From Arachidicoccus sp. BS20 (GTDB lineage: Bacteria > Bacteroidota > Bacteroidia > Chitinophagales > Chitinophagaceae): a stretch of 64,000 nucleotides of DNA. This document shows, in pieces, positions 1 through 64,000 of this stretch. A model generated the notes under the pieces. The model made no database searches. It saw nothing but the letters and a program-made list of their open reading frames with translations, and was not told where the DNA came from. Positions within the stretch are counted from its first letter, which is position 1. The number at the start of each line of letters is the position of its first letter. The position numbers and the translations under genes are program-made. The DNA lies in the NCBI RefSeq assembly GCF_001659705.1, contig NZ_CP015971.1, forward strand, positions 2,171,029-2,235,028. Reading direction: 5' to 3'.

Positions 1-567
1 TCGGAAACAGCTTTTCAACTCGCTTGGGCAATCAGAGATGAAGTTGTCGATTTGGAAAAGGCAGGCATAAAAATTATCCAGATTGATGAACCTGCCATTC
101 GTGAAGGCTTGCCTTTGCGCAAAGAAAATTGGCAAACCTATTTGGCTTGGGCTGTGAAAGCCTTTAAAATCGCAGCTTCCGGCGTGCAAGACGAAACGCA
201 GATTCATACACACATGTGCTACTCCGAGTTCAACGATATCATTCAATCTATTGCGGATATGGATGCCGATGTAATTACGATTGAAACGTCGCGCTCGCAA
301 ATGGAATTGTTGGATGCGTTTGTTCAGTTTAATTATCCTAACGAAATTGGACCCGGCGTTTACGATATTCATTCGCCGCGCGTGCCGACCGTTGAAGAAA
401 TGGAAGCGTTGCTGGAAAAAGCATTAGCCGTAATTCCCGCGAAAAATCTTTGGGTAAATCCTGACTGCGGATTAAAAACGCGCGGTTGGAACGAAACCAA
501 AAAAGCATTGGAAAATATGGTAAATGCAGCTAAGCAACTGAGAGTAAAAATCGAAGTTGAAGCGTAA
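1..567 (+). CDS. metE: Cobalamin-independent methionine synthase, C-terminal fragment; the 5' end lies outside the window
   Basis: Frame 1 reads through from base 1 with no start. The translation carries MetE C-terminal catalytic-domain motifs ([25 protein letters not shown]). Confidence 0.8.
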
Positions 568-679
568 TAATAAGCAAACTCAAAGAAAGCTATAAGACAT
601 ACAATCTTATAGCTTTCATGCTTTATCAATTTCTAAAATTTTACCAACATGATAACCATTTACGAACTATCTTCGATAT

Positions 680-1576
680 ATGTTTGGCATAACTATTTTG
701 GGAAATAATTCGGCGCTTCCCGCGCACGGCAGGCATCCGACTTCGCAAATCATAACGATTGCAGACCAGCTGCTGATGCTGGATTGCGGCGAGGGAACAC
801 AATTTCGCATCCGTGATTTTCGTGTAAAGCGCAGCAAAATCAATCACATCTTTATTTCACATTTACACGGCGACCATTATTTTGGATTAATCGGGTTACT
901 GTCGTCCATGTCTTTGCTTGGCAGAACGCAGGATTTGCATTTGTTTTCGCCCGCACCTCTGCAACAAATCATTGCACAGCAAACTGCAAACAACAAGTTG
1001 TCTTTCCAGATTAATTTTCATCCGCTGGAAGGCAATGAATTGATTTTGGAAGAAGAAAAATTTACTGTGAGCAGCTTCCGCGTTATTCATAAAATCGAAT
1101 GCTTCGGATTCTTAATCAAAGAAAAGCATAAACCGCGAAAAGTCAATGCTGATGCGGCTTTACAGGCAGGCATTCCGCCCGAAGATTTTGAAGAATTGCA
1201 GCTTGGCGAAGATTATGTTTTGCCAAACGGAAGCATCATTTCCAACGAATCGGTCACATTCACGGGAAAAGAAAATAAATCTTACGCTTATTGTGCAGAC
1301 ACTTTATACACCGAAACTTTTTTGCCTTTTATCAAGAATGCGAATTTGATTTACCACGAATCAACTTATTTGAACGATTTAACGGAACAAGCAAAAGAAC
1401 GCTTTCATTCAACAGCCGCACAAGCCGCAACTATCGCACTAAAAGCAAATGCCAAACGCTTGCTGCTTGGACATTTCAGCAGCAAATACAAAGAGCTTGA
1501 TGAGTTTGAAACACAGGCAAAAGAAATTTTTCCAAATACCGAAATTTCGTGCGAAGGCGTAACGTATATTGTGTAA
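680..1576 (+). CDS. rnz: Ribonuclease Z (tRNA 3' processing), metallo-beta-lactamase fold
   Basis: HxHxDH zinc motif (HLHGDHYFGL) and RNase Z-like length and organisation. Confidence 0.8.
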   Translation: MFGITILGNNSALPAHGRHPTSQIITIADQLLMLDCGEGTQFRIRDFRVKRSKINHIFISHLHGDHYFGLIGLLSSMSLLGRTQDLHLFSPAPLQQIIAQQTANNKLSFQINFHPLEGNELILEEEKFTVSSFRVIHKIECFGFLIKEKHKPRKVNADAALQAGIPPEDFEELQLGEDYVLPNGSIISNESVTFTGKENKSYAYCADTLYTETFLPFIKNANLIYHESTYLNDLTEQAKERFHSTAAQAATIALKANAKRLLLGHFSSKYKELDEFETQAKEIFPNTEISCEGVTYIV

Positions 1577-1662
1577 GATTTAATTTTCAAGAATAAAATT
1601 ATTACTAAATTTTTTGGCAGCATTCATACACAGGTTTTATATTTGTAAAAAGAGAATTAATT

Positions 1663-2541
1663 ATGGAAATTAGAACAGATTTATTTCTTGGCGACAGCAA
1701 AAAGATATTGAAACAACTTCCCGATAATTCTGTTGATTTAATCGTTACTTCTCCGCCTTATGCAGATCAACGCAAAGCAACTTATGGTGGTATTTCACAC
1801 AATAAATATGTTGAGTGGTTTTTACCAATAACAGAAGAGCTATTACGTGTTTTAAAACCAACAGGAACATTTATTTTAAATATAAAAGAAAAAGTTGTTG
1901 ATGGAGAACGTAGCACTTATGTGATGGAATTGATTATTGAAATGCGTAAACAAGGCTGGTTATGGACTGAGGAATTTATATGGCATAAGAAAAATTCTTA
2001 TCCGGGAAAATGGCCTAATCGTTTTCGTGACGCATGGGAAAGATTACTTCAATTCAACAAAGACAAAAAATTCAATATGTATCAAGAAGAAGTAATGGTT
2101 CCAATGGGCGATTGGGCAAAATCAAGATTAAAGAATTTAAGCGATACAGATAAAGTAAGAGATAATTCAAAAGTAGGAAGTGGCTTTGGTAAGAACATTT
2201 CAAATTGGCTAACAAGAGATAAAGCATATCCAACAAATGTTTTGCATTTAGCGACAGAATGTAACAACAAGAATCACAGTGCAGCATTTCCTGAAGAACT
2301 TCCTGAGTGGTTTATTAAATTATTTACAATGGAAAATGACGTGGTGCTTGACCCATTTATGGGCTCAGGAACGACGATTCATGTTGCTAACAGAATGAAA
2401 CGTAATTCAATTGGAATTGATATTGTGCCCGAATATTACAAAATGGTAAAAGAACAAGTAGAGCCTATTGAATTATATTTATTAGAGTCAAAAGTAAAAT
2501 ATGAAACCCCTAAATCTAAAGGACGTTACGCAGTACGTTGA
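1663..2541 (+). CDS. DNA methyltransferase, beta class (motif IV before motif I), probably N4-cytosine or N6-adenine
   Basis: SPPY motif (DLIVTSPPY) lies upstream of the AdoMet-binding motif DPFMGSGTT. The gene sits in a segment noticeably more AT-rich than its neighbours. Confidence 0.8.
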   Translation: MEIRTDLFLGDSKKILKQLPDNSVDLIVTSPPYADQRKATYGGISHNKYVEWFLPITEELLRVLKPTGTFILNIKEKVVDGERSTYVMELIIEMRKQGWLWTEEFIWHKKNSYPGKWPNRFRDAWERLLQFNKDKKFNMYQEEVMVPMGDWAKSRLKNLSDTDKVRDNSKVGSGFGKNISNWLTRDKAYPTNVLHLATECNNKNHSAAFPEELPEWFIKLFTMENDVVLDPFMGSGTTIHVANRMKRNSIGIDIVPEYYKMVKEQVEPIELYLLESKVKYETPKSKGRYAVR

Positions 2542-3238
2542 AGACAATATTGGAACTTTTCATCAAAAAAGAATTGCAGGTTTGAATGGTTTGAGATTAA
2601 AGAAAGTTCTTGCCAAAAAAAATCCTTATTTATTCAAAGCAAAATATATTTTAACTGCTCAAGATATTATTAAAAACTTGACAGACGCTTTTATTTCATC
2701 GCAAGAAGAAACAATCTTTGGAGATTGGTTAGAGGGACTTGCAATATTTATTAACAGTAAAGTTTATAATGGTCGTAAATCGGGCATTCAAGGAATTGAT
2801 TTGGAATTTGATAAAGACAACACCCGTTATATTATTACAATAAAATCTGGTCCAAATTGGGGCAATAGTTCTCAAATTGGAAAAATGAAAGCAGATTTCA
2901 AAACTGCACAAAGAACACTTCGTACAAGCAACTCAAAATTGAACATTGTTGCAGTCAATGGTTGTTGTTATGGCAGAGATAACAGACCCGATAAAGGCGA
3001 TTATTTCAAATATTGCGGACAACATTTTTGGGAATTTATCTCCGGGGACAAAGAATTATATCTAAAAATTATCGAGCCATTAGGACATAAAGCCAAAGAA
3101 AGAAATGATGAGTTCATTCAATCTTATTCTCAAATGATAAATGTATTTACAAAAGAATTTGCGGATACATTTTGTAATGAAAACGGTTCTATAAATTGGA
3201 ATAAACTTGTTTACTTTAATTCTTCAACAACTCGATAA
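2501..3238 (+). CDS. Putative type II restriction endonuclease, cognate to the upstream methyltransferase; family not identified
   Basis: Overlaps the methyltransferase 3' end by 41 nt on the same strand and is similarly AT-rich. No other recognisable domain; the call rests mainly on context. Confidence 0.5.
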   Translation: MKPLNLKDVTQYVEDNIGTFHQKRIAGLNGLRLKKVLAKKNPYLFKAKYILTAQDIIKNLTDAFISSQEETIFGDWLEGLAIFINSKVYNGRKSGIQGIDLEFDKDNTRYIITIKSGPNWGNSSQIGKMKADFKTAQRTLRTSNSKLNIVAVNGCCYGRDNRPDKGDYFKYCGQHFWEFISGDKELYLKIIEPLGHKAKERNDEFIQSYSQMINVFTKEFADTFCNENGSINWNKLVYFNSSTTR

Positions 3239-3281
3239 GATTAAATATTTACTAAGAGTAAAATTGTTCATAAAATCATTC

Positions 3282-4502
3282 ATGCAATACTGGAAAAAAC
3301 TTACACACAAGCAACAAGACGAACGAATATCCAAAGCGTTGGAACAAAATTTTGCCTTCGGCGAAAACGGAACGTTGGGAATACCCGCATCCAAGCTCGA
3401 CAGCAAAGTGTTCTACGACGATGCGCCTTTTTTAAAAGACGCGCCATTGCTGAGGACTTATGTGCAAAACCCGAATCATATTGGTTGCCACACGTTAGGC
3501 GAATCCGAGCCATTTTTCGCCGGAACGCAAGACATCGAGCGCGAAGTAATCGAACTGCTGAGTGTTGATATGATGCACGCGCAACCACATTCCTGCGACG
3601 GATATATTGCGGGCGGCGGCACGGAAGCCAACTTGCAAGCTGTATGGATTTATAGAAATTACTTTCAAAAAGAAATTGGCGCACCGGCTGAAAGCATTGC
3701 CCTGCTTGCATCCGAAGACACACATTATTCTGTGTCCAAAGCGTCAAACATTTTCGGGATTGAATTTTTTCAGGTAAAAGTTGATTTTAATTCACGAAAA
3801 ATTTTACAGGATAATCTGGAAGCAATCATTGAAAATGCGATTGAAAAAGGCAAAAAATATTTCATCATCATTGCGAATATGGCAACAACGATGTTTGGCA
3901 GCGTGGACGATATTTCCGTGTACGAAGAAGCAATGAAAAAATATGCTGTTCCATTTAAACTCCATGTGGACGGGGCTTTCGGCGGATTTATATATCCTCT
4001 CAGCGAGCCGGATAATTATTTGAATTTTGCAAATCCTGTTGTTTCTTCCATCACTTTGGATGCACACAAAATGTTGCAGGCTCCTTACGGCACAGGCATT
4101 TTTTTGGTAAGAAAAGGATTAATACAACACGTTTATACCGAAGAAGCTCAATATGTAAACGGCATGGACATAACACTAAGCGGAAGCCGTTCCGGTGCAA
4201 ACGCAATCGCCGTTTGGATGATTTTACAAACATATGGCTACCACGGTTGGCTGGAAAAAATCAATACGCTTTTGTTCCGTACTGATTGGTGTTGCAAGGC
4301 ATTGGATGAAAAGAAAATTCGTTATTACCGTCATCCAAAGATGAATATTATTACCATTCGTGCAGAAGATATTTCACGGGAAATTGCAGAGAAATATTAT
4401 TTAGTTCCCGATACACACAACGGAAATATGCGTTGGTATAAAATTGTTGTAATGGACCATGTAGATATTGACAGATTGCAACAGTTTGTGGAAGAATTGT
4501 AA
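3282..4502 (+). CDS. PLP-dependent group II amino-acid decarboxylase family protein
   Basis: PLP-lysine motif SITLDAHKM and Gly-rich GGGTEANL. Start set at the ATG at 3282 (MQYWKK) inside the longer ORF. Confidence 0.75.
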   Translation: MQYWKKLTHKQQDERISKALEQNFAFGENGTLGIPASKLDSKVFYDDAPFLKDAPLLRTYVQNPNHIGCHTLGESEPFFAGTQDIEREVIELLSVDMMHAQPHSCDGYIAGGGTEANLQAVWIYRNYFQKEIGAPAESIALLASEDTHYSVSKASNIFGIEFFQVKVDFNSRKILQDNLEAIIENAIEKGKKYFIIIANMATTMFGSVDDISVYEEAMKKYAVPFKLHVDGAFGGFIYPLSEPDNYLNFANPVVSSITLDAHKMLQAPYGTGIFLVRKGLIQHVYTEEAQYVNGMDITLSGSRSGANAIAVWMILQTYGYHGWLEKINTLLFRTDWCCKALDEKKIRYYRHPKMNIITIRAEDISREIAEKYYLVPDTHNGNMRWYKIVVMDHVDIDRLQQFVEEL

Positions 4503-4511
4503 AAGTTAAGG

Positions 4512-4590
4512 TTACCACTCAAGCGGCAATAACGTGCAAACGGTTTCATTTTTTTTCTTTGTGTCCCTTTGTCTCGTTGTGGTTTAGGTC
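4512..4590 (-). repeat. Second, inverted copy of the roughly 80-bp element (GGGACACAAAGAA ... TTGCACGTTATTGC)
   Basis: Its reverse complement aligns with 28626-28705. Confidence 0.5.
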
Positions 4591-4595
4591 AAGGT

Positions 4596-5105
4596 TCATT
4601 TCCTTTTAAACACCGGCACGGTGCTGCAAGGTTCGCCGTACATAATGCTTTGCGCGTAAGGCAATAACTGTTTTGTAATTTCCAAGTATGCAGAAGCGGA
4701 AACATCCAAATCGCCGCAACCTTTAATTACAACACGCTTTCCTTGAAATGTAGCAAAATCGATACTTTCCAAGTTTTTGATAAATAATGAATTGAGCAAT
4801 TCATCTTTTGCCCCTGCAATAAAATCCTTTGCAAAAGGTTGTAAATAAGTCGCGACTAACATGAATGCCCAGCGCGGAATTATGACATCGGAAGAGCAAA
4901 ATACGGCAACATATTTATCCTGATATTCTTGCCAATTTATTTCTTTTAATTTTTGCCGAAAATCTTTTTCTTTCAAAAGCATTTCCATGAAAAGCAAAGG
5001 TTTCAAATCAAAAGCAACAATTTCTTCCTTCGGATAATATTCTTCCAAATCAATTGTTACAATGCCGCTTGCCGCCACTTTATTAACGATTACATCTTCC
5101 ATCAC
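4596..5105 (-). CDS. Conserved hypothetical protein (DUF2480-like, Bacteroidota)
   Basis: 169-aa ORF with good coding appearance and no recognisable catalytic motifs. Confidence 0.5.
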   Translation of the reverse strand: MMEDVIVNKVAASGIVTIDLEEYYPKEEIVAFDLKPLLFMEMLLKEKDFRQKLKEINWQEYQDKYVAVFCSSDVIIPRWAFMLVATYLQPFAKDFIAGAKDELLNSLFIKNLESIDFATFQGKRVVIKGCGDLDVSASAYLEITKQLLPYAQSIMYGEPCSTVPVFKRK

Positions 5106-5197
5106 ACAATATTTTCAAATGCAAAGTTCTGTATTTCTTCTCTAAATGTTTGCTTATATTTTTTATCCTTTATATTTACACAATCACTTTTCAAAAT

Positions 5198-6712
5198 ATG
5201 GATTCAACAAACACAAACCAAAAATCTCATCCGCGCGGATTGTATTTATTGTTCTTTACCGAAACTTGGGAACGCTTCAGCTATTATGGAATGCGTGCCA
5301 TTTTTATGACGTTCATGATTCACATTCTCATGCTGAACGATGCAACGGCTTCCAACATTTACGGCAGTTACACAGGTTTGGTTTATCTTACCCCACTGCT
5401 TGGCGGTTATTTAAGCGACCGGTATTTAGGCAACCGAAAAAGCGTTATTATCGGAAGTTTAATAATGGCAATCGGGCAGTTTTTTCTCTTTTTGAGTGCA
5501 TCCACAAGCGGCGCAAATGCTATTACAATGATGTGGGCGGGTTTAACTTTCCTCATTAGCGGCAACGGTTTTTTCAAACCAAACATTGCCACAATGGTTG
5601 GACAATTGTACTCGAACGGCGACCGGAGAGTGGATATTGCTTTTACTATTTTTTATATGGGCGTAAATCTCGGTGCAATGATTTCGCCGATTATTTGCGG
5701 TACGCTTGCCGAAAAAATTAATTATCGTTGGGGCTTTCTTGCCGCAAGCATCGGAATGCTGATTGGTATGTTCGCATTCATTTTGTATAAAAGAAAAATG
5801 CTTGTGAGCCACGAAGGCAACGATGTAGGAATGCCTGTAAAACCACTGGACATAAAATCGGTTATTTATATCATAGGTTCTATCGGGTTGATATTTTTCT
5901 TTCTCAATTTTCAACAAATATTCCATTCCGACCTTGACATTATCAATTATGTGATTTACGGTTCACTCATCATTATTCCGACCATTATTTTAACCAATAA
6001 AACCCTGACTTCCGATGAACGAAGCCGTATCTGGGTTTTAGTTATTCTGGTATTCTTCGTGATTTTCTTCTGGAGTGCTTATGAGCAGGCAGGCGCTTCT
6101 TTGACCATATTTGCCGACAAACAAACCGATAGAAATATTCTTGGTTTTGAGGTGCCGGTTGCATGGTTTCAATCGGTAAATGCAGTGTGTATTTTGTTAT
6201 TTGCCCCTGTACTATCCGCTATCTGGATAAAATTGGGCAAAAGAAACCTTGACCCGGCATCTCCACGCAAAATGGCTTTCGGGCTGCTGTTTCTTTCACT
6301 TGGGTTTGTAGTTATCGCCATCGGTGTTCACGGTGTGGACAGCACAGTAAGAATAAGTATGTGGTGGTTAATTGCTTTATATTTTTTACATACAATCGGA
6401 GAATTGTGTTTATCTCCAATCGGTTTATCAATGGCTTCAAAGCTCGCGCCTATGCGGTTTTCGTCCTTGATAATGGCGACCTGGTATTTGGGAAATGCAG
6501 CGGCAAATAAATTCGCAGGAACATTAAGTTCGCTCATTCCGCCGAGCAGCGACGATATTGCAAAAGGCGCAAAAATTCCGCACATACTTGGATTTCAGGT
6601 TACTAATTTGTTTGATTTTTTCATGATATTTATTGTGATGACAGGTGTTGCTTCATTGATACTTTTCCTCGTAAGCGGACGATTAATTAAAATGATGCGT
6701 GGTATAAGATAA
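5198..6712 (+). CDS. Proton-dependent oligopeptide transporter (POT/PTR2 family, DtpT-like)
   Basis: N-terminal POT signature FTETWERFSYYGMRAIF and multiple TM segments. Start taken at MDSTNTN (5198). Confidence 0.85.
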   Translation: MDSTNTNQKSHPRGLYLLFFTETWERFSYYGMRAIFMTFMIHILMLNDATASNIYGSYTGLVYLTPLLGGYLSDRYLGNRKSVIIGSLIMAIGQFFLFLSASTSGANAITMMWAGLTFLISGNGFFKPNIATMVGQLYSNGDRRVDIAFTIFYMGVNLGAMISPIICGTLAEKINYRWGFLAASIGMLIGMFAFILYKRKMLVSHEGNDVGMPVKPLDIKSVIYIIGSIGLIFFFLNFQQIFHSDLDIINYVIYGSLIIIPTIILTNKTLTSDERSRIWVLVILVFFVIFFWSAYEQAGASLTIFADKQTDRNILGFEVPVAWFQSVNAVCILLFAPVLSAIWIKLGKRNLDPASPRKMAFGLLFLSLGFVVIAIGVHGVDSTVRISMWWLIALYFLHTIGELCLSPIGLSMASKLAPMRFSSLIMATWYLGNAAANKFAGTLSSLIPPSSDDIAKGAKIPHILGFQVTNLFDFFMIFIVMTGVASLILFLVSGRLIKMMRGIR

Positions 6713-6736
6713 ATGGCTGAAACTTTACAAAGAAAA

Positions 6737-6770
6737 AGCGTTCCGGAGATTTTCCGGAACGCTTTTTCTT
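6737..6770. terminator. Hairpin (AGCGTTCCGGA / TCCGGAACGCT) followed by a T-run; terminator of the POT gene
   Basis: 11-bp perfect stem and 5-nt loop, then TTTTTCTTT. Confidence 0.6.
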
Positions 6771-6914
6771 TGTAAAAAATATATTTCTTTTAAAAGTCTA
6801 TAAATTTAATAGACTTTTAATATATTTGCGTTGCAATTGAGTCGCAAGTACAAACTCATATATATTCGTTCTGTTCGTTTGTTTAAAATTCCAAAACTAC
6901 TGCTAAACTTAAAT

Positions 6915-6950
6915 GGGCTGTCCGGTTTTTCGGACAGCCCATTTTTATTT
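6915..6950. terminator. Hairpin GGGCTGTCCG-GTTTTT-CGGACAGCCC flanked by T/A runs; probably a bidirectional terminator downstream of EF-G
   Basis: 10-bp perfect stem with a T-rich 3' side. Confidence 0.5.
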
Positions 6951-6977
6951 TCCAATCTTATAAAAAGAAAACTATAC

Positions 6978-9137
6978 TTAATCTTCTTCCACTTTTACTC
7001 TACCCTTATTCTTAGCAATTACCTCTTCGGCAATATTGTTTGGAGCAGGAGCATAGTGGTCAAATTCCATGGTAGAAGCCGCACGTCCCGAAGATAGTGA
7101 ACGCAATTGCGTTACATAACCGAACATTTCGCTCAACGGAACTTTCGCCTTAATAACCTGTGCATTTCCACGAGAATCCATACCTTCCATCATACCTCGA
7201 CGACGGTTCAAGTCGCCGGTAACATCGCCCATGTATTGGTCAGGGGTAGTTACTTCCACTTTCATGATTGGCTCAAGCAATACAGGTTTTGCTTTTTTAC
7301 CTGCTTCACGGAAACCGGCTTTAGCACAAAGTTCAAAAGACATTGCATCTGAGTCCACCGCGTGGAAACTACCATCGAAAATGCGAATCTTCATGTTCTC
7401 AACAGGATAACCGGCTAAAACACCTGTATTCATCGCTGTTTCAAAGCCTTTCTGAATAGCGGGAATAAATTCGCGAGGAATAGCACCGCCCACAATATTG
7501 TTTACAAACTGGAAGCGTTTTCCTTCATTTTCTTTCAACCACTCTTCTTCGGCAGGTCCTATTTCAAACTGAACATCGGCGAATTTACCACGACCACCGG
7601 ATTGTTTTTTCAATACTTCACGGTGTTGGATTGTTGCCTGGAACGTTTCTTTATATGCAACCTGAGGAGCGCCTTGGTTTACTTCAACTTTGAACTCGCG
7701 TTTCATACGGTCAATGATGATTTCCAAGTGCAATTCGCCCATTCCGCGCAAAATTGTTTGTCCTGTATCTTCATCTGTATTTACACGAAGTGTAGGGTCT
7801 TCTTCCACCAATTTGGCGATAGCCATACCCATTTTATCAACGTCAGCCTGCGTTTTAGGTTCAACCGCGATAGCGATAACCGGTTCCGGAATAAACATAT
7901 TTTCCAAAACAATCGGATGCTTTTCGTCGCACAAAGTATCGCCGGTCTTGATTTCTTTAAAACCGACTGCCGCGCCAATATCGCCTGCTTCGATAAAATC
8001 TACCGGATTTTGTTTATTGGCAAACATTTTCATGATACGGCTGATACGCTCGTTCTTTCCGCTGCGTACGTTCAACACGTAAGAACCTGCATCCAGATGA
8101 CCTGAATATACGCGGAAAAATGCTAAACGACCAACAAAAGGGTCTGTCATAATTTTGAAAGCCAACGCTGCAAATGGTTCTTTAGCATCGGGTTTACGCA
8201 CAAGCACTTTTTCCGGATTATCCGGGTCTGTACCTTCGATAGCATCAATATCTACCGGAGAAGGCAGGTAACGGCACACAGCATCCAAAGCTGTTTGCAC
8301 TCCTTTATTTTTGAATGAAGAACCACACATCATCGGAACAATGCTTAAATCGATTGTTGCTTTGCGGATTGCTTCGTGAATTTCATCTTCGCTAATAGAG
8401 TTCGGGTCTTCAAAGAATTTCTCCATCAAAGTATCATCATATTCTGCAACAGCTTCAATTAATTGTGCACGCCATTCTTCAACTTCTTCTTTCATATCAT
8501 CAGGAATAGGTACATGAACGTAACTCATACCTTCAGTCGCATCGTCCCATATGATACCGATATTTTTAATCAAATCCACAACGCCCTTGAAGTTGTCTTC
8601 TGCGCCAATCGGCAATTGCAAAGGCACGGCTTTAGCGCCTAACATTTCTTTTACCTGATGAACAACGTTTAAAAAATCAGCGCCTTGACGGTCCATTTTG
8701 TTTACAAAACCAATACGTGGAACGCGGTAACGGTTTGCCTGACGCCAAACTGTTTCTGACTGAGGTTCAACGCCGTCAACAGCCGAGAACAATGCAATCA
8801 AGCCATCCAATACACGCATGGAACGCTCTACCTCAACGGTAAAATCCACGTGACCCGGAGTATCAATAATGTTGAAAGAATATTTTTTTGTATCTGCGAC
8901 CGGTTTTCCTTTATCATCGGTAGGAAAATTCCATTGACAGCTAACGGCTGCGGAAGTAATGGTAATACCTCTTTCTTTTTCCTGTTCCATCCAGTCGGTA
9001 GTAGCAGCGCCGTCGTGAACTTCGCCGATTCTGTGAATCATGCCTGTGTAACGAAGAATGCGCTCCGTGGTAGTAGTTTTACCGGCATCGATGTGCGCAG
9101 CAATACCAAAGTTGCGTTGTAATTTTAAGTCCGCCAT
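6978..9137 (-). CDS. fusA: Translation elongation factor G
   Basis: [16 protein letters not shown]1 motif, DTPGHVDF and full EF-G domain order. Start at MADLKL (9137). Confidence 0.9.
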
Positions 9138-9286
9138 AAAAAGTTTTGTTTTTAAAATCGTGAGAAAACGGGACGAATAAATACTATTCCCCAATTTTCA
9201 AGGCGCAAAGGTAATGAAATAGATTGAAACGCAATATTCGGATGAAATTATTTATAGAAAGGTAAGATTCGACAGTATTTTCAACA

Positions 9287-9322
9287 AAAACCCCGTTCAG
9301 CAGTTTTGAACGGGTTTTTTTG
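9287..9322. terminator. Bidirectional rho-independent terminator (CCCGTTCA-GCAGTTT-TGAACGGG) between accC and fusA
   Basis: 8-bp perfect stem flanked by an A-run and a T-run. Confidence 0.6.
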
Positions 9323-9347
9323 TTGAATGCAATTGAACATTTCAATT

Positions 9348-10691
9348 TTACTTCATCTCAAAGCTTTCCATAAATTTAGTAGTAAAGTTTCCCTTACGGA
9401 AATCTTCATTTTGCATCAGTTGCAAATGGAAAGGAATGGTGGTTTTAACGCCGTCGCCTTCAATTACATATTCACTCAACGCACGATACATGGTGTCAAT
9501 TGCTTCTTCGCGCGTGCGCGCAATAGCAATCAGCTTTCCAATCATAGAATCGTAATAAGGCGGAATGGTGTAACCTGCGTAAACATGGCTGTCCACACGC
9601 ACGCCGTGTCCGCCGGGTGTATTCAACGTTCTTATTTTTCCCGGCGAAGGACGGAAATCGTTGTATGGGTCTTCAGCATTAATGCGGCATTCGATAGCGT
9701 GCATGACAGGTGTATAATTTTCGCCTGAAATTTTTTCGCCTGCGGCAATTTTTATCTGTTCTTTAATTAAATCGAAATTAATCACTTCTTCCGTAACGCA
9801 ATGTTCCACCTGAATACGTGTATTCATTTCCATAAAGTAGAAATTGCGGTGCTTATCTACCAGAAACTCAATTGTACCCACGCCTTCGTAGCGAATGCAC
9901 GCCGCAGCTTTTATAGCAGCTTCGCCCATTTTCTTGCGGAGTTCGGGTGTCATAAACGGCGATGGTGATTCTTCCACCAACTTCTGATGACGGCGTTGAA
10001 TGGAACAGTCGCGCTCGCTCATGTGGCAAACCGTTCCGTATTGGTCGCCGGCAACTTGAATTTCTATGTGGCGCGGTTCTTCCACAAATTTTTCCATGTA
10101 GATGCCGTCGTTCTTGAACGCTGCGGCTGCTTCGGCTTTTGCGGTATTGTAATTTTTTTCCAAATCTTCTTCTTTCCACACCACGCGCATACCTTTTCCG
10201 CCGCCACCGGCTGTGGCTTTCAAAATAATTGGATAACCGATTTCTTTTGCCGATTCTTTTGCGTGTTCCAGACTTTGCAACAATCCTTCAACACCGGGAA
10301 CTACCGGCACGCCGGCTTTTATCATCGTGTCTTTGGCGGTTACTTTGTCGCCCATGAGGCTAATCATTTCCGCAGTCGGTCCTATAAATTTGATGCCGTG
10401 GTCTTCGCAAATCTGCGCAAACTTTGCATTTTCTGCCAAGAAGCCATAACCGGGATGAATGGCATCGCAATTGGTAATTTCTGCAGCAGCCATAATGTGC
10501 GGAATGTTAAGATAAGAATCCACGCTTTGCGGCTTGCCGATACAAACGGCTTCGTCGGCAAAGCGCACGTGCAAACTTTCTTTATCGGCGGTGGAATAAA
10601 TGGCTACCGTTTCAATGCCCATTTCACGACAAGTACGAATGATGCGCAATGCAATTTCGCCGCGATTGGCAATTAATATTTTTTTAAACAT
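9348..10691 (-). CDS. accC: Acetyl-CoA carboxylase biotin carboxylase subunit
   Basis: N-terminus [22 protein letters not shown]-grasp motifs and length typical of AccC. Confidence 0.9.
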
Positions 10692-10744
10692 TTTTATCAA
10701 TATGCTAATGTGCCAATTTGCAAATATGCAAATGTGTATGGCAG

Positions 10745-11137
10745 TTAGAAAATAAAAAAACTTAGTAAATAACTTATCGGTAATTTCTTTTTGGAAGTGG
10801 ATACAATTTTCGCAATAATCTTACTTATTTCATCCACCTTGTTTATAAGATTTTTACATTCGGGATATGATTGTGCATAATCACATAGCATTAACCAATA
10901 TTGCGTTTCGTCCGTTTCTTTAGCTGCAATTTTTATTTTGTGTATAAAATCGGCTTTACTTTCAGGATTCTGCGCTTCCATTATATTAGCGCCTATGGAA
11001 GTGCCGGATTTTAATAATTGCCTCGCAATCACATACTTTTTATTTGCCTCTAATTTTTCACAATAATCAATCACGAGCAAAGCAAATTCTATGGAATGCT
11101 TAACTATCGGATTATTTTCAATCAATTCTTTTCGCAT
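10745..11137 (-). CDS. Four-helix-bundle protein (TIGR02436, the so-called 23S rRNA intervening-sequence protein family)
   Basis: 130 aa with a [11 protein letters not shown] core and predicted helical repeats. Paralogous to the ORF at 26000-26350. Confidence 0.75.
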
Positions 11138-11210
11138 ACAGTGATTATTGTACTATGAAACAGAAGAGCAATTTGCACATTTGCATATTAGCTAATTTGC
11201 AAATTTCAAA

Positions 11211-11693
11211 TTAATTCGGCTCTACCAGAAACAAAGGCTGGTCGTATTCTACCGGCGAAGCGTCGTCCACCAACACTTTTACAATTGTTCCGCTTACTTC
11301 GCTTTCTATTTCGTTGAAGAGTTTCATTGCTTCGATGATGCACACGGTTTGTCCCGCTTTTACTTCTTGTCCCACGTCTGCCAGCAAAGGCTTGTCGGGC
11401 GAAGCACGACGATAAAATGTACCAATCATTGGGCTTTTTATCGTTATAAAATTATCGTCTGATTTTGCCGGAGCAGAAGCGGTTGTTGGAGTTGCAGCCG
11501 GCGTTGATGGCAAACTTACTGTTGGCGCTGCCTGCGGCAATTGTTGCGGAAGCGGCTGCGGATTCACAAAAGTCTGAACGTACTCTTTCTTTTGTTTAAT
11601 GGTAATTTTGAAATCCTTTTCTTCGATAGACAATTCGCCGATGTTGCTCTTGTTAATTGTCTTTATCAATTCCTGAATTTGCTTATAATCCAT
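11211..11693 (-). CDS. accB: Biotin carboxyl carrier protein of acetyl-CoA carboxylase
   Basis: C-terminal biotinyl domain with EAMKLFNEIESE and a Pro/Ala-rich linker. Confidence 0.85.
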   Translation of the reverse strand: MDYKQIQELIKTINKSNIGELSIEEKDFKITIKQKKEYVQTFVNPQPLPQQLPQAAPTVSLPSTPAATPTTASAPAKSDDNFITIKSPMIGTFYRRASPDKPLLADVGQEVKAGQTVCIIEAMKLFNEIESEVSGTIVKVLVDDASPVEYDQPLFLVEPN

Positions 11694-11746
11694 TTTGTTG
11701 AATTAATTATTAAATAATTAAAAATTTGAATAGTGGTGTAAGATAA

Positions 11747-11932
11747 TCAATTTTGTTTTTGCTGTAATTCTTTTTGTTCCAATTGCATTTTAAACATCCT
11801 CTCTTTCGATTCCAACCAAGGATTGAAAAACATTATTTTTATCATCGCAAAAACAACATATAAAACAAACAGAATGAGTAATGCAATTACAATATATGTA
11901 AGCAAAGCAATTGAAAAAAAAGAAAAGCCCAT
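11747..11932 (-). CDS. Possible small single-pass membrane protein (61 aa) between efp and accB
   Basis: One long hydrophobic segment followed by a charged, Gln/Lys-rich tail. No homology evidence. Confidence 0.25.
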   Translation of the reverse strand: MGFSFFSIALLTYIVIALLILFVLYVVFAMIKIMFFNPWLESKERMFKMQLEQKELQQKQN

Positions 11933-11957
11933 AGCCTTATTTATTTAAGAATGAAAA

Positions 11958-12524
11958 TTATTCTTTTACTCTTTCCACATAATCGCCTGTCTTCGTATTG
12001 ATGCGAATTAACTCGCCATCGTTCACGAACAAAGGAACATTCACGGTTGCGCCAGTTTCCACAGTTGCGGGTTTTGTTGCGCGCGTTGCCGTATCGCCTT
12101 TCAAACCCGGTTCGCAATAAGTAATTTGCAACACCACTTTTTCGGGAAGTTCTGCACCAATGGGTTGTTCGGTTTCAGTATTGATATAAACAAATATCTC
12201 GCTGCCGTCTTTGAGAAATTGCGGTGCGTCAATCATTTCTTCTGCCAAAGCAATTTGTTCGAAAGTCTCATTATTCATCAGGTTGTAACCTGTTTCATCT
12301 TTATATAAATATTGATAAGTATGCTTTTCCACACGCACAGGAAAAACAGTTTCGCCGCTATTCCATGTTTTTTCAATCGTGCGGTTGTTGTCCACGCCTT
12401 TGAGCTTTGCCCACACTTTTGCCGCAGCGCGGGCTGTTTTATTTTCGCCAAATTCTACTACGGAATACAAATTACCGTCCAGTTTCAAAATCATTCCGCG
12501 ACTGATATCTGATGTTGTTGCCAT
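11958..12524 (-). CDS. efp: Translation elongation factor P
   Basis: MATTSDISRGMILKLDGNLY N-terminus, three-domain length of 188 aa. Confidence 0.9.
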   Translation of the reverse strand: MATTSDISRGMILKLDGNLYSVVEFGENKTARAAAKVWAKLKGVDNNRTIEKTWNSGETVFPVRVEKHTYQYLYKDETGYNLMNNETFEQIALAEEMIDAPQFLKDGSEIFVYINTETEQPIGAELPEKVVLQITYCEPGLKGDTATRATKPATVETGATVNVPLFVNDGELIRINTKTGDYVERVKE

Positions 12525-12846
12525 AAAAAATGCTACTTAAATATTTCGTTTTTTAGTTGATAAGAGCGACAAAAGTAATGATATTTATAAAATACGCGCA
12601 AAAACGGCGGAAATGTTGAGATTTTGCAATAAACCATATAAATACATAGTTTGTATTTTAGAAAAAATCAATGGCGTTGAGTATATAAACAGCTAAGGAA
12701 TCATAGCATTTTCATCTTCGATGAAAATTTCTTTGTGAAACTATCTTTGTCTTTCAGCTATGTAAAATCAATTTTTCTATGTGGTTTAATTTTTGCTTTT
12801 AAATTTAGTTTTTATTCAATAAAATTTCTGAAATAAAAATCTACTT

Positions 12847-13611
12847 TTGAAAATTATGAAAAAATATTTCTCATTCATACTCCTATCATTCTTCACAAAG
12901 GCAATAATGGCGCAAGCGCCCATAGCAGAACAGTTAGGCGTTTCCCCTGCATTAACCAGTGAATTATTGGTTAAAGAAGATTCGCTGCGCAACCAGTTTG
13001 CACGAAAAGGTTTGATTTGGCCCGCGCGCGAAGTGTATATCCGTTCGTTTAAATACGACAGTAAAATGGAAGTGTGGGTGCGCAACAACAGTAATGAAAA
13101 ATTTCAGTTGTTCAAAACTTATAAAGTGTGCGTAATGGCAGGCGCTATAGGACCGAAAAGAGTTGAAGGCGATTACCAGGTGCCGGAAGGTTTTTACTAT
13201 ATATCCGGATTTAATCCGCGCAGCGAATATCATTTGAGCTTAAAGATGAATTATCCGAATGAATCGGATAAAATTCTCAGCGACCCTACGCATCCAGGCG
13301 ACGGTATTTATATTCACGGCGACTGTGTTTCTGTCGGCTGTATTCCTTTGGAAAATGAGCAGATTGATGAAGTATATTTAATTGCTTCCGCTGCACGGCT
13401 GAACGGCGAAACTTATGTGCCGTTGCATGTGTTTCCTATTCGTTTCGACAATAGAAAAAGCCTTGCATACTACACTAAATATTCTTACGACAACATTGAA
13501 TTGCAGCATTTTACCTCTTCGCTGAAACCTGTATATGATTACTTTGAAGCAAATAGAAAATTACCATTAATAGGCATTTTGAAGAACGGAGATTATGAAG
13601 TGATGAATTAA
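12847..13611 (+). CDS. Secreted L,D-transpeptidase-like (YkuD fold) protein
   Basis: Signal peptide and IHGDCVSVGCIPL, which resembles the His...Ser-x-Gly-Cys catalytic motif. Confidence 0.5.
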   Translation: MKIMKKYFSFILLSFFTKAIMAQAPIAEQLGVSPALTSELLVKEDSLRNQFARKGLIWPAREVYIRSFKYDSKMEVWVRNNSNEKFQLFKTYKVCVMAGAIGPKRVEGDYQVPEGFYYISGFNPRSEYHLSLKMNYPNESDKILSDPTHPGDGIYIHGDCVSVGCIPLENEQIDEVYLIASAARLNGETYVPLHVFPIRFDNRKSLAYYTKYSYDNIELQHFTSSLKPVYDYFEANRKLPLIGILKNGDYEVMN

Positions 13612-13667
13612 ATTTATTGCCACAGATGCACGGATGAGTTTTTATCTGTGCATCTGTGGCAAACATT

Positions 13668-14882
13668 CTAATCAATCTTTGGAACAAAAGCCTTAAACGC
13701 AGTTCCTTCCGTTTCGGAATGAATGGTATATTTTGTTTCAGGCAAAATAAACGCTGCTTCGCCATGAAACAACGTTAATGTTTTGTCCTCGTGTTGAAAA
13801 GAAATTTCGCCTTCCGTTACAATAATAATCTCCGCCGAAAAGCTTGTGTTTTCAATACTTTCAGAAGATGATAATTCAATTTTTGAAATACCGAAATCGG
13901 GGACAGGACAAGGATAATTTTTCTCATGATTAAGCAATAGTTCTCCTTTCATTACATTCGGAATAACACCTTCAAATTTCGTGTGTTTCAGCAATTCGGG
14001 AACATCAATATGTTTCGGCGTTAATCCGCCACGAAGCACGTTGTCGCTGTTCGCCATCAGTTCCACATTTTGTCCTTCCATGTATGCGTGCGGAATGCCG
14101 GCGCCCTGAAAGATTGCTTCGCCCGGCAATGCCTTTACAATGTTGAAAAAATAGATTGAAAAAATACCTCTGTCAATATTGACTAATTCTTTAGTCTGGG
14201 CGTATTCATACACACGGCGAACCCAAAATCCGGGTTGTGATTTGTCGGAAGAATTGTTTGCTAATTCTCTTTCAACCAAAGGCTGTAATATTGAATCTAC
14301 CTGCGTTTGCGGCAATTCCATTACATATTTGTACAAGCCTTTATAACTTTCTTTTTCAAAAACAGGAACAAGCGTTTCAAACTCGGGCACGGATTTTAAA
14401 ACAGTTGATAATTTTTCTTTTTCCAAAAAACCGTGCAACAACCAAAACTCGCTCAATGCCACCATCACTTCGGGCTTGTGATTGCGGTCTTTATAATTTC
14501 TTGCTTTGTCTGTAATTAAAATTCCTGCGGCTTCTTCCGCGTCAAAGCCTTTCTCTGCTTCGGTTTTGGAAGGATGAACCTGTATGGACAATAATTCTCT
14601 CACGTCCAAAATTTTAAACAAATAAGGCAATTCCCCAAAGCGTTGCTCCACTTTTTCGCCGATAAATACTTTTGGATTTTTATTGATTTCGTCATTCAAC
14701 GAAACTTCTTTTCCATCAACTAAAATTTTAGATGAAGCCGATGGATGCGCGCCCATCCAATATTCCGCAACGGGCTTATGGTCCGGGTTTTCGACATTTA
14801 ATAATCGCGGAATAAAATCGTAGCCGCCCCAAGCATAATTTTGAATTTTTCCCTTCAGTAAAAAAATTTTATCTTGATTCAT
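13668..14882 (-). CDS. manA: Mannose-6-phosphate isomerase, class I
   Basis: N-terminal GKIQNYAWGG...YWMGAHP motif and typical length. Confidence 0.8.
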   Translation of the reverse strand: MNQDKIFLLKGKIQNYAWGGYDFIPRLLNVENPDHKPVAEYWMGAHPSASSKILVDGKEVSLNDEINKNPKVFIGEKVEQRFGELPYLFKILDVRELLSIQVHPSKTEAEKGFDAEEAAGILITDKARNYKDRNHKPEVMVALSEFWLLHGFLEKEKLSTVLKSVPEFETLVPVFEKESYKGLYKYVMELPQTQVDSILQPLVERELANNSSDKSQPGFWVRRVYEYAQTKELVNIDRGIFSIYFFNIVKALPGEAIFQGAGIPHAYMEGQNVELMANSDNVLRGGLTPKHIDVPELLKHTKFEGVIPNVMKGELLLNHEKNYPCPVPDFGISKIELSSSESIENTSFSAEIIIVTEGEISFQHEDKTLTLFHGEAAFILPETKYTIHSETEGTAFKAFVPKID

Positions 14883-14920
14883 CGATTGTAAAAATTATTT
14901 TCGGGCAAGTTAATTAAAGA

Positions 14921-15277
14921 TTGATGCACAACAAAAATGTAGGCGATAAAGGCGAAAATTTAGCAACTGTTTATCTCGAAAAACTGGGATACAAAATCTT
15001 GTATCGCAACTGGCGATTCAAATTTGTGGAGATTGATATTATTGCATCGAAAGAAAATGTTTTACACTTTATAGAAGTGAAAACCCGCACGGGCGCTGCG
15101 TTTGGTCGTCCGGAAGAAGCCGTTACAAAAAAGAAAATGGAACAGATGAAGCTTGGCGCAGAAGAATTTCAATACAGAAATCCTCAATGGAAACGAGTGC
15201 AGTTTGATGTTTTGGCAATAAGAATTTTTAATGATGGAAATATGGAATATTGGTTGAATAAAGATGTGTATTTTTAA
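14921..15277 (+). CDS. YraN family (UPF0102) putative endonuclease
   Basis: GE-x-A-x-YL...EIDIIA...HFIEVKTR pattern, 118 aa. Confidence 0.7.
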   Translation: MMHNKNVGDKGENLATVYLEKLGYKILYRNWRFKFVEIDIIASKENVLHFIEVKTRTGAAFGRPEEAVTKKKMEQMKLGAEEFQYRNPQWKRVQFDVLAIRIFNDGNMEYWLNKDVYF

Positions 15278-15452
15278 ACTTTATTTCATGCGAAAATAAC
15301 TTCGCTGTTCGTGATTTGCAATCGCGAACTGTTATCTGTGCATTTGTAATGCACAATATTTGCGAATTAAAAATTCGCCGATAGGACTTCGGAATTGCAA
15401 ATTCCGAAGAGCAGAAATCCGAAATGTATCTTTATTTTTTAAAACAAATATC

Positions 15453-16346
15453 ATGTTCGATTTTCGTTTACAGGTTTTTCATACTGTTGCAAAACGTCTG
15501 AGTTTTACCAAAGCTGCGGAAGAATTATTTATTACGCAACCTGCGGTTACAAAACACATTCGCGAAATTGAGCATCAATACAAAGTCCAGCTGTTTGAAC
15601 GAAGCGGCAACAATATTTCTTTGACGAACGCAGGCGAATTGTTGCTGCAATACACCGAAAAAATTTTTGAAATTTACCGCAACATTGAGTTCGACCTAAA
15701 CGAGCTGAAACAACAACACAAAGGCAAGCTGCGTATTGGTGCAAGCACAACCGTTGCACAATATATTTTGCCGCCGCTACTCGCAAATTTTCATAATAAA
15801 TTCAAAGACATAAAAGTCTCTTTGTTTACCGAAAACACACAACAAATCGAGAAAGCACTGGAACAAAAAGAAATTGATTTCGGCATTATCGAAGGTAAAT
15901 CAAAAAACAAAAATTTCAAATACACACAGTTTACAAAAGACGAACTCGTATTGATTGCATCGGCAAATCATCCTTTGACAAAAAGAAATTTTATAAAAAC
16001 TGAGGAATTGCTGAAAGTCCCGCTGTTGCTGCGCGAGCAGGGTTCAGGGACTTTGGAAGTTGTCAACGATGCGCTTAAAAAAGCAGGCATCAAAATCTCG
16101 CAATTGCAGGTGGAAATGCGCATGAACAGCTCGGAAAGCATCAAAGGTTACTTGCTTAATTCTAATTGTTTGTCGTTTCTTTCCATCCATTCAGTTTTAA
16201 AAGAATTGGAAAATAATGAACTTGCCGTAATTGATGTAAAAGGCTTGAACATTGAACGATATTTTTATATCATTCATCCGCATGGCGAACCGGACGGCTT
16301 ATCGGATTTGTTTATAAAATTCGCACTTCACTATAACTTTAAGTAA
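15453..16346 (+). CDS. LysR-family transcriptional regulator (YeiE-like)
   Basis: N-terminal HTH FHTVAKRLSFTKAAEELFITQPAVTKHIREIE. Start at MFDFRL (15453). Confidence 0.8.
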   Translation: MFDFRLQVFHTVAKRLSFTKAAEELFITQPAVTKHIREIEHQYKVQLFERSGNNISLTNAGELLLQYTEKIFEIYRNIEFDLNELKQQHKGKLRIGASTTVAQYILPPLLANFHNKFKDIKVSLFTENTQQIEKALEQKEIDFGIIEGKSKNKNFKYTQFTKDELVLIASANHPLTKRNFIKTEELLKVPLLLREQGSGTLEVVNDALKKAGIKISQLQVEMRMNSSESIKGYLLNSNCLSFLSIHSVLKELENNELAVIDVKGLNIERYFYIIHPHGEPDGLSDLFIKFALHYNFK

Positions 16347-16415
16347 TGACTTATTATTAATAGTCATTTCGTTTTTGCGATTTATCGTAACAACTTTGCA
16401 GTTCAAAAGTTAGTT

Positions 16416-17387
16416 ATGAAAAAAATAATCGCACAAGAAAATCGTTTTAATACGTTATTAAACAAAAGCATTACCACACGGGAAATTATTTTCATTATCG
16501 CTGTGGTATTGTGTCTTTCTCCTTTTGTATCGCCGCCTGTTGCATTGCTGCTCGGCTTTGGAATTGCGCAATTTATCGGGCATCCGTATATGCATCTCAA
16601 TCATAAAGCTACACACATTTTATTACAGATTTCTGTTGTGGGGTTGGGTTTCGGCATGAACGTGAACAGCGCATTGAAAGCCGGAAAAGAAGGAATTATG
16701 TTTACGATTGTTTCCATTTTCGGCACATTGATTTTAGGATTTATTGCAGGTAAAGTTTTGAAGATTGATAAGAAAACTTCTTACCTCATTTCCGCCGGAA
16801 CAGCCATTTGCGGCGGCAGCGCCATTGCAGCAGTTTCGCCGGTTATCAAAGCAAAAGAAAATCAAACTTCTGTTGCGCTGGGCGTTGTGTTCATCCTCAA
16901 TTCCGTTGCGTTGTTCTTATTTCCATTCATAGGTCATAAATTAAATTTATCGCAGACTCAGTTCGGATTGTGGTGCGCTATTGCCATACACGACACAAGT
17001 TCCGTTGTAGGCGCTGCAAGTAAATACGGCAATCAGGCTTTGGAAATCGCCACCACCGTTAAGCTGGCACGTGCATTGTGGATTATTCCTGTTGCATTTG
17101 CTTCTACATTCTTATTCAAGTCAAAAGACGTAAAAGTAAAAATTCCTTACTTCATCGGATTGTTTGTGGTGGCAATGCTGGCAAACACTTTTGTTCCATT
17201 AGTACAGAAAATAAGTCCGTATATAGTTACAATTTCTAAGTCGGGACTGACATTGACTTTGTTTCTGATTGGTTGCGGATTGTCTTCCAAAGTATTAAAA
17301 TCTGTTGGTGTAAAACCCTTGATACAAGGTATTTTTCTTTGGATAATTATTTCTGTTGCAGCGTTGAGTGCGGTAATGTATTTATAA
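16416..17387 (+). CDS. YeiH/UPF0324-family membrane protein (putative sulfate exporter family)
   Basis: Polytopic membrane protein of the expected size. Its adjacency to a LysR gene mirrors the E. coli yeiE-yeiH arrangement. Confidence 0.75.
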   Translation: MKKIIAQENRFNTLLNKSITTREIIFIIAVVLCLSPFVSPPVALLLGFGIAQFIGHPYMHLNHKATHILLQISVVGLGFGMNVNSALKAGKEGIMFTIVSIFGTLILGFIAGKVLKIDKKTSYLISAGTAICGGSAIAAVSPVIKAKENQTSVALGVVFILNSVALFLFPFIGHKLNLSQTQFGLWCAIAIHDTSSVVGAASKYGNQALEIATTVKLARALWIIPVAFASTFLFKSKDVKVKIPYFIGLFVVAMLANTFVPLVQKISPYIVTISKSGLTLTLFLIGCGLSSKVLKSVGVKPLIQGIFLWIIISVAALSAVMYL

Positions 17388-17470
17388 TTTTTCACACAGA
17401 GTTTACGGAGCAATCGAGACATAAAGTAATAAAATTCTCTGCCTTATTTTCTTAGTATCCTCTGTGTGAA
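17388..17470. repeat. CACAGAG/CTCTGTG palindromic intergenic element, copy A, with perfect 11-bp terminal inverted repeats TTCACACAGAG/CTCTGTGTGAA
   Basis: Read directly from the YeiH/YkgJ convergent spacer. Confidence 0.6.
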
Positions 17471-17472
17471 AT

Positions 17473-17976
17473 TTACACTTTTACTCTTTCTTTCAGCAAC
17501 TCCACAAACTTTAAAGTTGCAGGACAATACTCGATATTTTGTTTGTGAATATGTAAATAATCAACTGCTTTTTTCTTTGCCAAGTGCGGGAAACCTGCGC
17601 AGTCTGCAGGTCTTACTTCATAAATGGTGCACATATTTGTCTTCAAATCAAGGAACTGGCAAGGCTGTGAAACGTTTACCCAATCTGTTTCACCTTTCTC
17701 TTGTTTGAGCCATTTTTCTTTAAATGCTTTGGGACTCACGCGTAGATGTGAAGCAATACGCTTAATGTCTTGCGACGTAAAAGTGGGTGTCATTTTCTTG
17801 CAACAATTGGCACAGGAAAGACAATCAATTTCTTTCCAGACTTCTTTGTCCGTTTCAGCCGTAATGTTGTCAATGCCTCGCGGGATATTGTTTTCAAGCT
17901 TTGTGATATAGCTTCTGTACGATTGTCGTTTTTGCTCAAATTCGGCTTTGAATTTTTTGAAATTGATGGGTGGCAT
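17473..17976 (-). CDS. YkgJ-family Zn/Fe-S cysteine-cluster protein
   Basis: CxxCxxCC cluster (LSCANCCKK) plus additional Cys. The start codon is uncertain; a GTG at 17994 would make the longer form. Confidence 0.6.
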   Translation of the reverse strand: MPPINFKKFKAEFEQKRQSYRSYITKLENNIPRGIDNITAETDKEVWKEIDCLSCANCCKKMTPTFTSQDIKRIASHLRVSPKAFKEKWLKQEKGETDWVNVSQPCQFLDLKTNMCTIYEVRPADCAGFPHLAKKKAVDYLHIHKQNIEYCPATLKFVELLKERVKV

Positions 17977-17994
17977 AGTGCAATTGCTATACAC

Positions 17995-18765
17995 TTACAA
18001 AAAACGAATTTGTAAGTTTAGTTTAAAATAAAGTTGCTCATTATCTTTATAGACTGTTCCAAATTCGTGTCGTGTGCTACTCGCTGTTTCCAGTTTTGTG
18101 TTTGCATATAGATAATCTTCAAACTCGTTTCGGTTGTAAATATGATAACATAAAATTTCTCCGTTATCTTTTACAACTAAATGGCCGCCTGTCCCATCGA
18201 GTTCGCCTGTCCAAACCTTTGACGGCATCATTCCTAAAGCAATGTCCGTCAGAAAATGTTTGATTTTGTACGAATAAAACAGATGATGATTTGCCAAGTT
18301 GTACCCAAGCGGATTTGCTTTTGAAATTTCGGCAACCAAGTCCGAAATTTTGGAATGAGGAGAAGTGAAGAACAAAAATAAAATTTCTGAAACAATTTTT
18401 GGTAAAGCACTGTCAATTAAAACAAGATTGTTTTCAAAGACAGAACTCTCGGTATTTTCAAACTGTAATTTTCCTTTGAGTTCTTTTAGCTTTTCAATAC
18501 GGTCTTTGATTTTACTTTTGGTGTTTATTGCATTGATTTCCGCAATCTGCTTTGACGTCAAATTCAACTCATTTATTTTGTAAATGAAGTTGGTTGTTTT
18601 CCCTGCGTTCAACAAAGTTGAAGCGCTGCCAAGTTGAGATTTTATACTAAAACCGAGTTCTTCTGACTGGTTGTAAAATTCATCTTTAGAAAATGTAATT
18701 TCCCTATCCAAATCTGCAACGACGGCTTTATTTTCTACAAATGAATATGTAAAAAGCGAACTCAT
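17995..18765 (-). CDS. Hypothetical protein, possibly nuclease-like, translationally coupled to the upstream HNH endonuclease
   Basis: Overlaps the HNH gene by 4 bp (ATGA) and is AT-rich. A motif ELD...HLVVKD faintly resembles PD-(D/E)xK, and the segment GFSIKSQLGSASTLLNAGKTTNF is reminiscent, from memory only, of HpaII-type endonucleases. None of this is verified. Confidence 0.4.
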   Translation of the reverse strand: MSSLFTYSFVENKAVVADLDREITFSKDEFYNQSEELGFSIKSQLGSASTLLNAGKTTNFIYKINELNLTSKQIAEINAINTKSKIKDRIEKLKELKGKLQFENTESSVFENNLVLIDSALPKIVSEILFLFFTSPHSKISDLVAEISKANPLGYNLANHHLFYSYKIKHFLTDIALGMMPSKVWTGELDGTGGHLVVKDNGEILCYHIYNRNEFEDYLYANTKLETASSTRHEFGTVYKDNEQLYFKLNLQIRFL

Positions 18766-19553
18766 TTTTTAAAAATTATTTGATAGTGATAATCTAAAAA
18801 CTCTTTTGACGGTAGAAATCTTTCAGGTAAATTGATTTTTTGATTTTCATATTTTTTGAAAAAATCGCTTACCACTTGTTCATTTGAATAGCTATCAAAA
18901 AATTTAGAAACTAAAATTTTGTATTCGGGCGTAACCGTAATATAACCTTTGTCAAAAGCTTTGTCGTGAATAGAATTTAAGCATAAACCATTGTGCGGAT
19001 TTATTCTGTTCTCCTTATCTTTCGCCCAAGGTTTTATATGACTTGCTACCAGAAAATCAGAAATAGACAAACCTGTGATACAACATTTCAAATTGTATGA
19101 AGATAAAATCGTGCTTCTGAAAAAACTTTGATTTACTCTTGTTTTGATTATTGTTTCTCGTTCTTTTCCTTCGGGCAACTCCGTCAAATCTATTTCCTCT
19201 ATTTCCTCAACTTTCTTATTTTGAAATTTCGCAATTAAGACTTCGCTTTCAAAAGCAAGTTTTTCCCAATTTCCATTAAATTCATTCCAAATATCTTCCT
19301 CTAATTTACTTCCATTTATTAAACCTGTAATTCCTTGTTTCTTTAATTCAGGGTCAAGTCGTCCAAAGTTTCCAATTTTCATATTAAGAGCAGAAGGCGA
19401 ACGTCCAAGTATGTTTGCGTATTTTATGATAGTTGGATTGTTTTTGCTACTACTTTTGAAAGGAACTTTGCAATAAACATTAAAAGCAATTATAGTTTCG
19501 TCCCTTGTCCAATTATTACTTTTTGCCATTGTCTTAAAATTTCCTCTGTTCAC
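18762..19553 (-). CDS. HNH endonuclease (HNH_2/PF13391-like) with an N-terminal domain of unknown function
   Basis: CCITG...SHIKPW...NRINPHNGLCLNSIHDKAFDKGYIT is the canonical restriction-type HNH motif. Confidence 0.65.
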   Translation of the reverse strand: MNRGNFKTMAKSNNWTRDETIIAFNVYCKVPFKSSSKNNPTIIKYANILGRSPSALNMKIGNFGRLDPELKKQGITGLINGSKLEEDIWNEFNGNWEKLAFESEVLIAKFQNKKVEEIEEIDLTELPEGKERETIIKTRVNQSFFRSTILSSYNLKCCITGLSISDFLVASHIKPWAKDKENRINPHNGLCLNSIHDKAFDKGYITVTPEYKILVSKFFDSYSNEQVVSDFFKKYENQKINLPERFLPSKEFLDYHYQIIFKK

Positions 19554-19589
19554 AAACTTACATTTTATTCAAATAACTTTACAACAATT

Positions 19590-20492
19590 ATGTGGGACAG
19601 TTATAAAAACGGTTACAAGGCTTATTTGCAATTGGAAAAATCGCTGAGCGAAAATTCAGTCGAGGCATACTTGCGCGATGTGGACAGATTGACTTTTTTT
19701 CTTGCGGAAAACGGTTTGGAAAAATCGCCGAAGGAAATTGATTTAAAAACATTACAAGCATTTGTCAAATATATCGCAAGCTTTGGATTAGCGGCGAGTT
19801 CGCAAGCGCGAACCATTTCGGGTATCAAAGGTTTTTATAAATATTTGTTGAGCGAAAATATTACAGATACAGACCCGACAATATTGTTAGAACTTCCTAA
19901 ACTCAAACGCGCATTGCCGGATGTATTGAGTTTTGAAGAGATTGAAAAAATCATTTCGCAAATAGATTTAAGCACAAACGAAGGGCATCGCAACAAAGCA
20001 ATTCTTGAAACGCTGTATAGTTGCGGCCTGCGCGTGAGTGAAGCCGTGAATTTAAAAATAAGTTGTTTGTATTTGAAAGATGGTTTTGTGCGCGTAATCG
20101 GCAAAGGCGATAAAGAAAGACTGGTGCCGATTGGCGATGAAGCCATTAAATATATCGGCATCTATTATAACGATTACCGGCGCAAACTTAATGCCGCAAA
20201 GGATTTTGAAGATTTTCTTTTTCTCAACAACCGGGGCAAAAATCTTTCGCGTGTGATGATATTCTTAATCATTAAAAGCCTGGCGCAAAAAGCACAGATT
20301 AAAAAAAATATTTCGCCGCACACGTTTCGGCATTCCTTTGCCACGCATTTGGTAGAAGGCGGTGCGGATTTGCGTGCAGTTCAGTTAATGCTGGGACATG
20401 AAAGCATTACCACAACAGAAATTTATACGCATTTGGATAAGCATTTTTTGCGCAGCACTTTGCAGGAACATCATCCGGCATTCAGAAAATAA
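19590..20492 (+). CDS. xerD: Tyrosine site-specific recombinase XerD
   Basis: C-terminal HTFRHSFATHLVEGGADLRAVQLMLGHESITTTEIYTHL (R-H-R-Y catalytic set), 300 aa. Confidence 0.8.
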   Translation: MWDSYKNGYKAYLQLEKSLSENSVEAYLRDVDRLTFFLAENGLEKSPKEIDLKTLQAFVKYIASFGLAASSQARTISGIKGFYKYLLSENITDTDPTILLELPKLKRALPDVLSFEEIEKIISQIDLSTNEGHRNKAILETLYSCGLRVSEAVNLKISCLYLKDGFVRVIGKGDKERLVPIGDEAIKYIGIYYNDYRRKLNAAKDFEDFLFLNNRGKNLSRVMIFLIIKSLAQKAQIKKNISPHTFRHSFATHLVEGGADLRAVQLMLGHESITTTEIYTHLDKHFLRSTLQEHHPAFRK

Positions 20493-20493
20493 T

Positions 20494-20517
20494 AAAAGCA
20501 GTCTGTCGACTGCTTTT
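20494..20517. terminator. Bidirectional terminator AAAAGCAGTC-TGTC-GACTGCTTTT between xerD and the DUF3276 gene
   Basis: Perfect 6-bp GC-containing stem flanked by A4 and T4 runs. Confidence 0.55.
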
Positions 20518-20551
20518 ATTCGTGTTTGAATATTTATTGGTATAAAAACAA

Positions 20552-21070
20552 TTACCACTTGTCTACTTCTTCAGACGCTAATTTAGCATCGGGAGCGGCA
20601 GCAGTATTTTTGGTTTCCTCATTAGGTACGCTTTTTTCTTCTTGCGAAACGATATTACTTTCAGCCGGAATTTCTGTATTAGTATTATCGTTGCCGCTAA
20701 TAAAATTTTCATCATGATTAAAAGCGTCAAAATCATAATCGGGCATTAATTCGGTTTTGATATAATCAACCGCTTCACTTAGACCTTTTACAAACTTATT
20801 GAAATCTTCTTTGTACAAAAAAATCTTGTGCCTGTCATAACCATCTTCATTGAAGCGTTTTCTGCTTTCAGTTATAACCAGATAATAGTCGCTGCCTTTT
20901 GTGGCGCGCACGTCAAAAAAGTAGGTTCTTCTTTTTCCTGCTTTCAAGCGTTTGCTGTACACGCTATCTTGTTTGCGCTCGTTTTGTTCGTAATCCAAGT
21001 TTTTTAAATTTAATTCAACAAATACCTTTTCAAAACCCTTACAAATATAATGTTGTTTTTTTTTCAGCAA
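20552..21070 (-). CDS. DUF3276-family (PUR-alpha-like ssDNA/RNA-binding fold) protein
   Basis: Repeated beta-rich modules (RTYFFDVRATKGSDYYLVITES; KIFLYKEDFNKF) and an acidic tail. Confidence 0.55.
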   Translation of the reverse strand: MLKKKQHYICKGFEKVFVELNLKNLDYEQNERKQDSVYSKRLKAGKRRTYFFDVRATKGSDYYLVITESRKRFNEDGYDRHKIFLYKEDFNKFVKGLSEAVDYIKTELMPDYDFDAFNHDENFISGNDNTNTEIPAESNIVSQEEKSVPNEETKNTAAAPDAKLASEEVDKW

Positions 21071-21102
21071 AAATTTTGAGCAGTTTTTTTTACAGGCAGT
21101 AG

Positions 21103-22416
21103 TTAAAGTTTGTCGAGCATATCTACCACTTTCTCTCTTCGCAGAATTAAATAGCCGAGCCTGTCGTTGCTGATGCCGTCTTTCAGCTTATAACTAAAAA
21201 TTAAGGTATCGTCTTTTGCTTCGGTTTCAAAATATTTAAACTGAATATTCGGATACTGCTTCAGGTTCTCTCCTATTTCGTACAAGTGCGTCGAGAGAAT
21301 AAACAGCGATGATTTTACTTTTCTCAAGCCTTCAATCACGGCAGTACTGCATTTCATCGCATCCTGAATATTCGTTCCTTTGAATAATTCATCAATAAGT
21401 ATCAGCCATTTTTTGCCATTTTCAATTTTACCTACGGTAGTTTTGATACGTTGCACTTCGTTGAAGAAATAGCTTTCGCCTTTTAGTGTATTATCTGCAA
21501 CTTCGATATTGCTGAGCAATCCGTCAAAACTGCTCATTTTCATATCGTCCGCGGGAACGCCCATGCCGAGCGATGCGAGATAAACCGAAATGCCTACCGC
21601 GCGAATAAACGTGCTTTTGCCCGCCATATTTGCACCTGTGAGAAAAAGAAAATTGTTTCTTTCCGTCAAAGAAAAATCATAACCCACCGGATTTTCCAGC
21701 AATGGATGATATAAATTTCTGGCTTCAATCAAAGGCGTTTCGCTTTCGACGATTTCGGGAAAATGAAAGTTGTGTTCAACCGTTGCTTTTGCCAAACTAT
21801 ACCAAGCATCGATTCTGAAAAACAAATCTTCCAAAGACTGAATGGCTAATTTATTGTGATTGAAAAAAAATCCCAGCGCCAGATTATCTTTAACAGACGG
21901 CTTATAGTCTTTTGAAAATGTTTCTATTTTTTGAAACACCGGCTTGTCCAATTGCTGCTTTATTCCGTCCAATGTTTTTTGCAGCGGTTCAGCATAATTA
22001 TTATCGGGGAAAAGTCGTAGCAACTCACGCATACCCTTTACAAAATCGATAAAATGTTTCACGGAATAGCGAACGGTAGTATAGTCTCCCCGGCTGAAAA
22101 TTTTATACAGAAAACCCGTTAAAGCTCCGGCGCCAAGCGGAATAGATGTTACAGGAGCATCATAATATTTGTCCAAAACCATAACCGTTCCGTTGGTAAT
22201 AGTTTCAGGAAAATGCGGCAGCGTTTCTATAAATTTCTTAATTACTTCCTGCGATTCTTTTATTTGTTTAACATCGCCGAAAGGTTCATAAAAGATACGT
22301 TTCAATTCTTCCTTGCCGCCATTGGTGCGCGTATAATTCAGCAAATGCAAAATGGTTTCCTGCTCATATCTGCCGAAGATGTTTAAATCGTGTAACGTTG
22401 AATTATCGATGTCCAT
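21103..22416 (-). CDS. MutS-related ATPase (MutS domain V only), not a canonical MutS1 or MutS2
   Basis: Walker A TGANMAGKSTF, MutS signature, Walker B LILIDELFKGT. No mismatch-binding or connector domains. Confidence 0.7.
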   Translation of the reverse strand: MDIDNSTLHDLNIFGRYEQETILHLLNYTRTNGGKEELKRIFYEPFGDVKQIKESQEVIKKFIETLPHFPETITNGTVMVLDKYYDAPVTSIPLGAGALTGFLYKIFSRGDYTTVRYSVKHFIDFVKGMRELLRLFPDNNYAEPLQKTLDGIKQQLDKPVFQKIETFSKDYKPSVKDNLALGFFFNHNKLAIQSLEDLFFRIDAWYSLAKATVEHNFHFPEIVESETPLIEARNLYHPLLENPVGYDFSLTERNNFLFLTGANMAGKSTFIRAVGISVYLASLGMGVPADDMKMSSFDGLLSNIEVADNTLKGESYFFNEVQRIKTTVGKIENGKKWLILIDELFKGTNIQDAMKCSTAVIEGLRKVKSSLFILSTHLYEIGENLKQYPNIQFKYFETEAKDDTLIFSYKLKDGISNDRLGYLILRREKVVDMLDKL

Positions 22417-22425
22417 TTTTATAAA

Positions 22426-23814
22426 TTATGCGTTTCTCTCGAATTTCAATCTCTCTCCTTTAATAGATTCATTAAACACGCCATTTCCATAAATTAAGTT
22501 GCCATTTATAAAAGTTTTTTCAATAGTTGCGGGAAAAACAAACTCTTCCAACGGCGACCAGCCGCATTTGTACAAAATGTTTTCGGGCGAAATTTTGTAA
22601 TTTTTATTCAAATCGACCAAGACCAAATCGGCAAAATATCCTTCGCGAATAAAGCCTCGTTCTTTGATTTGAAAACAACGGGCAACAGCGTGCGACATTT
22701 TTTCAACGACTTTTTCCAAAGAAATTTTTCCTTCTTTCACATAATGCAACATAAGCTGCAACGAATGTTGAATCAAGGGCAAACCGGCGTGTGCATGTTC
22801 ATAAGTCGCATCTTTCAATTGAACTAATTTTCCGGCTGCATTTCGCTCAAAACCTTTTTCGGAAAGCAGGTGCGGCGCGTGGTCCGTGGCGATTACATCG
22901 AGTCGATCGTCCAACAATGCCTGCCAGATTGCATCTCGGTTGAACGCGGCTTTAATCGCAGGATTGCATTTAATCAGATAACTTTTTTCGGCATAATCGT
23001 CCGCCGAAAAATGCAGATGATGCACGCAAACTTCCGCCGTAATTTTCTTTTCTTCCAAAGGCAACATATTGCCAAAAAGTTGCAATTCTTTTTCCGTAGT
23101 GATGTGCAAAATATGCAAACGCGCATCGTGCTTTTTCGCAAACTGAATGGCTTTGAAAGACGATTCAAAACAATTCTCTTCATTGCGAATTACAGGATGG
23201 TCACTCGCTTCGAGGTTTGGTTTTTCGGCTTTTAATTTTTCATAATTTGCACGGATAATGCTTTCTTCTTCGCAATGTGTGGCGATTAAAACTTCACAAG
23301 TCGAGAAAACATTGTCCAACACCAAAGGGTCATTTACCAATAGATTTCCGGTGGAAGAACCCATAAAAATTTTCAGTCCGCAGATGTCGTTTTTCCGGTC
23401 ATTTAATTTCTTTATTTCTTCCAGATTATTATTCGAAGTGCCGAGATAAAACGAATAATTTGCAAGCGAAGTTTGGCTTGCCGTCGTGTATTTTTCTTCC
23501 AATAAATCGTGCGTAAACGCCGGCGGAATCGTGTTTGGCATTTCCATAAAACTGGTAACGCCGCCCGCAACCGCAGCTTTGGATTCCGTATAAATATTGG
23601 CTTTGTGCGTGAGTCCCGGCTCGCGAAAATGCACCTGGTCGTCAATCACGCCGGGCAATAAATACAAGCCTTCGGCATCGATTTCTTCAACCGCAAAATC
23701 AACCTGAATATTGTTGTCGATGCGTTCAATTCTTTTATTGCGAATCAGCACATCGGCGTTAAAAATTTTTCCTTCGTTTACAATGTTTGCGTTTTTGATT
23801 AAATAATTGCTCAT
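22426..23814 (-). CDS. pyrC: Dihydroorotase-like cyclic amidohydrolase
   Basis: LPGVIDDQVHFREPG metal-binding motif plus downstream His and Asp ligands. Start at MSNYLIK (23814). Confidence 0.75.
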   Translation of the reverse strand: MSNYLIKNANIVNEGKIFNADVLIRNKRIERIDNNIQVDFAVEEIDAEGLYLLPGVIDDQVHFREPGLTHKANIYTESKAAVAGGVTSFMEMPNTIPPAFTHDLLEEKYTTASQTSLANYSFYLGTSNNNLEEIKKLNDRKNDICGLKIFMGSSTGNLLVNDPLVLDNVFSTCEVLIATHCEEESIIRANYEKLKAEKPNLEASDHPVIRNEENCFESSFKAIQFAKKHDARLHILHITTEKELQLFGNMLPLEEKKITAEVCVHHLHFSADDYAEKSYLIKCNPAIKAAFNRDAIWQALLDDRLDVIATDHAPHLLSEKGFERNAAGKLVQLKDATYEHAHAGLPLIQHSLQLMLHYVKEGKISLEKVVEKMSHAVARCFQIKERGFIREGYFADLVLVDLNKNYKISPENILYKCGWSPLEEFVFPATIEKTFINGNLIYGNGVFNESIKGERLKFERNA

Positions 23815-23912
23815 TAAATTTTTATTGTTATCTGCGTTTAAAGTTAAGACGCAAAGCGTAACATAACAATTTAATTTAAGTACATCAATGCGGCTTTTAT
23901 TATTTTTACAGA

Positions 23913-24623
23913 ATGAAATCTTTGATGACAAAATACACACACTTATTTTTCGACCTCGACCATACGATTTGGGATTTTGAAGCTAATGCAAAAGACGCGC
24001 TGTACGAGGCTTTCAGCGAAAACAAGCTGATTGAAAAAGGTATTGATAATTATGAAATTTTTTATGAAAAATATGCCGCGCATAATCATCGTTTATGGGA
24101 CAGATATTCCAAAGGTTTCATCAAACAAGATGAATTAAAATGGAAAAGAATGTGGCTTACTATGCTTGATTATAAAATTGCCGATGAAGCATTGGCGAAA
24201 AAATTAAGCGACGATTTTTTGCAGTTTCTTCCGTTGAGAAAAAAAGTTTTTCCGTACACTTTTGAGATATTGACTTATTTGAAAAATAAAAATTATCGTT
24301 TGCATTTAATCACCAACGGCTTCAATTATATTCAAACACAAAAGCTCCAAAATGCAGGACTGACGCACTTTTTCGAAGAATTGATTACATCCGAAGCAAG
24401 CGGAAGTTTAAAACCAAATAAAGAAATTTTTGAATTTGCTTTGAACAAAACTAAAGCATTAGTTAATGAGAGCATTATGCTCGGCGACAATATTGAAGCC
24501 GATATTAGAGGTGCAAAAAATTTTGGATTAGATACAGTTTTTGTCAATCATATAAAAGCTGAAACCGAAGTGCAGCCGACGTTTGAGATAACTCACTTAA
24601 AACAATTAGAAGATATTTTTTGA
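23913..24623 (+). CDS. HAD-superfamily hydrolase (YjjG-like nucleotidase subfamily)
   Basis: FDLDHTIWD motif I and a downstream GDN..DI motif IV. Confidence 0.75.
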   Translation: MKSLMTKYTHLFFDLDHTIWDFEANAKDALYEAFSENKLIEKGIDNYEIFYEKYAAHNHRLWDRYSKGFIKQDELKWKRMWLTMLDYKIADEALAKKLSDDFLQFLPLRKKVFPYTFEILTYLKNKNYRLHLITNGFNYIQTQKLQNAGLTHFFEELITSEASGSLKPNKEIFEFALNKTKALVNESIMLGDNIEADIRGAKNFGLDTVFVNHIKAETEVQPTFEITHLKQLEDIF

Positions 24624-24633
24624 GAATTTTCCC

Positions 24634-24724
24634 CGCAGATAACACAGATTTTTTCGCTGATATGCGCAGAAAAATCCGCGTTATCTGCGAGTTTTCAATC
24701 TGCGAAAATCTGCGCTGTCTGCGG
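24634..24724. repeat. Palindromic element with terminal inverted repeats CCCGCAGA/TCTGCGGG, internal CGCAGATAAC/GTTATCTGCG, and 4-5 iterated TCTGCG hexamers
   Basis: Read directly from the HAD/lolC convergent spacer. Confidence 0.5.
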
Positions 24725-24730
24725 GAAATT

Positions 24731-25957
24731 TTATTCATTTCCTTTCAAAGAAAAATCTTTTACTGCCGCCTTTCGTGCTGGAATCCACGAAGCCAAAACA
24801 GCAACGATAAATATAGTCGCCGTTACCATCAGAAAGTCTGCAATACGCATAGTTACCGGATAATAATCTACAACAAACGAACCGCCTTCGAGTTTTATGA
24901 GATGATATTTTTGCTGCGCGTAACAAATTAAAAATGCAATCAACATTCCTGCAATGCCGCCGATTCCAGCTAATAAAAAGCCTTCATTCAAAAATATTTT
25001 TTGTATAAAACCATTGTGCGCGCCCAACGCCTTCAGCACAGCAATATCTTTTCGTTTTTCCAAAATCAACATCGTTAATGCGCCCACCATATTGAACGCT
25101 GCAATCACTAAAATGATGGAAAGAATAATGTAGATAATCCATTTTTCCATTTGCATCACGCTGAACAAACTTTGATTCTGTTGAAAGCGTGTCTGCACTT
25201 TATAATGCTGACCAAATATTGATGCCACCTGCTTTTGCGCACCTGAAACATTCTCTTCCGAATTTATTTTTATATCAATCGCCGTATAACTATTTTCGGG
25301 AATATCTGCCATATATCTTACAAAACCGATATTGGTAAAAGCATATTTATTATCAAAATCTTCCTGTATTCTAAAAATACCTGCTTCGTGAATATCGAAC
25401 GAATAAGTGGCATTTTGAAGATTGGAAAAATCATTAGCATTTCTGTTTGGGAAAAAAACCGTCAAAGGGTCTGTGGACAAAGGGTCTGCGCCAATGGCGT
25501 TGGCAATGCCGCCGCCAAGAACAACGGATGGAGAATCTTTAGTTCCTAAACTATATTCGCCGTTATCGATAATATTTTTCTTTATGGAAACAACTTCATA
25601 GTAATTGCTATCCACGCCCTTGAGATAAACAATGGACTGGTAATCGCCATTTACCACCAGCGCTTTTTCTTCAACAGTCAAACTGAAATTTTTTACAGAC
25701 TTTATTTGATGCAACTGTTTCAGCTGAGACGCCGTTGGTTGAATATACTTCCCTTGCGTTGCAGACACGCGCAAATCAGAATAAAAATCGCCGTACATGG
25801 ATTTAACCAATCCTTCAAAACCATTGAAAACACTAAGCACGAGAATGAGCGCCGCCGAACCAACCGCAATGGCAACAATGCTTATCCACGAAATAATGTT
25901 GATGACATTCGTGGATTTTTTTGCTTTAAAATATCGCCATGCGAAGAGGAAGTTCAT
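24731..25957 (-). CDS. Lipoprotein-release ABC transporter permease (LolC/LolE, FtsX-like)
   Basis: N-terminal TM, large periplasmic domain and a C-terminal FtsX 3-TM bundle. Confidence 0.75.
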   Translation of the reverse strand: MNFLFAWRYFKAKKSTNVINIISWISIVAIAVGSAALILVLSVFNGFEGLVKSMYGDFYSDLRVSATQGKYIQPTASQLKQLHQIKSVKNFSLTVEEKALVVNGDYQSIVYLKGVDSNYYEVVSIKKNIIDNGEYSLGTKDSPSVVLGGGIANAIGADPLSTDPLTVFFPNRNANDFSNLQNATYSFDIHEAGIFRIQEDFDNKYAFTNIGFVRYMADIPENSYTAIDIKINSEENVSGAQKQVASIFGQHYKVQTRFQQNQSLFSVMQMEKWIIYIILSIILVIAAFNMVGALTMLILEKRKDIAVLKALGAHNGFIQKIFLNEGFLLAGIGGIAGMLIAFLICYAQQKYHLIKLEGGSFVVDYYPVTMRIADFLMVTATIFIVAVLASWIPARKAAVKDFSLKGNE

Positions 25958-25969
25958 GCAGTAATTAAG

Positions 25970-25995
25970 AATTAGTAATTAAAAATTAATAATTG
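25970..25995. repeat. Left arm of a perfect 26-bp inverted repeat (AATTAGTAATTAAAAATTAATAATTG) flanking the four-helix-bundle gene
   Basis: Exact reverse-complement match to 26348-26373. Confidence 0.9.
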
Positions 25996-25999
25996 TGGG

Positions 26000-26350
26000 T
26001 TATCCTTTTGAAGAGTTAATAATTGAGGTAAGGATTTTTATAATTTCTTCACAATCATTGATAAAAGAATCTGCAATTTTTTCTTCTATAAATTTAGTTT
26101 CTTTCAGAATTCTCAACCAATATCGGGTTTCACGCGCTTCTCTGTATGCTATTTCGAGTTTGTGTATAAAATCTTTTCTTGAAGAACCGCCAACAGCTTC
26201 TTCAACATTAGCTCCGACAGAAGTTCCGCTTTTTAATAATTGAACACATAATTCTCTTTCAACTTTGTTTTTTCGCAAATGCAAGAAGAGCTTGGTTATT
26301 CTCAATGCAAATAGAAAACTTTTATCCAATATAATATTATCGTCCTTCAA
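26000..26350 (-). CDS. Four-helix-bundle protein (TIGR02436, 23S rRNA intervening-sequence protein family), second copy
   Basis: 116 aa with GTSVGANVEEA core and ETRYWL motif. Paralogous to 10745-11137. Confidence 0.75.
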   Translation of the reverse strand: MKDDNIILDKSFLFALRITKLFLHLRKNKVERELCVQLLKSGTSVGANVEEAVGGSSRKDFIHKLEIAYREARETRYWLRILKETKFIEEKIADSFINDCEEIIKILTSIINSSKG

Positions 26351-26373
26351 TTATTAATTTTTAATTACTAATT
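26348..26373. repeat. Right arm of the perfect 26-bp inverted repeat (CAATTATTAATTTTTAATTACTAATT)
   Basis: Exact reverse complement of 25970-25995. Confidence 0.9.
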
Positions 26374-26379
26374 ATTAAT

Positions 26380-26742
26380 TCACTTATTCGACTCCTCATT
26401 AATTTTTTTAAACAATTCTTCCATATGAAAAACGTGTTCCAGCGTATCATCGGCATAATAATGAATCACGGGAATGCGGCGCAACTGGTTTTTCAATTTA
26501 TGCGACAATTCTTTTTTTATTTCCCAGGCTTTTTGTTCAATTGATTTTAATGCCGCAGCATTGTCTTGCACCTGAAAGAAACTCAGGTAAATACGCACTT
26601 CCAGCAAATCGGGCGTAACCTGCACATCGCTGATGGAAACCATGCCGCCGCCAATCATGTTCAAACCAAGATGACGAAAGATTTGGTTAATCTCTTCTTT
26701 AATCACGTTGGCAACCTGCCGCTGTCTTTTTCCCTGTTCCAT
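26380..26742 (-). CDS. rbfA: Ribosome-binding factor A
   Basis: RQVANVIKEEINQI motif and KH-like fold, 120 aa. Confidence 0.8.
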   Translation of the reverse strand: MEQGKRQRQVANVIKEEINQIFRHLGLNMIGGGMVSISDVQVTPDLLEVRIYLSFFQVQDNAAALKSIEQKAWEIKKELSHKLKNQLRRIPVIHYYADDTLEHVFHMEELFKKINEESNK

Positions 26743-26804
26743 AATCTTTGCGTTTTGTTGGCTGTAAAATTAGTTACTTTTGCCGTTCTATTCTAATAAG
26801 AATT

Positions 26805-28613
26805 ATGAAGAAATTTCAACGCATATTCACGTATCTCGGGCATTACAAATCCAAGCTGTTCAGCTATACATTATTTACGGTTTTAGGAACATTGTTCGGC
26901 ATTTTATCAATCGGAATGTTGTCGCCGTTTCTTACCTTGATTATCGGCGATGAAAAAAATTCTTCTGCTAATTTGTTGCAGTCAAAATCAAGCGGAAAAT
27001 TTATCCTTAATTTTCTGAACAGCGAAGTACAGCAACACGGCAAACTCGCTGCTATTGCTGCGGTTTGTATAATTATTATTGTATCCACCTTGCTGAAAAA
27101 TATTTTTATTTATTTATCGGCTGTTATTTCTGCGCCTGTCCGAAGTTCCATTATCAAAAGGCTGCGCGATGAAATGTATGTAAAAGCTCTGCAACTCCCC
27201 ATCGGATTTTTTACCGAGCAGAAAAAAGGCGATGTAATGTCGCGTATGACAAATGATATTAATGAAGTGGACAGTTCAATTGTAAGCACGCTGGAAGGCT
27301 TAATCAAAGATCCGTTCACAATAGTCGGTTATTTGATTGCGATGATTTTGATTAGCCCGGCATTGTCCATTGGTTTATTAATTCTTTTGCCATTGACAGG
27401 TTTTGTTATCGGTCGTGTAAGTCGTTTATTAAAGAAACAATCCAAAGCCATGAGCGAGCGACAAAGTGTTGCGCTCTCTATTTTGGACGAAACGCTTACG
27501 GGAATAAGAGTTGTAAAGGCTTTTCTGGCGGAAAAAATGATGCACAAAAAATTTGACGCCGTGAATGAAGATATGTTTGTGCTGCGCAATAAAATGTCGT
27601 ATCGCCGCAATCTGGCTTCGCCTTTGACGGAAGTATTGGGCGTAACAGTGCTTGCGGCAATTTTGTATTTCGGCGGCATGTTGGTGGTAAAATATCAATT
27701 GATGAAAGGCGGCGATTTGCTGGCATATATCGGCATGTTTGCTTTCATTATTAATCCTGCGAAAACTTTGTCCACATCATTTTTCAACATTCAGCGCGGA
27801 AGCTCTGCGCTCACGCGAATTGAAGATTTTCTGGCTACGCCCGAAGTGATTGAAGACGGAGGAACGAATGAATTAAGTTTTGAAAGAGAAATACAGTTTA
27901 AAAATGTATTTTTTAGTTATCCAGACGGGACTGCCGTTTTAAAGAATATTAACCTTACTATTCCTAAAGGCAAAACCGTGGCGCTTGTAGGCAGCAGCGG
28001 CGCAGGAAAAAGTACGATTGCCGATTTGGTTCCGCGCTTTCACGACGTGAGTTCGGGCGAGTTGCTGATTGATGGAATCAACGTTAAAAATTATTCGCTC
28101 AAATCTTTGCGCGAGCATATCAGCATTGTAACACAGGAACCGATTTTGTTTAATGATTCTATTGCAAGCAATATTGCTTTGGGAAAAAATGATGCAAGCG
28201 AACAGCAAATTGAAGACGCGGCAAAGGTTGCCAATGCGTTTAATTTTATCCAACAGAAAGAAGAAAAATTTGACACCAACATTGGCGACAGAGGCAATAA
28301 ATTAAGCGGCGGCGAAAAACAACGTGTAACCATTGCGCGCGCCGTTTTAAAAAATCCACCGATACTGATTTTGGATGAAGCCACTTCTTCGCTCGACACG
28401 GAAAGTGAAAGATTGGTACAGGATGCGATTGATAAAATGATGGAAAACCGCACTTCATTAGTAATTGCCCACAGACTCTCAACTGTGCGAAATGCTGATG
28501 AAATCATTGTTTTGGATAAAGGCGAAATTGCCGAACGCGGCTCCCACGATGAATTGCTGAAAATAGAAAATGGTATTTACAGTAGATTGGTTAGAATGCA
28601 GGAAGTGAAATAG
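26805..28613 (+). CDS. ABC transporter, fused permease/ATPase (MsbA-like lipid/multidrug exporter)
   Basis: Six N-terminal TM segments, Walker A GSSGAGKST, signature LSGGEKQR and Walker B ILILDEATS. Confidence 0.85.
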   Translation: MKKFQRIFTYLGHYKSKLFSYTLFTVLGTLFGILSIGMLSPFLTLIIGDEKNSSANLLQSKSSGKFILNFLNSEVQQHGKLAAIAAVCIIIIVSTLLKNIFIYLSAVISAPVRSSIIKRLRDEMYVKALQLPIGFFTEQKKGDVMSRMTNDINEVDSSIVSTLEGLIKDPFTIVGYLIAMILISPALSIGLLILLPLTGFVIGRVSRLLKKQSKAMSERQSVALSILDETLTGIRVVKAFLAEKMMHKKFDAVNEDMFVLRNKMSYRRNLASPLTEVLGVTVLAAILYFGGMLVVKYQLMKGGDLLAYIGMFAFIINPAKTLSTSFFNIQRGSSALTRIEDFLATPEVIEDGGTNELSFEREIQFKNVFFSYPDGTAVLKNINLTIPKGKTVALVGSSGAGKSTIADLVPRFHDVSSGELLIDGINVKNYSLKSLREHISIVTQEPILFNDSIASNIALGKNDASEQQIEDAAKVANAFNFIQQKEEKFDTNIGDRGNKLSGGEKQRVTIARAVLKNPPILILDEATSSLDTESERLVQDAIDKMMENRTSLVIAHRLSTVRNADEIIVLDKGEIAERGSHDELLKIENGIYSRLVRMQEVK

Positions 28614-28625
28614 ACGGTTTTATTT

Positions 28626-28705
28626 GAACCACAAAGGCACAACGGCACGAAGGGACACAAAGAATAATTCGGAACACGCTTGCACGTCATTGCGAGGAGC
28701 GAGGT
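28626..28705 (+). repeat. Roughly 80-bp intergenic element sharing blocks ACCACAA..GGGACACAAAGAA..TTGCACGT(C/T)ATTGC with an inverted copy at 4512-4590
   Basis: Aligned by eye against the reverse complement of 4512-4590. Confidence 0.5.
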
Positions 28706-28836
28706 ACGAGCGACGTGGCAATCTCAATAAAAATATGCGTTCCTTTACTCCAAAAACAATTGAAACAATAAGACAATTAAACAATCCAACACATTCGTAT
28801 AATTTCTCTAAATTCGTGTAATCAAAAAATAATTTT

Positions 28837-29061
28837 ATGGAAAACATTCATCCGCAATATACCTTCGACAACGCAGGAAATCCTGTGGGTGTTTTTTTGC
28901 CGATAGACGATTGGAATGCGATTACGGAAGAGTTGCATTTGGACTTGCCTGAATGGCAAAAGAGGTTGCTTGATGAACGCGTGGAAGCGTACAGAAAAAA
29001 TCCAGAAGCGATGATTGATTGGGATAGCTTTGTGGCAGAAGAACTAAGTGATGATGAGTGA
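28837..29061 (+). CDS. Putative addiction-module antitoxin (TIGR02574-like)
   Basis: 74 aa, acidic C-terminus. Its 3' end overlaps the downstream RelE/ParE-like gene. Confidence 0.6.
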   Translation: MENIHPQYTFDNAGNPVGVFLPIDDWNAITEELHLDLPEWQKRLLDERVEAYRKNPEAMIDWDSFVAEELSDDE

Positions 29062-29356
29062 GTATAAACTGATTGTTGCTCCTGAAGTTCGCTATGATAT
29101 ACGCGAAGCCAAGCTTTGGTATAAAGATAAAAGCCCGACGCTGCCAAGACGTTTTGCAACAGAAGTGAGAACTACAATTGAGCAAGTAAAATTGCGACCG
29201 ACAACGCACGCAATCCGTTACAACAACATACGCATTGCCAACTTACCGATATTTCCTTACGCCATTCATTATACTGTTGAAGAAAATATTGTTGTTGTAC
29301 TCGCCGTTTTTCATGCTGCGTTAAATCCTGAAAAATGGTTGAACAGAAATAAATAA
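29048..29356 (+). CDS. RelE/ParE-family type II toxin
   Basis: About 100 aa with RelE/ParE-like secondary-structure order (LVVLAVFHAALNPE C-terminal beta region). Overlaps the antitoxin by 14 nt. Confidence 0.65.
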   Translation: MMMSEYKLIVAPEVRYDIREAKLWYKDKSPTLPRRFATEVRTTIEQVKLRPTTHAIRYNNIRIANLPIFPYAIHYTVEENIVVVLAVFHAALNPEKWLNRNK

Positions 29357-29363
29357 ACTATTT

Positions 29364-29735
29364 ATGAAAAAAACTTTGCTCACTATCGGTTTACTCATTA
29401 TTTCCAACACATTCATGACGTTTGCGTGGTACGGGCATTTGAAATTCAGCAAATATGAATGGTTTAACAAACTGAATCTTGCAGGCGTCATTCTTATTAG
29501 TTGGGGAATTGCATTATTTGAATATTCATTTCAAGTGCCTGCCAATAGAATCGGCTTTAACGAAAACGGCGGACCGTTTAATCTTTGGCAATTAAAAGTA
29601 ATTCAGGAAGCCGTAACGCTCACGGTATTTACCATTTTCACTGTTGTATTTTTTAAGGAAGAAACTTTTAAAATGAACCATTTGATTGGCTTCGGATTTT
29701 TGGTGTTGGCGGTGTATTTTATTTTTAAGAAATAA
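29364..29735 (+). CDS. DMT-superfamily small membrane protein (DUF486)
   Basis: Four predicted TM helices, 123 aa. Confidence 0.6.
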   Translation: MKKTLLTIGLLIISNTFMTFAWYGHLKFSKYEWFNKLNLAGVILISWGIALFEYSFQVPANRIGFNENGGPFNLWQLKVIQEAVTLTVFTIFTVVFFKEETFKMNHLIGFGFLVLAVYFIFKK

Positions 29736-29738
29736 TAT

Positions 29739-30863
29739 TTATTCCCAAGAAAATTTATCCAATTTTCTCAACTGCGGTTCTCCACCACCTTGATAAAAAG
29801 AATTTGGATATTCTTCAATCCATTTTTCATTATTCTTTTCATCAAGATAATAATTCTCCCAATTTAATTGTTTGATTAGTGTTAGCTGTTTTAGCTTTTC
29901 ATAAACTAAATCACCCTTTATAATAGTAATAATCTTATTTAATATTTCCCTCGCATCTTCCTCATCCTTTGCCAGCGCAGCTTTCAGTGCATCCAAGCCG
30001 TTAAATTTTTCTTCACTGCGCAACCATGCAAGCAATTCAACTTTGATATTCTTTCCGTAAATATCCTGTGCGAAATCAAAAATATTTACTTCAATGGAAA
30101 TCCTTGTACTTTCTTCAATCGTCGGGCGCAAACTAATGCCTAACATTCCGCCGTAAGCCGCCTCATTCACAATCACTTTCACGGCATACACGCCAATCGC
30201 GGGAATTAATTTATCCGCATCTTCCACCTGAATATTCGCAGTAGGATAGCCGATGGTTCTGCCAATTTGATTGCCTTTCACAACCGTTCCTTGCAAGAAA
30301 TAAGGATAACCTAAAAAATTAGTTACTGTCGCAATATCGCCATGCAGCAGGGCTTCGCGTATTTTTGTAGAACTGATGGTTACTTCGTTCAACAATTTTT
30401 CTGGAATTTCTTTTACCCGGAAATTCAACAGTTTGCCATAGCTTTCCAACGTATGATAATCGCCCGTTCTGCCTTTGCCGAAACGATGGTCATAGCCAAT
30501 GATAATCGTATGCGGATGAATTTTTTTTACCAGAAAATCCTGCACATATTCTTCCGCCGTTTGCGAAGCAAAGGCTTCGTTAAATGGAACTACGATAACA
30601 TTTTCAACGTTGTGTTTTTTGAGCAAACTAAGTTTTTCGTTTAGCGTATTGAGCAAGCGCAGCGGCGTTTCATTTTGTTGTACAATCTTTCTCGGATGCG
30701 GATGAAACGTAACAATAACGGTCTCTCCGGCGATTTGCTTTGCTTCATCTTTCAGTTGATGGATAATTTTTTGATGTCCCAAATGCACGCCATCGAACGT
30801 GCCGATTGTAACAACTGCATTGTTGAATAAAGGGAGATTTTCCAAGTCGTAAAATACACGCAT
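29739..30863 (-). CDS. ribF: Bifunctional riboflavin kinase / FMN adenylyltransferase with a roughly 60-aa C-terminal extension
   Basis: VVTIGTFDGVHLGHQ nucleotidyltransferase motif, plus riboflavin-kinase domain. At 374 aa it is longer than typical RibF (about 310 aa). Confidence 0.85.
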   Translation of the reverse strand: MRVFYDLENLPLFNNAVVTIGTFDGVHLGHQKIIHQLKDEAKQIAGETVIVTFHPHPRKIVQQNETPLRLLNTLNEKLSLLKKHNVENVIVVPFNEAFASQTAEEYVQDFLVKKIHPHTIIIGYDHRFGKGRTGDYHTLESYGKLLNFRVKEIPEKLLNEVTISSTKIREALLHGDIATVTNFLGYPYFLQGTVVKGNQIGRTIGYPTANIQVEDADKLIPAIGVYAVKVIVNEAAYGGMLGISLRPTIEESTRISIEVNIFDFAQDIYGKNIKVELLAWLRSEEKFNGLDALKAALAKDEEDAREILNKIITIIKGDLVYEKLKQLTLIKQLNWENYYLDEKNNEKWIEEYPNSFYQGGGEPQLRKLDKFSWE

Positions 30864-30883
30864 GGGACAAAGATAAAATTATG

Positions 30884-30975
30884 TTTCACACAGAGATATG
30901 ATTTCTCACAGAGAATACAAAGTAATTGAGACACCGAGCAACAAAATTCCGTGCCTCATTTTCTCTGTGCATTCT
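30884..30975. repeat. CACAGAG/CTCTGTG palindromic intergenic element, copy B (TTCACACAGAG ... TTTTCTCTGTG)
   Basis: Shares its end motifs and internal blocks (AAAGTAAT, AAAATTC, GCCT(T/C)ATTTTCT) with copy A at 17388-17470. Confidence 0.55.
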
Positions 30976-31045
30976 TTGAGAAATACAAACAAAAAACCGA
31001 TAAACTTAGTTGCCTATCGGTTTGAATATTTTTTATTGTTATCGG

Positions 31046-32962
31046 TTATTGCTGATTGGTGTCTTTCTCCTTTTTATTTTTTACCATTTCCAGCAATTGT
31101 AATCCAAGTAATCCGCTGATGCCGCCTTCTGTACTGTTGCTGTCGCCGATTAAAATATCGGGAATGATTTTGATATTGCCTTTCGCAATTTCTTCCGTGA
31201 TTTTAAATTTGGTAAAATTATCGCCGCCCATTGCTTTTACTTGTAATTCATACGCTTCAGCGGTGGACTTACCGATTGCCATAATTTTTTCGGCTTCTGC
31301 CAAACCGGTTTTACTGATTTTTTCTGCATCCGCACTTGCATTGAGTTTCGTAGCTTCTGCCTGAGCGCCCGCCCGCGCTTTGGTTGCTTCGGCTTCTGCA
31401 TTGGCGCGCATTTTTGTAGCAATGGTTTCTGCTTCCACTTGCAGCTTTAAACTATTCGCATCACCTTCTGCTTTCTTCACAGTTGCATCGGCTGTTCGTT
31501 GCGCAATTTCAACACTTTGTTGCGCCTTCACAATTTCTTTTTGCATATCGGCGATCGCAGTTTCTTTTTCCATGCCTTGCCGTTGTTCCTGCGCCATTTT
31601 CTGTGTCTGATATGTTTTTTGTTCTTCTTCTGCAATCTTCCTGTCGGTCAACGTTTTCATCAATGCTTCAGGTGGAACAATGTCGCCGATTAACGTATCT
31701 ACTGCATTTACGTTGTATTCGTCCAACACGGCTTTGATATGTTCGCGTGCCGCTTGTTGTCTTTCTTTGCGCGTGGTAAGAAAAGAAATTACATCACTGT
31801 CCTGTGCAGAGTTTCTGAAATAGTTGCCAATCGTGGGTTCCAGAACTTGCGACACAAGATTGTTCATGCTGCCGAAACGTGCAATTACTTTCGGAGCTTC
31901 ATTCGCAGGTATGTGGATGATTTGCGCCACATCCAAATTGAACGGGAAGCCGTCGCGGCTACGAACTGTGATGGTGCTTAGGTTTTTATCCAATGCATGC
32001 GCTTCGCTGCGTGCATTTGCCCAGTTCAAAACAAGATTGGTTGTAGGAACGAGTTCCACTTTCATCGTGTATTTATTGAACGGATATTTTCCCGGACCAT
32101 AAGGTTCTGTCCACACGCCGCGCTGACCTTTGCTTACAATGTTACCGTGCTTGAAACTTTCGCCTGTAACATCTTTGCCGTCTTCGCCCACATAACTTAT
32201 CACAACGCCTACATTGCCGATAGGAACATCAGTCATTGGTGTTTCTTCAATTTGTACAGCCCAAGGATTAATGTTGTAGCTTCCCGCAAGAATAATATTT
32301 TGCTGCAAGCCACGATTACCGCCGTTTTCGAGGAATATGTCAAAGTCCTGAAAGTTATTATGCCCTTCAATATGTTTGCCCGCGATTTGTCCGCTTTCGA
32401 TAGGTTTGCCGTCAAGCGTTGTAATAATGCCGACCATATTTTCGCGGATGATAACCATGTCGGTAATCGTAACCGTAAATGCGAAAGTATTAATACGGTA
32501 TGTTCCCGCCGTGATATAAGATGTTTGACGACCTTTCTGTCCGCCGTTTTTCAGAAACTTTTCTGCATCCTGGAAATTGTCACTTTCCACCCTTCTTGCT
32601 AAAATAGAACCTGTAGGAATTTCGGCGCCGTCGTTGGAAAGTACCAGCCCGATTTTCCCTTCGGGAATAATAGTGAATGGCTGCATTTCAACGCCGTATT
32701 GCCAGGGAAACATTCCCCAATACAAACCGGGCGCTAAAGTTTTTGCCTGAAAGCCGGCTTCGCCATTGGTGGCAATAATTCTGCCATCGGGAAGATTTTT
32801 ATTTGCACCGAAAAGAACGAATTTCTTGGTAACCAATCCGATTTTGTTTTCGGGAACAATGACCATTCCAAAGAAAACACGAAGAATAAATTTGTAAAGA
32901 ATAAGACCAAGAATGATGAGTAAAACCCACCAATAGTTGGTTAGTAATGATTGCATATTCAT
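31046..32962 (-). CDS. Flotillin / SPFH (band 7) family protein, YqiK-like
   Basis: N-terminal TM, SPFH domain and a long Ala/Glu/Lys-rich coiled coil. Confidence 0.75.
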   Translation of the reverse strand: MNMQSLLTNYWWVLLIILGLILYKFILRVFFGMVIVPENKIGLVTKKFVLFGANKNLPDGRIIATNGEAGFQAKTLAPGLYWGMFPWQYGVEMQPFTIIPEGKIGLVLSNDGAEIPTGSILARRVESDNFQDAEKFLKNGGQKGRQTSYITAGTYRINTFAFTVTITDMVIIRENMVGIITTLDGKPIESGQIAGKHIEGHNNFQDFDIFLENGGNRGLQQNIILAGSYNINPWAVQIEETPMTDVPIGNVGVVISYVGEDGKDVTGESFKHGNIVSKGQRGVWTEPYGPGKYPFNKYTMKVELVPTTNLVLNWANARSEAHALDKNLSTITVRSRDGFPFNLDVAQIIHIPANEAPKVIARFGSMNNLVSQVLEPTIGNYFRNSAQDSDVISFLTTRKERQQAAREHIKAVLDEYNVNAVDTLIGDIVPPEALMKTLTDRKIAEEEQKTYQTQKMAQEQRQGMEKETAIADMQKEIVKAQQSVEIAQRTADATVKKAEGDANSLKLQVEAETIATKMRANAEAEATKARAGAQAEATKLNASADAEKISKTGLAEAEKIMAIGKSTAEAYELQVKAMGGDNFTKFKITEEIAKGNIKIIPDILIGDSNSTEGGISGLLGLQLLEMVKNKKEKDTNQQ

Positions 32963-33023
32963 GTAATGTTAATTAAAAAAGGCTTACAATTTTTATCAAA
33001 TGTAAGCCTTTTTTAATTTCGTT

Positions 33024-34277
33024 TTATTTCAATTTAAACGCTTTCTTAACCTTCGTTACATAGTCCAGTTTTTCCCAAGTGAACAATTCCACTTTCACTT
33101 TTTTCTCTTTACCGTCGGGCGATTTGAAGACTTTTGTAATCACTTCGTTTTGGCGTCCCATGTGTCCGTAAGCTGCAGTTTCGCTGTAAATGGGTGTGCG
33201 CAATTTCAATCTTTCTTCAATGAAATAAGGACGCATATCAAATACTTCTTCTACAATTGTAGAAATCTCGCCGTCGGTTAATTCCACATTCGCCGTACCG
33301 AAAGTATTTACATAAATACCCATCGGTTTTGCTACGCCGATTGCATAAGAAACCTGCACCAGCGCTTCGTCTGCAACGCCCGCCGCTACAAGGTTTTTCG
33401 CAATGTGGCGTGTTGCATACGCCGCGCTTCTGTCCACTTTGCTTGGGTCTTTTCCGCTGAAAGCGCCGCCGCCGTGCGCGCCCTTTCCGCCGTAAGTATC
33501 TACGATAATTTTTCTTCCTGTCAAGCCTGTATCGCCGTGCGGACCGCCGATTACAAACTTACCTGTTGGATTGATATGATATCTAATTGCATCGTTGAAA
33601 AAGTGTTTGTAGGCAGGATATTTTTTTACAATTCTCGGAATCAAAATGGTCTTAATATCTTTCTCGATTTTTGACAGCATTTTTTCTTCCGTATCAAAAT
33701 CGTCGTGCTGTGTAGAGATTACGATGGCATCGATACGAACTGGTTTGTTGTTATCATCATATTCCAGCGTTACCTGCGATTTTGCATCGGGACGAAGATA
33801 TTTGATTTGCTTGTTTTCTCTGCGAAGCGCAGCCAGTTCAATCAGTAAAGTATGCGCCAGGTCTAATGCCAAAGGCATATAATTTTCGGTTTCGTTGGTT
33901 GCGTAACCAAACATCATTCCCTGGTCGCCGGCGCCTTGCTCTTCCTTGTTTTTCCGCACAACGCCTTGGTTAATATCCGGCGATTGTTCGTGGATTGCAG
34001 AAATCACACCACAGGAATTTGCTTCAAACATATATTCGCTTTTAGTGTAACCGATTTTTTTGATTACGTCGCGCGCGATGGTTTGTACATCAAGGTAAGC
34101 GGTTGATTTTACTTCGCCTGCAAGCACCACTTGCCCTGTGGTTACGAGCGTTTCGCAAGCCACCTTTGACTGCGGGTCAAACGCCAAAAAATTATCGATT
34201 AATGCATCTGAAATCTGGTCAGCGACTTTGTCGGGATGTCCTTCTGATACGGACTCGGAAGTAAACAAATAAGGCAT
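33024..34277 (-). CDS. metK: S-adenosylmethionine synthetase
   Basis: [25 protein letters not shown] and the [10 protein letters not shown]-loop are all present. Confidence 0.95.
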
Positions 34278-34369
34278 AAAAGCTTTTGTCTATTGATTTA
34301 ATGAATTAAAAGTGTCAGGCGAATATACAACTTGCATCAAAATCAGAAAATGATGTAAACGTTTTTTAT

Positions 34370-35185
34370 TTACGGGGCAATTTCATTGTACAGTTCAATG
34401 TATTCGCTGAGGTCGGTATCCCAACCTTTGAACGGCAATATTTTTTTGCCTTTGGCTTTAGAAAATTCGGCAATTAATTTTTTATCGATAGCATCGGATG
34501 CAAAAATAATTCCATCGGCGTAAGTGGCACCGCCTTTGTTCATACCTGTATTATCGAGCGTTTTAAACGGTTCTAAATCCTTCGGTTTGATATTTGCGTT
34601 GATAGCCGCAAGTTCCAGAAAATCTTTTTCTACCTTTTCTTCAAATGTGTTAGGCGATACAGAAAATAATACTTTGCTATTGGTAAATACCGGATCTTTT
34701 TTATAAGCCGTTTTTACATACAAAGGAATCAGGCTCGTCATCCAGCCGCTGCAATGGATAATGTCGGGCGCCCAACCGAATTTTTTAACGGTTTCCAGCG
34801 CGCCTTTTGCAAAGAACACGGTACGCAATCCGTTGTCGTCAAACCATTGTTCGTTCTCGTCGTGAAAAACAAATTTTCTTTTGAAAAACTCTTCATTGTC
34901 TAAAAAATAAACCTGCAATCTTGCGTTGGGCAACGAAGCAACTTTTATTTGAAGAGGATAATCGTCATTACCTACCGGAACATTAATTCCTGATAAACGC
35001 ACTACTTCGTGCAAACGATGACGGCGCTCGTTAATAACGCCAAAGCGTGGCATAATACATCTCACTTCCAGTCCTGCTTCATTACTTTTAATTGCCAGCT
35101 TATTGATTATTTCTGCGTATTCTGTCAGTTCTAAATAGGGCGACATTTCCGTAGAAATAAATAAAATTCTTTTTTTATTAGACAT
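34370..35185 (-). CDS. Short glycogen/starch-synthase N-terminal domain (GT5-like) protein
   Basis: The KRILFISTEMSPY motif matches the ADP-glucose-binding KxGG-like region of starch synthases. Only about 270 aa. Confidence 0.6.
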   Translation of the reverse strand: MSNKKRILFISTEMSPYLELTEYAEIINKLAIKSNEAGLEVRCIMPRFGVINERRHRLHEVVRLSGINVPVGNDDYPLQIKVASLPNARLQVYFLDNEEFFKRKFVFHDENEQWFDDNGLRTVFFAKGALETVKKFGWAPDIIHCSGWMTSLIPLYVKTAYKKDPVFTNSKVLFSVSPNTFEEKVEKDFLELAAINANIKPKDLEPFKTLDNTGMNKGGATYADGIIFASDAIDKKLIAEFSKAKGKKILPFKGWDTDLSEYIELYNEIAP

Positions 35186-35275
35186 TCTTATACCAATTTT
35201 GTCCTTAAACAGGTCTGCAAAGGTAAAGAAAATAGTTCAATTGCTTTTTTAGCATATAAATGAACACAATCGGCA

Positions 35276-36121
35276 TTAATTCTTAATAGAAATATCAATA
35301 TGCTTTCTTTGTACATTTTGTAGATTGCTTCGCAATATCCAGCCGAATTTTGCTATTCTATCATCGGCAACAACTGCGATTAATGCATATTTCACGTACG
35401 CATTTACAAGCAAAACTTTGTCCCCTGCATTGAATTTATAATTGGTCAAATTACCTTTAACATCTTCTTCAATCGGCAAAAATTTGCCTATACATTCCTG
35501 CTTTATTTCTGCAGAGTAATTTGCAATCAGATATGAATTTTTTGCCATATCGAAATCCAACGGAATATTATTTATTTTATAATGAACGCCAAGTTCTCCG
35601 TTATCTCTTTCATGAGCATCTTCTTTAAAGAGAGTCATTCGCATAGAATCTTTAAAAAAGTTAAACTCATAAATTGTATAGAGATTCTTCGTGTATTGCT
35701 CTTCTGTAAGTTGAGTGAAATCTTTATTTACCGCCTCTTTCAAATCAAACCGTTGAGAAGTATCAGGATAATCTTTCTCGAAGTTCTCAAAGCCCCATGT
35801 TCCACTTCCGCCATTATCAAATATCGCAAGCCATTTTTCTTGTCCCTGATAATTTATTTTCTCTCCGATTAAACTAAGGAATGCCATGCTTTTATTATAG
35901 TTTAAGCTTGTGGCATCGCCAATTGTAAAAGCAAAAGCTGAATCGTTGAGAAACGCAATTCTAAAATATGTTGTATCCACGTGTTTTGAGTTTTTGTAAC
36001 GCCACGTTCCATAGTATGTGCCGTTTTTCTCGGAGCGTAAAATGTGCGGTTGGGAAAAAATAAAAAATGGGATAACTAAAAAAACAGTTATCAGTAATTG
36101 AACGAATAATCTATTTTTCAT
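35276..36121 (-). CDS. Hypothetical secreted protein
   Basis: Signal peptide and no recognisable motif. Confidence 0.35.
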   Translation of the reverse strand: MKNRLFVQLLITVFLVIPFFIFSQPHILRSEKNGTYYGTWRYKNSKHVDTTYFRIAFLNDSAFAFTIGDATSLNYNKSMAFLSLIGEKINYQGQEKWLAIFDNGGSGTWGFENFEKDYPDTSQRFDLKEAVNKDFTQLTEEQYTKNLYTIYEFNFFKDSMRMTLFKEDAHERDNGELGVHYKINNIPLDFDMAKNSYLIANYSAEIKQECIGKFLPIEEDVKGNLTNYKFNAGDKVLLVNAYVKYALIAVVADDRIAKFGWILRSNLQNVQRKHIDISIKN

Positions 36122-36191
36122 TTTATGTATAAAATATATGGCAATTTAAAATGAATTAGTCAATTACTTTTGCATTATCAATTTTTAACGA

Positions 36192-37037
36192 ATGATTTTA
36201 TTCAAACGAATTTCAGATTTACAAACGCATCTTCAAAAGCTCAGACAGGAGAACAAAACCATCGGTTTTGCCCCTACAATGGGTGCGCTGCACGAAGGAC
36301 ATCTATCGCTCATAAAAGCCTCTCAGGAAGAAGTGGATATTACGATTTGCAGCATATTTGTAAATCCAACACAATTTAACGACAGCAAGGATTTTGAGAA
36401 ATATCCTATCACAATTGACAACGATATTTATCTATTAGAAAAACAACGTTGCGATATACTGTTTCTTCCGTCCGTAAACGAAATTTATCCGAACGGAAAA
36501 GAACTAAAACAGCTTTACGATTTAGGTTTTATAGAATCCATTCTGGAAGGTGCTTTCCGTCCCGGACACTTTCAAGGTGTGTGCCAGGTAGTGGACAGAT
36601 TGCTCGAAATTGTTCAGCCCGATTTACTGTTCATGGGACAAAAAGATTACCAGCAAATCATGGTTGTGAAGAAAATGATTGAGTTGAAAAATCATAAAGC
36701 CAAAGTCATAGTTGTACCTATCTTCAGAGAGCCAAGCGGACTCGCAAGCAGCAGCAGAAATATGCGTTTGACTAATGATGAAAAAGAAAAAGCCACGGCG
36801 ATTTACCAAAGTTTGATTTTTATTAAAGAAAATATCAGCAGGCTTTTCTTTGTTGAAATAAAACAGCAGGTTGCCGAAATGCTGATGAACAGCGAATTTC
36901 AGAAGATTGATTATATAGAAATTTGTAATGCGGAAACGCTGGAGCCCTTGGAAAAATATGACAAAACCATAAAATTAGTCGCACTAATTGCCGCATTCAT
37001 TGGCGAAGTAAGATTGATTGATAACATGATTTTATAA
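36192..37037 (+). CDS. panC: Pantoate--beta-alanine ligase
   Basis: FAPTMGALHEGHLSL HIGH-type motif, 281 aa. Confidence 0.9.
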   Translation: MILFKRISDLQTHLQKLRQENKTIGFAPTMGALHEGHLSLIKASQEEVDITICSIFVNPTQFNDSKDFEKYPITIDNDIYLLEKQRCDILFLPSVNEIYPNGKELKQLYDLGFIESILEGAFRPGHFQGVCQVVDRLLEIVQPDLLFMGQKDYQQIMVVKKMIELKNHKAKVIVVPIFREPSGLASSSRNMRLTNDEKEKATAIYQSLIFIKENISRLFFVEIKQQVAEMLMNSEFQKIDYIEICNAETLEPLEKYDKTIKLVALIAAFIGEVRLIDNMIL

Positions 37038-37185
37038 AATCATCTGCCAAGACACGTGTCTTCACGAGCCTTATGTTTCGGTACGTGAGACACGTACCGA
37101 TGCGTAGAATTTTAAACAGGTTTATAAAATCGTTTTGTCGTATTTTTGATTAATTGTTATAACTTTAAATTGTTCGGCATATTTC

Positions 37186-38424
37186 ATGAGCATTACACAG
37201 GGTTTTCAATCTTATTTCAAACAACAGAAAGCTTTTTATTATCGTAATTACCGTTTATTTATTGTAGGGCAAACGTTATCCTTAGTCGGAACATGGATTC
37301 AACGCCTGGCAATGATTTGGCTCGCATACAAACTCACAAACTCTGCATTTCTGCTGGGTTTGGTAGGATTTTGCGAGCAGATTCCCATCTTTCTCATTGC
37401 ACCTTTTGCTGGCGTTTTTGCCGACCGCTGGGATAAACATAAAGCATTAATAAGAATTGAATCACTCGCTATGATTCAAGCTGCAATACTTGGCATTCTT
37501 ACTTTCACGGGAGTAATACATATCGCTTACATTATTGTTTTGAGCCTATGTCTTGGCGTCATTAATGCGTTTGAAGTTCCCATTCGCCAGTCATTCGTTG
37601 TAGAAATGGTCAATCGCGACAAAGAAGCTTTACCCAACGCCATCGCACTCAATTCCACGTTGTTTAATTTGTCAAGATTAATTGGTCCTTCCGTTGCAGG
37701 CATTTTAATTAGTACGGTAGGCGAAGGCTGGTGTTTTATGGCAAATGCTATCAGCTACGCAGTCGTTACAATTTCTTTGTTACTGATGAAAGTATTGCCG
37801 ATGGAAAAGATTGTTCAGGAAAGCGGTCATGTATTTGAAAAGCTGAAAGAAGGAATTGTTTATATCAAATCACGCAAAGTAATGAGCAACCTATTGCTAC
37901 TGCTGGCAATTGTAAGTTTTAGCAATGCTTCACTGCGCACATTGGCTCCAGTATTTGCACAGGATGTTTTAAAAGGTAATGCCAATACACTGGGTTTTTT
38001 GATGACGGCGGCAGGCGTAGGCGCTATTTGCGGCGCAATATTTCTAACCAAAAGAAAAAATTCTTATATGCTGCGGCGAATTGTTTCTTTCACTGGATTG
38101 CTGCTCGGCGCAATGATGATGTGTTTTTCTTTCTCAAAAATACTCGCGCTCTCATTGGTCTTTATTGCGTTCACAGGCTTTGCGCAAATGATGCACACGG
38201 CAAGTACGAACACATTATTACAGCTTCATGTGGACGATGATAAGCGCGGCCGTGTGATGAGCTTTTATACAGTATGTTTACAAGGTACAATGCCTTTCGG
38301 CAGTCTGGTTGCCGGCACGTTCGCAAGCTGGTTCGGAGGCACTTGGGCAATGTGCGCCATGGGAACCATTTGTTTGGTTGCAACGCTCATATTTCGTCAT
38401 CCGCCGGAAAAAAAAACAAACTGA
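37186..38424 (+). CDS. MFS transporter (MFS_3 / EntS-like family)
   Basis: 12 TM helices and an N-terminal YRNYRLFIVGQTLSLVGTWIQ motif. Confidence 0.8.
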   Translation: MSITQGFQSYFKQQKAFYYRNYRLFIVGQTLSLVGTWIQRLAMIWLAYKLTNSAFLLGLVGFCEQIPIFLIAPFAGVFADRWDKHKALIRIESLAMIQAAILGILTFTGVIHIAYIIVLSLCLGVINAFEVPIRQSFVVEMVNRDKEALPNAIALNSTLFNLSRLIGPSVAGILISTVGEGWCFMANAISYAVVTISLLLMKVLPMEKIVQESGHVFEKLKEGIVYIKSRKVMSNLLLLLAIVSFSNASLRTLAPVFAQDVLKGNANTLGFLMTAAGVGAICGAIFLTKRKNSYMLRRIVSFTGLLLGAMMMCFSFSKILALSLVFIAFTGFAQMMHTASTNTLLQLHVDDDKRGRVMSFYTVCLQGTMPFGSLVAGTFASWFGGTWAMCAMGTICLVATLIFRHPPEKKTN

Positions 38425-38434
38425 TATAAAAACA

Positions 38435-39964
38435 TTACGGCTTCAATACAAATACCGAAGACGGAAATACTATATCGTCATATACGCTTGACAGGCGTTG
38501 GATTCCGGCTTTATTGTCATAAACTTTAATTTCCGGATGCGCGGCATTATAACGAATCCAGCTGTTATCAACATTTTTTCCTTTAATAAAATTGACCCAG
38601 TCGCTATGGATTTCTTCTGCTAAGGAATCATTTATATTTTTATTATGTACAGCATTGGGGATGTACCAAACGTATTTCAGTTCGTCGCCGTGCACCGCAC
38701 CATATTTGCCCTTTCCGTAATCAAAACGATACACCCATGTCGGATAATTTGCTTCCGAAAAAGCTTTCGCTAAACGATAAGAATGCATTTGATACATATA
38801 CTGTGTCAATAACGGAACAGCTACCGAAGCAGTATCGGCAACGCCTGCAATTGCTTTTTTAAATGCGCAGTAAACAACCGAGCCATTTGCGCCAAACCAA
38901 TCTGTCAAAACTTTTTCTGTTGGATGATATAACCTTTTGTCAAAATCCATAAAGAGCTTTGCTTCACTTTTATTTGTGCCGATAAGAATCCTGATTTTAC
39001 GCCGGTGGTGGAGAATATATTTGTACGGATTTTCTTTATAAACAATACCGTCGATAACCGGACCGAAATAATTAGTTCCCTGCGCACCCGATAAAACTTT
39101 TTCCTGCGCGCGGATAATTTTTTCCGTAGAAATAGACAGAATATCTTTTGGATTTGTAATGTTCAACGCTTCAAATAACCGCTTCCGAATAGCAAATGCA
39201 GTAGCAGAATCGTGAATGCACTGCACGCCACCGCTTTCCATTACAGCTTGATGAATTAGCCCGTCGGATAAAGGTGTTGCCAATAATGCCGCGACTAATT
39301 TTGCGCCCGCAGATTCGCCCATGACCGTGATTTTATCGGGGTCGCCGCCAAACTTACCGATATTATTTTTTATCCATTTCAATGCTGTTATGCAATCTAA
39401 TACCGCATTGTTTCCCGACGTTGCATAATCTTTTCCCAAATCGTTTAATTCCAAAAATCCGAATGCACCCAATCGGTAATTAAAGGTAACGGCAACTATG
39501 CTGTCTCTGTCGGAAAACGCATGACCATTAAAGTCTTTCCCTGTGCCGCCGGTCATGCCGCCGCCATGAATCCAAACCATTACAGGACACGCCTTTGAGG
39601 ATTTCAAATCATTGGAATAAATATTTAAAGACAAGAAATTTTCTTCATCAACAGGATGACTTGCCTGAGGTGCAACCGGGCTGAATTTGGTACAATCCAA
39701 AGTATCTATCCAATTTGTTGTAGGTTGCGGTGCTTTAAAACGAAATTCGCCAACAGGCGTTTTAGCATAGGGAACACCTTTGAATACATAAGAATTTTCT
39801 TCTTTTAGTCCCTCAATATATCCGTTGCGAATATGAACAATTTCAGACTGGGCTTTTGCAGCAGAAGCCATGCAGAAAACGCTTAAACAATAAACAATGT
39901 TGCGACCTATAATTTTCGTGATGAACATTTTTGTACAGATTAAGAAAGCAAAAAATTTAATCAT
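38435..39964 (-). CDS. Type-B carboxylesterase/lipase, secreted
   Basis: GESAGA nucleophile elbow, signal peptide, about 500 aa. Confidence 0.8.
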   Translation of the reverse strand: MIKFFAFLICTKMFITKIIGRNIVYCLSVFCMASAAKAQSEIVHIRNGYIEGLKEENSYVFKGVPYAKTPVGEFRFKAPQPTTNWIDTLDCTKFSPVAPQASHPVDEENFLSLNIYSNDLKSSKACPVMVWIHGGGMTGGTGKDFNGHAFSDRDSIVAVTFNYRLGAFGFLELNDLGKDYATSGNNAVLDCITALKWIKNNIGKFGGDPDKITVMGESAGAKLVAALLATPLSDGLIHQAVMESGGVQCIHDSATAFAIRKRLFEALNITNPKDILSISTEKIIRAQEKVLSGAQGTNYFGPVIDGIVYKENPYKYILHHRRKIRILIGTNKSEAKLFMDFDKRLYHPTEKVLTDWFGANGSVVYCAFKKAIAGVADTASVAVPLLTQYMYQMHSYRLAKAFSEANYPTWVYRFDYGKGKYGAVHGDELKYVWYIPNAVHNKNINDSLAEEIHSDWVNFIKGKNVDNSWIRYNAAHPEIKVYDNKAGIQRLSSVYDDIVFPSSVFVLKP

Positions 39965-40112
39965 TTAAAGGTACTCTTTTCTTTTTCAAAAATCTGTAGT
40001 ACATTTCATATCAAATAAATTGGCAGAGCACAATTGACCGTCGTCAATTTTCCCACACCGCAATAACAGCAATTAAAACGGCAGTATTCCAATGAAAGTG
40101 TTACGTTAATAT

Positions 40113-41597
40113 TCAAATTGCAGCTTTACCGAACATCGGCAGCACAAACTTAAACGCTGTCCCTTTGCCCGGCTCGCTGATAACCTCAATGGTAGATTGA
40201 TGCAATTCCAATATTTTTTTCACAATTGCCAAACCAATGCCCATTCCTTTTTTCGGAACGTTTTTATTGTCTAATTGTTTGTATCGTTCAAAAATAAAAG
40301 CCTGCTCTTCCGGCGCAATACCGATGCCTGTGTCTGCAACCTGAACGCCAATGCCCGCTTGTGTTTCAGTCAATCGTATAGTAATGCTGCCGCCTTCGGG
40401 CGTGAATTTAAAAGCATTGTCCAACAGGTTTTGCAGCACACGTTCGGTCAAAGCAATGTCTGCGAAAACAGGCGGCAAATTAGACGGAGCATCTATCTTT
40501 AAATGAATGTTTTTTTCATCGGCTTTTAATTGATAAGCCATTAAAATATCCGATGCCAATTCGCTTATTAAAAACGATTCTTTTTCGGGTGTTACCAGAT
40601 TCGCTTCGAGTTTTGCATACTGAAATAATTGTTCTACAAGCCCTGAAAGTTTTTTGGTACTATCGTGAATGACGGATAAAAATTTCTCTTTATCGCTTTG
40701 CGAAAGCGAATCTTTTTTCATCATCATTGTTTCCACATAGCCTTGCATTATGGACAACGGCGTGCGCAAATCGTGCGACACATTTGCAATCAGTTCCTGA
40801 CGAAATTTATCGGTCGCGGTTATCTTGTCGAAATTATCTACAATCACATCCGCCATTTCATTGAACGTAGAAGTGAGCATTCCAAGATTACCTTCGGCAT
40901 ATCCATGAATGCGCGCAGTGTAATCTCCTTCTTTAAATCGCTTTACCACTGCCGCAATTCTGCAAATACTATCCGTTATCAAAAAGAAAGTAACAATGCC
41001 TACGATAAACGCCACAGTAAGCGCCGTGAAAAATATATAACTGCTCAAGCGGGAATGCAAATGCATATTGAGCGCGCTTAAAATTTCTTTCTGCTTTTCG
41101 CTTGCCAATACCGCATAAACATAACCCTCAAGTTTGCTGTTTTCATACACGGGTGCAGCGGAAAAAATACTTGGTTCATTCGGCTGTTTCGGATTATCGC
41201 CCATCGGTCGGTGCATGGCATCGGCGGCGAGCCATTGTTTTACTTTGGCAATGTTTACATGATGAATTTGCACGGTTGTATCAGGCACAACATAATCTAC
41301 AATCTTACCTGCCGTATCCAACAAATAAACTTCCACGCTTGGATTGGCAACCATGGTGGAATGAATAATGTCGTGCGTAACGCTTGTATCGGGCTTGCCG
41401 TTTTTAAAAGGTTGCGTGAAAGTGGCAAGGTGCTTGGCAACATCGCCGTACAATTCCTGATGCGCTGCGGTGTAATATGATTTGGAAAAACGCGAAGCGA
41501 TTTGTACAAACACAATACCCAATACAATCAACAGCACCGTGAACACAGCCGTGATTTTCCAGAATAACAAATTGCCTTTGATAGTTTTTATAGACAT
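40113..41597 (-). CDS. Two-component sensor histidine kinase
   Basis: Two TM segments around a periplasmic domain, H-box HDLRTPLSIMQGY, and N/G1/G2 ATPase boxes. Confidence 0.85.
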   Translation of the reverse strand: MSIKTIKGNLLFWKITAVFTVLLIVLGIVFVQIASRFSKSYYTAAHQELYGDVAKHLATFTQPFKNGKPDTSVTHDIIHSTMVANPSVEVYLLDTAGKIVDYVVPDTTVQIHHVNIAKVKQWLAADAMHRPMGDNPKQPNEPSIFSAAPVYENSKLEGYVYAVLASEKQKEILSALNMHLHSRLSSYIFFTALTVAFIVGIVTFFLITDSICRIAAVVKRFKEGDYTARIHGYAEGNLGMLTSTFNEMADVIVDNFDKITATDKFRQELIANVSHDLRTPLSIMQGYVETMMMKKDSLSQSDKEKFLSVIHDSTKKLSGLVEQLFQYAKLEANLVTPEKESFLISELASDILMAYQLKADEKNIHLKIDAPSNLPPVFADIALTERVLQNLLDNAFKFTPEGGSITIRLTETQAGIGVQVADTGIGIAPEEQAFIFERYKQLDNKNVPKKGMGIGLAIVKKILELHQSTIEVISEPGKGTAFKFVLPMFGKAAI

Positions 41598-41697
41598 AAA
41601 AATTGATTTATTTTTTCACGCAACGATGCAACGTTTAATTCGATAAACTTATTATCATTTACATTGAGCCAAATCCATTCTTTGTGTAGTTCCGTGT

Positions 41698-41775
41698 AAC
41701 CTCTGTGTTTCTCTGTGATACGGCTATTACACAGAGTGCTACAAAGATTTCACAGAGTTTCGCAGAGATTTATTC
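41698..41775. repeat. CACAGAG-type element, copy C (CTCTGTG x2, CACAGAG x2, CGCAGAG at about 10-bp phasing) inside the response regulator to histidine kinase spacer
   Basis: Read directly from the sequence. Looser match to copies A and B. Confidence 0.45.
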
Positions 41776-41789
41776 GCGTGAAACTAAAC

Positions 41790-42500
41790 TCATAATTCTT
41801 CATTAAAGCGATACCCCACGCCCCAACTCGTCAAAATATATTTCGGATTGGAAACGTCTTTTTCAATCTTGCCGCGCAGGCGATTGATGTGTGAATTAAC
41901 CGTGTGCTCATAGCCTTCAAAATCGTAACCCCAAACCAAATTCAGTAAACGCTTTCGGCTGTAACTCTTGCCCGGATTGGATGCCAGCAAAGCCAACAGT
42001 TCAAACTCTCGCGGCGAAAGTTCTATTCTTGTATTATCCAATGTTACTTTTCTTTTATCCAAATCAATTTCCAAGCCGTCATAATTAACGATGGATGATG
42101 AAGCGACATTATCCTGCAAAGCATCTTTATCTTCCTGCCTGCGGAATATCACTTTTACCCGCGCAATAAATTCCCGCACGCTGAAAGGCTTGGTAAGATA
42201 ATCGTCCGCGCCCGTTTCCAACCCCATCACTTTATCGATTTCTTCAGAGCGCGCCGTGAGCATTAGTATTGGCGTTTGTCTGTCTGTTTGCCTTATCTTT
42301 CTGCATATTTCCATACCGTTTAATCCCGGCAGCATAATATCCAGAATGATTAAATCAAACTGCTCTTCTTTCGCCAAAGTCAGTCCCTGCCAGCCATCGG
42401 AAGACGACAACACTTTGCATCCCAAATCATGAAGATGAATGGTTAGTAACTCCACAATGTTAGCGTCGTCTTCTATTATTAAAACCGATTTTGTATCCAT
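41790..42500 (-). CDS. OmpR-family response regulator
   Basis: Receiver domain (DD..D..K) and a winged-helix C-terminus. Confidence 0.85.
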   Translation of the reverse strand: MDTKSVLIIEDDANIVELLTIHLHDLGCKVLSSSDGWQGLTLAKEEQFDLIILDIMLPGLNGMEICRKIRQTDRQTPILMLTARSEEIDKVMGLETGADDYLTKPFSVREFIARVKVIFRRQEDKDALQDNVASSSIVNYDGLEIDLDKRKVTLDNTRIELSPREFELLALLASNPGKSYSRKRLLNLVWGYDFEGYEHTVNSHINRLRGKIEKDVSNPKYILTSWGVGYRFNEEL

Positions 42501-42647
42501 AAAAATATAATCTCAAACAAAGGTCGATTAAAAAAACGATGCAAAAACGGCTGTGATACTTTTGTTATAATTCCGCAACCACTTTGGGATATTGTCTTCA
42601 TTTTTTTGCATCATCAAACAAATTATTCAACACAAAAAAATAAGAAA

Positions 42648-43943
42648 ATGAAAGCAACATTCTTAAAATCATTTACGGTACTCTCGGCATTGGCATCGTT
42701 CGCATCTTGCAGTAAAGACAACAACAATGCACCTACGCCTACAAGCAATACCATTACGATTGAAAATGTATTGCAGTCGCAGCCTTTGGTAGAATCGGGC
42801 ACTTTTCAAAACGCAGGCGCATCGCCGTTAATTATGCCCGGCGAGTCTGTATCATTTCAGTTTTCGGCAGCTAAAGGCGAAGCCGTTTCTTTCGCTACGA
42901 TGTACGGCGCATCCAACGATTTGTTTTTCGCGCCGGCAAATCCGGGCATTCAGGTTTATGATGCAAACGGCAATCCAATCGAAGGCGATGTGTCTTCACA
43001 AATAAAATTGTGGGATAATGGAACGCGCGTAAACCAAAAGCTGAGCGAAGTAACGCATCCCGGCACAGCAGAAACCACGCCGCAAAATATTATGGAAATT
43101 AAAGGAAGCGATGCTGCCGGTAACACTTACTTGCCTGCATCTTCATTGATGAAAGTAAGTTTGAAATACAATGGTAATTCTATGTTCACGCTTACCATTG
43201 AAAATAATTCAAAAGGCACAGCAAACGAAACGCCATTCAGTCCGGGTGTCTGGTCTATTTCTTATATCGTTGGCGGCAATTTATTAAACGCCAATCCGCT
43301 TTATACCGAAGGAAAACCTTCTGTAAACGGATTGACAAACATTGCTGAAGCCGGCGATAACACTGCATTGTACAGTTATATCAAAGGCATTACAGGAATT
43401 TTTACACCATTATCTCCTGTGCTGGTTGTAGTGTATAACGGAATCGAAAACCCTATTTATACGGTTGGACAAAATGATGCAGGACACGGCTTAAAAGACA
43501 TTGCGCAAAAAGGAGATGCCACCGCATTGTCAGATTATTTAAAAACCGTACAAGGCGTGAAAAATGTGTATGTATTGCCGGCGGCTAATTCAAATGTTTT
43601 GCTTCCGGTAATAGACGGAGCGGAAGGCAGCAGCGTATCGCAGCAACTGGCGGTTGTAAAAGGCGATAAAATTGCAATAGCAACTATGTACGGGTTTTCC
43701 AACGACTGGTTTTTTGCAACCACAGGCGATATTGATGCTACGCAAAAAGGCGATATATCTTCTCAGGTAGGATTGTTTGACGATGGCACGGCAGTGAATC
43801 AATATCCCGGCGCGGGCGTTACGCAATTCAACCTTGCAGGTACGCCACTTGCGGAAAGCCAACCAATTGCAGCAGTTCCTAATCCGAACGCATTTACAAC
43901 ATTACCGGCTATCAACAACATCATAAAAGTTACGTTGCAATAG
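42648..43943 (+). CDS. Secreted lipoprotein with two spondin-N-like repeats
   Basis: Lipoprotein signal ending in SC, and duplicated blocks (ATMYGxSND(L/W)FFA...SSQ(I/V)xL(W/F)D(N/D)GT(R/A)VNQ). Start taken at the ATG at 42648; the upstream TTG ORF was ignored. Confidence 0.5.
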   Translation: MKATFLKSFTVLSALASFASCSKDNNNAPTPTSNTITIENVLQSQPLVESGTFQNAGASPLIMPGESVSFQFSAAKGEAVSFATMYGASNDLFFAPANPGIQVYDANGNPIEGDVSSQIKLWDNGTRVNQKLSEVTHPGTAETTPQNIMEIKGSDAAGNTYLPASSLMKVSLKYNGNSMFTLTIENNSKGTANETPFSPGVWSISYIVGGNLLNANPLYTEGKPSVNGLTNIAEAGDNTALYSYIKGITGIFTPLSPVLVVVYNGIENPIYTVGQNDAGHGLKDIAQKGDATALSDYLKTVQGVKNVYVLPAANSNVLLPVIDGAEGSSVSQQLAVVKGDKIAIATMYGFSNDWFFATTGDIDATQKGDISSQVGLFDDGTAVNQYPGAGVTQFNLAGTPLAESQPIAAVPNPNAFTTLPAINNIIKVTLQ

Positions 43944-43959
43944 CATCCATAAATCATAA

Positions 43960-43999
43960 GGAAGTATGTTGTATCATTCAAAACAGACAACATACTTCC
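43960..43999 (+). terminator. 13-bp perfect hairpin (GGAAGTATGTTGT...ACAACATACTTCC) downstream of the spondin-like gene
   Basis: Read directly; there is no clean U-tract. Confidence 0.4.
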
Positions 44000-44079
44000 C
44001 TTAAAACAACTCATGAATATTATACGCGATCGCCGCAATACAATGTAAAACTTTATTCATAATTATAAAAAACAAACAG

Positions 44080-44790
44080 ATGAACAAGAACATTCTGAAA
44101 CACAGTATGCTTGCAGCATTCATCGGCATTATGCTATTTATAGGCGGGAATGCCTTTGCACAAAGCAACGATAAAATGATGAGCGATAAAAAAAGCGACA
44201 TGATGAATGACAACATGAGCATGAACAAAACCATGATGTATCATGTGCCTGCAAAGCCCGAAGACATAAGCCCTTTGCTCGACGGCGAAAAAATTCCTAT
44301 GGTTAATATTCCCGATGCAATGGGCAAAAATTTTGATTTGAATGCGGCAGTTGCTGCAAAGCCTACGATACTTGTTTTTTATCGCGGCGGCTGGTGTCCG
44401 TATTGTTCTAAGCAACTTTCCGGCTTGCAGGATATTCATCAGGATTTGGAAAATATGGGCTATCAATTGATTGCCATCAGCACCGACAGTCCTGATAATT
44501 TATCAAAAACAGCAATGAAAGAAAGTTTGAACTTTACGCTTTTGTCCGATGCGGATTTAAGCGTTGCAAAGCAATTCGGGCTTGCTTACAAAGCGCCTGC
44601 GGCTTACGATAAAATTTTGCCAAATTCATCCGGCGGAAAAAATACGGGCAACCTTTTACCTGTTCCCTCTGTTTTTATATTGGACAAAAAAGGCGATATT
44701 CAGTTTGAATATATCAATCCGGATTTTATGCAGAGGCTCAGTCCCGACTTGCTGAAAGCCGCAGCACAAACGCTTTACAAGAATCTTTAA
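44080..44790 (+). CDS. Secreted AhpC/TSA-family peroxiredoxin-like protein with a Met-rich N-terminal segment
   Basis: Redoxin motif FYRGGWCPYCSKQ. Signal peptide followed by MMSDKKSDMMNDNMSMNKTMM. Confidence 0.75.
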   Translation: MNKNILKHSMLAAFIGIMLFIGGNAFAQSNDKMMSDKKSDMMNDNMSMNKTMMYHVPAKPEDISPLLDGEKIPMVNIPDAMGKNFDLNAAVAAKPTILVFYRGGWCPYCSKQLSGLQDIHQDLENMGYQLIAISTDSPDNLSKTAMKESLNFTLLSDADLSVAKQFGLAYKAPAAYDKILPNSSGGKNTGNLLPVPSVFILDKKGDIQFEYINPDFMQRLSPDLLKAAAQTLYKNL

Positions 44791-44797
44791 ACGAAAA

Positions 44798-45256
44798 ATG
44801 ATGAAGTATAAATTGTTTTTAATAATGCTGTTTATAAGCATTTTTTGCAGCGCATTTTCGCAGCAGAAAAGCATGGATTCGGTTTCTGCAAAAGACAGCA
44901 TTGTATTTGTTCATAAAAACTGGAAGCATATTTTGTCGGAAGCAAAAATGAAGGACAAATATATTTTTGTGGATGCCAATACTTCATGGTGCGGACCGTG
45001 CAAACTGCTGAAAACAACTACGTTTAAAGACAAAAGTGTTGCCGCATTTTTCAACAATCATTTCATCAATGCTTCTTTCGATATGGAAAAAGGCGAAGGC
45101 GTTGCGCTTGCCGATAAATGGAAAGTGGACGCTTATCCTTCTTTGATTATTTTGAATATGAAAGGCGAAATTGTGCTGGAAAAAATAGGCTATGTTGAAC
45201 CGAAAGATTTAATTGATTTTGCCAAACAGGCATTATCCAAAAAGTTAAATAACTAA
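44798..45256 (+). CDS. Secreted thioredoxin-fold protein
   Basis: WCGPC active site and a signal peptide. Begins 8 bp downstream of the peroxiredoxin stop. Confidence 0.7.
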   Translation: MMKYKLFLIMLFISIFCSAFSQQKSMDSVSAKDSIVFVHKNWKHILSEAKMKDKYIFVDANTSWCGPCKLLKTTTFKDKSVAAFFNNHFINASFDMEKGEGVALADKWKVDAYPSLIILNMKGEIVLEKIGYVEPKDLIDFAKQALSKKLNN

Positions 45257-45280
45257 ATTTTTCAACAAAAAATAAATACA

Positions 45281-45574
45281 ATGAGCAAACTTGCATTGTC
45301 TGTTACTTTGAAAGCCAAAGCAGGCAAAGAAAAAGAAGTTTCCGAATTTTTAAAAAGTGCATTACCACTTGTTCTGGCAGAAGCCGAAACATTGAATTGG
45401 TACGCGTTTCAGACCGATGAAGCAACGTTCGGCATATTCGATACTTTTGAAAACGAGGATGGTCGTAACGCACATCTCGCGGGAGAAATCGCTAAGGCAT
45501 TAATGGCAAAAGCATCCGAGCTCTTGGCGGAAGTGCCTGTAATAAAGAAGGCTGATGTGTTGGCTTTTAAGTAA
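45281..45574 (+). CDS. ABM-domain (antibiotic biosynthesis monooxygenase-like) protein
   Basis: 97 aa in a ferredoxin-like beta-alpha-beta pattern. Confidence 0.55.
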   Translation: MSKLALSVTLKAKAGKEKEVSEFLKSALPLVLAEAETLNWYAFQTDEATFGIFDTFENEDGRNAHLAGEIAKALMAKASELLAEVPVIKKADVLAFK

Positions 45575-45577
45575 AAA

Positions 45578-46054
45578 ATGATAAAACGAAGTGTTATGAC
45601 AAAAGAGGGCAACTATATTCAATACTCTTCACTATGTATAAGATTAATGACAGGCTTCGGCTTTGCTGCTCACGGATGGGCAAAAATAAGCAGAGGAACT
45701 CAAGGCTTTGAAAAGCTGTTGTTACAAACCGGAATGCCATTTGCGCACGCAAGCTCGCTAATTGTTCCTTATTTGGAATTAATAGGCGGTATCTTTGTGC
45801 TGTTGGGAATATTCGTAAGCATAATATCAATTCCTCTCATTGTAACAATGCTCGTGGCAATGTTTACGATTCAGATACATTATGGTTTCAGTTCAGTAAA
45901 TACAATCGGTTTAACACCGCAAGGTCCTAAATTCGGACCACCCGGATATGAGATTAATTTATTATACATCTCATGTCTGATTTCCCTCATACTGACAGGA
46001 AGTGGTAAATTTTCTGTTGATAATTTGATAAACAAAATAAAACTAAAAGAATGA
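45578..46054 (+). CDS. DoxX-family membrane protein
   Basis: Four TM helices and the LMTGFGFAAHGWAKI motif. Confidence 0.65.
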   Translation: MIKRSVMTKEGNYIQYSSLCIRLMTGFGFAAHGWAKISRGTQGFEKLLLQTGMPFAHASSLIVPYLELIGGIFVLLGIFVSIISIPLIVTMLVAMFTIQIHYGFSSVNTIGLTPQGPKFGPPGYEINLLYISCLISLILTGSGKFSVDNLINKIKLKE

Positions 46055-46084
46055 CAATCTTTTCGACATCTAAAATTTAATATT

Positions 46085-46786
46085 ATGCAATACAGATTTT
46101 TTAATATAAAAATTAAGAACAATATTATCAAATTCATATTTCCATTTTTAATGCCTTTTACGGCTTGCGCGCAAAACGCTTCAAACGTCAGCAATACCAA
46201 TGCTTTCAAAGAAATGGAACAAACTAAAAAAGATAATATGATGATGGATAAAAAACCCGACACAGCCACTTTTGCCGCAGGCTGTTTTTGGTGCGTAGAA
46301 GCGCAGTTTAAAGAACTGAAAGGTGTGAAAAAAGTGGTTTCGGGATTTACCGGCGGAACCGTTCCGCATCCGAGTTACGAGGAAGTCTGTACAGGCACAA
46401 CTGGACACGCGGAGGCTTGTAATATCATTTATAATCCTTCTGAAATTTCTTACGACGCATTGCTTGCTGCTTTCTTTGTAGCGCATGACCCAACGCAGTT
46501 GAACAGACAAGGCGCAGATGTAGGCACGCAATATCGTTCCGCTATTTTTTATCATAATGCAGAACAAAAAAAATTAGCCGAATATTATATCGGAAAGCTG
46601 AACGAAGAAAAAGCTTATCCAAATCCGATTGTTACGGAAGTACAGCCGTTTACTGTTTTTTATAAAGCAGAAGGTTATCATCAGGATTATTATGCCAAAA
46701 ATGGTTCTGTTCCTTATTGTCAATTGGTCATCAAACCGAAAGTGGATAAATTTGAAGAAGTATTTAAAGGTAAATTGAAACAATAA
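46085..46786 (+). CDS. msrA: Peptide methionine-S-sulfoxide reductase MsrA, exported
   Basis: GCFWC active site. Signal/lipobox followed by KKDNMMMDKK. Confidence 0.9.
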   Translation: MQYRFFNIKIKNNIIKFIFPFLMPFTACAQNASNVSNTNAFKEMEQTKKDNMMMDKKPDTATFAAGCFWCVEAQFKELKGVKKVVSGFTGGTVPHPSYEEVCTGTTGHAEACNIIYNPSEISYDALLAAFFVAHDPTQLNRQGADVGTQYRSAIFYHNAEQKKLAEYYIGKLNEEKAYPNPIVTEVQPFTVFYKAEGYHQDYYAKNGSVPYCQLVIKPKVDKFEEVFKGKLKQ

Positions 46787-46797
46787 AATGTATACAC

Positions 46798-47313
46798 ATG
46801 AAAGCAACAATAATTTTGTTCTTTGCAGTTTGCACACTTTTCTCCTGCAAGAGCAATGCACAGCAAAATGATATAATGATGCACAAAAACAATCCGTATT
46901 ACTCAAGAACAGACACAACTGAATTGCACGTGAGCAATGCAGAATGGAAAAAAATTCTTTCGCCCGACTTGTATGAAGTGGCAAGAGAAAAAGGAACGGA
47001 GCGCGCTTTCACAGGCAAGTACTGGAACAGCGATGCGAAAGGAACTTATTACTGTGCCGTGTGCGGTAACGAACTTTTTCGTTCCGATGCAAAATTTGCA
47101 AGCACCTGCGGCTGGCCCAGTTTTTTCGAGACGGACAGACCCCACAGCGTTATTTATAAAGAAGATAACTCTTACGGAATGCACCGCATTGAAGTAGAAT
47201 GCGCAAGATGTCATTCGCACTTAGGGCATATTTTTGACGATGGTCCTGCGCCGACTTATAAACGCTACTGCATGAACTCCATCAGCCTGGATTTTGTGCC
47301 GGATGAAAATTGA
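46798..47313 (+). CDS. msrB: Peptide methionine-R-sulfoxide reductase MsrB, exported
   Basis: CxxC...CxxC zinc site with RCHSHLGHIFDDGP. Signal peptide followed by QQNDIMMHK. Confidence 0.9.
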   Translation: MKATIILFFAVCTLFSCKSNAQQNDIMMHKNNPYYSRTDTTELHVSNAEWKKILSPDLYEVAREKGTERAFTGKYWNSDAKGTYYCAVCGNELFRSDAKFASTCGWPSFFETDRPHSVIYKEDNSYGMHRIEVECARCHSHLGHIFDDGPAPTYKRYCMNSISLDFVPDEN

Positions 47314-47356
47314 TATAAAAATCAACCATCTTCTTATAAGCGACTCATGGTTTAAC

Positions 47357-47392
47357 AAAAAGCGACAGGATTTTATTCCTGCCGCTTTTTTC
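47357..47392. terminator. Bidirectional terminator (GCGACAGGA-TTTTAT-TCCTGCCGC followed by T6) between msrB and clpC
   Basis: 9-bp stem with one mismatch, flanked by A-runs and T-runs. Confidence 0.6.
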
Positions 47393-47409
47393 TGTTTATT
47401 AATTAAAAA

Positions 47410-49959
47410 TTATTCTGCCGTGCTTGTTTCTTTCTTCTTCACATCAAAGAAAATTTTGCTTTGCTCTTTATCGAAATTCGCCGTAAGTGTATCGCCGTCT
47501 TTCACGGCATGATTGAGAATTTCTTCTGCCAACGGGTCTTCCAGATATTTCTGAATAGCTCGGTGCAAAGGTCTTGCGCCAAACTGAACATCGTAACCTT
47601 TATCGGCAATAAAATTCTTTGCATCCTCGGTTATTTCCAAAGTTAAGCCCATACCGTTGAGGCGTGCATAAACTTTCTTCATCAGAATATCGATAATCGC
47701 AAAGATGTTTTCCTTTGTGAGCGAATTAAAGATAATCACATCATCAATTCTGTTCAGAAACTCGGGCGAGAATGTGCGTTTCAAAGCTTTTTCAATCACG
47801 GCTTTATTGTTCTCTTCCTGGTTTTGAATACGCGCCGCAGTTGCAAAACCAACGCCGTCGCCAAACTCTTTCAACTGGCGAACACCGATGTTTGACGTCA
47901 TGATGATGAGCGTATTTTTGAAATCAATTTTTCTGCCCAATCCATCGGTCAAAACGCCGTCGTCCAACACTTGCAAGAGAATATTGTAAATATCAGGATG
48001 CGCTTTTTCTATTTCGTCTAACAGAATTACGCTGTATGGCTTACGACGGACTTTTTCGGTAAGCTGTCCGCCTTCTTCATAACCTACATAACCCGGAGGT
48101 GCGCCAATCAAGCGGCTTACAGAGAATTTCTCCATGTATTCGCTCATGTCAATTCTTATCAACGAATCTTCCGAATCGAACAAATGACGAGCGAGCGAGC
48201 GAGCCAATTCCGTTTTACCAACGCCCGTAGGACCTAAGAAAATGAAACTTCCAATCGGCTTCTTTGGGTCTTTCAGACCAACACGGTTGCGCTGAATAGC
48301 TTTCACAACTTTCGTAATTGCTTCGTCCTGACCAATCACCATTTCTTTCATATCGTCCTGCATCTTGCGGAGCTTTTCGGTTTCGGCTTCCGCCATGCGT
48401 TTCACGGGAATACCCGTCATCATGCTGATAACTTCTGCAATCGCATCTTCGGTAATCGGATAGCGTTTGTTCTTGCTTTCTTCTTCCCAATCGGCTTTCG
48501 CTTTTTCCAGTTCTTCGCCCAATCTTTTTTCCGTATCGCGAAGCGTTGCGGCTTCTTCAAAGCGCTGATTTTTTACAACCTTATTTTTCTCGACTTTTAT
48601 TTCCTCAATTTTCTTTTCAAGTTCGAGGATATTTTGCGGCACGCTGATATTTTTCAGATGCACGCGCGCACCTACTTCGTCCAGCACATCAATCGCCTTG
48701 TCGGGCAAAAGCCTGTCGGTCATATATCTGTCGCTCAATTTCACACACGCTTCAATTGCTTCCTGATCGTAAACCACACTATGATAATCTTCGTACTTAC
48801 TTTTGATGTTGTTGAGAATCTGAATGGTTTCCTCAACGCTCGGCGGTTCAATCAATACCTTTTGAAAACGTCTGTCGAGCGCGCCGTCTTTTTCGATGTA
48901 CATTCTGTATTCGTCCAACGTGCTTGCGCCGATGCATTGCAATTCGCCGCGCGCCAAAGCCGGCTTAAAAATGTTGCTTGCATCCAACGAACCGCTTGCG
49001 CCGCCGGCACCAACAATTGTGTGAATTTCATCGATGAACAAAATCACATCACGGTTTTTTTCGAGTTCGTTCATGATGGCTTTCATGCGCTCTTCAAACT
49101 GCCCGCGATATTTTGTTCCGGCAACCAATGCAGGCAAATCGAGTGAAACCACACGTTTATCAAACAATACACGGCTTACTTTTCTTTGGATAATCCGCAA
49201 CGCCAGGCCTTCGACGATTGCCGTTTTACCTACACCGGGTTCGCCTATTAAAATAGGATTGTTCTTTTTTCTTCTTGACAAAATTTGCGATACCCGTTCT
49301 ATTTCGTTTTCGCGACCGACAATCGGGTCAAGCTGCCCCATTTCCGCAAGGCGCGTAATGTCGCGACCGAAATTGTCTAAAACGGGCGTTCTGCTTTTCG
49401 GGTTTGCCGCTGTTGCTGTAGGACGTGCTGCGCCGCCGCGTGGTACGCCGCCGAAGCCGCGCTTTTCATCATCAAAATCTTCTTCATGCTCATCAAATTC
49501 TGCACGTATTTCCGTGTCGCGTACAATGCCGATTTCGTTGCGGAACAAATCGTAATCAATATCAAACTGACCGAGAATTTGCGTAGCGATATTTTCTTTA
49601 TTTTTTAAGATAGATAACATCAGATGTTCCGTTTCTATCTGTGCGCTTTTCAGCGACTTTGCTTCGAGCACGGTAATGCGTATTACTTTTTCGGCTTGCT
49701 TAGTCAAAGGCAGACTGTTGATGTCGCCTATGTTCTTGCCCGTTTTGTCTTTCACGGCAAGTTCCACTTCTTTGCGCAATTCGTATAAATCTACATTCAA
49801 TTGTTTCAATATGCGTATAGCGGCATTGTCGCCTTCTCTGATTAAGCCTAAAAGCAAATGTTCCGTACCGATGAAATCATTCCCCAAACGCAAAGCCTCT
49901 TCGCGGCTGAAAGTAATGATTTCCTTTACTTGTGGTGAAAAATTATTGTCCATAGTCAT
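47410..49959 (-). CDS. clpC: Clp/Hsp100 AAA+ chaperone (ClpC/ClpB-type, two nucleotide-binding domains)
   Basis: Two Walker A sites (GEPGVGKTA; GPTGVGKTE), a Clp N-domain repeat, and length of about 850 aa. Confidence 0.9.
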
Positions 49960-50456
49960 AATTTGATTAAAATGTGAACGCCTCAAAAAACACTCTTCAC
50001 TTCATTGTTTGTGTCAAGGTACGTTTGCTTTGCGATACTTCGGATACTTTTATGCAGCTTTTTAAAAATTTGAACGAAGTAAACGTATCAATTCAATTGG
50101 TTGAAGATTATCTTTGAACGGTTTTGTAAAACAGAAGTTTAATCTTCTTTTCTAATTTCCTTTTTTAAAGTTAAGCAATAATGGAATAAGACAAAAAAAA
50201 TTTTTACACATCTGTAAATAACATAATAAAATATCCCGTTATTGCTTCAAAAATTGACAAATAGTTGGCGTGGAAAAGGCATGATAATTTTTGTAAAAGT
50301 AAAAAATGAATCAGCGAAATTTCTTCCGACTATTAAAACTAAAAATATATAAATGAAACCGAGTATGATAAATTTTCTCACGAGGAGAAAAAGATATAAC
50401 GGGGGTTCCATTTGACAATATAATCGCAGCAAAGCTGCAAATGAAAAAACACACGA

Positions 50457-50834
50457 ATGAAAATCAAAGTTGATACCAAAGAAAAATTCAGCGTGCTACG
50501 CCCGACAGAAGCGGTGTTTTCTGTTAATATGGCAGAAGAATTGACAACAATCGTCATGCAACGATTGCAAGCGCCAGTAAAAAATGTAATTGTTGATTTT
50601 ACCGCCATTGAAACAGCCGAAAAACAAGCGCTGATTGAACTTGCGACAATACACCAAATTGTTTACAAGAACAGCGCATCATTTGTTGTCTGCAACTTAA
50701 AAGCGGCAATAAAAACGTTGTTGGACGAGCTGGATTTGACCGATGTTCTAAACATTACGCCCACAGAAAGCGAGGCATGGGACATTGTGCAGATGGAGGA
50801 AATCGAGAGAGAATTGTTCGGAGATGAAGAGTAA
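50457..50834 (+). CDS. STAS-domain protein (anti-sigma-factor-antagonist-like)
   Basis: Aligns by eye to the SpoIIAA pattern (VLRPTE / VDFTAIETAE / FVVCNL), but no conserved phosphorylatable Ser stands out. Confidence 0.45.
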   Translation: MKIKVDTKEKFSVLRPTEAVFSVNMAEELTTIVMQRLQAPVKNVIVDFTAIETAEKQALIELATIHQIVYKNSASFVVCNLKAAIKTLLDELDLTDVLNITPTESEAWDIVQMEEIERELFGDEE

Positions 50835-50863
50835 AATATTATTCACAAAATGCAACCATTACG

Positions 50864-50896
50864 ATAAAAAAAGTGCTCCCGCAAAAGCGGGAACAC
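50864..50896 (-). terminator. Rho-independent terminator of the alkaline-phosphatase-family gene (GTGTTCCCGC-TTTT-GCGGGAGCAC then T7 on the minus strand)
   Basis: 10-bp stem with one mismatch. Confidence 0.55.
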
Positions 50897-50923
50897 CCTT
50901 ACTTAAAATCACAACTATAGAAA

Positions 50924-52240
50924 TCAATGAATACTGCCGATTAATATATTTGCAGGAATATGCCCGTCTGCCGTCGGAAATGAGAAACCAAGCAGTTTGG
51001 CAACAAGCGGTGCAATGTCTTTCAAGCTCATTACAGGAATCACGGTTCCTTTTTTAATGCCGGGACCAACGGCAATAAAACCTGTTTGTATTTGATGAAA
51101 ATCGGGGAAATAGCCATGCGTACCGCCCTTACCTTGTCTCACAGGGTCGCCTTTCAGCACGCCATTGAATGCAGTTCCATCCAAACCGGATAAAGCCAAA
51201 ACCACATTGGGGTCTGCACCTACGGAGTCAATTTGTTTTTTATTAATCACACGAAACAAAGCCCTTTGTTCAGCAGGAAGGTTGTTCAGTAACTGTTTTA
51301 CTTTATTTAGCGTTTCCACATCATTTTTATCTTTCAGATAGAGAAATGCAGCACCGCCTTCGGTAAGGAACTGTGCTTTCCACTGTCCGTGATTTTTATC
51401 TGTTATCAATCCTGCATTACTAAGCCATACATTAGGCGCAACAGTTTTTTTAATTGTGCAGAAACCGTGGTCGCCGGTAATAATCAAAACCGTTTGATTC
51501 CATATACCTGCATCTTTCAAAGCTTTGACAATAATAGCAACGCCGCTATCCGCATCCAATACAGCCCGTTTTACCAAATCGCCTTCGCGCCCCACACGAT
51601 GCTGTGCTCCATCGGTTGCAAAAAAATGAACCGTCATCAGATTCGGCTGGTCTTTTTGAATTACATAAGCCGCAATTTTTGCAATATTTACATTTTTACC
51701 GTATTCGATTTTAGCTGCATTGTCAAACACATTCTTTTTTACTTCATCGACAAATCCTTCCGGCTTGGAATATTGCTCACGTACTTTTTCGCCCAGCGAA
51801 CCGATGTCAGGAATGTTGTATGCTACAGGCGCATCGCCGGTTACTGGCCAAAGCAAACTCGCAGTTTTCAAGCCGTGCTCATCGGCAACAGACCAAAGAG
51901 TGGGAACTTTTATGGAACTGTAATTCCAATAAATTTTTCCCGTAGCACTGTCGGGTTCAAACATACCGTTGTAATAGACGCCATGCTTTGCAGGCGCTAC
52001 ACCTGTAACGATTGCCGTGTGCGACGGATAAGTGATAGATGGAAACATACTGTTGACCCCTTCGGCATAAGCGCCTTGCTTCATCAGCGCACGCATATTT
52101 GTTGTATGCCACGACGAGTCTAAATAAAAATCGGGGCGACCACCGTCAACAGTTACAATGATAACGTGCTTTGCTATTTGCGCGTTTGCACACGAAATAA
52201 ACCAAAGAGCCGCTGCCGCAGAAAATATTTTTTTTATCAT
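50924..52240 (-). CDS. Alkaline-phosphatase-superfamily phosphodiesterase/pyrophosphatase (NPP-like), secreted
   Basis: VIIVTVDGGRPDF metal-site motif, downstream ITGDHGF, and a signal peptide. Confidence 0.75.
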   Translation of the reverse strand: MIKKIFSAAAALWFISCANAQIAKHVIIVTVDGGRPDFYLDSSWHTTNMRALMKQGAYAEGVNSMFPSITYPSHTAIVTGVAPAKHGVYYNGMFEPDSATGKIYWNYSSIKVPTLWSVADEHGLKTASLLWPVTGDAPVAYNIPDIGSLGEKVREQYSKPEGFVDEVKKNVFDNAAKIEYGKNVNIAKIAAYVIQKDQPNLMTVHFFATDGAQHRVGREGDLVKRAVLDADSGVAIIVKALKDAGIWNQTVLIITGDHGFCTIKKTVAPNVWLSNAGLITDKNHGQWKAQFLTEGGAAFLYLKDKNDVETLNKVKQLLNNLPAEQRALFRVINKKQIDSVGADPNVVLALSGLDGTAFNGVLKGDPVRQGKGGTHGYFPDFHQIQTGFIAVGPGIKKGTVIPVMSLKDIAPLVAKLLGFSFPTADGHIPANILIGSIH

Positions 52241-52255
52241 AATTTATTTTATTTT

Positions 52256-52288
52256 AAAAAGTGCTTCTCCCGCGGTGGGAAAAGCACA
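52256..52288 (-). terminator. Terminator downstream of susD; similar in sequence to the terminator at 50864-50896
   Basis: GTGCTTTTCCC..GGGAGAAGCAC stem followed by T5 on the minus strand. Confidence 0.5.
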
Positions 52289-52303
52289 TAAACAATGTGA
52301 AGT

Positions 52304-54088
52304 TTATTTCCAATCCGGATTTTGTCCAAGTTTTGGATTGAGCTGCAAATCGCTAAAAGGAATCGGGTACACATATTTGTAATCCGCCCATTCTCTTTGA
52401 ATATTATCCAGCCAGTTCAAATTGCCGTAAGTACCTTTGTCAAGCTTTTGCGGGTCTTTTGAAACATTAATGAGTGTTACATCTCTTACACCTACCGTAT
52501 CAGAAGACTGTGTATAGAATAATACATCATTCACGCCGTCGCCGTTCAAATCCATACGCACACCTGTTTTAGGCACGTACATTCCATCCCAGGTATTGAG
52601 CAAAAGGTCGCCTCTTTTCCATCTTATCAAATCAGCAAAGCGAAGTCCTTCCAAAGCGAGTTCTATTCCGCGCTCGCGTCGTATTTCCAATATTACCGGG
52701 TTGGTAATGTCGGGGAAATAATGTGTTTGCAAATATTTATCTACCGTTGTCGGCAGTGAGGTTAATCCGCCGGTAATCCCTGCACGTGCTCTCAATGCAC
52801 CTATGGTCATTGCCCAATCCTGATCTGTAATAGTACCCAATTCAGCTTTTGCCTCGGCGTAGTTCAGCAATATTTCCGCATAACGCATCAGGCTGATAGA
52901 GTTCGTATTTGTTGCACCATTGTCATAAGTTGTACCGTCCAGGCACCATTTGATTGGCTGATAACCGGTGTAAGTATTGGAAAACACAGGCGGTGCAGGC
53001 GACGTAGTTCCGTTGCTGTTTACTCTTTTGTAACCCGGCGTACGAATGGTCTGCTGCAAGCGCCAATCACGGTTTTTGGTTTCATTTACAAATGTGATGG
53101 TATCATACCCCGGTTTGTCGGTAAATGGTGTTCCGTCACGGTTAAGATAGGTATTGATAAATGTTTTGATAAAACTGAAACGAGGTCCGTACGTAGCACT
53201 TGTATAATACCAGTTGGCATCGTTATAGACCGCAAGAGATGTACTGGAAACATCTGCCAGCATTATTTCACTTGTTACCGGCGTTGCACTTATAAACAGA
53301 TTCCGGTACGCCAAACTGTCACCTACAGTATTAAGGCTATACACTTTACTTTCGATAACGGAATCTGCCGCATCTACCGCCATTTTCAAATAATCATTTG
53401 CCGTAGATTGCAGGTTGTAGGAAGTTTGGTATTTACGGAACGTTCCTTCAAACAAACATACTCTTGACTTAAACCCGAATATTACGCCTTTACTGATGGT
53501 GCTGCGCGTATTATCGTTATTAGAAGCAATATGTTGGGCAGCATAATCCAAATCCGCTACAATAGAATCCATAATCAACACGCGGGAATCTCTTCCTTTG
53601 TATAATAATGCTGTATCGCTTATACTCAACGGCGTGCTGTACCAGGGCACATCGCCAAAACGCTGTACTTTGGCATAATAGAAATAAGCCCTGAAAAACT
53701 TTGCCAGCGCCATATAATTTTCTTTTACCGCGTCCGGTACCGGAGATGTTGCCAAACCAGCAATAAAATAATTGATGTTTCTCAAATCTCCCCAATCCCA
53801 ACCGCTACTCTGTACCGAAGTGTAAGCGCCGGGTACAATGAAATTAGGTACAGACTGGACGGCTCCGTAATCGGAAAGGCTTGGGTCTGTTTTATACACA
53901 TCGGATATGCCAGGTAGAATATTGTAAAAAGAATTGGCATACAACTGCAATCCATCCTGACTGCCGAAAATGGCAGTTTTATCGGCATTGCTTACAGGAG
54001 CCTGATTTAATTCTTTGGTGCAGGCGCCAAATAGCAGAATTGCCAGGGAAAGAACAACAATGCTTCGATTTGTTTTAATCTGTATCAT
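52304..54088 (-). CDS. RagB/SusD-family outer-membrane nutrient-binding lipoprotein
   Basis: Lipoprotein signal (LFGACT) and TPR-like SusD architecture. Sits immediately downstream of susC. Confidence 0.85.
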   Translation of the reverse strand: MIQIKTNRSIVVLSLAILLFGACTKELNQAPVSNADKTAIFGSQDGLQLYANSFYNILPGISDVYKTDPSLSDYGAVQSVPNFIVPGAYTSVQSSGWDWGDLRNINYFIAGLATSPVPDAVKENYMALAKFFRAYFYYAKVQRFGDVPWYSTPLSISDTALLYKGRDSRVLIMDSIVADLDYAAQHIASNNDNTRSTISKGVIFGFKSRVCLFEGTFRKYQTSYNLQSTANDYLKMAVDAADSVIESKVYSLNTVGDSLAYRNLFISATPVTSEIMLADVSSTSLAVYNDANWYYTSATYGPRFSFIKTFINTYLNRDGTPFTDKPGYDTITFVNETKNRDWRLQQTIRTPGYKRVNSNGTTSPAPPVFSNTYTGYQPIKWCLDGTTYDNGATNTNSISLMRYAEILLNYAEAKAELGTITDQDWAMTIGALRARAGITGGLTSLPTTVDKYLQTHYFPDITNPVILEIRRERGIELALEGLRFADLIRWKRGDLLLNTWDGMYVPKTGVRMDLNGDGVNDVLFYTQSSDTVGVRDVTLINVSKDPQKLDKGTYGNLNWLDNIQREWADYKYVYPIPFSDLQLNPKLGQNPDWK

Positions 54089-54108
54089 AACTATTAATAA
54101 ATTTTATT

Positions 54109-57100
54109 TTAAAAATTAACCAGTACACCTACCGTATAACTTTTGAGTATAGGATAGTTGTTGCCGTTACCATTGTTAGAATTTCCTGTAAGTACCACAT
54201 CAGATTTACCAATGTTTTCTACATCCAGCGCTTTGGTATGCTTGTACAAAGGCGACGCCGTCCACAGGTTGTCGCCGGAAACATACAGACGTGCATTGCT
54301 GATAGGAATTTTTTTGAAAAAGCTTTTAGGGAAATTATATCCAAGCTGTATATTTTTCAACCGGATGTAGCGAACATTTTGCAGGTATTTTGTTTGATTT
54401 ACAGCCAGCTCCCCGCTTCCATTTTGTGCCACATAACCACTGTATCTTGGGAAATAAGCATTGGTATTGGTAGGCGACCATATATTGCCCAATTGAGATT
54501 TCATCAGGTAATTGTAAGGTCTGTTGTATTGCCCCCAAAAGGCATCTGCTTCTGAACCCGGGTACCAGTCTTGCTTCAACACGCCTTGAAAGAAAGCGCT
54601 GATAAAGAAGTTGTCCCAATCGCCGCCGAGGTTAAAACCGAATTGATATCTCGGCGTAGTATTCCCGATTATCTTTCTGTCGCCCGGGTCGCCAATGGTA
54701 TTTGTCCCACTATTGATAACACCATCGCCGTTTAAATCTTTAAACCTGATATCGCCCGGCAACCATGTACCATTGTTGGTAGATTTTACCAAAGGCTGGA
54801 ACGCTTTAGCCTGAGATACGTTATCTGCCGTCCAATATCCGTCATTGACATAACCCCATATTTCGCCCAATTTTTCGCCGGGATAATAATCGCTCAACAG
54901 TCCTGAAGAATTACCCACATATTTTGTGATTGTTGATATGTAATCCGACATCCAAAAGCCGATGTTGTAATGGAATAGCTTGCCCGCAAGGCGAAATTGG
55001 TCTTTCCAACTGATGTTGGCTTCCCAGCCATCAGTACGCATATCGGCAAAGTTTCCTTTCGGCGAACTTGTACCTAACACGGCAGGTAACGTAGGTCCAA
55101 GTACATACATATTTGTTGTTTTACGGCGATAAATATCGCCCGTAAAATCAAGCCGGTTGGACAGCATGGTAAGGTCTAATCCCAAATCGGCAGTCGTGGC
55201 TGTTTCCCATGTTAATCCATCCGGAATCAAGCCCGGTACACTCGTATATTGCGGCTGGATTCCGTTAAGCACACGACCCGATTTTGATATATTGAACAGT
55301 TCTTCGTACTGGTAAGAAGAAATATTACCGTTACCCAAAGAACCGTAAGAACCTCTGATTTTTAAATTGGAAATAAACTTTGGAGACACGTGCCAAAATG
55401 ATTCTTTCGACACCACCCAGCCCGCAGATGCGGACGGGAAGAAACCATATGTCTGGTCGTGCGGAAATTTAGACGAGCCATCGTAACGGGCATCAAGTTC
55501 CAATAAATATTTATCTCTGAACGCATAATTAAGTCTTCCAAAGCCGCCTAAAATTGCCCATTTTTCATATCCGCCTGAAGTAGATATTTTATCTCCCGTG
55601 GCAAGACTCAAGTCTTTTGCATCCCCATAAACCAACCCGTTTCTGGTAACAGAAATATTATTGTAAACAGATTGTTCATAGTTATAACCAATCAAGGCTT
55701 TGAAATAATGGTCTTTACCAAAAGTGTGGTCATAATCGGCATACAGGTTGGTTGCGAGATAATTGGTCGTTTGCCGCGTTGCGGAAATATCATTATAGCT
55801 CGTACCTAAATAATTTATTACTCCCGGCGCAAGGCTATAAGGCAACTGAACCCTTATCTGGTCCTGATTTAAACGCAAATTCTGGAACGTCAAATCGCCT
55901 TTAACATGAAAATGGTCGTTTAAAAATGTCGCTGAAAATGCAGATGTATTTTTGATTTCCTGCGTTCTCATATCAATACCATTTTTTCCATACCAAAAAT
56001 CTCCCACACCATACGCTGCTGATGCAGTAAGCGTTCCATCAGGATTGAACATTACGGAGCTCGGCTGTGAGTTGTCTGCCATATTGCGCCAGATGCCACC
56101 GCCTTCGCCTACATTCAAAGGGTTGTGATAGAACCTGCTGTCGAACCATGTACTATTAGTAATCAACAACCAGGGCGTAGCCTGTACCGAGCCTTTTGCC
56201 GTGAGGTTGTACATATTATAATCGTCGGAATTGTAACGGAAAAGCCCGTTTTGATTGTAATACCTTCCGCTTATATAATAACTTGCTTTATCCGTACTTC
56301 CGGAAACAGACAAATTCTGGCTAAGCGCTAACAAACTTTTTTTGTACAACAAATCGTACCAGTTGGTATTGCCATAATAAACATAGTTTCCCGTAGTGGG
56401 ATCAACTTCTACTTGCGGCAGGCTCGGATCGTCATTATGCTGCTTTAATGCTGCCAGATAAGCCATGGAAAACGGCTGCGTTTTGTTGATATTCTGCGGT
56501 ATCTGTCCGTTGTTCCACGACGACCATGCCGAATCAAACATTAACGCATACTGATAACCATTGCTCACAATATCTGGTACAACAGTTGGGCTTTTAGATG
56601 CATAGTCCGAAGAATAAGTAATGGATGTAGAGCCTTTTTTCGGCGATTTGGTCGTAATCAATACCACGCCGTATGCGGCACGCGCTCCGTAAACTGCGGC
56701 AGAAGAGGCATCTTTCAATACGGTAACGGAAGCTATATCATTTGGATTCAAAAGGCTTGGGTCGCCCTGCACACCGTCAATCAATACCAAAGCGTTACCT
56801 CCCTGACCAATGGATGGGTTTCCGCGTACATTATACACCGGCGACTGGATAGGTTTACCATCGCCCATTATCAGGTTCAGGTTAGGAATCATCCCTTGCA
56901 AGCCTTGTGTAACGTTGGGCAGCGATTTATTTTCCAGTACGGCTCCGCTCACTTGCGTTACCGCACCTGTAAGATTAATTTTCTTTTGCGTACCGTACCC
57001 TACAATTACCAAATCTTCCAGCGTTTTTTCCGCAGGCTGCATTCTTACCAGTAAGCTATTATTGTTATCGGCGCTTATGGTGTAAGCTTCCATTTTGTAA

Positions 57101-57372
57101 TCTTCATATCCCGTATAGCTAAAACGGAAATTGTACTTATGACCTGCCAATAAATTATCGACGGTAAATTCGCCGCCCGAACCGGTAAGTGCATGATGCA
57201 CAGTGCCACCGGAGGTTTCCTGTATGGCAACATTGACGCCTGTTAAAAATTTTCCGGACTCATCTGTAACCACCCCTTTTACAATTGCTTCGCGTTGCTG
57301 CGCCCGGAGAACAGCAATGCCTGCAACAAGAAGCATAATCAGGAGAAATGAATGTTTCAATTTGTGATGCAT
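54109..57372 (-). CDS. SusC/RagA-family TonB-dependent outer-membrane transporter
   Basis: 1087 aa with an N-terminal carboxypeptidase-regulatory-like region, a TonB box region and a C-terminal beta-barrel ending in F. Confidence 0.9.
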   Translation of the reverse strand: MHHKLKHSFLLIMLLVAGIAVLRAQQREAIVKGVVTDESGKFLTGVNVAIQETSGGTVHHALTGSGGEFTVDNLLAGHKYNFRFSYTGYEDYKMEAYTISADNNNSLLVRMQPAEKTLEDLVIVGYGTQKKINLTGAVTQVSGAVLENKSLPNVTQGLQGMIPNLNLIMGDGKPIQSPVYNVRGNPSIGQGGNALVLIDGVQGDPSLLNPNDIASVTVLKDASSAAVYGARAAYGVVLITTKSPKKGSTSITYSSDYASKSPTVVPDIVSNGYQYALMFDSAWSSWNNGQIPQNINKTQPFSMAYLAALKQHNDDPSLPQVEVDPTTGNYVYYGNTNWYDLLYKKSLLALSQNLSVSGSTDKASYYISGRYYNQNGLFRYNSDDYNMYNLTAKGSVQATPWLLITNSTWFDSRFYHNPLNVGEGGGIWRNMADNSQPSSVMFNPDGTLTASAAYGVGDFWYGKNGIDMRTQEIKNTSAFSATFLNDHFHVKGDLTFQNLRLNQDQIRVQLPYSLAPGVINYLGTSYNDISATRQTTNYLATNLYADYDHTFGKDHYFKALIGYNYEQSVYNNISVTRNGLVYGDAKDLSLATGDKISTSGGYEKWAILGGFGRLNYAFRDKYLLELDARYDGSSKFPHDQTYGFFPSASAGWVVSKESFWHVSPKFISNLKIRGSYGSLGNGNISSYQYEELFNISKSGRVLNGIQPQYTSVPGLIPDGLTWETATTADLGLDLTMLSNRLDFTGDIYRRKTTNMYVLGPTLPAVLGTSSPKGNFADMRTDGWEANISWKDQFRLAGKLFHYNIGFWMSDYISTITKYVGNSSGLLSDYYPGEKLGEIWGYVNDGYWTADNVSQAKAFQPLVKSTNNGTWLPGDIRFKDLNGDGVINSGTNTIGDPGDRKIIGNTTPRYQFGFNLGGDWDNFFISAFFQGVLKQDWYPGSEADAFWGQYNRPYNYLMKSQLGNIWSPTNTNAYFPRYSGYVAQNGSGELAVNQTKYLQNVRYIRLKNIQLGYNFPKSFFKKIPISNARLYVSGDNLWTASPLYKHTKALDVENIGKSDVVLTGNSNNGNGNNYPILKSYTVGVLVNF

Positions 57373-57488
57373 ATAATTTGCTTTAGTTTATGGACAAAAA
57401 TTTCCCACCTGCCTTTTGAGGCAGTTTTTTTTTATATTGTATTATGTGAATAATTATTTCGTAATGCTTCTGTAGCAAACAAAGATGT

Positions 57489-58667
57489 TTATTCCCTGTT
57501 GCTTAAACTGTCTGCGCTTTCTCCGGGAGGAAGAGCAGCAGGCGACGGCGTTACGGTTTGCCGTTCTATAAAATATTTTCCTTCATTTTGTTCTGCGCGC
57601 AAGTCATTTGTATTACATATTATTTCAAGTATAACCGGCAGAGAATCCGTGGGACTTACCAGCCCTGTGAACGACATTTTAGCAACTGTTTTTGCATCGT
57701 AACCGATTTGCACTTTATATCTTTTGCTTATCTCATCAAACACGCTGTGCAACGGCGTTTTGTCAAAAACCAACCTGTTCAAACTGTCGGTATAAAATGT
57801 AACCGGCTCGGCTTGTACAGAATCTGTTTTCGGCTTGGGTAATGCAATATTTTTATTTTTTCTTTCAAATACGGACAGCGCATACGTTCCGTCGGCAGCC
57901 GAAAATTTAAACTGTTCTCCCGGTTTCAGATAAGCATCTTTCATGGATAAAATCGAATCGGATGCGTGTATCATTACTTTTCCTTTGAACAATTTTACAT
58001 AAACCTTATTGTTGAATGAATTGACGGAAAAGACTGTACCCAAATCGGTAACCACAATCCCGTTTGCCGTAACCGAAAACGGGTGCGCTTCGTCATGCTT
58101 AACTTTGAATGTCGCTTTCCCGTTCAGCGCTACTGCCCTTACCGCTTTGCCGGCAAACGGCTCGTATGTAAGAGAACTTTTCGGCGATAATGCAACTTCT
58201 GTCCCGTCTTCTAAGCGGCTTTTTATTATCGCATTTGTCGTATTCACAATATTTTTTATAGCCGGCAATTGCTTATCAGTAGGCAAGATTTTGGCAACGG
58301 TTTGCTTTGTAATATGCGCTTCTTTGTGGGACGTCCACACATCAATGCCCAACAGCAATCCAAATACTACGCACGCAGCAGCCGCCCAGCCATACAACAA
58401 TTTTCTCCTTCGGAAGGAGTCAATTTTTTTTTCGTCATTAGATTTATCCTGCGCGGACTTTCTTGCAAAAATTTTTTCAAAAATTTCTTTCGATTTCTCG
58501 TCGTTCAACACTTTTATATCGCGCTCCACGCTCGCATCAAATTCTTTCTGCAACCATGCGCGAAGTTCACTTTCGTCAACAGACAAGGCTTCTAACAAAA
58601 ACGCTTTTTCGCTTGCCGTAGCAATACCTTTTCTGTATTTCTCAAGAAGAAACCAATTTTTTTCCAT
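57489..58667 (-). CDS. FecR-family anti-sigma factor / transmembrane signal transducer
   Basis: Single TM segment, FecR-like periplasmic domain. Located between the ECF sigma gene and susC. Confidence 0.7.
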   Translation of the reverse strand: MEKNWFLLEKYRKGIATASEKAFLLEALSVDESELRAWLQKEFDASVERDIKVLNDEKSKEIFEKIFARKSAQDKSNDEKKIDSFRRRKLLYGWAAAACVVFGLLLGIDVWTSHKEAHITKQTVAKILPTDKQLPAIKNIVNTTNAIIKSRLEDGTEVALSPKSSLTYEPFAGKAVRAVALNGKATFKVKHDEAHPFSVTANGIVVTDLGTVFSVNSFNNKVYVKLFKGKVMIHASDSILSMKDAYLKPGEQFKFSAADGTYALSVFERKNKNIALPKPKTDSVQAEPVTFYTDSLNRLVFDKTPLHSVFDEISKRYKVQIGYDAKTVAKMSFTGLVSPTDSLPVILEIICNTNDLRAEQNEGKYFIERQTVTPSPAALPPGESADSLSNRE

Positions 58668-58736
58668 TTACACTATAAAATGACCGATTGTTTAAAAAAG
58701 GGGGTGGAGATTACCATTAACGAATTGTTACCAAAC

Positions 58737-59333
58737 TTAAACGCCGAGAAATCTCGCAAAAAGAAAAATGGCGAATATTGAAAGAGATGTGGATTCCTTC
58801 AGTACATAATGTTTGAGAAACTTGGCAGAATCTTTCACGTAACCGCGTACTGTTTCGGCAGATACGCCCATTTGGTCAGCAGCTTCTTCATAAGATTTGC
58901 CGTAGATACGGCACAATGTGAATGCCGACTTCTTTTGCGGAGAAAGCAGTTCTATGCCTGCATTAAGTATGGTTAGTTTTTCTTCATAAGCAGCTTCTGA
59001 AGTTCCTTCTTCAACCGGAATCATATCGTGCTTAGCTTCATCAAAAACAGCAAGGCTTTGCTTAATAGACTTTTTCAAAAACTCCAATGACTTATAATAG
59101 CTCGCCGAAAACAGCCAGCCGCCTATTTCCTGTTCCGAAGTAAGCTTTTCCCGGCGCGACCACAGTAGCAGAAACACATCCTGTAAAATATCTTCTGCAT
59201 TGGTTTCATCATTTACCAATTTGCGGATATTAGCATAAACCGCATTGTGATATTTCTTATACAGATAAGCAAAAACGGCTTCATCATTCTTCTTCAACTT
59301 CTCAATAAGCTCCCGGTTAGAGAATATACTCAT
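58737..59333 (-). CDS. ECF-subfamily RNA polymerase sigma-70 factor
   Basis: Region 2 (DVFLLLW) and region 4 HTH (CRIYGKSYEEAADQMGVS), 198 aa. Confidence 0.8.
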   Translation of the reverse strand: MSIFSNRELIEKLKKNDEAVFAYLYKKYHNAVYANIRKLVNDETNAEDILQDVFLLLWSRREKLTSEQEIGGWLFSASYYKSLEFLKKSIKQSLAVFDEAKHDMIPVEEGTSEAAYEEKLTILNAGIELLSPQKKSAFTLCRIYGKSYEEAADQMGVSAETVRGYVKDSAKFLKHYVLKESTSLSIFAIFLFARFLGV

Positions 59334-59583
59334 GGAATATCATCATTTTGCCGGCAAAAATAGACTCAAGAGAAAAGGTTACTTCAATGTTAATGATTAA
59401 GAAAATATTATTTCTGCATTGTGTATTGATTATATTAATGTTATTTATTAGCGAGAATTGTTATTTCAACAGCAGATCGGGTCTTGGAAATTTCAACTTT
59501 ATCGCTACGCCGAAATTTATGACTAATTAGAAAGCTCAATATAGCAGTAAAACGTGCAATTTACCAGATGCATGCAGTATGTG

Positions 59584-60561
59584 CTAAAAGGTCGTTGAAG
59601 TCAATCGTTCCCAATTTGCAAAAGCAAATTTTTCTTTATCATCACTATTCAAATTTGTTGCTTCCAGAAAATTGCGCGCATCCCTTCCTGCACGGTATTG
59701 ATAAGGATAATCCGAAGAAAAAAGAATTCTGTCCGCGCCAATAATCTCAACGGAACGTTGTAAATAATTTTGGCTGAACATTCCGCTTGCGGTTACATAC
59801 AAATTTTGGCGAACATAATCTATGAACTGTTTATCAAGTTTTGCAGCTCTTCCCAGCGAAGCCAGTCTTTCAGCATAAAATAAAATCACTTCGCCCCAAT
59901 GTCCGAGAATGATTTGAAGATTGGGAAAACGGTCGAAAACTTTTGCCAATACCATGCGAACAAATTGTATTCCGGCTTCGTAATGCCAACCTAATCCGTA
60001 AGTGGAAAAAGCAAGATTTGTGTCATCGTCAAAGCCGGAATAGTAAATATCTCTTACGGCTTTTTGCGGAATTTGCGGATGAATAAACAAAGGAACGCCA
60101 AGCGTTTCCGCACATTCAAACAATTCCCAAAAATCTTTGTGGTCTAAATTTTTTTCGCGTGTGCGACCGCAAAGCATTGCGCCTTTTAAGCCAAGATTTT
60201 TTACGGAACGTTCCAATTCTTTCGCCGCTTCTTTCGGCACAGGCATGGGCAACGCGGCAAATCCCTGAAACCTTTCCGGATGTTTTTTAATAATCTCTGC
60301 AACATAGTCATTGGTTTGTTGCGCAAGCGCAACGCTTTCATTTCCCAGATTGTGCAGGCTCGGACTTGTGAGCGAAAGTACTTGCACATCAATGCCCGTT
60401 TCGTCCATCAGTTTCAGGCGTGTATCGCCAATGTCATCTAAGCGATTTTCGATTTCGCCAAGATGAAGATTTTGTGTAGGGTCGTCTTTATCGGCATATT
60501 TTTGCCATTCATTGCGGACGGCTTTTGTAAGAAAATGTTCTTCTATTGCGATTAATTTCAT
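59584..60561 (-). CDS. Amidohydrolase-2 (ACMSD-like metal-dependent hydrolase/decarboxylase) family protein
   Basis: IAIEEHF N-terminal His motif plus downstream H and D ligands. Confidence 0.7.
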   Translation of the reverse strand: MKLIAIEEHFLTKAVRNEWQKYADKDDPTQNLHLGEIENRLDDIGDTRLKLMDETGIDVQVLSLTSPSLHNLGNESVALAQQTNDYVAEIIKKHPERFQGFAALPMPVPKEAAKELERSVKNLGLKGAMLCGRTREKNLDHKDFWELFECAETLGVPLFIHPQIPQKAVRDIYYSGFDDDTNLAFSTYGLGWHYEAGIQFVRMVLAKVFDRFPNLQIILGHWGEVILFYAERLASLGRAAKLDKQFIDYVRQNLYVTASGMFSQNYLQRSVEIIGADRILFSSDYPYQYRAGRDARNFLEATNLNSDDKEKFAFANWERLTSTTF

Positions 60562-60584
60562 TTGACAATTTTATTTATTGTTTC

Positions 60585-61502
60585 TCAATTAAAGCTCGCC
60601 CGAAACTTTAACGGACTTTGCCTTGTCTTTGTCTTAAACAATTTGCTGAAACTTTGCGGATGTTCAAAGCCTAACTCATAAGCAATTTCGCTCACAGACA
60701 AATCGGTTGTTGAAAGTTTCTCTTTGGCTTTTTCAATCAGTTTTTCGTGAATGTGTTGTTGCGTATTTTGTCCTGTCAACACCTTTAATAGACTGCTTAA
60801 ATATTTAGGCGATACATTCAGTTCGCCGGCGATGAATTGAACGCTTGGCAATCCTTTGATTGCAACATCATCATTTTTAAAATAATCATTCAATATTTCT
60901 TCCAATCGTTCTAATATTTTGTGACTGGATTTTTCGCGGGTAATGAATTGCCGGTTATAAAACCGCTCGGAATAGTTCAGCAAAGTTTCTATTTGAGAAA
61001 TAATAATTTGCTTGCTGAACTTATCGATATTGGAATGATATTCCTGCCGGATATTTTGAATAATGCAATTGAGGGTTTCTTCTTCTTTTTCCGAAAGGAA
61101 CAAAGCTTCGTTTACGGAATAATCAAAGTATTCGTATTGCTTAATGGTTTTCGCTAAGGATGTGTTCCACAAAAAATCCCGATGAATTAATAACATCCAG
61201 CCTGAACGTTTAACTTTTGTATTTGCATCGGGTTCTATTCCGAAAATCTGGTTCGGCGAAATAAAAAACATTACGCCTTCATCAAAATCATATTCCTGCT
61301 GTCCGTATTTCATCTTCGGTGTTCCGCGCTTTACGGCAATCTGGTAAAAATCAAACATCCAATTTGTTTCGCCAATATCGGCAGGGCGTTCGATTTTTGA
61401 ATAATCTATCACGCTAATCAGCGGATGCTCCGGCGCAGGCAATCCGCGCGACTGATGAAATTCGCTGATGGTTTTTATCCTTATCGTTTGCCGTTGTTCC
61501 AT
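60585..61502 (-). CDS. AraC-family transcriptional regulator
   Basis: C-terminal double HTH (SVSEIAYELGFEHPQSFSKLFK). Confidence 0.8.
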   Translation of the reverse strand: MEQRQTIRIKTISEFHQSRGLPAPEHPLISVIDYSKIERPADIGETNWMFDFYQIAVKRGTPKMKYGQQEYDFDEGVMFFISPNQIFGIEPDANTKVKRSGWMLLIHRDFLWNTSLAKTIKQYEYFDYSVNEALFLSEKEEETLNCIIQNIRQEYHSNIDKFSKQIIISQIETLLNYSERFYNRQFITREKSSHKILERLEEILNDYFKNDDVAIKGLPSVQFIAGELNVSPKYLSSLLKVLTGQNTQQHIHEKLIEKAKEKLSTTDLSVSEIAYELGFEHPQSFSKLFKTKTRQSPLKFRASFN

Positions 61503-61558
61503 AATACAAAAGTAGAAATTGTTTTTTTGATGAATAGTCTAATCCCACAGCGTTTGTT

Positions 61559-62278
61559 TTACCAAGCCAGTTCATCGCCGTTCCTGTCGAAAAACTTTCC
61601 CGTCGGCACATCTGCTAAGGTGGCAAATTTTACAATGATGCTTGCACCTTGTGCTGCAGTTTGCGTTCCTTGATGCTGATTGAGATTGGTTGCCGTGTAG
61701 CCCGGTTCAATGCTGATAATTCTAAAATTTGTATCCTGAAACTCCCTTGCAAGCAATACGGTAAAAGCATTCAATGCCGTTTTTGAACAACTGTACACAT
61801 CGTAAATTCTGTGATTAGGATTTTGCGAATTGCTTTGAAACGACAGCGAGCCTAACGGACTTGAAACATTTATAATTCGTGGTTCGTCCGATTTTTTCAA
61901 TAAGTCGATAAATTGCTGTGTTGTTTGTATTGCACCGAAAAAATTGGTTTCAAAAACTGTCCGCAGATTTTCCATATCAACAGTGGAAATATTCTGAGGT
62001 TGTTTGCCTGCAATGCCTGCATTATTTATCAACACATCTAAATGCGGCGTTTTATTTCCCAATTCTTTTCTTGCAGATTTTATGGATACAATATCCGTTA
62101 CATCTATTTCTATACATTCCACATTGTTCAATCCCGATGCTTTTAATTGCTCTGTTGCTTCAATTCCTTTGGATTCATCTCGACTTCCGAGATAGATATA
62201 ATAGCCAAGTTCTGCTAATTGCTTGGCAGTTTCAAAACCGATTCCCTGATTGGCACCTGTTATAAATACTGTTTTCAT
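61559..62278 (-). CDS. SDR-family short-chain dehydrogenase/reductase
   Basis: TGANQGIG Rossmann motif, N-S-Y-K catalytic residues (YSCSK). Confidence 0.85.
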   Translation of the reverse strand: MKTVFITGANQGIGFETAKQLAELGYYIYLGSRDESKGIEATEQLKASGLNNVECIEIDVTDIVSIKSARKELGNKTPHLDVLINNAGIAGKQPQNISTVDMENLRTVFETNFFGAIQTTQQFIDLLKKSDEPRIINVSSPLGSLSFQSNSQNPNHRIYDVYSCSKTALNAFTVLLAREFQDTNFRIISIEPGYTATNLNQHQGTQTAAQGASIIVKFATLADVPTGKFFDRNGDELAW

Positions 62279-62510
62279 TTTTAATTGTTTTTGTTGGTGC
62301 AAAGTTCCTCACTAAACGAAAAACAATTGTAGCCGAAAGACAGGTTGTTGTAGCCAAAAAGAATACAATTACCCGAACTGTTTTATCCATAAATGAAAGA
62401 ATTTCCAATACGCGATTTTCTGATAACTAATCTGCAAGACAAGGTTTGGAGAAATGAATTTCACTATTTTTGAGGCATTCAATACGATTTTATATTTTAA
62501 AATTTAAACA

Positions 62511-63527
62511 TTGGAACTCAATTTATCCATTCATAAAGTTGGCAATAAAGAAACAGAAACGCTTTCTTTGTCCGGTTCGGAGATTGCGGTTAACCAGGAA
62601 CTTTCTGAATTGCTTACAACTTATTTTCTTTCTTCTTTTAAATCCGAAGAATATTATCAATTACACCACGATGCGGACTTAGCGTTAAACGAAGTATATG
62701 CGTATGTTTCCGCAATCTTTGATAATGTTGCAGCGCTCCATGAACAATCGATAAACCTTGCAAAACATTTATATAATCAAAGCACGCATCCCAAAATAAA
62801 AGGCGGCGAGTTCTATGTAGCGTATTTTAAAGATGCAGCATTGAGCGGAGACAGAATGGATGCCGTCGGATTATTCAAATCGGAAAATAAAGACACTTTC
62901 TTAAAAGTATTTCCCAAAGACGAAGGCTTTGAAATAGAAAGCGAGCAGGGCATTAATATCAACAAGCTGGACAAAGGTTGCATCATCTTCAATACCGAAA
63001 AAGAAAACGGTTATATCGTATCCGTTGTGGACAATACCAATAAAGGTGCAGAAGCACAGTATTGGACGGATAATTTTTTGCATCTGCGGCAACGGCAGGA
63101 TAAATATTATAATACGGAAAATACAATGTCGTTATACAAAGATTATATTGTAAAACAATTGCCGGAAGAATATAGTGTAACGCGCGCCGACCAGGCAGAT
63201 TTCCTGAACCGTTCCATGAAATTTTTTAAAGAAAAAGATAATTTTGAACTGGACGAATTTAAAAACGAGGTACTTCAATATCCTGAATATATCAACAGTT
63301 TTGATAAATACAAAGAAGAATATGAAAAAGAGCGCGATATTGAAATCGCCGACAATTTTACTATTTCAGACGCTGCCGTAAAACGGCAAAACCGTTCTTA
63401 CAAAAGCGTGATTAAGCTGGACAAAAATTTCCATATTTATGTTCACGGCAACCGCGAATTGATTGAGCATGGCATAGACGAAAAAGGAAGAAAATTTTAC
63501 AAGATTTATTATGAGACGGAGTCTTAA
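62511..63527 (+). CDS. Nucleoid-associated protein NdpA/YejK-like
   Basis: Size and block pattern are consistent with the 37-kDa nucleoid-associated protein family. Alignment done by eye only. Confidence 0.55.
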   Translation: MELNLSIHKVGNKETETLSLSGSEIAVNQELSELLTTYFLSSFKSEEYYQLHHDADLALNEVYAYVSAIFDNVAALHEQSINLAKHLYNQSTHPKIKGGEFYVAYFKDAALSGDRMDAVGLFKSENKDTFLKVFPKDEGFEIESEQGININKLDKGCIIFNTEKENGYIVSVVDNTNKGAEAQYWTDNFLHLRQRQDKYYNTENTMSLYKDYIVKQLPEEYSVTRADQADFLNRSMKFFKEKDNFELDEFKNEVLQYPEYINSFDKYKEEYEKERDIEIADNFTISDAAVKRQNRSYKSVIKLDKNFHIYVHGNRELIEHGIDEKGRKFYKIYYETES

Positions 63528-63685
63528 TTCTTCCGGCATTCAAGCCTTATATTCCTGAAAGAAATTTTATCCAAACCAATATCTCGTCCAAAAGCATTTT
63601 GATTTTCTCAAAATAAACAGCCCGCTTAGAAAAGCAGGCTGTAGTACTTAAAAAGTACATGAGAAAAAATCATTAAACGTGTTTG

Positions 63686-64000
63686 TTATTTCACATCTTC
63701 CTGCGGCAATAATTCCAGTGATATAAAATTCTTACCGGTCAGATGTTCTTTAACCCAATTCCGAACTGTTTCCGGCGTTACGGCATCCAGGTTTTTCTGT
63801 CTGTCGAAAATATCATTCAGGTTTTCATGCACTTGTTCTTTTCCGACAATATAGCTCAGCCAGAAACCGTTGGTCTCCATAGCCTGTTCCATTTGTTTTT
63901 GATAAGCAAGTTTTACTTTCTGCACATCTTCGTCGGAAATGTTGTTTTTCATGGAATCAATTTCCTGTTCGACCATAGCTACCAAATGGTCCACATTTTT
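63686..64000 (-). CDS. C-terminal part of an unidentified protein; the gene runs past the window end
   Basis: Open frame on the minus strand reaching the window boundary. Confidence 0.3.
   Translation of the reverse strand, partial: KNVDHLVAMVEQEIDSMKNNISDEDVQKVKLAYQKQMEQAMETNGFWLSYIVGKEQVHENLNDIFDRQKNLDAVTPETVRNWVKEHLTGKNFISLELLPQEDVK

What the first reader, a model, noticed from the sequence alone, without database searches (positions are those of the whole stretch)
4512..4590. Roughly 80-bp intergenic element present in two inverted copies (the other at 28626-28705)
The reverse complement of 4512-4590 reads AAACCACAACGAGACAAAGGGACACAAAGAA...GAAACCGTTTGCACGTTATTGCCGCTTGAG. At 28626 the plus strand reads GAACCACAAAGGCACAACGGCACGAAGGGACACAAAGAA...GGAACACGCTTGCACGTCATTGCGAGGAGCGAG.

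The shared blocks are a degenerate (G/A)ACACAA(A/C)G heptad run ending in GGGACACAAAGAA, then an approximately 20-nt spacer, then TTGCACGT(C/T)ATTGC. Both copies sit in 3' intergenic regions. This could be a small structured RNA, a protein-binding site array or a miniature repeat element.
Basis: seen in the sequence. Interest (0 to 1): 0.55.

Follow-up and report, generated by a model that had tools for sequence, protein, structure and literature searches.

The report
Decayed composite intergenic repeat, two copies
The two ~80-100 nt sequences are real, diverged copies of a non-coding repeat built from a short 8-nt tandem array plus one copy of a small hairpin repeat that occurs across bacterial phyla; they look like leftovers of mobile DNA, not an RNA gene.

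Summary
4526-4581(-) and 28638-28693(+) are the longest inverted repeat in the window (56 nt, 79%). Their local alignment score is 52, against 27±2 for shuffles. The window is Arachidicoccus ginsenosidimutans (Bacteroidota).

The element has two parts:
- An array of degenerate 8-nt (not 7-nt) repeats, AAMGGCAC, opening with AACCACAA. Nearly the same sequence forms the inverted arms around a small GxxExxY gene cassette in a related Arachidicoccus.
- After a 15-nt spacer, one copy of a ~38-nt hairpin repeat, GTCATTGCGAG-[variable stem-loop]-CGYGGCAATC. Copy B matches my covariance model of it (47 bits, E 5e-9). Copy A is eroded and does not match.

This hairpin repeat occurs in hundreds of metagenomic viral contigs and in plasmids of alpha- and gammaproteobacteria and cyanobacteria. 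Its inner stem covaries strongly. It shows no strand preference relative to genes and has no Rfam match.

Both copies start 11-13 nt after the stop codon of a conserved gene and border strain-specific accessory genes. Both are absent from the same sites in relatives, and the composite was not found in either genome or metagenome scan. Folding is no better than shuffles.

Best reading: relics of hairpin-bounded mobile DNA. A structured RNA is not supported.

The parts
4555..4584 (-). Copy A, 8-nt periodic array: AACCACAACGAGACAAAGGGACACAAAGAA. It starts 11 nt after the TGA of the DUF2480 gene.
4540..4554 (-). Copy A, 15-nt spacer (AAAAAATGAAACCGT), same length as in copy B, 8 of 15 identical.
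4510..4539 (-). Copy A, TTGCAC followed by an eroded hairpin unit (GTTATTGC-CGCTTGA-GTGGTAACC). Only a 7-bp G-U-containing hairpin is left, and it abuts the stop codon of the convergent PLP-decarboxylase gene (stop at 4500-4502).
   Evidence: Not detected by model R1 at E<=10.
28627..28664 (+). Copy B, 8-nt periodic array: AACCACAAAGGCACAACGGCACGAAGGGACACAAAGAA. It starts 13 nt after the TAG of the ABC transporter gene.
   Evidence: period 8; 96% over 24 nt to the cassette arm in L008
28665..28685 (+). Copy B, 15-nt spacer (TAATTCGGAACACGC) plus TTGCAC, shared with copy A.
28686..28723 (+). Copy B, full copy of the cross-phylum hairpin unit: GTCATTGCGAGG-AGCGAGGTACGAGCGACGT-GGCAATC. It has a 7-nt insertion in the apical loop compared with the commonest form, AGCGAAGCGACGT.
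   Evidence: Model R1 hit at 28683-28726, 47.2 bits, E 5.2e-9. Family properties.
28754..28785 (+). Second, unrelated 8-nt periodic array (AAACAATT type) in the same intergenic region, upstream of the ParD/ParE-like toxin-antitoxin pair.
4596..5105 (-). Context: conserved DUF2480 gene, whose 3' end copy A follows.
26748..28613 (+). Context: conserved MsbA-like ABC transporter gene, whose 3' end copy B follows.
28837..29735 (+). Context: accessory insert next to copy B (ParD-like antitoxin, ParE-like toxin, DMT_6 protein). It is absent between the ABC transporter and ribF in A. soli.
1663..4502 (+). Context: accessory genes next to copy A (EcoO109I-type methylase and endonuclease, PLP-dependent decarboxylase). 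Relatives carry different genes after DUF2480.

Best explanation
The two loci are diverged paralogous copies of one composite, non-coding intergenic repeat. I read them as relics of hairpin-bounded mobile DNA, not as an RNA gene.

The 5' module is a short array of degenerate 8-nt repeats opening with AACCACAA. In this genus the same kind of low-complexity arm, in nearly the same sequence, occurs as inverted pairs that bracket small mobile gene cassettes (four-helix-bundle and GxxExxY proteins).

The 3' module is one copy of a ~38-nt hairpin-forming dispersed repeat, GTCATTGCGAG-[variable stem-loop]-CGYGGCAATC. It is found across bacterial phyla and is gained and lost between related sequences. 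It is intact in copy B and eroded in copy A.

The whole composite (array, 15-nt spacer, TTGCAC, unit) was copied as a block. Each copy now sits at the seam between the stop codon of a conserved gene and strain-specific accessory genes.

What is shown:
- The two copies are homologous.
- Copy B belongs to the hairpin family.
- The arm resembles a cassette arm in a relative.
- The arm-bounded cassettes are mobile.
- The element is absent from relatives.
- There is no RNA-like signal.

What is inferred:
- The copies are 'solo ends' or scars left by insertion of such mobile DNA.
- They are now neutral, apart from any incidental hairpin at the 3' end of the upstream mRNA.
- The unit spreads as a DNA-level hairpin (REP/REPIN-like).
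For: 1. The homology is real.

2. Block 2 of the finding is the 5' half of a widespread unit.
- The 17-mer GTCATTGCGAGGAGCGA occurs in 109 viral-contig stretches.
- There are 170 distinct inserts, and 166 of them are self-complementary.
- Inner-stem covariation gives 159 double-change cells, against 62 +/- 6 in shuffles (0 of 500 reach it), and all slid controls are low.

3. Copy B scores 47.2 bits, E 5e-9, against the unit model. Copy A is not found.

4. The unit is cross-phylum: plasmids of Methylosinus, Methylocystis, Novosphingobium, Legionella, Halomonas, Calothrix and Aulosira.

5. The unit has no strand preference between co-directional genes: 56 sense, 51 antisense.

6. A filled versus empty site is seen between related contigs L071 and L109.

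7. Units sit next to 7-8-nt periodic arrays more often than control positions do: 1.6-2.6% of flanks against 0.6% at the stricter score threshold. L069 and L022 are examples.

8. Copy B's array matches the inverted arms of a GxxExxY cassette in a related Arachidicoccus: 96% over 24 nt.

9. The four-helix-bundle cassette, including its heptad arms, is about 83% identical in DNA at different chromosomal slots in different genomes. The arms therefore travel with mobile cassettes.

10. Neither copy is present at the orthologous site in relatives, and both border accessory genes.

11. The composite was not found in 185,579 species genomes or in JGI metagenomes; all hits were chance matches.
Against: - No partner arm, small ORF, terminal inverted repeat or target-site duplication could be identified around either copy. 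'Solo end of a cassette' is therefore an inference.
- Only two copies could be examined, because the rest of the source genome was not retrievable.
- Both copies have the same orientation and nearly the same distance (11 and 13 nt) from an upstream stop codon. This could instead reflect a selected 3'-end function.
- The array-to-arm similarity involves low-complexity sequence and rests on one related locus (L008).
- No transposase or recombinase is linked to the element in the window.
Confidence: 0.5

Rival explanations
1. A selected 3'-UTR element. The terminal hairpin, with or without the A/C-rich array, would terminate or stabilise the upstream mRNAs of DUF2480 and the ABC transporter, as REP sequences do in enterobacteria.
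For: - Both copies are co-oriented with the upstream gene and start 11 and 13 nt after its stop codon.
- Copy A's residual hairpin, TTGCCGCTTGAGTGGTAA followed by CCTTAACTTT, is flagged as terminator-like and sits between convergent genes.
- Copy B carries a hairpin unit.
Against: - Relatives lack the element at the same gene ends.
- Fold energies are no better than shuffles as RNA or DNA.
- The hairpins of A and B differ, and copy B has no T-run and is not flagged.
- Canonical hairpin-plus-T-run terminators exist elsewhere in the window.
- The unit family shows no sense/antisense preference.
- Two of two co-oriented copies is not significant.
Confidence: 0.2
2. A recombination or insertion hot spot (att-like or target sequence) at which accessory genes are integrated downstream of core genes.
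For: Both copies lie exactly at the seam between conserved genes and accessory DNA: a restriction-modification system plus decarboxylase for A, and a toxin-antitoxin pair plus DMT_6 for B. These intergenic slots are variably occupied in relatives: PIN toxin-antitoxin, PQ-loop, four-helix-bundle cassette.
Against: - There is no second copy or partial copy at the far end of either accessory block.
- No integrase or transposase is nearby.
- The empty sites in relatives contain nothing resembling the element.
Confidence: 0.15
3. Inverted repeats that mediated, or can mediate, inversion of the 24-kb segment between them.
For: The copies are inverted and 24 kb apart, with the array ends facing inward.
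Against: - GC skew does not flip at either boundary.
- Identity is only 79% over 56 nt, which is poor for homologous recombination.
- Gene order on either side of each boundary cannot be compared, because synteny with A. soli is broken in many places.
Confidence: 0.05
4. An independent small RNA gene, or an array of binding sites for an RNA- or DNA-binding protein.
For: An 8-nt periodic motif with a conserved core (AAMGGCAC) is repeated 3-4 times in both copies.
Against: - No Rfam hit.
- No promoter-like site at B, and only a generic one near A on the other strand.
- No structure signal.
- Not conserved in relatives.
- Other arrays in the same genome have unrelated cores (AATTAAT, ATTTGCA, CACAGAT), so no single binder is implied.
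Confidence: 0.05

Closest known systems
REP sequences / REPINs mobilised by RAYT (Y1 HUH) transposases (Bertels & Rainey 2011, PMC3116915)
   Same: - A short (~30-40 nt) imperfect palindrome in intergenic DNA, often just after stop codons.
- Occurs singly, in tandem clusters and as inverted doublets that form long hairpins, as in the Methylosinus and Calothrix plasmids.
- Presence/absence polymorphism between related sequences.
- A related Chitinophagaceae locus carries a Y1_Tnp gene flanked by GTAG-type REP hairpins inside the same kind of intergenic slot.
   Different: - The 5' motif is GTCA, not GTAG.
- The sequence is nearly identical across phyla, whereas REPs are normally lineage-specific and co-evolve with their RAYT.
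- No RAYT is present in the window.
- Only one intact copy was found in 64 kb and none in 134 kb of other fetched loci, about 100 kb of it from relatives. Classic REP families are much denser.
Tandem heptanucleotide repeats of cyanobacteria and Bacteroidetes (STRR; long simple sequence repeats; TAACTGA repeats, MacGregor 2015, PMC4679880)
   Same: Short-period (7-8 nt) direct repeats confined to intergenic DNA in Bacteroidetes and cyanobacteria. They are absent from the same intergenic region in close relatives and associated with gene rearrangement or accessory genes.
   Different: Here the period is 8. The array has only 3-4 degenerate copies (Tandem Repeats Finder score 35). It is joined to a hairpin unit and duplicated as a composite.
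Small dispersed repeats (SDR) of Nostoc (Elhai et al. 2008, Genome Res 18:1484; cited from memory and from reference 43 of PMC3116915; full text not available here)
   Same: Very small (<40 nt) hairpin-capable dispersed repeats that insert into intergenic DNA. From memory, they are often found in the context of tandem heptamer repeats.
   Different: I could not compare sequences. SDRs were described as restricted to heterocystous cyanobacteria, whereas this unit spans several phyla.
Intervening-sequence-like cassettes encoding four-helix-bundle (23S rRNA IVS protein, PF05635/TIGR02436) or GxxExxY (TIGR04256) proteins
   Same: The 8-nt array of the finding opens with the same AACCACAA(C/A)G sequence as the inverted arms bracketing a GxxExxY gene in a related Arachidicoccus. 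The window itself holds two four-helix-bundle genes bracketed by 7-8-nt periodic inverted arms.
   Different: Copies A and B have no inverted partner arm and no enclosed ORF.

Membership tests
Any Rfam 15 RNA family | Covariance-model score at or above the gathering threshold | tested here: not met
   No hits in the whole window at gathering thresholds. Nothing meaningful at E<=10 around either copy. Canonical units from other contigs also give no hit.
GTCATTGCGAG hairpin unit (family defined here, model R1) | Full-length match to the covariance model: 5' GTCATTGCGAG, 3' CGYGGCAATC, enclosed stem-loop | tested here: met
   Copy B: 28683-28726, 47.2 bits, E 5.2e-9, model positions 1-40 of 40.
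GTCATTGCGAG hairpin unit (family defined here, model R1) | The same, for copy A | tested here: not met
   No hit at E<=10 with filters off. Only GTTATTGC and GTGGTAACC remain.
REP / REPIN | Conserved 5' GTAG tetranucleotide next to an imperfect palindrome | tested here: not met
   The motif is GTCA in all 111 aligned units and in copy B.
REP / REPIN | RAYT (Y1_Tnp) gene in the same genome, flanked by the repeat | not testable with these tools
   tblastn finds no Y1_Tnp in the 64-kb window. The rest of the genome could not be fetched.
REP / REPIN | Many copies per genome, commonly as inverted doublets | tested here: inconclusive
   One intact and one eroded copy in 64 kb, with no doublet. Doublets occur in other taxa.
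MITE | Terminal inverted repeats and a target-site duplication | tested here: not met
   The ends AACCACAA... and ...GGCAATCTC are not complementary, and no duplication is seen at the boundaries.
Tandem heptanucleotide repeats (STRR / LSSR) | Head-to-tail copies of a 7-nt unit | tested here: not met
   Period 8, 3.5 copies, 75% matches, score 35 in copy B. Copy A is not reported.
Intrinsic terminator | G+C-rich stem followed by a T-run | tested here: inconclusive
   Copy A has a weak match: 7 pairs, 3 of them G-C, tail CCTTAACTTT. Copy B has none.
Arm of a hairpin-bounded small-gene cassette | Inverted partner arm within about 0.5 kb, enclosing a small ORF | tested here: not met
   No complementary array near either copy. 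The 65-aa ORF at 28624-28821 has no family match.
Arm of a hairpin-bounded small-gene cassette | Sequence similarity to known cassette arms | tested here: met
   Copy B's array is 96% identical over 24 nt to the L008 arm. AACCACAA is invariant in all five aligned arms and arrays.
Integron attC site | Complementary R'' (RYYYAAC) and R' (GTTRRRY) core sites | tested here: not met
   Neither copy and none of the units carry these cores, by direct reading.

The most novel reading that the evidence does not exclude
The GTCATTGCGAG-[stem-loop]-CGYGGCAATC unit is an undescribed, horizontally spreading 'nano' mobile hairpin. It would act at the DNA level and be shared by Bacteroidota, Cyanobacteria, Alpha- and Gammaproteobacteria and, on my reading of the contigs rather than any test, gut Firmicutes-like contigs. 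The low-complexity 7-8-nt arms would be the termini of a separate, also undescribed class of small-gene cassettes (four-helix-bundle, GxxExxY) that insert between genes of conserved operons. The finding would then be a hybrid relic of both systems.
Probability: 0.3. Interest if true: 0.7.

Novelty: new member of a known kind. Interest (0 to 1): 0.35.

Why it matters
The pair itself matters little. It is eroding, lineage-specific intergenic DNA with no sign of an RNA function.

Its value is as a pointer to two things.

First, a ~38-nt hairpin repeat is conserved almost to the base across phyla. Its apical stem covaries strongly and it shows no strand preference relative to genes. It is absent from Rfam, and I found no paper that quotes its sequence.

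Second, in Chitinophagaceae small genes travel together with low-complexity inverted arms and land between genes of conserved operons (accB|accC, rbfA|ftsX, parE|parC, and the two metH genes).

If either has a dedicated mobilising enzyme, these would be very small, tractable models of DNA-hairpin mobility. They would also explain many spurious 'hypothetical proteins' called across such repeats.

Tried and rejected
- Structured RNA: rejected. Rfam at gathering thresholds and at E<=10 finds nothing, and fold z-scores are about 0 as RNA and DNA.
- Counting genome-wide copies: not possible. Proteins of the source genome are listed but its contig is not retrievable.
- Scan of 185,579 species genomes with GGGACACAAAGAAN{5,35}TTGCACGT: 5 hits, all chance matches inside coding sequence.
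- Scan of JGI metagenomes with a looser pattern: 2 chance hits.
- Conservation at orthologous sites: none in an 85% relative, A. soli, or 77% and 82% relatives.
- Coding potential: the 65-aa and 50-aa ORFs over the elements have no family match and are not shared between the copies.
- Inversion of the intervening 24 kb: no GC-skew flip.
- The octad arm in viral contigs: no hit.
- Four-helix-bundle relatives in viral contigs: none confirmed.
- Y1 transposase in the window or in unit-bearing loci: none.
- Literature search by sequence for the unit: only primer coincidences.
- Elhai 2008 (SDRs): could not be opened.
- Cultured and annotated phages: only 3 unannotated faecal contigs carry the unit.
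- Integron attC and MITE models: rejected on their defining motifs.

Full report
**Source and setting**

The DUF2480 protein and the ABC transporter encoded next to the two copies are 100% identical to proteins of Arachidicoccus ginsenosidimutans (Chitinophagaceae, Bacteroidota; a 3.49-Mb contig). That contig itself could not be fetched. Everything about copy number is therefore limited to this 64-kb window and to relatives.

**1. The observation**

Reading both places confirms the quoted sequences.
- The repeat finder ranks the pair as the longest inverted repeat of the window: 4526-4581 vs 28638-28693, 56 nt, 79%.
- A local alignment of the 93-nt intergenic region A against the rest of the window scores 52. 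One hundred dinucleotide shuffles give 27.3 ± 2.4, maximum 37.
- The two exact blocks occur only at these two places and are 15 nt apart in both copies.

Three corrections apply.
- The array period is 8 (AAMGGCAC), not 7.
- Homology starts at AACCACAA: position 4584 in A and 28627 in B.
- Homology continues past TTGCACGTYATTGC to GTGG(C/T)AA(T/C)C, after an insert of 7 nt in A and 21 nt in B.

The arrays begin 11 nt (A) and 13 nt (B) after the stop codons of DUF2480 (4596-5105, -) and an MsbA-like ABC transporter (26748-28613, +), on the strand of those genes.

**2. It is not a recognisable RNA**

- Rfam gives nothing at gathering thresholds for the window and nothing meaningful at E≤10 around either copy.
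- Minimum free energies of both copies, on both strands, as RNA or DNA, match those of shuffles, with z between -0.5 and +1.0.
- A simple scan flags only copy A's residual hairpin as weakly terminator-like. It flags nothing at copy B.

**3. The 3' block is half of a widespread hairpin repeat**

TTGCAC|GTCATTGC continues in copy B as GTCATTGCGAGGAGCGAGGTACGAGCGACGTGGCAATC.

Abundance:
- The 17-mer GTCATTGCGAGGAGCGA is found in 109 stretches of metagenomic viral contigs, nearly all continuing as ...AGCGACG(T/A/C)(G/A)GCAATC.
- Across the fetched loci I counted 331 units in 205 loci.

Structure:
- There are 170 distinct inserts. Of these, 166 contain a hairpin of at least 2 bp, with 70 distinct stems of at least 3 bp.
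- Three-base loops dominate (101 of 166), GAA is the commonest loop, and the closing pair is C-G in 110 of 166.
- On an alignment of 111 distinct units, the inner stem has 159 cells with changes on both sides. Shuffles give 62 ± 6, and none of 500 reaches the observed value. All slid controls are low.
- The outer stem (ATTGC/GCAAT) is invariant by construction of the search, so it carries no information.

Membership:
- A covariance model built from this alignment (R1) finds exactly one significant hit in the window with filters off: 28683-28726(+), 47.2 bits, E 5e-9, full length.
- Copy A is not detected. It keeps only GTTATTGC...GTGGTAACC.
- R1 finds nothing in 134 kb of the other non-viral fetched loci, about 100 kb of which comes from Arachidicoccus relatives.

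Distribution and behaviour:
- The unit occurs in plasmids of Methylosinus, Methylocystis, Novosphingobium, Legionella, Halomonas, Calothrix and Aulosira, with no annotation under it.
- In those plasmids it often forms REPIN-like inverted doublets between genes.
- Between co-directional genes it lies 56 times sense and 51 times antisense. This argues against a strand-specific RNA.
- Related contigs L071 and L109 differ by presence or absence of one unit in a short intergenic region. Others differ by tandem or partial duplications.
- Canonical units match no Rfam family.
- A full-text search for the sequence returned only unrelated primers.
- The prevalence of c-GNA-g triloops fits the known extra-stable DNA mini-hairpins (established knowledge; review listed). 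This is a hint that the structure matters in DNA, not proof.

**4. The 5' block resembles the arms of mobile small-gene cassettes**

The window contains two four-helix-bundle protein genes (TIGR02436; 10745-11137 and 26000-26350, both -). Each exactly fills the gap between two genes of a conserved operon: accB|accC, and rbfA|lolE-ftsX-like. Each is bracketed by inverted arms made of 7-8-nt periodic sequence: the ATTTGCA type at 10699-10736/11170-11212 and the AATTAAT type at 25960-25995/26348-26380.

The second cassette, arms included, is about 83% identical in DNA to cassettes sitting between parE and parC in other Bacteroidota. So the arms travel with the gene.

In a related Arachidicoccus contig (L008), a GxxExxY gene (TIGR04256) lies between the two metH genes. 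It is bracketed by 35-nt inverted arms, GAACCACAACGACGCGCCGACACAACGAC / its complement GAACCACAACGGCACAACGGCACAACGAC.
- Copy B's array, GAACCACAAAGGCACAACGGCACG, is 96% identical over 24 nt to that arm.
- AACCACAA is invariant in copy A, copy B and all three L008 arms.

Periodic arrays next to GTCATTGCGAG units recur elsewhere, for example in L069, L022, L016, L081 and L195. At the stricter score threshold, 1.6-2.6% of unit flanks carry one, against 0.6% of control positions. The architecture of the finding is therefore not unique, although this particular composite is.

**5. Genomic position**

In A. soli, the ABC transporter's stop codon is 21 nt from the stop of the convergent ribF. In an 82% relative, a PQ-loop gene lies there instead. 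In the window, about 1.1 kb is inserted at that point: copy B, a second periodic array, a ParD/ParE-like pair and a DMT_6 gene.

Downstream of DUF2480, relatives carry FBPase or other genes and no element. In the window, copy A abuts a PLP-dependent decarboxylase and an EcoO109I-type restriction-modification pair.

Both copies thus sit at a seam between a core gene and accessory DNA.

The composite was not found in 185,579 species genomes or in JGI metagenomes. The 5 and 2 hits are chance matches. GC skew does not flip at either copy, so there is no sign of a recent inversion of the intervening 24 kb.

**6. Interpretation**

The shared 15-nt spacer and the TTGCAC preceding the unit show that array plus unit were copied as one block. 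These positions are variable in units elsewhere, so two independent insertions are unlikely.

The copies differ at 21% of positions, and one has lost the unit's core. That is what unconstrained DNA would do.

The most economical reading is a pair of relics of hairpin-bounded mobile DNA: a cassette-type arm carrying an inserted or attached copy of the cross-phylum hairpin unit. They would have been left at sites where accessory genes entered just downstream of core genes.

I put this at about 0.5, for these reasons:
- No partner arm, ORF, terminal repeat or target duplication was found.
- Only two copies could be seen.
- The similar placement after stop codons could instead reflect a selected 3'-end role (about 0.2).

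An insertion hot spot (0.15), inversion repeats (0.05) and an sRNA or binding array (0.05) are less likely.

**7. Comparison with known elements**

The unit behaves like REP/REPIN elements: small intergenic palindromes, singlets, clusters and inverted doublets, and presence/absence polymorphism (PMC3116915). It lacks the GTAG motif, is far more conserved across phyla than REPs are, and has no RAYT in view.

A related Chitinophagaceae locus (L233) does carry a Y1_Tnp gene, flanked by GTAG-type hairpins, inside the parE|parC slot next to a four-helix-bundle cassette. So such enzymes exist in this family.

The array resembles the intergenic heptamer repeats described in cyanobacteria and Bacteroidetes (PMC4679880), but it is octameric and degenerate. 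The small dispersed repeats of Nostoc (Elhai 2008) may be the nearest precedent for the unit. I could not read that paper here.

**8. Verdict**

This is a real repeat of an ordinary kind, and it is decaying. It is not a structured RNA.

What deserves follow-up is not the pair but the two systems it points to: the GTCATTGCGAG hairpin unit, and the arm-bounded four-helix-bundle and GxxExxY cassettes.

Noticed in passing
window 10699-11212 and 25958-26380: Two four-helix-bundle (TIGR02436/PF05635) genes, each bracketed by 30-35-nt inverted arms of 7-8-nt periodic sequence. They exactly fill the gaps accB|accC and rbfA|lolE-ftsX. The second cassette, with its arms, is about 83% identical in DNA to cassettes in the parE|parC gap of other Bacteroidota, so it is a mobile unit.
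   Followed up: partly
window 17390-17472 and 30901-30984 (both +): A second two-copy ~85-nt intergenic repeat, as strong as the finding (local score 53). It is bounded by 12-nt inverted ends, TTTCACACAGAG / CTCTGTGTGAAA, with a shared core GAGACA..AAAATTC..TGCCT.ATTTTCT.
   Followed up: partly
window 13612-13667, 24624-24730, 41670-41789, 15330-15359: Low-complexity hairpins built from CACAGAT / CGCAGAT / CACAGAG heptads, mostly between convergent genes. They are a further kind of periodic intergenic sequence in this genome.
   Followed up: no
window 29739-30863 (-): The ribF product (FAD synthetase plus riboflavin kinase) carries a C-terminal match to the Imm27 immunity-protein domain (residues 319-369, E 4.5e-8). 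The A. soli ribF is shorter (310 aa).
   Followed up: no
window 1663-3238: An EcoO109I-type type II restriction-modification pair (N6_N4 methylase plus RE_EcoO109I), followed by a PLP-dependent decarboxylase. This is accessory DNA next to copy A.
   Followed up: no
L008 6766-7300: A GxxExxY (TIGR04256) gene bracketed by 35-nt AACCACAACG-type inverted arms, plus an extra inner arm. It is inserted between the two genes that together make up methionine synthase (S-methyl_trans | pterin/B12 domains).
   Followed up: partly
L233 1636-3710: A 2-kb insert in the parE|parC gap (four-helix-bundle cassette, DUF1835/DUF3658 gene, Y1_Tnp gene) is itself bounded by a 27-nt inverted repeat, GGGCTTTGTTGCGTCGCACACTTGTAC / its complement. 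The Y1_Tnp gene is flanked by GTAG-type hairpins (GCTCCGTAGGAGCGA...) typical of REP/RAYT systems.
   Followed up: no
L022 (rc) about 8908-9240; L142 2670-2860; L071 (rc) about 860-970: GTCATTGCGAG units occur in tandem with 12-24-nt pyrimidine-rich linkers. They mix with a second unit type (GTCATTCCCGC..GCGGGAATCC) and with truncated 24-nt half-units repeated three times (GTCATTGCGAGGCATCTCCCCTCT).
   Followed up: no
L221 4215-4825: In an 82% relative, the rbfA|ftsX gap that holds the four-helix-bundle cassette in the window holds a PIN-domain toxin-antitoxin pair instead. The same intergenic slot is filled by different small selfish genes in different species.
   Followed up: no

Follow-up and report, generated by a model that had tools for sequence, protein, structure and literature searches.

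Proteins of the four-helix-bundle family PF05635/TIGR02436 form a very large group (16,983 clusters at 50% identity with E ≤ 1e-3) with no assigned function, and their earlier ties are to the intervening sequences (IVSs) of rRNA and, distantly, to Avd. The closest precedent for the locus described here is the 23S rRNA IVS with an S23p ORF, found in Coxiella burnetii, Leptospira and elements of the Xanthomonas type (PMC4990558). In Coxiella, the S23p (PF05635) ORF lies in an IVS with a 28-bp terminal stem that is cut by RNase III, and tandem heptamers in variable number are located upstream of the ORF (PMC4990558). The S23p protein of Xanthomonas is described as a homopentameric toroid (PMC4990558). 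Between accB and accC of Arachidicoccus sp. BS20, in the 64-kb stretch of DNA analyzed here (hereafter, the window), we found a cassette that shares with these IVSs a protein of the same family in the loop, terminal inverted sequences able to close the element in a long stem (here, 30-nt arms that are 87% complementary), short tandem repeats of variable copy number adjoining the ORF (the heptamers in Coxiella), a location inside a highly transcribed host RNA with no obvious promoter of its own, the existence of short ORF-less versions, and a sporadic phylogenetic distribution. However, IVSs are inserted in helix 25 or 45 of the 23S rRNA, whereas the cassette occupies the spacer of a protein-coding operon and, being located outside rRNA, is not a 23S IVS. 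Both of its arms consist wholly of periodic 8-nt units abutting a stop and a start codon; its ORF is under strong purifying selection, while that of Coxiella is decaying and apparently untranslated; and excision by RNase III, demonstrated for the IVSs, is putative for the cassette.

Another relative is the Avd protein of diversity-generating retroelements, which is homologous to PF05635 (PMC10053308). Avd and the cassette protein are related by a homologous four-helix-bundle fold, of a kind that forms pentamers. In contrast to Avd modules, the cassettes have housekeeping genes as neighbors (efp, accB and accC, or rbfA and a lolE-like gene). Neither a reverse transcriptase nor a template/variable repeat pair was detected beside the two copies in the window, nor was a reverse transcriptase present among the called genes of related loci; hence, the cassette is not a module of this type. 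Avd binds nucleic acid and, to our knowledge, it is only for this distant branch of the four-helix-bundle relatives that RNA or DNA binding is known.

Short structured repeats in operon spacers are also characteristic of REP/BIME sequences, REPtrons (a RAYT gene with inverted REPs) and MITEs. REPtrons resemble the cassette in having a gene between inverted repeat copies together with gene-less dispersed copies, and in the roles proposed for them in mRNA stability or translation. However, the cassette protein is not a Y1 transposase, and REPs are single palindromes of 20 to 40 nt rather than tandem arrays of 7- to 8-nt units. A transposon-like presence/absence polymorphism does exist: the rbfA-lolE spacer has a cassette in the window but not in A. 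soli or A. terrestris, and the accB-accC spacers of Chitinophagaceae are filled, hairpin-only or empty. Nevertheless, the search for a transposon or MITE signature found no target-site duplication, near-identical copies or recombinase gene, and the first two of these absences set the cassette apart from classical transposons and MITEs. Finally, intergenic tandem repeats of the heptamer TAACTGA have been described in Beggiatoaceae, Cyanobacteria and a few Bacteroidetes (PMC4679880). Like the cassette arrays, they are tandem 7-nt units (2 to 6 copies) located shortly before start codons, at a distance of a few nucleotides, with a suspected posttranscriptional role and a sporadic distribution, but they are direct and one-sided, differ in sequence and are not known to be linked to PF05635 genes or to an inverted partner array. 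We found no description of inverted 8-nt arrays around PF05635 genes in the searchable literature or in Rfam, the nearest reports to this design being the Coxiella heptamers and the one-sided repeats of Beggiatoaceae.

We propose, with a probability of roughly 60%, that the locus is one of a large family of hairpin cassettes of Bacteroidota whose arrays pair on the mRNA and move with the ORF. The comparisons below document the anatomy of the cassette, its generality, its anchoring to stop and start codons, the selection acting on its ORF and its presence/absence polymorphism; the pairing of the arrays, cleavage by RNase III and translational coupling on the operon transcript are what we infer from them. 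In Bacteroidota, PF05635 genes come in a stereotyped package of periodic inverted arrays that fills the spacer exactly, from the stop codon of one gene to the start codon of the next, the two genes encoding subunits of one enzyme complex, and this package gives the family a testable context. It also connects the puzzle of the rRNA IVSs with protein-coding operons, and points to a possible translational-coupling or mRNA-processing device in a phylum without Shine-Dalgarno-based coupling.

The four-helix-bundle gene between accB and accC

The genes of the locus are all encoded on the minus strand, in the order efp (11958-12524), a 61-aa ORF, accB (11211-11693), a 130-aa ORF (10745-11137) and accC (9348-10691). 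The upstream host gene accB, coding for the biotin carboxyl carrier protein, was identified by its ORF, its biotin/lipoyl domain (PF00364 Biotin_lipoyl, E=2.4e-21) and the efp-accB-accC synteny of relatives, and the downstream host gene accC, coding for biotin carboxylase, by its ORF, 87% identical to accC of Chitinophagaceae. We placed the start of accC at the ATG at 10691, although the longest ORF reaches a TTG at 10700. The 61-aa product (11747-11932, minus strand), encoded between efp and accB, is small and hydrophobic and has no Pfam match; a small ORF of 54 to 69 aa was called repeatedly at this place in relatives (L081 to L085, at about 2267-2485).

The sequence-only reading had placed a 130-aa four-helix-bundle gene between accB and accC on the same strand, as borne out here by the ORF and its matches to PF05635 (E=5e-23; 81.8 bits against a curated cut-off of 33.8) and TIGR02436 (E=2.6e-26; 91.9 bits, cut-off 24). 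The protein is identical to an NCBI entry named [quoted passage not shown] and is a bona fide member of PF05635. By homology to PDB 2RLD, matched by the family profile over residues 1 to 117 (E=9.5e-35), it is predicted to adopt a four-helix-bundle fold. The proteins of the accB-accC type end in a conserved hydrophobic C-terminal tail, K-K-x-P-x-S-Y-x-x-S-F-F-x-F (10745-10789 in the window), and there is a second subfamily of four-helix-bundle proteins without it. None of the PADLOC or PHROGs families matched at E ≤ 0.01, which gives no assignment to defense or phage functions.

Inverted tandem arrays at both flanks

The gene is separated from its neighbors by flanks of 44 nt (10701-10744) and 73 nt (11138-11210) that had been described as related by inverted symmetry and as having blocks in common, and both the lengths and the blocks were found as claimed. 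The block AATTTGCAAAT is present at 10715 and 11194 and has exactly these two occurrences in the window, while ATGCAAATGTG, at 10726, has its reverse complement at 11176, each being found once. An inverted-repeat search detected arms at 10707-10736 and 11176-11205 (30 nt, 87% complementary), along with several further registers offset by 8 nt, and Tandem Repeats Finder assigned a period of 8 to both 10699-10733 (4.4 copies) and 11170-11212 (5.5 copies).

Read along the transcript, the 5' arm (11170-11212, minus strand) is supported by both programs and consists of about 5.5 tandem 8-nt units, with the coding-strand sequence AATTAATTTG AAATTTGC AAATTAGC TAATATGC AAATGTGC AAATTGC; its first unit is overlapped by the TAA stop codon of accB (11211-11213). 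It is followed by a G-poor leader of about 32 nt (11138-11169, minus strand), not conserved in sequence among orthologues, that leads to the ATG of the four-helix-bundle gene. The 3' arm (10699-10741, minus strand), which the minimum free energy (MFE) fold pairs with the 5' arm, has about five 8-nt units of the 5' kind in reverse complement (ACACATTTGC ATATTTGC AAATTGGC ACATTAGC ATATTG on the coding strand) and ends 7 nt upstream of the accC ATG. The unit can be written roughly as RATnWGnn on the 5' side and as its reverse complement on the 3' side. Consequently, the flanks are not a perfect inverted repeat in decay, as the sequence-only reading had it, but inverted tandem arrays of variant 8-nt units whose pattern is conserved throughout the family. 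The indel of about 8 bp that it noted between the arms corresponds to a difference of one repeat unit (TAGCTAAT).

The duplex formed by the two 80-nt flanks has a dG of -32.2 (z=-2.55), and 2 of 100 dinucleotide shuffles were as good. Pairing at this single locus is thus just moderately unusual, and it is its recurrence across the family that makes a chance origin untenable. In the MFE folds of both window cassettes the ORF is closed in a terminal stem made by the two arrays, with whole-cassette energies marginally better than those of shuffled sequences (z=-1.41 and -2.37).

We also considered the arrays as promoters or terminators and rejected this possibility: a scan of 9300-12700 for sigma-70 promoters and intrinsic terminators gave counts not above those of shuffles, with none in the arrays. 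The Bacteroides promoter consensus is TTTG, 19 to 21 nt, TAnnTTTG; with TTTG recurring at 8-nt intervals, the available spacings are 16 or 24 nt and thus out of phase with it, and hence the arrays are not read as promoters. Rfam models had no matches in the window at gathering thresholds, rRNA included, nor over the accB-accC spacers of six relatives at E ≤ 1.

Distribution and age of the accB-accC copy

The accB-accC junction was compared in Bacteroidota genomes and, in 76 of 79 cases, the two genes are separated by a gene-less spacer of 16 to 173 nt. One junction, from a Niabella, has a four-helix-bundle gene (59% identical). The enlarged gaps of two other loci (L062, 3456-3956; L076, 3480-3995) are not cassettes, and contain an unrelated gene coding for a putative lipoprotein of 166 to 171 aa (signal peptide with Cys). 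More than 100 distinct 130-aa proteins at 69 to 79% identity to that of the window were found in databases, and the efp-accB-4HB-accC synteny (4HB, four-helix bundle) is present in the three orthologues that were looked up and in the first eleven metagenome loci. In all the loci of this type that we examined, the accB stop codon is followed by an array of 8-nt AATnTGCn-type units and accC is preceded by their reverse complement, with different numbers of units.

Orthologues with 59 to 79% identity thus retain the synteny, and in seven of them pS is saturated (0.67 to 0.90) with a pN of 0.10 to 0.26 and a dN/dS below 0.2. The combination of synonymous saturation and low pN indicates that the gene is old at this junction and under purifying selection. 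The idea that this copy is the older of the two in the window is upheld, its orthologues being in place at 59 to 79% identity while the second copy is absent from congeners. On the other hand, the term degenerate that had accompanied it does not suit an ORF with these pN and pS values.

In an accC tree of Chitinophagaceae, filled, hairpin-only and empty junctions are interleaved; built by neighbor joining with no support values, the tree shows patchiness rather than the order of gains and losses. The comparison across relatives therefore did not recover a family-wide fixed arrangement without flank symmetry: the arrangement is widespread but patchy in Chitinophagaceae and the symmetry persists in all further members that were examined, which favors a cassette. 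Judging from the comparison, the accB-accC copy is ancient and appears to have been lost repeatedly, at times leaving behind a gene-less array hairpin.

These data also bear on whether we are dealing with an ordinary small gene, fixed long ago in the accBC operon, with flanks whose symmetry is a fortuitous product of low-complexity sequence. The synteny conserved in several lineages of Chitinophagaceae, the purifying selection on the ORF and the z-score of just -2.55 for the window flanks taken alone would agree with such a gene. Yet 76 of the 79 junctions lack an inserted gene, the distribution is patchy even within Chitinophagaceae, PF05635 genes of operons unrelated to this one have flanks built in the same way, and mono-shuffled controls of 677 kb contain no array of at least 4 units (see below). 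We regard this explanation as highly improbable, and in our judgment the family-wide analysis refutes it.

Three metagenome-assembled genome (MAG) records titled Bosea thiooxidans, Bifidobacteriaceae and Candidatus Nitrotoga (L009, L039 and L070) carry an accC of the Bacteroidota type (73 to 87% identity), and these bins are probably mislabeled or contaminated.

A second copy between rbfA and lolE

As the sequence-only reading had stated, a second copy with the same architecture is found between operon genes of the window. Its ORF (26000-26350, minus strand) codes for a 116-aa protein with matches to PF05635 and TIGR02436 of 91.3 and 105.5 bits, respectively, a paralogue with 41% protein identity to the 130-aa protein; like the latter, it is identical to an NCBI entry of A. 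ginsenosidimutans. Searches by tblastn and with the family HMM found no copies in the window beyond these two. The 5' arm (26348-26380, minus strand), made of the 7-nt units TAATAAT TAGTAAT TAAAAAT TAATAAT, begins at the rbfA stop codon and includes the TTG start of the ORF. The 3' arm (25960-25995, minus strand), in which Tandem Repeats Finder detected the reverse-complement 7-nt units, stops 2 nt short of the ATG in the downstream neighbor, an FtsX/LolE-like gene (24731-25957). The paired segments, 25963-25995 and 26348-26380, are 33 nt long and 97% complementary, and the MFE fold closes the ORF with a stem of more than 30 bp.

The corresponding spacers are short and free of arrays in both A. 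soli (40 nt) and A. terrestris (73 nt). Comparison of filled and empty versions indicates that the cassette took the place of the whole spacer, everything between the stop and the start codon, and that no target-site duplication arose. Proteins 72 to 83% identical to that of the second copy are encoded after parE (between parE and a DUF1835 gene) in Ferruginibacter, Puia, a Flavobacterium MAG and others, and these relatives carry the same 7-nt arrays. Since the nearest protein relatives are located in another operon with the same arrays, the cassette moves together with its arrays, and the type of array follows the protein subfamily rather than the locus. From these sequence comparisons, the second copy is a recent insertion, specific to this lineage, that came with its own arrays.

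In the nearest relative available (Logan contig L181, with an rbfA 91% identical), the rbfA-lolE spacer holds instead a 79-aa VapB-like ORF and a 130-aa PIN-domain gene (2401-3011), a pair that looks like a VapBC-type toxin-antitoxin system; different small selfish modules thus seem able to occupy this spacer. In the Flavobacterium MAG (L093, 2329-3818) there are two full 116-aa four-helix-bundle genes in tandem after parE, as well as several truncated copies limited to about 100 nt from the start of the ORF, each with its own 7-nt array in front, a layout that suggests array-mediated duplication or nested insertion.

The mobility of the cassette could also be explained at the DNA level, the arrays being multi-site targets (as in subterminal repeats or REP/BIME) for a recombinase or single-strand transposase acting in trans, with the RNA stem as an incidental product. 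The joint movement of arrays and ORF from one locus to another and the polymorphism of insertion inside the genus agree with this explanation, as do the conservation of unit motif and polarity across the family and the lack of a bias of G·U over A·C in the arms (see below). A Y1_Tnp gene (PF01797, IS200/RAYT-like) is found two genes downstream of the parE-linked cassette in L099 (3048-3470) and L100 (3845-4267), and it could be a trans-acting factor for the hairpin repeats or a coincidence. However, most cassettes have no recombinase gene in or beside them, no target-site duplication accompanies the replacement of the entire spacer from stop to start codon, and near-identical copies are missing, the two in the window having different units and 41% protein identity. 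Neither the strict anchoring to stop and start codons nor the co-orientation with the operon is predicted by a DNA element of this kind, and the accB-accC copy stayed in place while its synonymous sites became saturated. We consider a DNA-level element unlikely.

Gene-less array hairpins

Several of the gene-less accB-accC spacers consist of similar inverted arrays separated by a short loop. The hairpin of Niastella populi, for instance, has hb1-type units and a stem of about 29 bp (dG -45.8, z=-5.9), and others with various unit variants were found in other Chitinophagaceae, in Pedobacter and in many Flavobacterium spacers. The presence of these hairpins in the accB-accC spacer of many Bacteroidota indicates that hairpin and ORF are separable; under the DNA-level explanation, the array pairs without a gene might represent non-autonomous derivatives. 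A total of 13 strict arrays (those with at least 4 in-phase units) were detected in 677 kb of sequence from Bacteroidota, centered on accC; 12 of them are located inside the accB-accC spacer, and the mono-shuffled controls of the same sequence gave zero arrays of at least 4 units. The remaining one (L020, 7393-7422) is the sole strict 8-nt array outside these spacers in 80 genome loci; it reads TAATTTGAAAATTTGATAATTGGG and is followed by a GC-rich hairpin.

Architecture across the family

A metagenome scan seeded with both four-helix-bundle subfamilies recovered 80 loci at 44 to 75% identity, bringing the scorable set to 86 with the other loci added. Arms cannot be aligned column by column because the number of units changes, and we used duplex energies, cross-locus pairing and permutation of unit variants instead. 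Among the 86 loci, the 80-nt flank duplexes had a median z of -3.0 against dinucleotide shuffles, with 69% of loci below -2, and in 58% of loci the own flank pair outperformed 27 or more of 30 cross-locus pairs. Significant pairing within 80 nt was missing from about 30% of loci, some of them with arrays located further out or with mis-set ORF ends. The two arms of a locus share unit variants more than arms of different loci do, with 3.74 matches at 5 variable positions versus 2.67, a value reached by none of 5000 permutations.

Tandem Repeats Finder gave a period of 8 or 16 for 57 of 71 upstream and 59 of 73 downstream arrays. The upstream consensus is R-A-T-(T/G/A)-(T/A)-G-(A/C)-(A/T), and the downstream one is its complement. 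Three positions stand out (of 92 consensus units, 91 have A2, all 92 have T3 and 84 have G6), fractions that are overstated because the phase of the unit was chosen to maximize them. Polarity is fixed, and arrays range from 2 to 10 units with a modal length of 4 to 5 in phase. The median start of the 5' array is -2 nt relative to the end of the upstream stop codon, an overlap that may be in part a product of the method, since stop codons were searched near or inside arrays that are themselves rich in stop triplets. A median of 7 nt separates the end of the 3' array from the downstream ATG. Distances to the four-helix-bundle ORF are loose (medians of 24 nt on the 5' side, with values of up to 166, and 15 nt on the other); hence, the arrays are anchored to the stop and start codons of the host genes and not to the ORF between them.

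According to a crude ORF call, 68 of 79 scorable loci have the cassette co-oriented with both neighbors. Inspection by eye revealed recurrent contexts that are mostly pairs of subunit genes, including accB-accC, scoA-scoB, sdhA-sdhB, sufB-sufC, crt-hbd and parE-DUF1835...parC. With rbfA-lolE added, they support the proposal of a dispersed cassette family in the tight spacers of housekeeping operons. A published gene table of Flavobacterium columnare also includes one four-helix-bundle gene between gmk and nadD (PMC5524665).

The type of unit tracks the protein subfamily, the hb1 type being accompanied by AATnTGCn and the hb2 type by the 7-nt TAATnAT. This regularity invites a comparison with TRAP, in which the arrays would be binding sites for a ring-shaped four-helix-bundle protein, one 8-nt unit per subunit, that would regulate its own expression or gate downstream translation by competing with the stem. 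A periodic motif with three well-conserved positions, the modal 4 to 5 in-phase units, the pentameric homologues (2RLD has 5 chains, and S23p of Xanthomonas is described as a homopentamer [PMC4990558]) and the match of unit type to subfamily all speak for such a ring. Nonetheless, the covariation of unit and subfamily is equally expected from simple co-inheritance, the arrays vary in length from 2 to 10 units, and arrays persist in accB-accC spacers from which the four-helix-bundle gene is missing. A TRAP-like function for the arrays seems to us rather doubtful.

How the cassette could work

In the hairpin-cassette model that we favor, a PF05635 ORF between inverted tandem arrays (usually of 8-nt units, sometimes of 7-nt units) would replace the whole spacer of two co-oriented operon genes. 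On the polycistronic mRNA the arrays would form an imperfect A/U-rich helix of about 30 to 40 bp, looping out the four-helix-bundle ORF and bringing the accB stop codon beside the accC start, and this helix would be what makes the insertion tolerable. It might act as a substrate for RNase III, as in the 23S rRNA IVSs that carry S23p. Alternatively, it might couple the initiation of accC to the termination of accB, since the base of the stem would be melted by a ribosome terminating on accB, leaving the region in front of accC accessible. The ORF is presumably translated into a protein that is selected, probably nucleic-acid-binding and Avd-like.

The mismatches in the arms are a difficulty for a model based purely on an RNA stem. 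Positions other than Watson-Crick pairs comprise 32 G·U and 39 A·C, and the majority of the mismatches are transversions that distinguish one unit variant from another; selection for a stem on the sense RNA should have left an excess of G·U, so its absence lends no support to such a model and counts against it. Moreover, a stem explains neither the periodicity of the units nor the conservation of their pattern across divergent loci, which points to an additional, sequence-specific reader of the arrays, either a protein (possibly the pentameric four-helix-bundle protein itself) or a DNA-level process. A more speculative version, to which we give little credence, would make the arrays and the ring-shaped protein a self-contained mobile module of posttranscriptional control, suited to bacteria without Shine-Dalgarno sequences. 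In it, the stem would tie downstream translation to upstream termination, a pentamer would read about five 8-nt units in the manner of TRAP to open or lock the stem, and the 23S IVSs and the operon cassettes would be two habitats of one type of element that colonizes the hairpins of highly expressed RNAs.

Other period-8 arrays in the window

Two more arrays with a period of 8 are present in the window, CACAAAGG in 3.5 copies at 28630-28657 and AAACAATT in 3.9 copies at 28754-28785. They are not mutually complementary and enclose no four-helix-bundle gene; both are intergenic, after an ABC-transporter gene that ends at 28613.

Follow-up and report, generated by a model that had tools for sequence, protein, structure and literature searches.

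Described systems closest to the locus

The locus considered here pairs a gene for an HNH nuclease with a gene for a shortened HpaII-family restriction protein (R'), and several described systems share parts of this arrangement. For the gonococcal NgoAXIII system, only a Vsr protein and a truncated, inactive C5 methyltransferase have been described, and no HNH gene is mentioned (PMC6789123). This remnant, which sits between pheS and pheT, was found to comprise a Vsr with 60% identity, a piece of an M.HpaII-like protein that covers residues 58-164 alone (58%), a small ORF and a full-length HNH homologue (52%). It shares its layout with other loci that run Vsr, methyltransferase remnant, small ORF, HNH. 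NgoAXIII differs from the locus studied here in belonging to another phylum and in having no HpaII-type restriction remnant downstream. A well-studied gonococcal remnant is thereby linked to the same cassette and could serve as a tractable model.

Compared with the HpaII restriction-modification (R-M) system itself, R' shares the C-terminal body of the restriction enzyme (R), whereas the methyltransferase (M), Vsr and controller (C) are all missing. HNH occupies the place of M, and R' is coupled to HNH rather than to M. HpaII has been placed in an 'unknown superfamily' (PMC2441816). It is listed as subtype P,E. The type IIE enzymes NaeI and EcoRII have separable catalytic and effector domains, while for HpaII the domain assignment is not established and the N-terminal half is poorly modelled. 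The modification-dependent (type IV) HNH_2 endonucleases VcaM4I (6YEX), TagI (6GHS) and the ScoMcrA/SprMcrA-type enzymes acting on PT-DNA carry an EVE, SRA or SBD reader; the HNH protein described here instead has a homeodomain/Myb-like domain and an HpaII-derived partner.

Two further analogies are the dam-replacing gene of Neisseria meningitidis (drg/NmeBII) and the free-standing homing endonuclease genes of T-even phages. The likeness lies in a nuclease allele that takes the place of a methyltransferase and spreads via flanking recombination. In contrast to both, a whole type II R-M operon is targeted here, and part of the restriction gene is kept and conserved.

A foreign two-gene insert between xerD and ykgJ

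The window, meaning the whole 64-kb stretch of DNA that was analysed, carries the following features at this locus.

17473..17976, minus strand: ykgJ-like gene for a CxxCxxCC protein (Pfam PF03692, 1.8e-14), now the third gene, behind the insert
17995..19548, minus strand: inserted segment of about 1.55 kb, each end placed to within about 15 bp, with two ORFs, a 19-bp leader and nothing else
17995..18765, minus strand: R', a 256-aa short HpaII-family protein (stop included; Pfam RE_HpaII and PADLOC REase_II)
17998..18657, minus strand: body of R', conserved over 220 codons that correspond to residues ~139-358 of the canonical enzyme
18658..18765, minus strand: N-terminal segment of R' (36 codons), which evolves fast and shows weak homology to residues 53-81 of canonical HpaII
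18762..18765, minus strand: ATGA overlap of the HNH stop and the R' start
18762..19529, minus strand: HNH gene, 255 aa (stop included; PADLOC PDLC04132 'HNH' over its full length, 5e-94)
18765..19166, minus strand: HNH_2 nuclease domain and C-terminal extension, about residues 122-255
19200..19529, minus strand: helical DNA-binding-type domain at the N-terminus of the HNH protein, about residues 1-110
19553..19560, minus strand: TAAGTTTG, which fits the -7 promoter element of Bacteroidota; part of the native sequence upstream of ykgJ, 24 nt ahead of the ATG of HNH
19590..20492, plus strand: xerD-type housekeeping recombinase (Pfam Phage_integrase and SAM_1), left flank of the target site

The two ORFs extend over 18762-19553 and 17995-18765 on the minus strand. 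The first opens at a GTG (19553), and the conserved start is the ATG at 19529 (MAKSNNW...). This ATG is almost certainly the true start, because about 255 aa is the length of P0001, an identical protein in the database, and of every homologue. GC content is 0.30-0.33 over 18400-19600, against 0.38-0.42 in xerD and 0.375-0.40 in the ykgJ-like gene, and 32.2% in the island as a whole against 39.3% in the window. Both the ATGA overlap and the GC content below that of the flanking genes, as reported in the initial annotation, are real.

The pair forms a 1.56-kb insert in the xerD/ykgJ intergenic region. Similarity to an empty site in a related locus (L095) stops after GTTTGTGAA, at about 19549, and picks up again at the ykgJ ATG (17976), only 18 bp from the R' stop. 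In more than 60 of 80 related metagenomic loci, xerD and ykgJ are divergently adjacent, usually with a gap of about 80-130 bp and in a few cases of 0.2-1 kb. Neither HNH nor HpaII sequence occurs at this site in any of the 80. The initial annotation had proposed an orphan two-gene nuclease module without a methyltransferase and had raised the question of whether relatives carry the pair at the same locus. Such a module, of foreign origin, is borne out: the site is empty in relatives, and elsewhere the pair is found again in genomes where its surroundings are unrelated. The adjacency to xerD, also pointed out there, is real but incidental. The comparison with related loci shows that the pair was horizontally acquired and inserted into a conserved xerD/ykgJ region of a Chitinophagaceae genome (Arachidicoccus ginsenosidimutans).

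The consensus of the Bacteroidota -7 element is TAnnTTTG. The empty site has TAGGTTTG upstream of ykgJ, at the position equivalent to TAAGTTTG. With the insert placed downstream of the -7 box of ykgJ and ahead of the gene itself, the ykgJ promoter probably drives transcription of the pair.

The search for methyltransferases covered the 64-kb window of the 3.5-Mb genome. The only one found there is of the N6_N4 type (1663-2541), and it was ruled out as the missing partner because it is paired with its own EcoO109I-family endonuclease (2501-3238). The earlier statement that no methyltransferase lies nearby thus holds for the immediate surroundings of the pair but not for the window as a whole. 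No match to M.HpaII-like proteins was obtained in the window with tblastn, and no window ORF contains C5 methyltransferase motifs. The HNH-R' pair does not combine a linked methyltransferase and endonuclease of one specificity, by which a type II R-M system is recognised.

An HNH nuclease and two-thirds of a restriction enzyme

The first protein is matched by Pfam HNH_2 (1.8e-12) and keeps all of the family-invariant residues S163, H164, P167, W168, N177, N180, G181, D189 and D193, in agreement with the restriction-type HNH motif that had been noticed in it. Its N-terminal domain, initially left unrecognised, has a homeodomain/Myb-like fold of the helix-turn-helix type. The nuclease domain, with its catalytic residues intact, is most like those of the type IV enzymes VcaM4I and TagI, and no modified-base reader (SRA, EVE/PUA or sulfur-binding domain) was detected in the protein. 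NCBIfam NF045808 (PT-DNA_restrict) scores 66.3 bits against a cut-off of 180, with a match to the C-terminal half alone. The family has a PADLOC model of its own, and its dN/dS is 0.04-0.15. A phage origin was ruled out by near-absence of the family from phages, with six weak matches among 50,697 phage records and one in IMG/VR.

The second protein had been left without a confident assignment. It represents the C-terminal two-thirds of a restriction enzyme of the HpaII family: Pfam RE_HpaII (PF09561) matches it at 2.7e-96 (323 bits, cut-off 25) over positions 122-359 of the 359 in the profile, PADLOC REase_II matches it at 4.7e-86, and its identity to the last 250 residues of 358-aa HpaII-family enzymes is 76-84%. 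Family membership is thus given by profile, but with 256 aa the protein falls short of the full-length architecture of about 358 aa. The match to RE_HpaII also settles that the partner is not a methyltransferase, an outcome for which a profile search had been suggested. The proposed PD-(D/E)xK-like motif ELD...VVK was rejected, since its Asp is replaced by E, N or Q in other members of the HpaII family.

Segments equal to canonical residues ~1-50 and ~82-131 are missing from R', and the N-terminal 105 residues of canonical HpaII were not found in any frame of the window. A profile of nine R' N-terminal segments scores up to 18 bits on canonical HpaII 53-81, against a maximum of 9.7 for shuffled sequences. 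Searches with blastn for the DNA source of this segment in M, R or repeat sequence gave no significant match. Among the family-invariant residues, R' keeps K144, D220, D276, K301, H310 and R356, and Y297H is the single change among those counted in the retained region. D21, E48, D123, H129 and D130 fall in the missing parts.

HpaII has no relative in the PDB by sequence or profile, and in its AF2 model the pLDDT stays below 50 over residues 1-51 and 84-156. An active-site candidate, D130-X11-S142-x-K144, stayed unconfirmed given the superfamily assignment, the lack of a PDB relative and an AF2 model that is unreliable for residues 1-156. Because the fold is unsolved, a catalytically dead R' is deduced solely from the missing invariant residues. 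The window contains 173 CCGG sites that are neither avoided nor masked; given these, autonomous cleavage of unmethylated C^CGG by R' is unlikely.

Selection on the short protein

A 256-aa R' directly follows HNH in each locus examined, namely the window, L006, L050 and L179-L182. Segment-wise analysis of three pairs with a shared truncation gave a dN/dS of 0.05-0.07 for the R' body at a dS of 0.7-2.0. The N-terminal segment has a dN/dS of 0.24-0.45 and is free of indels except for an N-terminus three codons shorter in L182. In L179/L180 and in the window copy/L006, dS of the segment is similar to that of the body (0.25 versus 0.68 in L181/L182), suggesting that both parts of the short ORF diverged together while already truncated. 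Whole-gene dN/dS between the window copy and L006 was discarded as proof of selection, as it is confounded by possible recombination with full-length R. The low R' values could likewise stem in part from recombination with functional full-length R, as in L176. Taken together, these patterns make it probable that R' is functional. Purifying selection acts on both genes, in support of the nuclease module that had been proposed. Two-thirds of a classical type II enzyme of unsolved fold would appear to be kept by strong selection in the role of partner to an HNH nuclease.

The coupling of the two genes may have arisen as a by-product. The ATG of ATGA is part of the conserved 3' end of HNH (AAAAAATGA) and recurs at the junction in at least 10 loci with downstream ORFs of different lengths. 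Of 21 R remnants that follow HNH, about 12 are coupled ORFs and about nine are not, where seven coupled ORFs would be expected. Translational coupling was hence rejected as a selected feature, the ATG being intrinsic to the HNH 3' end and the excess weak. Remnants next to HNH measure 39, 60, 79, 115, 118, 166, 183 and 220-262 aa, or are near full length. This spread, together with the uncoupled ORFs, looks like decay in many lineages; for instance, the remnant shortens from 234 to 115 aa in the L176/L055 lineage. Fusions of HNH and R' were also considered as evidence of a partnership and set aside, as the ORFs of 375-609 aa in L001, L055 and L058 spanned an internal stop. The sole remaining fusion candidate is P0054 (425 aa, on one short contig), which is too weak to use.

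HNH cassettes in HpaII operons

HNH loci were surveyed in 80 species representatives. HpaII-family sequence lies directly downstream of HNH in 33 of the 65 loci with enough downstream sequence, and only five of these 33 sequences begin at residue 3 or earlier. Remnants of M.HpaII occur upstream of HNH in 21 of 71 loci, none of them complete, and in six loci M is split around the HNH unit. The single uninterrupted M.HpaII next to HNH among the 71 loci, in L041, keeps all C5 motifs but is C-terminally clipped by about 14 codons and fused to a repeat. In 16 loci HNH is accompanied by an R remnant, with M absent over 6 kb, and in 20 of 60 loci it is solitary; as it so often stands alone, HNH does not need R'. 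Related loci hold a full operon of Vsr or C, an M.HpaII-like gene and R.HpaII, and in L018 and L022 M is disrupted while R is intact.

No single target site is apparent. Breaks in M fall at nt 628/712, 779/853 and 860/877, and in a further arrangement the unit comes after nt ~1223, so that insertion (or replacement) points differ; no target-site duplication was found, and the junctions lose 16-84 nt of M. The trees of HNH and R are incongruent.

Near-identical Flavobacterium contigs, related to the window copy, provide presence/absence alleles with exchange in the flanks, a pattern expected of free-standing homing endonuclease genes. L177 and L178 have the order C-M(421 aa)-R(359 aa)-HNH', where the paralogue HNH' follows an intact C-M-R operon. 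L176 has C-orf69-HNH-R'-HNH'. The flanks are 98.5-99.7% identical, and 956 bp in L176 stand in place of 1623 bp. The cassette there replaces the methyltransferase, the only local M, and the 5' third of the restriction gene, and the C-terminus of the L176 R' is 100% identical to the intact R of L177/L178.

These comparisons point to repeated invasion of HpaII loci by an HNH cassette. They show such cassettes to move among Bacteroidota and beyond and to sit characteristically in HpaII-type (CCGG) R-M operons. Entry occurs either between Flavo-1-like inverted repeats of about 80 nt or by recombinational replacement of M and the 5' third of R. The window copy is secondary: HNH and R' were kept, and nothing is left of M, Vsr, the small acidic orf71 or the repeats. 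An origin as a horizontally moving HNH cassette from an overwritten HpaII operon is thus very probable. This would be a recurrent form of R-M turnover in which, unlike random decay, a specific nuclease cassette replaces the methyltransferase and truncates the endonuclease.

Proposed mechanism and alternatives

The initial annotation regarded the two genes as a candidate two-component defence system. The pair is real, but it derives from overwritten HpaII R-M operons and is not a free-standing new system. In the mechanism that we prefer, the pair would be transcribed from the ykgJ promoter with R' translationally coupled to HNH, and both proteins would be functional. HNH, with its helical DNA-binding N-domain and HNH_2 nuclease, would be the catalytic subunit. 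In R', the N-terminal parts with the five invariant Asp/Glu/His residues are gone and the conserved, winged-helix-like C-terminal part is kept. On these grounds R' may not restrict DNA on its own but act as a partner that either binds DNA, probably by reading CCGG, or has a regulatory role. The module should spare unmodified host DNA, because it persists without a methyltransferase. It would then act as a defence nuclease that needs no methyltransferase and spares its own host, being type IV-like or responding to some other trigger, though not to HpaII-type CmCGG methylation. A type IV reading of the module is possible. This defence mechanism is tentative and falls somewhat below an even chance; origin and mechanism, taken as one explanation, come just short of one. 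If the pair is such a self-sparing nuclease, it would be a new two-protein restriction-like enzyme of possible value as a tool.

Alternatively, the unit could be a selfish cassette, in which HNH is a homing-type nuclease or a recombination passenger that replaces HpaII alleles and R' aids the take-over, for example by a dominant-negative effect or by occluding sites, so that the resident R.HpaII is blunted after loss of the methyltransferase. This is unlikely, even though it would fit presence/absence polymorphism between backgrounds of 99.7% identity whose shared flanks hold the breakpoints, the incongruent phylogenies of HNH and R, the terminal inverted repeats around the unit, its occurrence at five or more positions in HpaII loci (far above chance for a 1.2-kb target), the union of a DNA-binding domain with a nuclease, and the repetition of the signature in NgoAXIII at pheS/pheT. 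The insertion site is not conserved, however, the junctions bear losses of M in place of a target-site duplication, and loss of M with R intact, as in L018 and L022, should kill rather than favour. The HNH_2 class belongs to restriction enzymes, unlike classical homing endonucleases, and the family is nearly absent from phages. Strong purifying selection across hundreds of lineages, with many solitary copies off HpaII loci, suggests a host-level function. That HNH alone matters and R' is a leftover 3' part, open by chance and given its ATG by the HNH stop context, is rather improbable. Remnants of nearly any length, the shrinking remnant of L176/L055, an M that is broken everywhere (or clipped and fused, as in L041) and a start codon built into HNH are what decay would leave. 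Against this, the 256-aa class keeps its exact length and frame, with low dN/dS over 220 codons and a matching dS in its N-terminal segment; R' retains all but one of the counted invariant residues, and it moved along with HNH into a new locus in the window.

The remaining alternatives turn on methylation. HNH, with or without R', could be a methylation-sensitive type II endonuclease for CCGG or a related site, with its methyltransferase outside the 64 kb. PADLOC type II REase models match both proteins, CCGG is not depleted in the window, and HNH follows an M with all C5 motifs in L041, its paralogue an intact C-M-R in L177. The gonococcal homologue, moreover, resides in a genome where CCGG is methylated by NgoAXIV (25 of 25 strains). 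A third of the enzyme is nevertheless missing from R', the L041 methyltransferase lacks its last codons and is the only uninterrupted one, the many loci without M speak against such a partner, and in L176 the cassette deleted the sole local M. We regard this reading as improbable. The converse, an McrA-like HNH that cleaves CmCGG and so explains the displacement of M.HpaII, much as in the analogy of the dam-replacing gene, would be very improbable. It agrees with M being interrupted, truncated or replaced in all HNH-bearing HpaII loci examined (L041, lacking the last ~14 codons, being the exception), with a nuclease domain nearest to the 5mC/5hmC-dependent VcaM4I and TagI, and with the absence of a methyltransferase for the module in the window. 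Yet acquisition by a methylated cell would be self-lethal, and the N-domain is a helix-turn-helix with no SRA, EVE or SBD reader. Dependence on HpaII-type CmCGG methylation seems unlikely from three observations: L041 has HNH beside an M ORF with all motifs, the HNH' paralogue lies alongside an intact M-R pair, and the 52%-identical homologue is intact in gonococci with 5mC-methylated CCGG.

Terminal repeats of the cassette

Two inverted matches to Flavo-1 (Rfam RF01705) enclose the orf71-HNH unit of related loci, one upstream at 58 bits (gathering threshold 42) and one downstream at 33-36 bits. In L072, the inverted arms are 80 nt long with 88% complementarity. No such repeats were detected in the window with Rfam or a custom model. 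A self-splicing intron was considered for the split M of L018 and rejected: by Rfam E-value search there is no group I or II intron, only the inverted Flavo-1 matches.

A more far-reaching view, which is doubtful, holds that the cassette is an R-M overwriting element that seeks HpaII operons from Bacteroidota to Neisseria, deletes M and the catalytic third of the restriction enzyme and recruits the DNA-reading rest as a partner for a new nuclease that works without a methyltransferase, with the Flavo-1 'RNAs' as its ends. A type II system would in this way be turned, in situ, into another sort of module, either defensive or selfish. Flavo-1 was proposed as an RNA, whereas in these loci it acts as the terminal inverted repeat of a DNA cassette, which gives an orphan Rfam motif a concrete role.

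Gene pair and encoded proteins

The two-gene module between xerD and ykgJ is well supported as a mobile HNH cassette that came from overwritten HpaII operons and was secondarily placed at this site. Its first gene encodes an HNH nuclease (HNH) and its second, R', the C-terminal two-thirds of an HpaII-family restriction enzyme (R.HpaII). The relevant features are:

17995-18765, minus strand: R' ORF, 256 aa
18762-19553, minus strand: HNH ORF, 263 aa if opened at GTG
1663-2541, plus strand: N6_N4 DNA methyltransferase (Pfam 2.5e-48)
2501-3238, plus strand: EcoO109I-family endonuclease gene (1.9e-93), overlapping the methyltransferase gene

The initial annotation described an orphan nuclease module without a methyltransferase, and this finding is real. 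The two ORFs overlap by ATGA at 18762-18765, and GC drops to 0.30-0.33 over the pair, compared with 0.38-0.42 in flanking xerD (32.2% for the pair and 39.3% for the window overall). No methyltransferase adjoins the pair; the sole one in the 64 kb has its own EcoO109I-family endonuclease, and the two (1663-3238) form a separate, apparently intact type II system 15 kb away.

All HNH homologues begin MAKSNNW, which places the HNH start at ATG 19529. Because this start is both annotated and conserved, the protein is 255 aa long, not 263. The GTG at 19551-19553 that opens the longer ORF overlaps a putative -7 promoter box. The HNH and R' proteins are 100% identical to P0001 (255 aa) and P0121 (256 aa), both recorded for Arachidicoccus ginsenosidimutans.

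The HNH assignment was borne out by Pfam (HNH_2, 1.8e-12), and the full-length protein matches PDLC04132 'HNH' (5e-94), a PADLOC model of its own that is as yet undescribed. In the C-terminal half there are further matches to type II restriction endonuclease models and to NCBIfam PT-DNA_restrict, the latter at 66 bits, below the 180-bit cut-off. The closest solved structure is the type IV enzyme VcaM4I (6YEX, 2e-14, residues 130-262). The N-domain is all-helical and confident in the AlphaFold model (mean pLDDT 73.6). Its family comprises 1716 clusters at 50% identity, in which full-length matches are mostly ~230-270 aa, with many shorter fragments and few longer proteins.

The second gene, initially left without a confident assignment, matches Pfam RE_HpaII at 2.7e-96, restricted to profile positions 122-359 of 359. 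Canonical relatives have 358 aa, and their first 105 residues are encoded nowhere in the window. The module derives from a known type II system joined to a known HNH class and is not the undescribed system first proposed. In full-text literature searches no publication connected HpaII-family enzymes to HNH proteins of this class; the component kinds are already known, and it is the evolutionary behaviour of the cassette that is unusual and apparently undescribed.

Insertion between xerD and ykgJ

Metagenomes were searched with the ykgJ-like protein, giving 80 related loci. In most of these (>60), xerD and ykgJ are divergently adjacent, and the gap is usually ~80-130 bp, with a few of 0.2-1 kb. 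Presence of the pair at this locus throughout relatives had been named as contradicting the defence-island reading; HNH or HpaII sequence occurred at 0 of the 80. At the target site xerD is conserved as a flanking gene and does not belong to the element.

Set against L095, the empty site most similar to it, the window keeps native upstream sequence through TAAGTTTGTGAA (19560-19549). This stretch contains a match to TAnnTTTG, the consensus of the Bacteroidota -7 promoter element. There follow 19 foreign bases, the two ORFs, 18 bp and the ykgJ ATG. We infer that the cassette is promoterless and now heads the transcription unit of ykgJ.

HNH units in HpaII operons

Vsr, M.HpaII (M, a C5 methyltransferase), orf71, HNH and R.HpaII were mapped on 80 species-representative HNH loci (HNH 64-87% identical). 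These are mostly from Bacteroidota, with single MAGs labelled Desulfobulbaceae, Leptospira, Acidobacteria, Sulfurimonas and Melioribacter. HNH shows a strong preference for HpaII loci. HpaII-family sequence lies immediately 3' of HNH in 33 of 65 assessable loci, starting at residue <=3 in only five, and M fragments lie 5' in 21 of 71, never complete. In six loci M is split, with parts on both sides of HNH; HNH stands alone in 20 of 60. Measured against the uninterrupted M-R loci L090 and L093, M is interrupted at four places, with 16-84 nt lost at each junction.

Interruption points in M
nt 860/877: L018, L022, L020, L026
nt 779/853: L072
nt 628/712: L014
after nt ~1223: L041

In L018 (5063-8376) and L022 the HNH unit divides M, but R.HpaII further downstream remains intact, with 358 aa and its normal start; to keep the endonuclease after losing the methyltransferase should be lethal. 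An 80-aa ORF whose start lies in the ATGA that ends HNH separates HNH from R.HpaII in L012 (6765-7010) and L041 (6762-7004). A small acidic ORF, orf71 (69-73 aa; for example, L018 5793-6014, L001 5799-6014 and L176 4297-4506), occurs in 25 of 80 loci and shares 14 nt with the start of HNH. This ORF matches phrog_10158 at 1e-18 and no Pfam family, is absent from the window, and might be an inhibitor or immunity protein.

The clearest replacement is seen in Flavobacterium metagenome scaffolds with flanking sequences of 98.5-99.7% identity. On L177 and L178 the gene order is a controller (C, HTH), M (421 aa), R.HpaII (359 aa) and an HNH paralogue, HNH', whereas L176 reads C-orf69-HNH-R'-HNH'. Here, 1623 bp (M from ~codon 7 and R codons 1-134) were replaced by 956 bp (orf69 and HNH), and the surviving R' shows 100% identity to the intact R. 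The HNH and R phylogenies are incongruent: in L022, L026, L176 and L051, for example, the HNH proteins share 91-94% identity but the R sequences fall in different clades. HNH has therefore entered HpaII loci repeatedly.

HNH' (41% identity, same architecture; L177 6001-6774, L178 5440-6213, L175 6001-6774) comes after an intact C-M-R.HpaII operon. In Flavobacterium covae it is preceded by a C5 methyltransferase, a HATPase_c_3 protein and a 302-aa ORF. These contexts therefore link the HNH class more generally to cytosine-methyltransferase loci.

The signature of HNH in a broken HpaII locus also extends outside the phylum. In gonococcal chromosomes the region between pheS and pheT contains Vsr (60%), a piece of an M.HpaII-like gene that covers residues 58-164 (58%), a small ORF and a full-length HNH homologue (52%). 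This is the published NgoAXIII remnant, described as Vsr followed by a truncated, inactive methyltransferase and nothing further, with no mention of the HNH gene (PMC6789123). In L184 (3968-5759) the remnant is followed by an intact 249-aa HNH homologue; the source record is a 2.17-Mb Neisseria gonorrhoeae chromosome wrongly filed as a plasmid in PLSDB.

Flavo-1 inverted repeats

An intron in the split M gene was ruled out, as an Rfam search gave none. The search returned two inverted matches to Flavo-1 flanking the HNH unit. Flavo-1 is an orphan Rfam motif with no assigned function, and it is reported to lie both sense and antisense to transcripts. When the two matches were turned into a covariance model, this model found an upstream copy in ~30 loci, a downstream copy in ~11 and none in the window. 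Inverted pairs bound the orf71-HNH unit in L072 (5715-5794 and 6779-6858; arms of 80 nt, 88% complementary) and L018 (5716-5794 and 6773-6849). Matches recur at about 30 other loci. They act like the inverted ends of a DNA cassette, not like an RNA gene.

R' as a working protein or a remnant

R remnants next to HNH come in many lengths, ~12 coupled and 9 uncoupled, and the ATG of the overlap sits within the conserved HNH 3' end (AAAAAATGA), so any in-frame remnant looks coupled. However, that R' is a plain remnant seems improbable. Members of its class (253-258 aa; the window's copy, WIN, with L006, L050 and L179-L182) all lie directly 3' of HNH. Their first 33-36 codons show weak homology to canonical residues 53-81 (scores reach 18 bits, those of shuffled sequence at most 9.7) before rejoining HpaII sequence at ~residue 132, which makes R' a short form without residues 1-50 and 82-131. 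Among the family-invariant residues that were counted in the part still present, the window's copy has a single change, Y297H.

Segment-wise dN/dS in three pairs that share a junction subtype
L179/L180: C-terminal 220 codons 0.07 (dS 1.04); N-terminal segment 0.25 (dS 0.92)
L181/L182: C-terminal 220 codons 0.07 (dS 0.68); N-terminal segment 0.45 (dS 0.25)
WIN/L006: C-terminal 220 codons 0.05 (dS 1.99); N-terminal segment 0.24 (dS 1.65)

No internal indels separate these pairs, although the L182 N-terminus is three codons shorter. Similar dS in both segments of L179/L180 and WIN/L006 argues that the whole short ORF probably co-diverged while truncated, and against repeated refreshing of its C-terminus from full-length genes. 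The window's R' class is probably a functional protein.

Possible roles of the pair

Since the module persists without a methyltransferase, it must spare unmodified host DNA; HNH often persists alone in this way. A tentative reading is a methyltransferase-independent defence nuclease in which HNH would do the cutting and R' would serve as its DNA-reading or regulatory partner. A selfish or homing cassette is unlikely, and a type II enzyme whose host is protected by an unlinked methyltransferase is more doubtful still. An McrA-like enzyme against HpaII-type CmCGG methylation would account for the displacement of M. However, this is disfavoured: L041 has an M ORF with all motifs immediately before HNH, HNH' sits after an intact C-M-R operon, and gonococci, in which CCGG is methylated in 25/25 strains, carry an intact homologue (52% identity).

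As for the proposed partner, HpaII has been placed in the 'unknown superfamily', with no PD-(D/E)XK motif found, and listed as subtype P,E (Orlowski and Bujnicki, PMC2441816). No relative of HpaII was found in the PDB, and the AF2 model cannot be relied on at residues 1-51 and 84-156, most of which R' does not have. D21, E48, D123, H129 and D130, invariant across divergent full-length members, lie in the missing parts, while K144, D220, D276, K301, H310 and R356 are kept. From this pattern we infer that R' may be the DNA-binding part without the catalytic centre, which would also account for its tolerance beside 173 CCGG sites in 64 kb. GGCC (8), GATC (11) and CCWGG (25) are strongly avoided in the same stretch, against 173 occurrences of CCGG, 175 of CGCG, 263 of GCGC and 131 of GTAC. 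This suggests that past or present restriction pressure falls on GGCC, GATC and CCWGG rather than on CCGG.

Follow-up and report, generated by a model that had tools for sequence, protein, structure and literature searches.

The rbfA and lolC/E genes of Arachidicoccus ginsenosidimutans are separated by a 422-bp spacer that holds a small gene framed by inverted repeats. This arrangement raises the questions of what the spacer unit is, whether it arrived by insertion, and how the host operon may be expressed around it. We analyzed a 64,000-nucleotide stretch of DNA containing this locus (referred to here as the window), in which the three co-directional, closely spaced genes and the two repeat arms are arranged as follows, in transcript order.

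26380 to 26742, minus strand: rbfA, the upstream host gene (PF02033, E = 2.9e-22; also TIGR00082)
26380 to 26382, minus strand: TGA stop codon of rbfA
26348 to 26380, minus strand: 5' arm (transcript orientation), five tandem heptamers, AATTAAT AATTAGT AATTAAA AATTAAT AATTG
26000 to 26350, minus strand: 116-amino-acid four-helix-bundle gene of the 23S rRNA intervening-sequence protein family (PF05635 and TIGR02436)
25963 to 25995, minus strand: 3' arm, inverse heptamer array, CAATT ATTAATT TTTAATT ACTAATT CTTAATT
24731 to 25957, minus strand: LolC/E-type FtsX lipoprotein-release permease, the downstream host gene (PF02687, PF12704, and TIGR02212, the last with E = 2.5e-67, under that model's cut-off)

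The preliminary description of this locus reported a perfect 26-bp inverted repeat, and we found the 26-mer AATTAGTAATTAAAAATTAATAATTG exactly at both positions, 25970 to 25995 (plus strand) and 26348 to 26373 (minus strand). The gaps of 12 bp and 6 bp given for the neighboring genes are correct for this perfect 26-nt core, and the arms do enclose the 116-amino-acid ORF alone, with all three genes on the minus strand. Treating the arms simply as an inverted repeat, however, overlooked their internal structure: each arm is a tandem heptamer array, (AATTANN)5, facing an inverse array, (NNTAATT)5, on the opposite side. The extended inverted repeat (25963 to 25995 and 26348 to 26380) spans 33 nt with 32 matches (97% complementarity), of which 26 are contiguous and perfect, and the ORF is the sole content of the 352 nt between the 33-nt arms. 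The cassette wholly occupies the 422-bp spacer. Its 5' arm shares the last base of the rbfA stop codon and holds the TTG start of the cassette ORF, its 3' arm ends 5 nt from the lolC/E ATG, and both arms carry stop codons in all three frames. The G+C content of the cassette is 27.5%, compared with 39.3% for the window. When copies of the 26-mer were counted across the 64-kb window, only the two arms were recovered, even with 3 mismatches allowed, and 0/100 dinucleotide shuffles gave a match to the 26-mer pair.

The enclosed ORF belongs to a well-defined protein family, matching PF05635 (E = 5.6e-26; 91.3 bits, cut-off 33.8) and TIGR02436 (E = 1.6e-30; 105.5 bits, cut-off 24). Its nearest homologue is 83% identical, and its closest solved homologue is PDB code 2RLD (E = 2.9e-26), which has five chains; a homopentameric toroid is also cited for a Xanthomonas member of the family in PMC4990558. 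The start position of the ORF is kept in homologues as ATG, TTG, or GTG. Comparison of the gene with its homologues gave a dN/dS of 0.07 to 0.13, which shows, as judged by this ratio, that the cassette protein is under purifying selection. No defence family in PADLOC matched either of the two four-helix-bundle proteins of the window (the second is described below).

Evidence that the unit is an insertion came from the corresponding junction in relatives. In 80/80 related Chitinophagaceae, rbfA lies directly upstream of lolC/E, and the spacer between them has a median of 45 nt (interquartile range, 33 to 78), compared with 422 nt in the window. All 80 junctions were without the insert; there was no PF05635 homologue anywhere in the 1.35 Mb around them, and the cassette was absent from the nearest relatives, two Arachidicoccus loci (L001 and L002). 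The nearest homologous cassettes, with near-identical arms, occupy a different site, between parE and a DUF1835 gene. Homology between the window cassette and the parE-DUF1835 cassettes starts at the first heptamer and stops at the last, and the host flanks are unrelated. By these sequence comparisons, the rbfA-lolC/E cassette is shown to be an insertion, and its arms and gene are shown to move together from one intercistronic spacer to another. The empty sites thus bear out the earlier proposal of a self-contained inserted cassette that has the architecture of a 23S intervening sequence within an mRNA operon, and the second site, where the limits of homology are the arm ends, establishes its unit nature. 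No transposase or integrase was found for the cassette, and comparison of the window junctions with the empty sites of L001 and L002 gave no clear target-site duplication. Movement is rare, since most lineages reside long-term at one site (accB-accC or parE). The rbfA-lolC/E spacer of relatives holds other selfish inserts, namely, a ParE toxin-antitoxin module with a 10-bp direct repeat in L001 and a RES-Xre insert in L050.

A second cassette lies in the same window, between accB and accC, an order (accB-gene-accC) that is also present in other Chitinophagaceae.

11211 to 11693: accB (Pfam)
11171 to 11205, minus strand: 5' arm of the second cassette, units of ~8 nt (TGCAAATN-like), beginning 5 nt past the accB stop codon
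10745 to 11137, minus strand: second four-helix-bundle gene, 130 amino acids (tblastn match; PF05635, E = 5e-23), 41% identical to the 116-amino-acid protein
10699 to 10736, minus strand: 3' arm of the second cassette, ending ~7 nt ahead of the probable accC ATG at 10691
9348 to 10700: accC (Pfam)

The repeat-bracketed design was present in this second cassette and in most of 80 metagenomic relatives of the cassette gene that we surveyed, showing that the design is common to the whole family. Autocorrelation at lag 7 was 0.45 in the upstream flank and 0.38 in the downstream flank, compared with ~0.25 inside the gene and 400 to 500 nt away. Arms most often have five units (range, 2 to 10), with about 3 to 6 units in the octamer-armed lineage, and the unit type differs by protein lineage (heptamer AATTANN, octamer TGCAAATN, and Coxiella GACAGAT). 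The AATTA core is kept in the inverted arrays, and pairing at the variable positions is not. Perfect arm complementarity over 26 to 33 nt occurs in several elements (the window cassette, L113, and L156). Synonymous sites of the cassette gene have diverged much more than the arm sequence, and A-T-rich arms are found even in hosts of 66 to 70% G+C. The elements sit among more than 45 different neighbor gene families, including sufB-sufC, moxR-DUF58, and accB-accC, and their placement is regular: the upstream neighbor is co-directional at 67/72 loci and the downstream neighbor at 54/67, the 5' arm starts a median of 3 nt past the upstream stop codon or overlaps it, and the median distance from the end of the 3' arm to the downstream start is 5 nt (interquartile range, 3 to 7). 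Gene-less hairpins were found in L106 (5795 to 5900), where the hairpin adjoins a full cassette of the same unit type, and in L280; L074 has a solo arm. A search of 1.42 Mb of related DNA for (AATTANN)3AATT gave only 4 occurrences, the two window arms among them. We also asked whether a heptamer array can mark the presence of the gene. Among 120 loci that matched the array pattern in viral contigs, most were simple microsatellites, a few were gene-less hairpins, and 0 had a PF05635 ORF; thus, the array by itself is not diagnostic.

Folding of the region, as the preliminary description had suggested, predicted a robust helix. The arms alone, as an RNA duplex, have a computed energy of -27.8 kcal/mol. 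In the fold of a 461-nt transcript, pair probability is ~1.0 over the 26 core pairs, and the centroid structure retains the helix, which is nearly pure A-U (2 G-C pairs) and closes a 352-nt loop. Translation of rbfA would melt the outer part of this helix. In the Coxiella 23S intervening sequence, RNase III cuts a 28-bp terminal stem, and the ORF is preceded by tandem heptameric repeats (GACAGAT, three to four copies, the number varying between strains); RNase III processing of the Coxiella and Leptospira elements has been shown experimentally (PMC4990558). Since this RNase III-cut element has heptameric repeats, processing of the operon transcript at the window arms is plausible by analogy. 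Among Rfam families, the cassette region gave no match at E ≤10 beyond noise, and the window gave none at the gathering score; no tRNAs were found. Promoter-like matches numbered 11, compared with 8.5 ± 2.6 in shuffles, in a scan that does not model Bacteroidota promoters.

We consider it reasonably probable that the rbfA-lolC/E spacer of A. ginsenosidimutans holds an inserted, promoter-less selfish cassette that is kin to the ORF-containing 23S rRNA intervening sequences and is looped out by the helix of its arms. The cassette would be transcribed within the host operon, and its arms would pair in the RNA to form a ~33-bp A-U-rich helix with the cassette in the loop. At the base of this helix, the lolC/E start codon would come to lie next to the rbfA stop codon, so that the host genes would behave much as they do with the native spacer. 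By the precedent of Coxiella and Leptospira, the helix would be a likely RNase III substrate, and cleavage would free the cassette mRNA. Because the heptamers present stops in every frame, an upstream gene reading into the array would probably be terminated cleanly. All-frame stop codons are enriched in the arms across the family (57% versus 38% upstream and 49% versus 21% downstream). As the reason for the period of 7, they were rejected: they are not universal, and in the sense direction CGAATTA arrays lack them entirely. The cassette had also been suggested to uncouple rbfA from lolC/E expression; the opposite is probably the case, in that the family-wide geometry looks more like coupling preserved.

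Tests for selection at the RNA level bear on how the arms are to be read. Sense-strand mismatches in the core helices were about equally G:U (75) and A:C (71), indicating no RNA-specific bias. A sense-versus-antisense comparison of duplex energies gave 50/72 loci (p = 2e-4), and outside one clade only 33 versus 20; given this clade effect and the G:U and A:C counts, wobble asymmetry was dropped as an RNA-level signature. Register-fixed covariation, assessed in 16 parE-lineage cassettes aligned without reference to pairing plus the window cassette, gave 88.6% paired positions, compared with 88.2% in shuffles. The two arms of one element do share their unit type (0.69 to 0.72 of variable positions match, compared with 0.43 to 0.45 for permuted partners; p ~1e-9); since covariation does not exceed shuffles, this result shows a shared unit type only and not compensatory base-pair evolution. 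Because neither the wobble nor the covariation test gave an RNA-specific signal, the arms could instead be protein-binding arrays. It is possible, if somewhat doubtful, that they serve mainly as tandem binding sites recognized by a sequence-specific protein, which in the simplest case would be the pentameric ring encoded by the cassette itself with one AATTA core per subunit, and that arm pairing is secondary; the target would be RNA or single- or double-stranded DNA, and the role would be autoregulation, nuclease protection, or recognition of ends during mobility. A conserved 5-nt core next to 2 variable positions is what spaced repeat sites look like, and the variable positions often mismatch in register. 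The arms are far more conserved than synonymous sites, five units match the five chains of 2RLD and the cited Xanthomonas pentamer, unit types change with protein lineage, and the gene-less L106 hairpin has the unit type of the full cassette beside it. The unit counts of the octamer lineage and the overall range of 2 to 10 fit a pentamer poorly, however; descent alone predicts that proteins and arms are co-inherited, and binding requires neither the inverted orientation nor the long perfect complementarity of the window, L113, and L156 elements.

Readings at the DNA level appear less probable still. We judge it unlikely that the arms are terminal inverted repeats belonging to a small non-autonomous transposon that a transposase mobilizes in trans, with the gene as cargo and the RNA hairpin incidental. 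Inverted terminal arrays, a unit that moves with its arms, MITE-like gene-less hairpins (L106 and L280), and the solo arm of L074 are all consistent with such an element, as is the capture of other selfish inserts by the same spacer in L001 and L050. Arms that start out perfect on insertion and decay afterward would be better matched in the recent window copy (32/33) than in long-resident copies (80 to 90%), which is the pattern seen. Examined as a MITE or DNA transposon, the cassette has inverted arms and gene-less derivatives and encodes a non-transposase protein. No transposase lies by the cassettes, whose neighbors are host operon genes, and the window junctions are without clear target-site duplication. 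An integral gene rather than cargo is indicated by the strong purifying selection on it and by its occurrence in almost all elements, and strict co-orientation with 5-nt start-codon spacing is atypical of transposons, although selection could yield both. It is very improbable that the gene simply belongs to a conserved rbfA-lolC/E operon as an ordinary component and that the repeat acts as a hairpin of the terminator or attenuator type or arose by chance from A-T-rich spacer sequence. Three co-directional, tightly spaced genes and an arm sequence that is unique in the window would fit this reading, but the gene is missing at the site in 80/80 relatives, homologous cassettes occur in more than 45 other contexts, and the cassette departs from the window in G+C content. 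Chance is further disfavored by the shuffles, which never gave the 26-mer pair, and by the rarity of (AATTANN)3AATT. The conserved terminator-like hairpin that the preliminary description offered as its alternative fails: an intrinsic terminator or attenuator is ruled out by the A-U-rich stem, the 352-nt loop, the absence of a T-run, and a terminator scan that found no terminator-like site at the arms.

We therefore return to the looped-out cassette and compare it with known systems. ORF-carrying 23S rRNA intervening sequences were first described in the early 1990s, and to our knowledge their origin and the role of their four-helix-bundle protein are not settled. As in the intervening sequences of Leptospira and Coxiella burnetii (the "S23p" ORF), a PF05635 ORF stands alone within a ~28- to 33-bp stem; as in the Coxiella element, tandem heptamers lie in the arm upstream of the ORF (five AATTANN units per arm in the window); and the window cassette, too, appears to ride on a host transcript. 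Unlike those elements, which lie in helix 25 or helix 45 of 23S rRNA, the window cassette is in an mRNA-operon spacer, with no rRNA in the window, and its heptamer is AATTANN rather than GACAGAT. Purifying selection on the window ORF is strong; by contrast, published work describes the Coxiella ORF as decaying and probably untranslated. RNase III cleavage is established for the Coxiella element and would be predicted for the window cassette. Our verdict is that the window cassette is a variant of the intervening-sequence element that lives in mRNA operons.

The survey indicates that this type of element commonly resides in mRNA operons, including those of essential genes (rbfA-lolC/E, accB-accC, parE, sufB-sufC, and cas operons), with a stereotyped anatomy: inverted arrays of about five 7- to 8-nt units that abut the host stop codon and end ~5 nt from the host start codon. 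In a full-text search that mostly covered sources other than subscription journals and database notes, operon-embedded heptamer-armed cassettes appeared undescribed, and earlier remarks on them are possible. As a speculative and rather unlikely extension, PF05635 cassettes may form a widespread two-component mobile or regulatory class, in which a homopentamer ring would read its own ~five-unit arrays, one AAUUA core per subunit, and home to operon stop/start junctions and rRNA helices, while the paired arms would loop the cassette out and preserve host expression. Such recognition would resemble that of the TRAP ring, which reads spaced triplets, and 23S rRNA intervening sequences would then be merely the special case that was noticed first. 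Published cas operons also include PF05635-family genes, such as one located between cmr3 and cmr2 (PMC3936711). Insertion of repeat-armed units into operons would explain the apparent association of these genes with unrelated systems, CRISPR-Cas among them, which is a caution for guilt-by-association annotation. The hypotheses suggested by these observations, namely, RNase III cleavage of mRNAs, repeat recognition by a ring protein, and stem-mediated maintenance of translational coupling, are tractable in A. ginsenosidimutans, which has a sequenced 3.49-Mb genome, a clean recent insertion, and empty sites in sister genomes.

Other repeat-bounded or protein-related systems share single features with the cassette. 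Correia and ERIC-type miniature inverted-repeat elements are small, have terminal inverted repeats, and lie in operon spacers, where they form hairpins in mRNA; for Correia hairpins, cleavage by RNase III and an effect on mRNA stability have been reported. These elements are without an ORF and have many near-identical copies per genome and defined target duplications. The gene-less derivatives in L106 and L280 resemble them, whereas the cassette itself encodes a protein, has arms of 7- to 8-nt units, appears low in copy number, and has no target duplication that we could see. Integron cassettes are likewise promoter-less, single-gene, co-directional units that depend on an upstream host promoter and involve imperfect inverted repeats, but they carry a single attC at the 3' end and require both an integrase and an attI platform; in the present elements, the arrays are symmetrical, there is no integrase, and the hosts are many unrelated housekeeping operons. 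Avd of diversity-generating retroelements belongs to the same superfamily (PF05635) and is a pentameric, basic, nucleic-acid-binding four-helix bundle. Unlike Avd systems, the cassette has rbfA and lolC/E as neighbors and no adjacent reverse transcriptase, template, or variable repeat; no reverse-transcriptase-like ORF is adjacent, and the next genes beyond rbfA and lolC/E are an ABC transporter and a HAD-like ORF. REP/REPIN sequences with their RAYT (Y1) proteins are also palindromic intercistronic hairpins in operons, with a protein-coding "master" plus noncoding hairpins, and differ in that the cassette protein is a four-helix bundle and not an HUH/Y1 enzyme. A Y1_Tnp gene does occur close to the parE-site cassette of L281 and L282, accompanied by unrelated palindromes of its own, and is not included in the cassette.

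The spacer between rbfA and the gene for a LolC/E-type FtsX permease carries a single short gene enclosed by inverted arrays of heptamers. The preliminary description had reported that an exact 26-bp inverted repeat encloses only a 116-amino-acid four-helix-bundle open reading frame (ORF), and both points were confirmed. The 26-mer AATTAGTAATTAAAAATTAATAATTG occurs exactly at 25970-25995 (+) and 26348-26373 (-). No further copy was found in the window with up to three mismatches allowed, and dinucleotide shuffles yielded 0 matches to the pair. A repeat finder lengthened the pair to 33 nt (25963-25995 and 26348-26380, separated by 352 nt), with a complementarity of 97%. The 116-aa ORF is the only one between these arms, which we name in transcript orientation.

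The rbfA-lolC/E cassette and its host genes
24731-25957, (-) strand: LolC/E-type FtsX permease, downstream host gene
25963-25995, (-) strand: 3' arm, CAATT ATTAATT TTTAATT ACTAATT CTTAATT
26000-26350, (-) strand: cassette ORF, 116 aa; PF05635 (23S_rRNA_IVP), E = 5.6e-26; TIGR02436 (four helix bundle protein), E = 1.6e-30
26348-26380, (-) strand: 5' arm, AATTAAT AATTAGT AATTAAA AATTAAT AATTG
26380-26742, (-) strand: rbfA, upstream host gene

The sequence of the 116-aa protein places it clearly in PF05635/TIGR02436, and its closest solved relative, PDB 2RLD (E = 2.9e-26), has five chains. The ORF starts with a TTG inside the 5' arm; homologues have ATG, TTG, or GTG at that position. The rbfA stop codon shares its final base with the 33-nt 5' arm, the lolC/E ATG lies 5 nt beyond the end of the 3' arm, and both arms contain stop codons in all three frames. 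The G+C content of the cassette is 27.5%, compared with 39.3% for the window. The computed free energy of the arm-arm RNA duplex by itself is -27.8 kcal/mol. Folding of a 461-nt transcript gave the 26 core pairs a probability of ~1.0, and the helix was also present in the centroid structure.

To characterize this spacer in related bacteria, we collected 80 Chitinophagaceae loci (1.35 Mb in all) by a LolC/E protein scan, taking one genome per species; the closest were two Arachidicoccus assemblies, with LolC/E identities of 77% and 71%. In all 80, rbfA lies immediately 5' of lolC/E, with a median spacer of 45 nt (interquartile range [IQR], 33 to 78) versus 422 nt in the window, and searches by phmmer, iterated HMM, and tblastn found no PF05635 homologue in these 1.35 Mb. 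Since the site is empty in the sampled relatives, the cassette arrived later than the split of A. ginsenosidimutans from them. One Arachidicoccus spacer (L002) is plain, at ~44 nt, and the few long spacers contain other insertions. In the closest relative (L001), the insert at 9486-9998 comprises a 67-aa ORF and a ParE-family toxin, and has on either side a directly repeated 10-bp sequence, TAAAATAAGT (9489-9498 and 9989-9998), that looks like a target duplication. Others consist of a RES toxin with an Xre antitoxin on the strand opposite to the host genes (L050, 8739-9727) and a SusC/SusD-like pair of ~6 kb (L063, 3926-10000). Thus, the rbfA-lolC/E spacer is a recurrent landing place, or insertion hotspot. 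Elsewhere in the window, a toxin-antitoxin pair (28837-29356; a 74-aa Unstab_antitox/RelB-like ORF overlapping a 102-aa ParE toxin) lies immediately 3' of an MsbA-like ABC transporter gene (26748-28613).

The nearest homologues of the 116-aa protein (62 to 83% identity) are all encoded at a different site, between a GyrB/ParE-type topoisomerase B subunit gene and a DUF1835/DUF3658 gene, with parC downstream; this placement covers 21 metagenomic loci and the contigs encoding the close homologues P0002 and P0003. When the window cassette was aligned with seven parE-site cassettes, similarity set in with the 5' arm's first heptamer and broke off after the final one of the 3' arm, and the host flanks were unrelated. 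One metagenomic arm (L084) was identical to the window arm across 32 nt. The arms are thus part of the moving unit. Comparison of the 116-aa gene with 10 parE-site homologues gave pN values of 0.135 to 0.23 and saturated pS values of 0.65 to 0.84, with dN/dS of 0.07 to 0.13 in the 6 comparisons where dS could be estimated; these values mark the cassette protein as functional. The empty site in 80/80 relatives and the joint presence of arms and gene at the parE site strongly support the proposal that this is an inserted, self-contained, mobile cassette with the architecture of an intervening sequence, a reading we consider very probably correct. Two parE-parC regions also hold a 140-aa Y1_Tnp (RAYT- or IS200-like) gene (L281, 2935-3760; L282, 4240-4823), another selfish resident surrounded by its own REP-like palindromes, which are unrelated to the heptamer arms.

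Across the family, placement of the cassette is stereotyped. The neighboring gene is codirectional upstream in 67/72 loci, downstream in 54/67, and on both sides in 46/60, and neighbors represent over 45 families with no relation to one another, among them sufB-sufC, MoxR-DUF58, two FtsX permeases, and UvrD-EVE. A published survey found family genes within cas operons, e.g., between cmr3 and cmr2, where the spacers measure 86 and 6 nt, and interpreted this location as a functional association (PMC3936711). The distance from the 3' arm end to the downstream start codon has a median of 5 nt (IQR, 3 to 7; -3 to +10 nt in 29/36 loci), and that from the upstream stop to the 5' arm has a median of 3 nt. 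The 5' arm often overlaps this stop, so the array itself provides the stop codon. Arms close all reading frames more often than shuffles do (57% versus 38% upstream; 49% versus 21% downstream).

The arms also share a common design. In 74 members with sufficient flanking sequence, lag-7 autocorrelation was 0.45 upstream and 0.38 downstream, compared with ~0.25 within the gene and 400 to 500 nt away. Five AATTA-core units in a row is the commonest count (29 and 26 of 72 loci for the two arms; 17/50 and 12/50 in nonredundant contexts), and nearly all parE-lineage cassettes have 5 + 5. The unit type varies by lineage (AATTAGG, AATTACG, AATTATG, AATTAAT, and others) and is common to the two arms of an element: variable positions match at 0.69 to 0.72 between own arms versus 0.43 to 0.45 for permuted partners, each at best register (p ~1e-9 to 1e-13). 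The motif (AATTANN)3AATT occurs 4 times in 1.42 Mb of window and related loci, two of these being the window arms. In 80 metagenomic loci, it was counted 79 times at up to 200 nt from the gene. Host G+C ranges from 31 to 70%, and the cassette is consistently A-T-richer than its host; in one host of 66.5% G+C (L113), the arms have 10 to 15% and are perfectly complementary (32/32). In L116 and L126, the upstream array consists of AATTCGT repeats, the usual downstream form, and the flanks appear to be direct rather than inverted arrays.

How the arms act may be considered at the RNA or the DNA level. The 23S rRNA intervening sequence of Coxiella burnetii contains an ORF belonging to PF05635 and a 28-bp terminal stem, inside which RNase III cuts, as determined in vitro and by RACE (PMC4990558). 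The window element has the anatomy of the Coxiella element, here in an mRNA. In a scan of the region, promoter-like matches were not in excess and terminator-like sites were absent; the cassette would be transcribed together with the rbfA-lolC/E operon, its arms would form a 33-bp helix in the RNA, and by analogy RNase III would probably cleave this helix. Because the rbfA stop codon lies in one strand at the helix base, with the lolC/E start codon 5 nt away from the opposite strand, the cassette would be looped out, leaving the host cistrons about as near each other as with the native spacer. The preliminary description had proposed that rbfA could be uncoupled from lolC/E; this geometry suggests instead that coupling is preserved.

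Two tests for RNA-level selection on the arms were negative. Core helices (median, 32 nt; ~86% Watson-Crick) showed no G:U excess (75 sense-strand G:U versus 71 A:C), and register-fixed covariation in 16 cassettes did not exceed that of shuffles (88.6% versus 88.2% paired; score, 0.068 versus 0.066). Conservation lies in the AATTA core of the inverted arrays, and variable positions are often mismatched. These results leave room for an alternative in which the arms would serve as spaced binding sites; the most economical ligand would be the element's own protein, a predicted pentameric ring, given the commonest count of five units and the five subunits of solved relatives. A DNA-level role as terminal repeats is also conceivable. 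The RNase III/RNA-helix mechanism is plausible by homology, and we give it about an even chance.

The window cassette shares the ORF family, an enclosing terminal stem, and heptameric repeats with ORF-containing 23S intervening sequences, but lacks their defining site inside 23S rRNA. Correia, ERIC, and REP elements are functionally similar as hairpin-forming intercistronic elements; the cassette differs from them in encoding its own conserved protein and in its unit-array arms. A diversity-generating retroelement was rejected, as no reverse transcriptase lies near the cassette, and a terminator was rejected for want of a terminator-like site. PADLOC gave no match for the cassette protein, and a full-text literature search of incomplete coverage turned up no account of array-armed cassettes embedded in operons.

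The window contains a second cassette, between accB and accC.

The accB-accC cassette (10699-11205)
10699-10736 and 11171-11205, (-) strand: arms
10745-11137, (-) strand: PF05635 gene, 130 aa, 41% identical to the 116-aa protein

Its arms are built of TGCAAATN-like units of ~8 nt; a gap of 5 nt separates them from the accB stop, and one of ~7 nt from the probable accC ATG. The accB-gene-accC order recurs in several Chitinophagaceae (L286 to L292) with differing outer synteny. The arms of this lineage have diverged, yet pairing persists at -33 to -46 kcal/mol, and at least one unit change is clearly compensatory (GCAGAT/ATCTGC versus GCAAAT/ATTTGC); the lineage is an old resident. In L291 and L292 (2894-3055), a ~50-nt segment including the 3' arm is present in two copies ~60 nt apart, 3' of the cassette. 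Just 5' of accB in the window, A-T-rich GAATTAATTATTAAATAATTAAAAATTTG (11691-11735) loosely resembles degenerate AATTA-type units and may be a remnant or chance.

Arrays also occur without the gene. A metagenomic hairpin of five AATTANN units, a ~30-nt loop, and five inverse units (L106, 5795-5900) shares an operon with a full cassette whose unit types are the same; it sits one intercistronic spacer farther downstream, behind a PrgI-like gene, and could be a miniature derivative. In L074 (3742-3800), a solo 5'-type array directly 3' of an ORF's stop codon, with a classic G+C-rich terminator hairpin after it, may be the remnant of a lost cassette. The motif (AATTANN)4AATT was present in at least 120 viral contigs, mostly as pure microsatellites in giant-virus bins, and none of these contigs had a PF05635 ORF. 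One phage contig (L280) carries two gene-less hairpins (1274-1387 and 5295-5409). Another (L170, 3580-5660) has arrays between small ORFs and in the spacer after a large ORF (1582-3585), putatively for a terminase large subunit; arrays of this kind may enclose other cargo. No accompanying transposase or integrase was detected for the cassettes, nor any target duplication. The arms of the recently inserted window copy match at 32/33 positions versus 80 to 90% in old residents, as expected if arms start out perfect when inserted and decay later.
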